12,615 nt of DNA from Candidatus Iainarchaeum sp. (lineage in GTDB: Archaea > Iainarchaeota > Iainarchaeia > Iainarchaeales > 0-14-0-20-30-16): the NCBI GenBank assembly GCA_903916665.1, contig CAIWXP010000108.1, positions 1-12,615 on the forward strand, in the 5' to 3' direction. The translations under genes were made by a program, and so were the position numbers. Under the pieces are notes generated by a model. That model worked only from the letters and a program-made list of their open reading frames with translations. It was not told the origin of the DNA and made no database searches. Positions within the stretch are counted from its first letter, which is position 1, and each line of letters begins with the position of its first letter. Below, piece by piece: positions 1 to 12,615 of the stretch.

Positions 1-707
1 AAGAAAATAAAGAAACTGCATTAGTAGACAAAGATAATAGATCTTTAGTAGCAAAAACAGATTTAACAAATAATTTGTTTTATCATATACCGTATAAGAG
101 TGATTCTAGTTACTATGGTTTGCCAGTAGGATCCTGTGCAACAGAATCAACAATCAATTATATTGGTTCAGATGAAATGTTAAATTGTGGTACTGGTGTT
201 GCTGCATTTAAAAATATTATTATTAATGATTTATCTTCAAAAAGATCATCAATAAATATAGCTTTAATAGGAACAGTAAAAGATAATACTATAACTTTAG
301 ATTATTATTCTGCACCAGGATTAGCAGTTTATGATTGTAGTGTAGATATTGAAAGTTGTTTCAAAACTTTTGGCAAAGATAATGCCTATCTATATTATAG
401 AAACAATATTTATTTTGCAAAAGATTTTACAAATATACCTAGTTTATCTAATTTGCCAAATGTGCAAGTATTATTTTTAGATACAATTTCTGGAAGTAAT
501 TCGGCTCAAGAAAAATTAGGTTATACTTATTATAAGATAGATTCTTTGCAAGCTATTATTGATAGTGTAAATAATGCAGATCTTTTGCAAGAATATGAAT
601 CTGGAAGGTATACATATATTTGGAATTTACCAAAAATATTAAAAGAAGTTGCAAGTAGCAATGATTTTCAAAATAAACTTCCAAATCCAGTAGCGGCTCG
701 TAAATAA
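1..707 (+). CDS. C-terminal part of a longer hypothetical protein, probably extracytoplasmic (5' end lies outside the window)
   Basis: The reading frame is open from base 3 (ENKETALVDKDNRSLVAKTDLTNN...), so the TTG at 75 in the ORF track is probably internal. Stop TAA at 705-707. This part has no TM segment. It is N/S/T/Y-rich with four Cys (SCATES, LNCGTG, YDCSVD, ESCFK). No family recognised. Confidence 0.6.
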   Translation, partial: ENKETALVDKDNRSLVAKTDLTNNLFYHIPYKSDSSYYGLPVGSCATESTINYIGSDEMLNCGTGVAAFKNIIINDLSSKRSSINIALIGTVKDNTITLDYYSAPGLAVYDCSVDIESCFKTFGKDNAYLYYRNNIYFAKDFTNIPSLSNLPNVQVLFLDTISGSNSAQEKLGYTYYKIDSLQAIIDSVNNADLLQEYESGRYTYIWNLPKILKEVASSNDFQNKLPNPVAARK

Positions 708-712
708 TTATG

Positions 713-745
713 GATGCTAAACCAGCATCTTAATTTTTTCTTTTA
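713..745 (+). terminator. Hairpin plus T-rich tract downstream of the first ORF
   Basis: GATGCT (713-718) and AGCATC (724-729) form a perfect 6-bp stem with loop AAACC. The stem is followed by TTAATTTTTTCTTTT. Archaeal termination typically occurs at oligo-T tracts. Confidence 0.4.
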
Positions 746-761
746 TTTATTTATTTATTTA
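742..761. repeat. (TTTA)5 tandem microsatellite in the intergenic region
   Basis: Five perfect head-to-tail TTTA units, read directly at 742-761. Confidence 0.9.
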
Positions 762-767
762 ACCGAA

Positions 768-782
768 ATCTATATATATACA
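768..782 (+). promoter_or_regulatory. TATA-box-like element for the membrane-protein operon
   Basis: The (TA)5 run at 771-780 is centred about 24 nt upstream of ATG 799. That spacing fits an archaeal TATA box driving a leaderless or near-leaderless transcript. No SD-like motif lies before ATG 799. Confidence 0.45.
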
Positions 783-798
783 AAAGTATTAATCTTTT

Positions 799-1272
799 AT
801 GATTACTATGCAGGGTTTTGTATTATTATTTTCATTTTTAGAAATGTTCTCTGATATGGGGTTTATTATAAAACTATTTCTTTTAGTTGCTATTTTAGGA
901 TTTTTAAATCAACACATTGAAAATAAAATATTAAAAGTAATTGTTGCTTTGTTTATGGGCTACGTAATGTTAATTGTAAATTGGGCTACTTTTGGAACTA
1001 TGTTTGTAATTTATTCTATGCTAGGTATGGGAATATCAAGTATGTTTGTTGATTATTTCTTCATGAACCAAGGACATTCTGGGGAAGAATTACAAACTGC
1101 AGGTAAAAATCTAAATAATGCACAAAGTGAACATTATAATAAATCTCAAGGTTTACCAGCAGATTATGGTTTAGCAGAAGAAAATCAAATGGAACAACAA
1201 TTAGAACAAATGAGAGATCAACGTCAACAAAACATAAGTCAACAACAACCTCAAAAGAAAGGTTGGTTTTAA
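799..1272 (+). CDS. Small polytopic membrane protein P1 (157 aa) with a Q/E/N-rich C-terminal tail; hypothetical
   Basis: ORF with about 3-4 hydrophobic helices (FVLLFSFLEMF.., LFLLVAILGFL, ILKVIVALFMGYVMLIV, FGTMFVIYSMLGMGISSMFV). A low-complexity tail of about 60 aa follows (..EENQMEQQLEQMRDQRQQNISQQQPQKKGWF). Alternative start ATG 808. Confidence 0.7.
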   Translation: MITMQGFVLLFSFLEMFSDMGFIIKLFLLVAILGFLNQHIENKILKVIVALFMGYVMLIVNWATFGTMFVIYSMLGMGISSMFVDYFFMNQGHSGEELQTAGKNLNNAQSEHYNKSQGLPADYGLAEENQMEQQLEQMRDQRQQNISQQQPQKKGWF

Positions 1273-1284
1273 AGGTAGATAATT

Positions 1285-1659
1285 ATGAAATATATGAATG
1301 CACGCGGATTGGCAATAATAGGAGTAATTGGCGCAGCATTTCTATGTTTTATTATATTGCCGTGGATATTATTCTACATAAATGGTATGAGTAAAGTTTT
1401 ATTTCAGGTAATTATGGCCTTTACAATTCTAGGTTATGTGAAGCAAATGGGCCTGGATGGGGCACTAATGTGGATAGTTTCGGGAATTTTGATTTACTTC
1501 ATTGTATGGAAGTATATATATTTATTTTCTAGTCTATATTTGATAATGATGTTAATGGGTTTTGGTTTTACTTCTGCAATAATGTGGGGTTCCAATGCTG
1601 TTAAAGGTAAATTGGACATTGCATCTATGAATAGACAGGCTGCAAAATTGAGAAAATGA
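1285..1659 (+). CDS. Small polytopic membrane protein P2 (124 aa, about 4 TM); hypothetical
   Basis: AGGT at 1273-1276 lies 8 nt before the ATG, and the gap to P1 is 12 nt. Four hydrophobic segments and a basic C-terminus (KGKLDIASMNRQAAKLRK). Confidence 0.7.
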   Translation: MKYMNARGLAIIGVIGAAFLCFIILPWILFYINGMSKVLFQVIMAFTILGYVKQMGLDGALMWIVSGILIYFIVWKYIYLFSSLYLIMMLMGFGFTSAIMWGSNAVKGKLDIASMNRQAAKLRK

Positions 1660-1901
1660 TTTTTATGATAATGCTAGATATAGTTTTAGGAACAATAAAA
1701 GGGGATGTTTGGCTAGGTTTACTTTTGTTTTTGGGTATAACCGCCTATGCTTGGGCCAAAGGTAAGCTAGGAGACGCGTCTATTGCCGTTGCCTTTGTTT
1801 TGATCATGGGTTCAATATTTATCAACCACACTGAGTTTGTGTGGATAATAATGGGTGCCTATCTCTTCAAAGAGTATGGAAAACAGATATTTAAGGTATA
1901 G
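1656..1901 (+). CDS. Small polytopic membrane protein P3 (81 aa, about 3 TM); hypothetical
   Basis: ATGA start/stop overlap with P2 at 1656-1659, indicating translational coupling. Three hydrophobic segments. Alternative start ATG 1665. Confidence 0.65.
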   Translation: MIFMIMLDIVLGTIKGDVWLGLLLFLGITAYAWAKGKLGDASIAVAFVLIMGSIFINHTEFVWIIMGAYLFKEYGKQIFKV

Positions 1902-1936
1902 CCTAATTAGAGCTCATAAAATGAGAGCTTATTAGG
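1902..1936 (+). other. Imperfect stem-loop in the P3-P4 spacer
   Basis: CCTAATTAGAGCTCAT / AAA / ATGAGAGCTTATTAGG. 13 of 16 arm positions pair: 1902-1907 with 1931-1936, 1909-1910 with 1928-1929, and 1913-1917 with 1921-1925. It starts directly after the P3 stop. Confidence 0.5.
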
Positions 1937-1960
1937 TCATAGATATGAGAAATATAAGGT

Positions 1961-2305
1961 ATGATCATGGATTTGTTTACTTTTGCCCTATCTTTGCTTG
2001 TGATGTACATAGCTTTAACCTATGGCTATTTTTGGCTGGTTATTGTGATAGGTGCAATCCTAATTTTTATGGGTAAATCAAAGCATATACTTATAATAGT
2101 TATTGCTCTAATTATTGTATTGTTTCTACTACGTGGAACAGCCTATGAGAGCTATAGCATATATGCAGTAGCCCTAGGAATCGGAGCATTTTTATTAATG
2201 AATAAGGAAGATACAGGTGACACTTACAACCCAGAAGATCAATATGGAGACTTATTGAAGGGATTGGGTGGTGGCGGTGGTGCCGGTGGTCTTGGTGGTA
2301 TGTAA
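1961..2305 (+). CDS. Small polytopic membrane protein P4 (114 aa, about 4 TM) with an acidic then Gly-rich tail; hypothetical
   Basis: AAGGT at 1956-1960 precedes two candidate starts, ATG 1961 and ATG 1967; the second has the better SD spacing. Hydrophobic core, then tail NKEDTGDTYNPEDQYGDLLKGLGGGGGAGGLGGM. Confidence 0.7.
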   Translation: MIMDLFTFALSLLVMYIALTYGYFWLVIVIGAILIFMGKSKHILIIVIALIIVLFLLRGTAYESYSIYAVALGIGAFLLMNKEDTGDTYNPEDQYGDLLKGLGGGGGAGGLGGM

Positions 2306-2647
2306 ATGAGATATTTATTCTTGATAATTGGTTTATTGTTAACTTTAGGGGCAATGGTAAACTCAAACATATTTTATTTAGGTTTAATAGTAATGGCTTT
2401 ATCTTTTGTATTCTCTAATAATTCTGAGAAAAGCATAAGTAAAATAACAGAAAGACGTTCATTATTAGATAGATTAGACAAAGTTAAGCTAGAAGTACCA
2501 GATAACGCTATTTCAACCATTGTTGAAGATGCAATGGCAGTTACTGCAAAGATGGCAAAGGGTGCTAAAGCAGATGTTAGTACAAAGTCTATAGTTGCTG
2601 GAACATTGGGTGTAATGGACGGCGTTGGAACTGTTTTTAAAAAATAA
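2306..2647 (+). CDS. Membrane-hairpin protein P5 (113 aa, 2 TM plus a soluble domain of about 75 aa); hypothetical
   Basis: The ATG abuts the P4 stop (TAAATG at 2303-2308). Two N-terminal hydrophobic helices are followed by an A/K/V/D-rich, probably helical, region. Confidence 0.7.
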   Translation: MRYLFLIIGLLLTLGAMVNSNIFYLGLIVMALSFVFSNNSEKSISKITERRSLLDRLDKVKLEVPDNAISTIVEDAMAVTAKMAKGAKADVSTKSIVAGTLGVMDGVGTVFKK

Positions 2648-2671
2648 ATCAATCTAATTCAATTATAAATC

Positions 2672-2685
2672 TTTTTACAGTTTTT
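2672..2685 (+). terminator. Two T5 tracts downstream of the membrane-protein operon
   Basis: CTTTTTACAGTTTTTA, with T5 at 2672-2676 and at 2681-2685, about 25 nt after the P5 stop. This is an archaeal oligo-T terminator candidate. Confidence 0.35.
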
Positions 2686-2827
2686 AATATAGGCACAGAT
2701 TACTCTGTTAAATTGTAAAATATATATTGTTAAACTATAATGAGCAAATTGTGATTGAATGACCCAGTTGTTAATTTTTTCAAAAAATCAAAAATTAAAA
2801 CAGTTTCAATTAATGATGTGATAATTA

Positions 2828-3943
2828 ATGACTACTAATTTTGACTATGAATATGGAAATGCTTTGGCACAATACGAGAATGCAAAAACCGTTGAAGAAA
2901 AAATTAAAGCTTTAGAGTTAATGCAGAGTACGGCCCCAAGTCACAAGGGTGCTGAGAATTTAAGATCGGATATTGTTGGTAAATTAGCAAAAATGAAAAA
3001 CAAACTGGAAAAGAGCAAAGCTGTTAAAGGAGGATCCAAAGGTTTAAGATTCTCAAGAGATGGTTCGGCGACCATTGTTTTAATAGGTATTCCAAACAGT
3101 GGTAAAAGTACTCTATTGTCAAAAATAACCAATGCCATGCCAAAGATAAGTGACTATGCATTTACTACAAAAATTCCAGAAATTGGTATTATGGAATATA
3201 AAGGAACAAAGATTCAAATTGTTGAGTTACCCGCAATAGTTGAAGGTGCAAATAAAGGTAGAGCACGAGGAAAGGAAGTTTTGGGTTTAGTTCGTAATGG
3301 TGATTTAGTAATTTGTTGTTTATTAGGTTCAAGAGAAACTGCAGAATATTCTTTAGATGTTTTGAAAGAAGAATTAGAGTTAAGTAATATTATTGTTAAT
3401 AAAAAGCGAGTTAATTTGTCAGTAAATAAAAGTACCACTCAAGGTATTGAAATTGTGGGAGAAACAAACGTAATTGATGGTGCAGAAAATCTTTTTGATA
3501 TTTTAAAGGAAAGATATGCGCATATTATTGTTAGAGTGGATGAGAAAGCAAGTATTGCAGATATTTTAAATGCAATGGACTATACAAAAAGTTATAAAAA
3601 AGTAATTGCCATTTGGTTAGATGGTAAAGAAGCATTTACCTATAAAACAATAAAAGTTCAACCCTATAATAGCACAGAAGAAATAAAAAAATTAATCTAT
3701 GACAATTTAGATTTAATTATTGTTCACACTAGAAAGCCCGGGGAGAAAGATATTGATAATGTACCCGTTGCTCTACGTTCAGGATCTACAATAAAAGATC
3801 TTTGTAGTATGTTGCATAAAGATTTTATTGAGAAATTTAAATTTGCTAGAATATGGGGTTCAGGGAAATATCCTGGTCAACAGGTATCTTTGGATTATCC
3901 TTTAATTTCAAATGATATTGTTGAGTTTCATATTAGGGCTTAA
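2828..3943 (+). CDS. DRG/Rbg1-family (Obg-like) P-loop NTPase with a C-terminal TGS domain
   Basis: Walker A/G1 GIPNSGKST, G2-like YAFTT, and block KIQIVELPAIVEGANKGRARGKEVL, which aligns by eye to yeast Rbg1 [25 protein letters not shown]. The C-terminal block IIVHTRKPGEKDIDNVPVALRSGSTIKDLCSMLHKDF..IWGS is TGS-like. GTGAT SD at 2818-2822 lies 5 nt before the ATG. Confidence 0.85.
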   Translation: MTTNFDYEYGNALAQYENAKTVEEKIKALELMQSTAPSHKGAENLRSDIVGKLAKMKNKLEKSKAVKGGSKGLRFSRDGSATIVLIGIPNSGKSTLLSKITNAMPKISDYAFTTKIPEIGIMEYKGTKIQIVELPAIVEGANKGRARGKEVLGLVRNGDLVICCLLGSRETAEYSLDVLKEELELSNIIVNKKRVNLSVNKSTTQGIEIVGETNVIDGAENLFDILKERYAHIIVRVDEKASIADILNAMDYTKSYKKVIAIWLDGKEAFTYKTIKVQPYNSTEEIKKLIYDNLDLIIVHTRKPGEKDIDNVPVALRSGSTIKDLCSMLHKDFIEKFKFARIWGSGKYPGQQVSLDYPLISNDIVEFHIRA

Positions 3944-3961
3944 ATAACAAGGGATTATTTT

Positions 3962-4423
3962 ATGATAACATTAAAGAAAATATTTTGGTTAATAATTTTT
4001 TTATTAATTATTTTAGAGCTATGTCTATCTGTTTATTTAATTTATGAATCTCAAACTTTAGGTAATCTATGTGTTGCAGGTCAAGGTTGTGATTTAGTTC
4101 AAAGTTCAAGCTATGCCTATTTGTTTGGAATCAAATTAATGTACATTGCAATTTTTGCATTTTTATTTTTAATGACTTTATTTATTTTTAGTGAACCTTT
4201 ATTTGTATTGGCTAGCATTATTGGTGCTGCCTTTGCATTTTATTTTATTTCTTTACAGCTATTTGTTTTAAAACAAATTTGTAGTACCTGTGTAGTTATT
4301 GATTCAACAATGATACTAATTGCAATTTTAGGAATAATTGGTTATTTTACTTTGAAGAAAAAGATAATGAATAAGAGAAAGATAATTAATAAAAAGAAGA
4401 AATCAAAAAAACAAAAGAATTAG
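3962..4423 (+). CDS. VKOR-family (vitamin K epoxide reductase-like) membrane thiol oxidoreductase, stand-alone
   Basis: Four hydrophobic helices. A loop Cys pair is followed by Ser (LCVAGQGCDLVQSSSYAYLFGI). CSTC lies at the N-terminal end of the last helix (nt 4280-4291). Lys-rich C-terminal tail. Confidence 0.7.
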   Translation: MITLKKIFWLIIFLLIILELCLSVYLIYESQTLGNLCVAGQGCDLVQSSSYAYLFGIKLMYIAIFAFLFLMTLFIFSEPLFVLASIIGAAFAFYFISLQLFVLKQICSTCVVIDSTMILIAILGIIGYFTLKKKIMNKRKIINKKKKSKKQKN

Positions 4424-4426
4424 TTT

Positions 4427-5101
4427 TTATCTTATTTTAGTTAGTTCTTCTTTTATTTCTGTATTACTAACAGTAAATAATTTATCTGCATAGCTTACAA
4501 ATAGTCCTGTTTCTAATATTCCTGGAGTAGTATTTAATTTAAAATTTAAATCATCAAAATCTAATATTTTTGTATTTAATTTTAAATCAATTATATAATT
4601 AGTTTCTAAAGTTTTAACTCTTTGTCCTAGTTTAGTTCTTATTTTTGCATCTCCAAAAGAATATAATTCTTTTTCAATTAAATGTGTTCCAAATCTAGAA
4701 ACTTCTAAAGGAATTGCAGGAATTTCAGAATTAAATAATTCATTGTAGACAAAAACATAGTTTTCTTTTGCGTATTTTGCAACCATTTTATCTCTTATTA
4801 AACTTTGCGTACTAGTTTTAATATAATTAAACATTGAATCTGCATAGTCTGCAAAATCAATGCACAGATCAATTTTATGATGCAATGGGACTAATTCAAT
4901 ATTGAATTCATGGGCCAGGTGCGCAATATCTATTGATGTTGGAACTAACTTCAATTTTAAATCATTTATTATATTATGAATTGCTAATTCTCTTAAAATT
5001 TGTAATGCTGTTGATGATGTGCCTAGAGCAAGTGTACTATTGGGCTTTATTGTTTGTTTTAAAAATTTTTGAATAAAATAATTACTTAACATACATTTCA
5101 C
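4427..5101 (-). CDS. rpiA: Ribose-5-phosphate isomerase A-like protein (divergent)
   Basis: Colinear by eye with E. coli RpiA. LALGTSSTA matches VGVGTGSTA; LVPTS matches the Ser-rich strand; IDLCIDFADYAD matches IYVDGADE; YIKTSTQSLIRDK matches MIKGGGAALTREK; IPLEV matches LPVEV; TPGILETGLF matches IPGVVTVGLF. The start is either GTG 5101 or ATG 5092. Confidence 0.7.
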   Translation of the reverse strand: MKCMLSNYFIQKFLKQTIKPNSTLALGTSSTALQILRELAIHNIINDLKLKLVPTSIDIAHLAHEFNIELVPLHHKIDLCIDFADYADSMFNYIKTSTQSLIRDKMVAKYAKENYVFVYNELFNSEIPAIPLEVSRFGTHLIEKELYSFGDAKIRTKLGQRVKTLETNYIIDLKLNTKILDFDDLNFKLNTTPGILETGLFVSYADKLFTVSNTEIKEELTKIR

Positions 5102-5156
5102 TTTACTAGAATTACATATATTATAACTATCAAGTATATAAAATATATACTTCCTA

Positions 5157-6473
5157 TTAAAATTTCACATCTACTTCTGGATCATTTTCTTTTTCTTTTT
5201 TTTCTTTAGCTTCCTTTATTTTTTTAATAATTGTTGTAATTATAATAACTAATATTATTCCCGCAACCACAATAATCGCAACTAGCATTACTGGATTGGT
5301 TTGTTGATCCGTTGAGCTACTATCAGTAGAATTGTTGCTATTAGTACTTGTAACTATGTCTTTCTTGCCATCTTTATAAATTATCAATGCCATATCTTTC
5401 AATGGTTTAATTTGTCTTTTTGCGCTATCATATTCTTTTTTACCAAGATCAGAATACATCATGGTATAGGCATCATTGAATGCAACTGTTTTATTATAAT
5501 CTTTCCAGGTATCTTTACTGTTAATAATTAAATCAAAAAAAGATTTTGGGTTTGTTTGTTTTGTTGTTTTCTCTAATTCTTTATCATAGCCCAAATATAA
5601 TTCTAAAAAAGACATTCTTTTTAATCGTGCATCCCAAGAAGTTAATAGTGGTTCTATATTTGTATAGTTTTCAGAATATTCTTTTGCACTATTTAATGTG
5701 TTTAAATTAGTGGATAAATTAGAAATATATTCTGGCACATTTTGAAATTCTTGTGGTAAAACTAATAGATTATTTCCAATTGATGTTTTCATATCCAAAG
5801 GAATATTAGCATCTACTAAAATTATTTTTACATTCATTATTAATCCTTGCAATTTAGAAAGTTTATTTAAAAAATTATTTGTATCTGTTTGCAAATTATC
5901 TGTGCTTGTTTTTATTGATATATAATTTTCATAGGCCTGGGTTTGTAGGTTTCTATCTAATAGTATAGTATTGTTTGTAATATCTATTGATAGTTCACCA
6001 ATTTCTTTTGTTGTTAATTGAACGTTTTGTATACCCAATAAAACATTTTCTTGTGAAGCATCTAAATTTTCAATTTCTTTTTTAACTAACTCTAAATTAT
6101 AATTAAAATTAGTTATTGCATTTGGTAAGGTGTTAAAAAAATAAGCAATCTTTTGGTTATCATATTTTTGTGTTGATTTTGAAAAGAAAAAATAGGTTTC
6201 GGCAACTGGTTTTATTTCTTCTGTTGTGACCAATTGTAAATAGTTTTTATCTTCCACTACAAATAAATCTTTATCATTTGTTTCTAATAGCCAATATTTT
6301 TCTTTTTGATATATTATGGGATAAAAATTATCAATTTTTTCTGAGCCATCCAAAGGATTTATTAAATACATGTCACTAACATTTTTTTGGATAGTATCCT
6401 GATCCAATGCAAATAAAAAATGACTAAATAGTATTAATGCAAATAAAAATATAGTTGCATTAAGATATTTCAT
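5157..6473 (-). CDS. Secreted, C-terminally membrane-anchored surface protein; hypothetical, probably glycosylated
   Basis: Signal-like N-terminus MKYLNATIFLFALILFSHFLFA|LDQD. No Cys. Many N-x-S/T sequons. S/T/N-rich stalk TSTNSNNSTDSSSTDQQTN, a single TM PVMLVAIIVVAGIILVIIITTII and a K/E-rich tail. The ORF track starts at GTG 6482; ATG 6473 is the more likely start. Confidence 0.75.
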   Translation of the reverse strand: MKYLNATIFLFALILFSHFLFALDQDTIQKNVSDMYLINPLDGSEKIDNFYPIIYQKEKYWLLETNDKDLFVVEDKNYLQLVTTEEIKPVAETYFFFSKSTQKYDNQKIAYFFNTLPNAITNFNYNLELVKKEIENLDASQENVLLGIQNVQLTTKEIGELSIDITNNTILLDRNLQTQAYENYISIKTSTDNLQTDTNNFLNKLSKLQGLIMNVKIILVDANIPLDMKTSIGNNLLVLPQEFQNVPEYISNLSTNLNTLNSAKEYSENYTNIEPLLTSWDARLKRMSFLELYLGYDKELEKTTKQTNPKSFFDLIINSKDTWKDYNKTVAFNDAYTMMYSDLGKKEYDSAKRQIKPLKDMALIIYKDGKKDIVTSTNSNNSTDSSSTDQQTNPVMLVAIIVVAGIILVIIITTIIKKIKEAKEKKEKENDPEVDVKF

Positions 6474-6482
6474 AAATAACAC

Positions 6483-6920
6483 TCAATCTTTTTTCATTAA
6501 ATCTTTAATTTGTTTATAGGTTACAAATTCTAAAGGATTTATTGCATCAACTAAATATTTTATTTCTTGAAATTCTTTTCTACTTACAAAATCGCCCTTT
6601 ATGCTATCCATATTTTGATTTAATTGATCAACTTCTTGTTTTACTCCTTGGATTTTATTATATAATTCTGTAATTTGTGCTTTAATTGCATCCAATTCTT
6701 CTACACTAGCGCCACCGGTAGTTTGCACATTACTTTGAGAATTAATTTTATCATCTAATTTTTTTAGTTTATCATTTAATACTAAAATATTTTGACTTAA
6801 AATTTTTTCGTTTCTAACTAGATAACCTATTTTTTGACTTAATAACATTACCGTTGCATTTATTGCTTTAACATTGGTCCCAACACCACTTTGTTGAGCT
6901 TGAGGAACTTGATCAACCAT
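6483..6920 (-). CDS. Soluble coiled-coil protein (145 aa); hypothetical
   Basis: No TM segment or signal peptide. Heptad-like stretches (KILSQNILVLNDKLKKLDDKIN; ELDAIKAQITELYNKIQGVKQEVDQLNQNMDSIKGD). GTGAT SD (plus-strand ATCAC at 6924-6928) lies 3 nt before the ATG. Its stop is 9 nt from the ATG of the next gene. Confidence 0.7.
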   Translation of the reverse strand: MVDQVPQAQQSGVGTNVKAINATVMLLSQKIGYLVRNEKILSQNILVLNDKLKKLDDKINSQSNVQTTGGASVEELDAIKAQITELYNKIQGVKQEVDQLNQNMDSIKGDFVSRKEFQEIKYLVDAINPLEFVTYKQIKDLMKKD

Positions 6921-6974
6921 AAAATCACTTTAAAATCATTTATTGTGTAATAAATATATGTTATACATTAAGAT

Positions 6975-6987
6975 ACTATATATAAAT
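6975..6987 (+). promoter_or_regulatory. TATA-like element upstream of taw1, in a divergent promoter region
   Basis: ACTATATATAAAT is centred about 26 nt upstream of ATG 7008, and no SD motif lies between them. This is consistent with a leaderless transcript. The same 87-nt spacer also holds ATATATTTA on the minus strand for the 6920 gene. Confidence 0.4.
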
Positions 6988-7007
6988 CATAGCAATATAA
7001 AAATATT

Positions 7008-8018
7008 ATGCATTCTAAACTAAGATTATCTCCGCAAATGAAAATTGATTTACAAAACAAACATTATGGGTTAGCTGGTAATCATAGTGCTGTTCAAATA
7101 TGTGAATGGACAAAGAAAAGTTTGCGAAATGAAGGAGAATGCTATAAAAATACTTTTTATGGTGTTGAAACGCATAATTGTGCGCAAGTGTCTCCAAATG
7201 TATTGTGGTGTGATCAAAATTGTATATTCTGTTGGAGACCCGCAGAAAACATGTTAAAAGAATCAATTAAAGAACAGGTAGACGATCCTAAAAAAACAAT
7301 TGACGAATTAGTTAAAGCCAGATATAAATTGTTGACTGGTTTCAAAGGCCTAGAAAAAACAAATCAAAGTAAATTTAAAGCATCAATGAATAGCTTTCCT
7401 AGTCATTGGGCAATATCTTTAAGTGGGGAGCCTACACTTTACCCTAAATTAGCAGAATTCATAAAAGAATTAAAAAAACAAAAAGCAAAAACAATTTTTT
7501 TAGTAAGCAATGGCCAAAATCCTTTGGTAATAAAGACTTTGGAGAAAAAGAAAGCTTTGCCTACACAATTATACATATCTCTTGATGCTTGGGATTCTCA
7601 GAGTTATAATAGAATTAATAAGGGAATTAGAAAAGACGCTTGGGAAAGATTATTAAAAACTTTGGTGTTATTAAATAAGCTACCAACAAGAACAGTGGTT
7701 AGATTAACTGTTATAAAAGGTTTAAACGATTCTGAAGAAGCAATAAAAGGATTTGCAAAGTTAATAGAGTCTAGTCAACCTGATTTTTTGGAAATCAAAT
7801 CCTACATGCATTTAGGCTATAGTAGAGAGAGATTAGCAAGAGAAAATATGCCTAGTCATGAAGATATAAAAGATTTTGGAAAAAAATTAGAAAAATATTG
7901 TTCAAGTATAAAATATGAAGATGAAAACTCAGGATCAAGAATTATTTTATATAAAAATACAGGAAAAAATAGAAAAAAGAAAGTGCCGAGTAGATGGATT
8001 ATAAAACCCAAGAAATAA
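7008..8018 (+). CDS. taw1: tRNA 4-demethylwyosine synthase (radical SAM, TYW1/Taw1)
   Basis: Radical-SAM CxxxCxxC motif in LWCDQNCIFCWRP. The upstream C-x12-C-x12-C triad (QICEW..GECYK..THNCAQ) matches the auxiliary-cluster cysteines of archaeal Taw1. N-terminal L..KHYGLAGNHSAVQIC.WTKKSL and the FYG block are typical of the family. Confidence 0.88.
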   Translation: MHSKLRLSPQMKIDLQNKHYGLAGNHSAVQICEWTKKSLRNEGECYKNTFYGVETHNCAQVSPNVLWCDQNCIFCWRPAENMLKESIKEQVDDPKKTIDELVKARYKLLTGFKGLEKTNQSKFKASMNSFPSHWAISLSGEPTLYPKLAEFIKELKKQKAKTIFLVSNGQNPLVIKTLEKKKALPTQLYISLDAWDSQSYNRINKGIRKDAWERLLKTLVLLNKLPTRTVVRLTVIKGLNDSEEAIKGFAKLIESSQPDFLEIKSYMHLGYSRERLARENMPSHEDIKDFGKKLEKYCSSIKYEDENSGSRIILYKNTGKNRKKKVPSRWIIKPKK

Positions 8019-8062
8019 AATAAATAAATTGGAATAAATTATAATTGTTTTTAGGTGATAAT

Positions 8063-8716
8063 TTGGATCAAATAAAAATGGAAAGAATTTTAGGTTTGGC
8101 AATTAATAAATATCCTCAGGAATATAAAGATTATATTAAAGAAGAGGGAAAAGTAGTATTAGAATTATTATCAAAGGATAAAGATATTAAATTATTAGAT
8201 GTGGGTTGCGGCTCAAACATGAATATTGAAAATATTGCAAAAATTACAAAAGAGTTTGTGGGCATAGATTTAGATGATTCTATGGTCTATGAAGCTAAGG
8301 ATAAATTAGAAGGAAATAAACGTGCAAAAATAGTAAAATTAGATGTTCATAAATTATCTGAAAGTTATAAAAAAAATTATTTTAATACTTCAATTGCAAT
8401 GTGGAATGCTTTAGGATCAATGGGTGATGAGGTACATTGGTTAGGCGAAGTTGCAAAGGTAACAAAAGGAAGAATTATTTTAAGTTTAGTTGAAAAAGGT
8501 CATTTAGAAATTAGACAAAAATATTACGAAGATTTGAATTCTACCTATTTGGTAATGAATGATGGTAAAGAAACTATATTTTCGCCCATTTGGGGCTATT
8601 CAAGAGCTTTTTCAAAGGAAGATATTGAAGCCTATGCTAAAGCTTGTAAATTAAAAGTAGAAAAATTTATTCCTTTGGCAAAAATAGGATTCTTAGCCAT
8701 TTTAGTTAAAAAGTAA
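8063..8716 (+). CDS. Class I SAM-dependent methyltransferase, substrate unknown
   Basis: Motif I LLDVGCGSN, then the acidic end of beta-2 (FVGIDLDDSM) and post-I IAMWNALGSMGD. GGTGA at 8054-8058 lies 4 nt before the in-frame TTG 8063. Alternative starts are TTG 8045 (ORF track) and ATG 8078. Confidence 0.7.
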   Translation: MDQIKMERILGLAINKYPQEYKDYIKEEGKVVLELLSKDKDIKLLDVGCGSNMNIENIAKITKEFVGIDLDDSMVYEAKDKLEGNKRAKIVKLDVHKLSESYKKNYFNTSIAMWNALGSMGDEVHWLGEVAKVTKGRIILSLVEKGHLEIRQKYYEDLNSTYLVMNDGKETIFSPIWGYSRAFSKEDIEAYAKACKLKVEKFIPLAKIGFLAILVKK

Positions 8717-8743
8717 ATATTTTGCTAAAAAATCCAACCTACC

Positions 8744-8751
8744 TTTATAAA
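8744..8751 (+). promoter_or_regulatory. Candidate TATA box for the ribosomal protein operon
   Basis: TTTATAAA is a close match to the archaeal TATA consensus. It would place the TSS near 8775 and give a leader of about 140 nt. An alternative weaker element, TGTATAAAAAA, lies at 8833-8843. Confidence 0.35.
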
Positions 8752-8780
8752 TCTTTCTTTAGCTATATTAATAATACATT

Positions 8781-8800
8781 ATTTGAGTTGGGACTCAGAT
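8781..8800 (+). other. Stem-loop at the predicted 5' end of the L3 operon leader
   Basis: ATTTGAGT / TGGG / ACTCAGAT forms an 8-bp stem, including one G-U pair, with a tetraloop. Confidence 0.45.
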
Positions 8801-8917
8801 AATCATTCGATTTATTGATTTCAAGTAAATTTTGTATAAAAAATTCTTAAAAAGCTCATTGATTTGAGTTTAGTTTGCAATTTGCAACATTTATGTTAAA
8901 TATAAAAGGTGTAATTA

Positions 8918-9931
8918 ATGGGTAAAACAAATAAACCACGATGCGGATCAATGGCCTACTATCCTAGAAAGAGAGCCATGAGTCAAATACCAAAATTTAG
9001 AAGCATAGTATTACCAAAAGACTTAAAAGATGTTAAAATATTGAATTTTTACGGTTATAAAGTTGGAATGCTCCATGTTATGGGACAAAACAAACATAAA
9101 GGATCTCCTTTTAATAATCAGAAAGTAAGTATTCCTGCAACTGTTGTTGAAGTACCTGGAATTACTGTTTTAGGTATGCGATTTTATAATGTTACCAATG
9201 CTACAAAGAGTGCTTTGAAAGATTTTGTTTTTACATCAAAAGTAAGCAAGCACATGTCAAAAAGATTAACTGGTGTTAATAGAGCTAAAGAGAAAGGAGA
9301 TTTAATGAAGACTGCTTTAGATTTCTTTGAAGAAAATAAAATAAAAGTTAAAGAAATTGCTTTAATTGCTCAAACTCATCCAGAAAAAACAACTATTGGG
9401 AAGAAATGTCCCGAAGTTATTGAATTATATTTATCAGGAAAACCTGAAGAACAATTGGAATTCGCTAAATCAAAAATAGGTCAAGATCTAAATATTACTG
9501 ATTTTGCCTTAGAAAACACATTTGTTGATTTAAAAGGAGTAACAGTTGGTAAAGGTTTCCAAGGTGTTATTAAAAGATTTGGTGTTAAAAGATTACATCA
9601 TAAATCTGAAAAAGGTGTAAGAGGAGTAGGATCAATTGGTCCATGGACGCCTCCTACAGTTATGAACACAGTTCCAAGACCTGGTCAAATGGGTTATCAC
9701 AGTAGAGTACAAGTAAATCAAAAAATATTGAAATACATTGACGAATGTGATAAAATAAATCCAAAAAGTGGTTGGGAAGGCTATGGAGTAATTAGAAATA
9801 AAGCAGTTATTGTTGCAGGTTCTATTCCTGGTCATGTTAAAAGATTGGTTGCTTTCAGATTTGCTGAGAGAATACCTAAAGATATTAAAACTGATATTTC
9901 AGAAATTACAAACATTGTTTTAGCAAATTAA
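8918..9931 (+). CDS. rpl3: 50S ribosomal protein uL3 (archaeal L3)
   Basis: N-terminus MGKTNKPRCGSMAYYPRKRA is the archaeal/eukaryotic uL3 signature. The block GKGFQGVIKRFG..GPWTP fits, as does the 337-aa length. AAGGTG at 8906-8911 lies 6 nt before the ATG. It is first in the conserved order L3-L4-L23-L2-S19-L22. Confidence 0.95.
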   Translation: MGKTNKPRCGSMAYYPRKRAMSQIPKFRSIVLPKDLKDVKILNFYGYKVGMLHVMGQNKHKGSPFNNQKVSIPATVVEVPGITVLGMRFYNVTNATKSALKDFVFTSKVSKHMSKRLTGVNRAKEKGDLMKTALDFFEENKIKVKEIALIAQTHPEKTTIGKKCPEVIELYLSGKPEEQLEFAKSKIGQDLNITDFALENTFVDLKGVTVGKGFQGVIKRFGVKRLHHKSEKGVRGVGSIGPWTPPTVMNTVPRPGQMGYHSRVQVNQKILKYIDECDKINPKSGWEGYGVIRNKAVIVAGSIPGHVKRLVAFRFAERIPKDIKTDISEITNIVLAN

Positions 9932-9945
9932 ATTGAGTGAGAGTT

Positions 9946-10755
9946 ATGGAAGTAAATATTTACAAGTTAGATGGTACAGTTGCCTCAAAAACAAAGTTAC
10001 CAAAAGTATTCGATACTCCTTATAGACCTAGAGTTATTCTAAGAGCAGTATTAGCTGCAGATAGTGCAAAAATTCAACCTAAGGGAAATTATGCAAATGC
10101 AGGTAGAGATACCACTGCAGTATATATTGGAAGAAGAGGTTCTCCAAATGCATTAATGAACAAAGGTATTGCAAGAAAACCAAGAACTAAGAATAGACCT
10201 CACTTAGTTGAAGGAACAGTAAAAGGTATTCCTGGTGTTGTTGGTGGTCCAAGATCACATCCTCCAAAACCATGGGCAACTAGAAAGGAAGAAATTAATA
10301 AAAAAGAAAGATTATTGGCATTAAAAAGTGCAATTGCTGCTTTAACTAATAAAGAATTAGTATTAAAGAGAGGCCATAAAATGGGTAAAGAATTAACATT
10401 GCCTGTTGTTGTAGTTGATGATTTAGAATCTTTGAAAAAAACAAAGGATGTTTTAGCATTTTTAGAAAAAATCGGAATAAATTTAGATATTGATAGAGCA
10501 AAGGATAAAAAACACATAAGAGCAGGAAAAGGAAAAACAAGAGGAAGAAAATACAGAAGAGCAAAATCTGTTTTATTTGTAATCTCTAAAGAAAGATTAA
10601 TTTTGCAAAAAAGTGCAAGAAACCTAGAAGGTGTTGATATCGTTGCTTTAAAAAATTTAAGTGCAAGAGACATTGCCCCCGCAGGACAAGCAGGAAGATT
10701 AACAATATTTAGTAAAGAAGCTTTAGAAGCATTGAATAAGAAATTTATCGAGTGA
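9946..10755 (+). CDS. rpl4: 50S ribosomal protein uL4 (archaeal L4/L1e)
   Basis: Blocks YRPRVILRAV, GRRGSPNALMNKGIARKPRTKN, SHPPKP and IRAGKGKTRGRKYRRAKSVLFV are uL4-type, and the operon position fits. The ORF track starts at GTG 9937. ATG 9946, preceded by GAGTGAGA, is preferred. Confidence 0.9.
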   Translation: MEVNIYKLDGTVASKTKLPKVFDTPYRPRVILRAVLAADSAKIQPKGNYANAGRDTTAVYIGRRGSPNALMNKGIARKPRTKNRPHLVEGTVKGIPGVVGGPRSHPPKPWATRKEEINKKERLLALKSAIAALTNKELVLKRGHKMGKELTLPVVVVDDLESLKKTKDVLAFLEKIGINLDIDRAKDKKHIRAGKGKTRGRKYRRAKSVLFVISKERLILQKSARNLEGVDIVALKNLSARDIAPAGQAGRLTIFSKEALEALNKKFIE

Positions 10756-10760
10756 GAACT

Positions 10761-11021
10761 ATGGAATACTATGATGTTATATTTCATCCATTAATTTCAG
10801 AAAAAGCAATAAACATGATCGAAACAGAAAATAAAATCGTTTTCGTTGTGAATCCAAAGGCAACAAAATTAGATATTAAAAAAGCTGTTGAAGATGCTTA
10901 TAAAGTTAAAGTGGATAATGTAAATATTTTAAATGATATGAAAGGCCATAAAAGAGCCATTGTAAAATTAAATAAATTGTTTAAAGCTAGTGATTTATCA
11001 AGCAAGTTAGGTATGGTATAA
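10761..11021 (+). CDS. rpl23: 50S ribosomal protein uL23
   Basis: YDVIFHPLISEKAINMIETENKIVFVVNPKATKLDIKKAVEDAYKVKVDNVNIL fits the uL23 pattern. The ORF track start GTG 10752 overlaps the L4 stop. ATG 10761, preceded by GAGTGAGA, is preferred. Confidence 0.9.
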   Translation: MEYYDVIFHPLISEKAINMIETENKIVFVVNPKATKLDIKKAVEDAYKVKVDNVNILNDMKGHKRAIVKLNKLFKASDLSSKLGMV

Positions 11022-11027
11022 TTACTA

Positions 11028-11050
11028 TAGAATGATTATTGTAGAATGAT
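11028..11050 (+). repeat. Two direct copies of TAGAATGAT, 14 nt apart, in the L23-L2 spacer
   Basis: TAGAATGAT occurs at 11028-11036 and 11042-11050. A degenerate third copy (AAAATGATA) lies at 11069-11077. Confidence 0.8.
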
Positions 11051-11093
11051 AAATCTAAATTAAATTATAAAATGATATTTTTAAGGTGAAAAG

Positions 11094-11813
11094 ATGAAGA
11101 GATTGAAGGTACAAAGAAGAGGAAAAGGATCTCCAAGATACGCTGCAAGAAGAAACAGCCCAGGAAAAGTAAAATATCCATTTAATTATAGTCAAGAAAA
11201 AGTATGTGGTGAAGTGGTAGAATTATTGCATAATTCTGGAAAGACATCACCATTGGCAAGAGTAGTATTGGATAGTAAAGAATCATTTTTTATACCTGCA
11301 AGTGAAGGACTTTTTATAGGTCAAAAAATAGAAGCAGGAACAGGTGCCGCATTGGCATTGGGAAATATTTTACCAATAGGAAAAGTATTATCAGGTATGC
11401 CTGTATTTAATTTAGAAAATACACCCGGTGATGGAGGCTCATTCTTTAGAGCTGGTGGATCATTCGGTGAAGTTATAAGTATTGAAAATGATGTTGTTTT
11501 TGTTAAAATGAAATCTGGTGAAAAAAGAAAATTTGATCCAAAATGTTTATGTGTTATTGGTGTGGTTGCAGGTGGCGGAAGAACAATTAAGCCAATGTAT
11601 AAAGCAGGTAACATGCATTTCTTGATGAAAGCAAGAGGTGGAAGAATATATCCTTGTGTAAGAGGTTACGCAATGAACACAGTAGATCACCCACATGGTG
11701 GATCAGGTCACAATTCAGCTGGTAGACAAAAGATGACATCTAAGAAATTTGGACCTCCTGGAACAAAAGTAGGACACTTTGGTGGAAAAAGAACAGGAAG
11801 AAAGAAAAAGTAA
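11094..11813 (+). CDS. rpl2: 50S ribosomal protein uL2
   Basis: MKRLKVQRRGKGSP N-terminus, GGRTIKPMYKAGN and DHPHGGSGH (the HPHGGG signature). GGTGA at 11085-11089 lies 4 nt before the ATG. Confidence 0.95.
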   Translation: MKRLKVQRRGKGSPRYAARRNSPGKVKYPFNYSQEKVCGEVVELLHNSGKTSPLARVVLDSKESFFIPASEGLFIGQKIEAGTGAALALGNILPIGKVLSGMPVFNLENTPGDGGSFFRAGGSFGEVISIENDVVFVKMKSGEKRKFDPKCLCVIGVVAGGGRTIKPMYKAGNMHFLMKARGGRIYPCVRGYAMNTVDHPHGGSGHNSAGRQKMTSKKFGPPGTKVGHFGGKRTGRKKK

Positions 11814-11850
11814 AATAATATTTAATGAGTGATTTGAATGGACAGTTGAT

Positions 11851-11877
11851 AAATTTCATCTAAAATGATTGAAATTT
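11851..11877 (+). other. Perfect 8-bp hairpin in the L2-S19 spacer
   Basis: AAATTTCA (11851-11858) and TGAAATTT (11870-11877) flank an 11-nt loop, TCTAAAATGAT. Confidence 0.5.
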
Positions 11878-11907
11878 ACAACAGATCCATAAATAAAAGG
11901 TGCATTT

Positions 11908-12303
11908 ATGGCTAAAGATTTTAAATTTAGAGGATTAACTTGGGAAGATTTATTAAAAGTAAGTCAGAGTGAATTAGAAAATAGTATGAACTCAAGAGCA
12001 AGAAGATCATTGAAAAGATCAAAACAATTGGATAAAAGAATTGTAAAAGCTATTGATGAAAATTTAAAAGGAAAAATTAGTGATAAACCAGTTAAAACTC
12101 ATAGTAGAGATTTAATAATAACACCAAATATGGTTGGATTGAAATTTGCTGTTTATGATGGTAAAGCATTCCAAGCAATTGGACTAACAAAAGAAATGGT
12201 TGGTTTTTATTTGGGTGAATTTGTTGATACTAGAAAAAAACCAGTACATAGTAAAGCAGGTATTGGTGCTACTAAATCATCAAAGAATGTTGGTAAGAAG
12301 TAA
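11908..12303 (+). CDS. rps19: 30S ribosomal protein uS19
   Basis: FKFRGLTWEDLLKVS, RARRSLKR, KTHSRDLIITPNMVGLKFAVYDGKAF and YLGEFVDTRK are uS19 blocks. GGTG at 11899-11902 lies 5 nt before the ATG. Confidence 0.93.
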   Translation: MAKDFKFRGLTWEDLLKVSQSELENSMNSRARRSLKRSKQLDKRIVKAIDENLKGKISDKPVKTHSRDLIITPNMVGLKFAVYDGKAFQAIGLTKEMVGFYLGEFVDTRKKPVHSKAGIGATKSSKNVGKK

Positions 12304-12323
12304 ATAGATATTTAGGTGAAATG

Positions 12324-12615
12324 ATGAAAAAACCATATTATAATTTGAAAGGAAATGATGTTATCGCAAGATCATACAATTGTCCTATTTCATTAAAGTT
12401 TTCTGTTGAATTAGCAAGAGAAATAAAAAATAAACCCTACAGCAAAGTTATGAAATATTTAGACGATATTATTGATTTGAAAAGACATCTTCCATTAAAA
12501 AGATATACTCAAGATGTAGCCCATAGAAAAGGACCTGCAATTTCAGGTGTTAAATCAGGTAGATTTCCTGTAAAGGCTGCAAAATATTTTAAAAAATTGT
12601 TAGAAATGGCAAAAG
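12324..12615 (+). CDS. rpl22: 50S ribosomal protein uL22 (3' end outside the window)
   Basis: This open frame is absent from the ORF track because it runs off the window: M(M)KKPYYNLKGNDVIARSYNCPISLKFSVELAREIKNK...HRKGPAISGVKSGRFPVKAAKYFKKLLEMAK. The ISxK, HRKG and GRFPVKAA blocks are uL22-like, and the operon position fits. GGTGA at 12315-12319 lies 4 nt before ATG 12324; ATG 12321 is the alternative start. Confidence 0.85.
   Translation, partial: MKKPYYNLKGNDVIARSYNCPISLKFSVELAREIKNKPYSKVMKYLDDIIDLKRHLPLKRYTQDVAHRKGPAISGVKSGRFPVKAAKYFKKLLEMAK

Follow-up and report, generated by a model that had tools for sequence, protein, structure and literature searches.

What does a run of five small membrane-protein genes of no recognizable family do in an archaeon, and do its products work together as one complex? 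The question is raised by the locus at 799-2647 of the window, by which we mean the whole stretch of 12,615 nucleotides of Candidatus Iainarchaeum sp. that was analyzed. The genomes of DPANN archaea are tiny, and these organisms are believed to rely on contact with other cells, yet next to nothing has been learned of the way in which their surface structures are assembled and kept in the membrane. In this work, five anonymous ORFs became a defined module, composed of a P1/P2 pair and up to three accessory proteins and accompanied by giant proteins with shared termini. The reading that we favor, to which we assign a probability of about 40%, is that the block encodes a membrane-embedded partner complex for the N-terminal signal/anchor region of these giants.

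P1 to P5 all lie on the forward strand, at 799-1272, 1285-1659, 1656-1901, 1961-2305 and 2306-2647 (157, 124, 81, 114 and 113 aa, respectively), which reproduces the coordinates and lengths given in an earlier note on this DNA; the junctions, hairpins, T-tracts and (TA)5 element that it listed were likewise found on direct reading of the sequence. P1 and P2 are 12 nt apart, with AGGT at 1273-1276, 8 nt ahead of ATG 1285, as the putative Shine-Dalgarno-like element of P2; the P2 stop and the P3 start overlap in an ATGA at 1656-1659, the spacer between P3 and P4 as called reads as 59 nt, and the P4 stop abuts the P5 start in a TAAATG at 2303-2308. All five genes are present, in unchanged order, in about ten distinct related lineages. 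Their dN/dS values (0.08-0.36) fall in the same range as those of the adjacent DRG-type GTPase, and the orthologue alignments have a mean column identity of 55-74%, with invariant motifs specific to each protein. Because the order is kept, dN/dS is low and a BRE/TATA promoter footprint is conserved, P1-P5 are real genes, and the first proposal, that five genes for small polytopic membrane proteins form a unit with a promoter of its own, holds.

This promoter occupies positions 762-780 of the forward strand, 19-37 nt 5' of ATG 799, and consists of a BRE-like ACCGAAAT and a TATA box (TATATATATA); the TATA-like (TA)5 element recognized earlier is there, at 771-780, and additionally belongs to this larger conserved footprint. 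The form ACCGAAAT-N-TAT(T)TATATA is common to eight loci including the window, the other seven (L006, L014, L016, L019, L027, L029 and L031) having ACCGAAA(T/C)-N-TAT(T)TATATA 5' of P1, and the window has a single occurrence of it, where 0.09 would be expected. Its spacing to ATG 799 suggests a leaderless or short-leader mRNA for P1-P5. Just upstream, on the same strand (706-761), a terminator-like hairpin (706-735; -10.1 kcal/mol and z -3.1 by RNA fold) and, after it, a T-rich tract (736-761) probably end the transcript of the preceding giant-protein gene. On the downstream side, two forward-strand T5 tracts (2672-2676 and 2681-2685), at which RNA folding found no stable hairpin, are a candidate oligo-T terminator of archaeal type.

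Hydropathy and an orthologue-wide charge analysis describe P1-P4 as four-helix N-in/C-in proteins and P5 as a two-helix hairpin and, together with the AlphaFold2 model of P2, agree with the numbers of transmembrane (TM) segments initially counted by eye. According to the charge analysis, the outer loops of P1-P5 have only 2-6 residues, and every tail, as well as the soluble region of P5, faces the cytoplasm. P1 carries the invariant cytoplasmic loop NQHIENK and a variable, low-complexity cytoplasmic tail that is basic at its end. P2 is predicted by AlphaFold2 (mean pLDDT 84.4, pTM 0.62) and the alignments to be a compact four-helix bundle with the motifs GYV(K/R)QMGL(D/E)GALMW and LMGFG.TS..MWG and a basic cytoplasmic tail. 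Comparison of the two families indicates that P1 and P2 are paralogues: hhalign aligns their last three helices with a probability of 97.7% (E 1.8e-12), and a diverse P2 profile matches every P1 orthologue with E 1e-6 to 1e-9, against a background in which other membrane ORFs of the small local database reach only about E 0.2. P1 adjoins P2 in every distant locus and both have the same N-in/C-in orientation, and such constant adjacency with like topology is the usual signature of a heteromer. P1 and P2 would most likely assemble into a heteromer, lying next to one another and oriented alike; a tethered P1-P2 structure model reached a pTM of 0.48, too low to establish their packing, which counts against the favored reading.

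The remaining three proteins behave as accessory members. P3, with 3-4 TM helices and the loop W.K..L.D, follows the same register as P1 and P2, with hhalign probabilities (13% and 0.9%) that are not significant, and profile comparisons found no relationship of P4 or P5 to any other block protein. Hence, of the suggestion that all five are diverged paralogues, the P1/P2 part stands, the P3 part lacks significance and P4 and P5 are unrelated; similarly, the suggested layout of two TM segments around a short basic, Gly-containing loop is real as the cytoplasmic loop that joins TM2 to TM3 in P1, P2 and P3, and in P4 it is just an ordinary positive-inside pattern. The C-terminus FKV of P3 is invariant and its codons, AAGGTNTAA, hold the Shine-Dalgarno-like element of P4 in relatives. 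P4 can be read from 1961, as was first done; nevertheless, its true start is most likely ATG 1967 (MDLFTFA...), which has AAGGT 6 nt upstream and corresponds to the start in all orthologues, and the exact 114-aa version was not found in the public protein collection. From the refined start (1967-2305, forward strand), P4 is a protein of 112 aa with four TM helices, an invariant N-terminus MDLFTFA, a loop FMGK and a cytoplasmic tail with the invariant acidic/aromatic DTY(N/S)PEDQYGDLLKGLGG, followed by Gly-rich residues. P5 combines its N-terminal membrane hairpin with a charged cytoplasmic region of about 77 aa that contains the motif V.D.M.VTA...KG.K.

As judged from the genomes and sequence collections searched, the block appears to be confined to Iainarchaeota (DPANN) archaea. 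The window comes from a DPANN archaeon, its nearest anchor being a 'Ca. Diapherotrites' MAG. When 1.84 billion representatives were searched exhaustively, 31 clusters emerged for the P2 family, small stand-alone proteins throughout, and the organism names given for them are exclusively Iainarchaeum/Diapherotrites or simply "archaeon". One distant clade (L025) also has a P3-like gene 3' of P2 (P3 profile, E 7.5e-12) and a P4-like start (MDTFNFIL...) at the point where the contig ends inside the gene, one large clade has P1-P2 without adjacent P3-P5, and P5 is so far known only from the clade of the window. The ancient core of the block is accordingly P1+P2. Because this pair alone is found throughout, the single complex of five that had been envisaged must be restated: the unit is real, but it is made of a core pair plus accessory members and is not indivisible.

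The statement that these proteins belong to no recognizable family was upheld in Pfam, NCBIfam, PHROGs, PADLOC and PDB sequences. Against Pfam-A and NCBIfam, the best scores of P1-P5 were 12-15 bits, under cut-offs of 27-28 that none reached; divergent orthologues from L014 and L019 likewise matched no Pfam or NCBIfam family, and none of the 67 P2-family and 11 P1-family members scanned individually against Pfam passed the cut-off. Profiles of all five families found nothing among PDB sequences, and Foldseek retrieved no relative of the P2 model from PDB or BFVD (best BFVD E 3.2, TM-score 0.31). The sole recurrent sub-threshold likenesses are to DUF7649 and DUF4118, both of them helical membrane domains comparable in size; the former aligns with helices 2-4 of some P2 and the latter, normally a membrane domain of sensor kinases, with helices 2-4 of some P1. 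DUF7649 matches 12 of the 67 P2 members at E <=1 (best E 0.0015) and does not match P2 of the window; it was rejected, as it requires 27 bits and the members inspected score 10-14. DUF4118 matches 5/11 P1 members (best E 0.006) and was also rejected, the P1 of the window scoring 12.2 bits (E 0.16) against a cut-off of 28.4, with no kinase or other domain fused to it. Both are domains of unknown function, and even true homology would give no function. A holin or other viral protein (best PHROG E 0.049, P3 to a phage holin family, sub-threshold) and a PADLOC defense system (P4 alone matches PDC-M50A, E 0.007, 14.9 bits over 33 hydrophobic residues) were discarded as well. So were type IV pilins and archaellins, for which we looked for a class III signal peptide, with its short basic N-terminus, cleavage motif and hydrophobic helix, and a beta-rich extracellular domain: on inspection, P1-P5 are multi-helix proteins or hairpins with cytoplasmic C-terminal regions and have no such match in Pfam or NCBIfam.

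The forward-strand ORF at 3-707, open from base 3 and cut by the start of the window, had been described as a secreted Cys-containing protein; it is the 3' end of a gene from a giant, N-anchored surface-protein family, encoding the C-terminal domain of about 220 aa. A profile of this domain matches residues 19-227 of the ORF over profile positions 29-219 (E 8e-6 in a database of 2,839 ORFs, 23 bits; motif form ...(I/L)(D/K)(S/T)I(E/Q)...(F/W)WN), the regular expression picks out IDSLQAIIDSV...YTYIWN some 56 residues short of the C-terminus, and BLASTP aligns the ORF with a 1,400-aa protein of L018 (E 1e-4). A profile built only from distant clades gives E 0.043, and the ORF has no Pfam match. 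Giants, large secreted surface proteins with Ig repeats, stand just 5' of the block, on the same strand, in 11/11 loci with enough upstream sequence (the window, L014, L018, L020, L028 and the distant L021-L026, in the last of which P2 is only about 25-33% identical to that of the window). As read, their lengths range from 898 to 2,424 aa; where a gene continues past the edge of its locus, up to 2,612 aa are reached. Two giants in every distant locus and the upstream ORF of the window share one common C-terminal domain, and five P1-adjacent giants have the invariant N-terminal motif ED.(W/Y)Y..LD...P.Y..(I/V)D.ID...PS plus one TM helix, directly followed by beta-sandwich domains of the CarboxypepD_reg/Big_1/SpaA type. 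Downstream neighbors change entirely from clade to clade (CofD/GTPase/VKOR, TrmB/aminoacyl-tRNA synthetase/Lon or others). Adjacency to the giants is the most conserved contextual feature of the block across divergent lineages.

According to the favored reading, P1-P5 would be a lineage-specific membrane module of the Iainarchaeota, transcribed from its own promoter, with a P1+P2 heteromer as its core and P3, P4 and P5 as accessory subunits in some clades. This module would probably engage the conserved acidic N-terminal cytoplasmic motif and the single hydrophobic helix of the giants, and might hold, organize or help to insert these very long proteins, which its cytoplasmic tails may couple to the cell interior. 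The complex, its contact with the giants and the effect of that contact are what we infer rather than observe. Since the outer loops have only 2-6 residues, any such contact must be intramembrane or cytoplasmic, and it is at this face that the conserved N-terminal region of the giants lies, which fits a partner role. The persistence of the giants at about 25-33% P2 identity, while the downstream neighbors change, also counts in its favor. On the other hand, AAA_14 ATPase, GH114 or toxin-antitoxin pairs may separate giant and block in the near clade; the upstream proteins of L014, L020 and L028 are without the C-terminal motif and some near-clade ones without the N-terminal motif; the C-terminal match in the window is modest, and the N-terminal end of that gene lies outside the window; and P3-P5 are missing beside P1-P2 in one large clade, all of which count against it. 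Moreover, in the window the interval that divides the giant gene from P1 contains a terminator-like hairpin, a T-tract and the promoter of the block, so that co-transcription of the two is improbable, and the conserved adjacency could partly be inherited gene order and not function.

Among the alternatives, the one that survives best, although we consider it unlikely, keeps the giants as substrates and makes the block an aid to export or processing: the N-region of the giants would be an extended signal peptide, and P1/P2, alone or joined by P3-P5, would work alongside the Sec translocon in targeting, holding or releasing very long substrates. The linkage to the giants speaks for it as much as for a partner complex, several giants have, by eye, signal-peptidase-like small residues after the helix (ANA|V, TTA|V, TSA|V), and the conserved region of about 40 residues ahead of the helix has a length not usual in ordinary signal peptides. 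However, cleavage of the giants is unproven, none of the loci encodes an ATPase, a SecY/SecA paralogue or a peptidase, and P1-P5 are unlike SecE, SecG, YidC or signal-peptidase subunits, the SPC12 match of one of 11 P1 (E 0.014) being at noise level. A precedent in logic is offered by the accessory Sec systems of Gram-positive bacteria, in which the small membrane proteins Asp4/Asp5 serve giant serine-rich adhesins with extended signal peptides. Giant adhesin-like substrates, a long conserved N-region and adjacent small membrane proteins are common to both, but SecA2/SecY2, glycosyltransferases and sequence similarity are lacking here and the domain of life is another, so the analogy is one of logic.

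It is quite improbable that P1/P2 are instead an independent small ion or solute channel or transporter, working as a heterodimer, with the giants kept alongside by inherited gene order. Adjacent paralogous genes for four-TM proteins are known from bacterial SMR pairs (EbrAB) and Fluc/CrcB pairs, which P1 and P2 recall in being adjacent paralogues of about 110 aa with four TM helices and an expected heterodimer. Conserved polar or charged residues lie in or near the membrane (H39, W62 and D85 in P1; Q41 and K76/Y77 in P2; D17 and D40 in P3), and the block has its own promoter, with a terminator-like element dividing it from the giant gene. Nevertheless, no transporter or channel likeness emerged from Pfam, NCBIfam, PDB sequences or the PDB Foldseek search, SMR and Fluc being rejected for want of a Multi_Drug_Res or CRCB match even at E 1, and the P2 alignment has no conserved acidic residue, such as the membrane-embedded Glu of SMR proteins, in helix 1. 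Both partners are N-in/C-in, unlike the antiparallel, well-known dual-topology pairs; a single-phylum family would be unusual for a general transport function; and the adjacency to giants is kept at an identity at which all other neighbors have changed.

Still less probable, with a likelihood that we consider low, is that the block encodes small subunits of a known housekeeping membrane machine, e.g., of Mrp/Mbh-type antiporter modules or ATP synthase, or accessories of the translocon or oligosaccharyltransferase, which have diverged too far to be recognized by sequence methods. Its neighborhood is indeed of the housekeeping kind (DRG GTPase, VKOR, RpiA, Taw1 and the L3-L4-L23-L2-S19 operon), and fast-evolving housekeeping membrane proteins can escape detection, e.g., archaeal YidC (PMC6393860). 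However, this context is lost in distant clades, where giants alone remain as neighbors, partner catalytic subunits are not encoded nearby in any locus, and the exhaustive P2 search found no intermediates between its 31 clusters and a larger family, in addition to the empty PDB searches with the five profiles and the P2 model. Small subunits of Mrp/Mnh/Mbh antiporters or NADH dehydrogenase were rejected, with no Pfam or NCBIfam match at E <=1, and large antiporter-like or hydrogenase genes are absent from all loci examined. Finally, viral, proviral or mobile-element cargo (e.g., holin-like), or spurious AT-rich ORFs, to which the sub-threshold P3 and P4 matches and the toxin-antitoxin and AAA_14 genes near some blocks might point, is effectively refuted by purifying selection equal to that of the GTPase, by an order and position fixed in a syntenic core region of many lineages, by the lack of relatives on 2.9 million viral contigs and by the lack of integrase, capsid or other hallmark genes around the block.

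Returning to the partner complex, close parallels are found among surface layers. The SlaA/SlaB pair of the Sulfolobales anchors the surface layer with two components, SlaB crossing the membrane once and bearing a long extracellular stalk. Here too the gene for a very large, Ig-rich outer protein stands beside those for a putative membrane-embedded partner, but P1-P5 expose loops of a few residues and no stalk, and the giants have a hydrophobic helix of their own at the N-terminus. Anchoring via co-expressed accessory proteins was noted as a general archaeal theme in a survey of S-layers, which counts in favor of a partner role; the S-layer candidate that this survey proposed for Iainarchaeota is a different protein, of 1,039 aa (bioRxiv 10.1101/2024.05.28.596244). 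The arCOG01314/arCOG01994 systems (Makarova, Galperin & Koonin 2015) group Ig-like secreted or S-layer-like proteins with small membrane proteins, and their neighborhoods have been read, as a computational prediction, as one surface-related membrane complex (PMC5898192, PMC6393860). The likeness, large Ig secreted proteins beside small, poorly conserved membrane proteins, is purely computational on both sides, and the small proteins described here are unrelated families confined to Iainarchaeota. The DUF4350/arCOG01314 anchor, MoxR-type AAA+ ATPase, vWA and pfam07760 were found neither in the window nor in 14 loci with Pfam annotation, and the SpoIIM-like arCOG01994 and the SalXY ABC transporter are absent from all loci examined. 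AliA/AliB (arCOG02177/02178) are seven-TM proteins with a conserved pair of Arg (or His) and substrates bearing a lipobox Cys (PMC12462473, PMC5898192); they were rejected, AliA being compared by its described features, as P1 and P2 are four-TM proteins with cores of about 110 aa, and the N-terminal regions of the giants contain no Cys after the hydrophobic helix.

As a tentative extension, more doubtful than not, P1/P2, with P3-P5 in some clades, may represent a new kind of membrane-embedded docking or export platform for the giants, which carry a conserved, extended N-terminal signal/anchor region; together they would be an Iainarchaeota-specific surface apparatus whose cytoplasmic tails link it to the cell interior and which would share no ancestry with described systems of secretion, anchoring or adhesion; its newness is argued by exclusion, since no method applied found a relative. 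Platform and giants might together allow the cell to attach to other cells or to substrates. Should the link prove functional, a new archaeal surface system would have both its substrates and its partner in the membrane identified; should it not, phylum-restricted new families of membrane proteins under strong selection remain. In either case, the conserved motifs, the promoter and the confident P2 model are handles for experiments.

One feature of the window belongs to the strain and not to the operon. The 59-nt gap between P3 and P4 does carry a hairpin (1901-1939, -14.9 kcal/mol, z -2.6 by RNA fold), as the earlier note reported, but the hairpin is held in a strain-specific insertion of about 55 nt (1900-1954, forward strand) that is not conserved. 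The insertion is flanked by copies of an 8-nt direct repeat, TAAGGTAT, at 1892-1899 and 1955-1962, and occurs as a single copy within the window. The identical-strain contigs L001 and L002 are the only loci to have it; in L027, L028, L006 and L014, from which it is absent, P4 begins 2-12 nt past the P3 stop.

The block consists of five forward-strand ORFs whose coordinates and lengths are exactly those proposed from the sequence alone, namely P1 (799-1272, 157 aa), P2 (1285-1659, 124 aa), P3 (1656-1901, 81 aa), P4 (1961-2305 as first read, 114 aa) and P5 (2306-2647, 113 aa). Every junction and flanking element that had been listed with them could also be read in the sequence, including an AGGT 8 nt ahead of the P2 ATG at 1285, the ATGA overlap of P2 and P3 (1656-1659), the TAAATG joining P4 and P5 (2303-2308), a (TA)5 element (771-780) and two T5 tracts after P5 (2672-2685). 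Both hairpins, the one followed by a T-rich tract upstream of P1 (706-735) and the one in the P3-P4 spacer (1901-1939), fold more stably than shuffled controls (z -3.1 and -2.6, respectively). A footprint, ACCGAAA(T/C)-N-TAT(T)TATATA, which has the archaeal BRE-plus-TATA layout, is common to eight loci, where it precedes the P1 start codon by about 20-35 nt; the window copy (762-780) is its sole occurrence in the window. Both this shared footprint and the terminator-like hairpin with its T-tract behind the upstream gene support the predicted autonomy of the operon. At the related locus L014 (4860-4940) 79 nt separate the footprint from the called P1 start, and the stretch in between encodes the N-terminal helix of the other P1 orthologues; the public P1 gene call at this locus (100 aa) is probably too short.

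Related lineages were recovered by using the conserved DRG/Obg-type GTPase gene adjacent to the block as an independent anchor and, separately, through P2 and P4 homologues. The synteny check called for in the earlier note showed the five-gene block to be conserved, with the order P1-P2-P3-P4-P5 kept in about ten distinct lineages (L006, L014, L016, L018, L019, L020, L027, L028, L029 and L031/32), and the exact proteins were found again on short contigs of stratified-lake metagenomes, from ENA BUCK21 assemblies and JGI 3300009502. All six loci matched in a metagenome scan with P4 belong to the near clade, i.e., the window's own. Mean column identity in the orthologue alignments is 55-74%, each protein has its own invariant motifs, and the dN/dS of the block genes against four relatives is 0.08-0.36, the range also found for the adjoining GTPase (0.09-0.29). 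On these comparative grounds, both the five genes and the operon that they form are real. The host is a low-GC DPANN archaeon, the closest genome found being a 'Ca. Diapherotrites' MAG with a 74% identical GTPase, and the window also encodes archaeal L3/L4/L23/L2/S19, VKOR, RpiA, a Taw1-type radical-SAM enzyme and the DRG/Obg-type GTPase.

The proposal that P1-P5 are diverged paralogues holds for P1 and P2, is unproven for P3 and fails for P4 and P5. Pairwise BLAST and shallow profile comparisons gave no convincing paralogy signal among the five proteins, and the P1/P2 relationship emerged only with diverse alignments, in which the P1 family (11 sequences) matched the P2 family (28 sequences) with an hhalign probability of 97.7% (E 1.8e-12) across a 76-column stretch that spans the last three helices. 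Searched against a small local ORF database, the P2 profile recovered all P1 orthologues at E 1e-6 to 1e-9, whereas other membrane ORFs reached about E 0.2 at best. P3 shares an equivalent helix-loop-helix register with P1 and P2, with a non-significant alignment, and profile comparisons show no relation of P4 or P5 to the remaining block proteins. P1 and P2 are adjacent in every locus, including the distant ones (L021-L026), whose P2 shares about 25-33% identity with that of the window. Among these distant loci, L025 has a P3-like gene after P2 and then the beginning of a P4-like one, and no P3-P5 were found within 10 kb in L021-L023 and L026; P5 was found in the window's clade only. A 241-aa protein called in L024 (P0082, 1909-2634) might pass for a P1-P2 fusion, but is a gene-calling artefact in which one in-frame TGA is read as Trp: the P1-like and P2-like genes share a frame with a single TGA between them, as P1 and P2 of the window also share a frame, and translation with table 11 does not yield P0082. 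The likelier cause is a wrong genetic code in the gene calls of the source, the less likely one real read-through. Modeled by AlphaFold2 as a tethered P1-P2, P0082 has helical and fairly confident halves, but with a pTM of 0.48 and a P1 half modeled without alignment depth, it is uninformative on their packing.

The helix counts first made by eye are backed by hydropathy, by the charge distribution across orthologues and by the AlphaFold2 model of P2. According to the positive-inside rule and the orthologue charges, P1-P4 have four helices each in an N-in/C-in arrangement, and P5 is an N-in hairpin by the same rule. All outward loops of the five proteins are of 2-6 residues. Facing the cytoplasm are a variable low-complexity tail with a basic end in P1, a basic tail in P2, an invariant DTY(N/S)PEDQYGDLLKGLGG tail in P4 and a charged region of ~77 residues in P5. 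The P1 tail (columns ~95-230 of the P1 alignment A8) is fast-evolving, with a short basic patch at the end in nearly all orthologues, and is rich in Gln, Glu and Asn in the window, in Met, Gly and Gln in L006, L019 and L020, and in His, Glu and Gly in L021 and L023; the Met-rich tails resemble metal-binding Met motifs.

Just upstream of the block, one to three large same-strand genes are present in 11/11 loci with enough upstream sequence, encoding proteins of 898 to 2,424 aa as read, the figure rising to 2,612 aa for genes that extend beyond the locus. Because the downstream neighbours change wholly between clades (CofD/GTPase/VKOR/RpiA in one, TrmB/aminoacyl-tRNA synthetase/PALP/Lon in another, other genes elsewhere), what is conserved is the link to these giant surface proteins rather than synteny in general. 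Directly after the N-terminus of the giants begin CarboxypepD_reg, Big_1 and SpaA-type beta-sandwich domains, and five P1-adjacent giants share an invariant N-terminal ED.(W/Y)Y..LD...P.Y..(I/V)D.ID...PS followed by one hydrophobic helix. A C-terminal domain of ~220 residues, with the motif ...(I/L)(D/K)(S/T)I(E/Q)...C...(F/W)WN, is common to both giants of every distant locus and to two near-clade giants; neither terminal region has a match in Pfam. The truncated window ORF at 3-707, previously described as a secreted Cys-containing protein, matches the profile of this domain over almost its full length (E 8e-6; E 0.043 with a profile built from the distant loci only) and carries the motif 56 residues from its end, and is therefore the tail of such a giant rather than a small secreted protein. 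In L021 (CP064981, Ca. Iainarchaeum), the C-terminal domain (8614-9315) lies in another frame and overlaps the end of the called gene (2231-8926, 2,231 aa), which suggests a frameshift near the 3' end, whether a sequencing error, a pseudogene or a programmed event. The giants are not supported as the S-layer lattice protein, since a survey of S-layers proposes a different protein of 1,039 aa for this role in Iainarchaeota (bioRxiv 10.1101/2024.05.28.596244).

From this genomic context, we tentatively propose, with a probability of roughly 40%, that P1-P5 are a membrane partner complex for the N-terminal region of the giants. P1 and P2 would assemble into a heteromer and P3-P5 would be its accessory subunits; the complex would engage that region in the membrane or at the cytoplasmic face, and could anchor, organise or help insert the giants while providing cytoplasmic docking sites. 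The paralogous P1 and P2 always occur together and have a parallel topology, the block has hardly any extracellular exposure and has conserved cytoplasmic tails, the giants conserved beside it have a single hydrophobic helix and an N-terminal motif that is likewise cytoplasmic, and anchoring of S-layers through co-expressed accessory proteins is described in the same survey (bioRxiv 10.1101/2024.05.28.596244). Against the partner reading, the block has its own promoter and is preceded by a terminator-like element, unrelated genes can lie between giant and block in the near clade, and the shared motifs are missing from some near-clade upstream proteins; for the upstream gene of the window itself, the N-terminal end falls outside the window. 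The conserved coupling of the P1/P2 pair to giants with shared terminal regions is a specific lead that can be tested in the cell-surface biology of DPANN. In a close variant, which we regard as unlikely, the block would be dedicated to helping in the export or processing of the giants, which would carry an extended signal peptide; by inspection, several giants have possible signal-peptidase-like sites after the helix.

That the block is an independent channel or transporter is less likely still. The likeness of P1/P2 to paired SMR or Fluc-type small proteins is limited to gene layout. The initial statement that the five proteins belong to no recognisable family was borne out in Pfam and NCBIfam, where P1-P5 and their divergent orthologues all fall well short of any cut-off, in PHROGs and PADLOC, which returned noise-level matches only, and in the PDB, where profiles of all five families had no match among 177,635 distinct sequences. 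An exhaustive HMMER search of 1.84 billion representatives with the P2 profile returned 31 clusters only (E up to 1e-3); these proteins are 68-154 aa long and all stand alone, none being a fusion. A broader second search gave 68 proteins, from Ca. Iainarchaeum, Ca. Diapherotrites or just an 'archaeon' where the organism is named, with no product name beyond 'hypothetical', 'uncharacterized' or 'uncharacterized membrane protein'. Housekeeping subunits diverged past recognition would be an improbable identity for P1-P5. When each family member was scanned singly (67 P2, 11 P1), only two sub-threshold similarities recurred, both to domains of unknown function, DUF7649 in 12/67 P2 members (best E 0.0015, with the inspected members scoring 10-14 bits where the cut-off is 27) and DUF4118 in 5/11 P1 members. 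A mobile or spurious origin of the block is hardly credible, and a search of viral contigs for its relatives found none.

The nearest precedents are conceptual and include the archaeal complexes predicted by Makarova et al., in which small membrane proteins are combined with S-layer-type proteins of Ig-like character (PMC5898192, PMC6393860). Identity with these arCOG01314/arCOG01994 systems was rejected, as their hallmarks (DUF4350, MoxR ATPase, vWA, pfam07760 and SpoIIM-like) are absent here. AliA/AliB, a paralogous pair of archaeal seven-helix membrane enzymes acting on the lipobox cysteines of surface lipoproteins (PMC12462473, PMC5898192), was likewise rejected by description, both the seven helices and the lipobox cysteines being absent. 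Small lineage-specific membrane proteins are common in archaea (PMC9258230). Literature searches on DUF7649 and on the giant and the small membrane proteins of Iainarchaeota/DPANN found no account of the P1-P5 module. It falls outside all families and systems compared, and we regard it as new by exclusion.

The 59-nt P3-P4 gap with its hairpin, which the earlier note counted among the junctions of the unit, is present in the window, but is a strain-specific insertion of ~55 nt and not a conserved feature of the operon. Within 1892-1962, the insertion, which carries the strong hairpin (1901-1939), lies between the two copies of an 8-nt direct repeat, TAAGGTAT; it occurs once in the window and is missing from all other lineages. 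The repeat looks like a target-site duplication left by a very small mobile hairpin element, and its duplication re-creates AAGGT ahead of P4. In all relatives P4 starts at ATGGATTTG (MDL...), 2-12 nt past the P3 stop, so the true start in the window is most likely ATG 1967, with AAGGT 6 nt upstream, and not 1961. Window positions 1890-1901 and the orthologous P3 ends (alignment A11) have an invariant C-terminus, ...FKV, encoded by TTTAAGGTNTAA; the final P3 codons thus hold an AAGGT Shine-Dalgarno-like element for P4, which may explain the unvarying P3 C-terminus.

Several neighbours of the block deserve mention. A VKOR-family membrane protein (3962-4423, +) lies beside the GTPase, an arrangement repeated in several related loci, and the C-terminal domains of the giants have conserved Cys residues, so extracytoplasmic disulfide formation may be relevant to these surface proteins. 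In L020 a secreted GH114-family glycoside hydrolase (4215-5399) lies between giant and block, and the gene directly upstream of the block in L019 (1-939) has a C-terminus near-identical to it, which adds a further cell-surface or polysaccharide-related neighbour. Accessory genes are inserted around the block in L006 (67-990 and 3192-3816), L014 (3596-4846) and L031 (102-1535). That of L014 is an AAA_14/DUF4143 ATPase by a precomputed Pfam match, and by inspection those of L006 include a small HEPN-like candidate with an R...H motif and a gene pair, one encoding a short protein and the other 141 aa, that resembles an antitoxin with a PIN-like toxin; the flanks just upstream and downstream of the block seem to tolerate insertions.

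On the reverse strand, a 441-aa protein (5157-6482) with an N-terminal hydrophobic region, a C-terminal TM helix and a basic tail adjoins a 145-aa coiled-coil protein (6483-6920), neither with a Pfam family. A like-sized pair (425-437 aa and 136-145 aa) lies between RpiA and Taw1 in all near-clade loci and, judged by this recurrence, is a second conserved pair without known family. Between Taw1 and the L3 operon, the window encodes a SAM-dependent methyltransferase (8045-8716, +; Methyltransf_31/25/11), which in several related loci is replaced by other small genes or by a SPASM radical-SAM gene.
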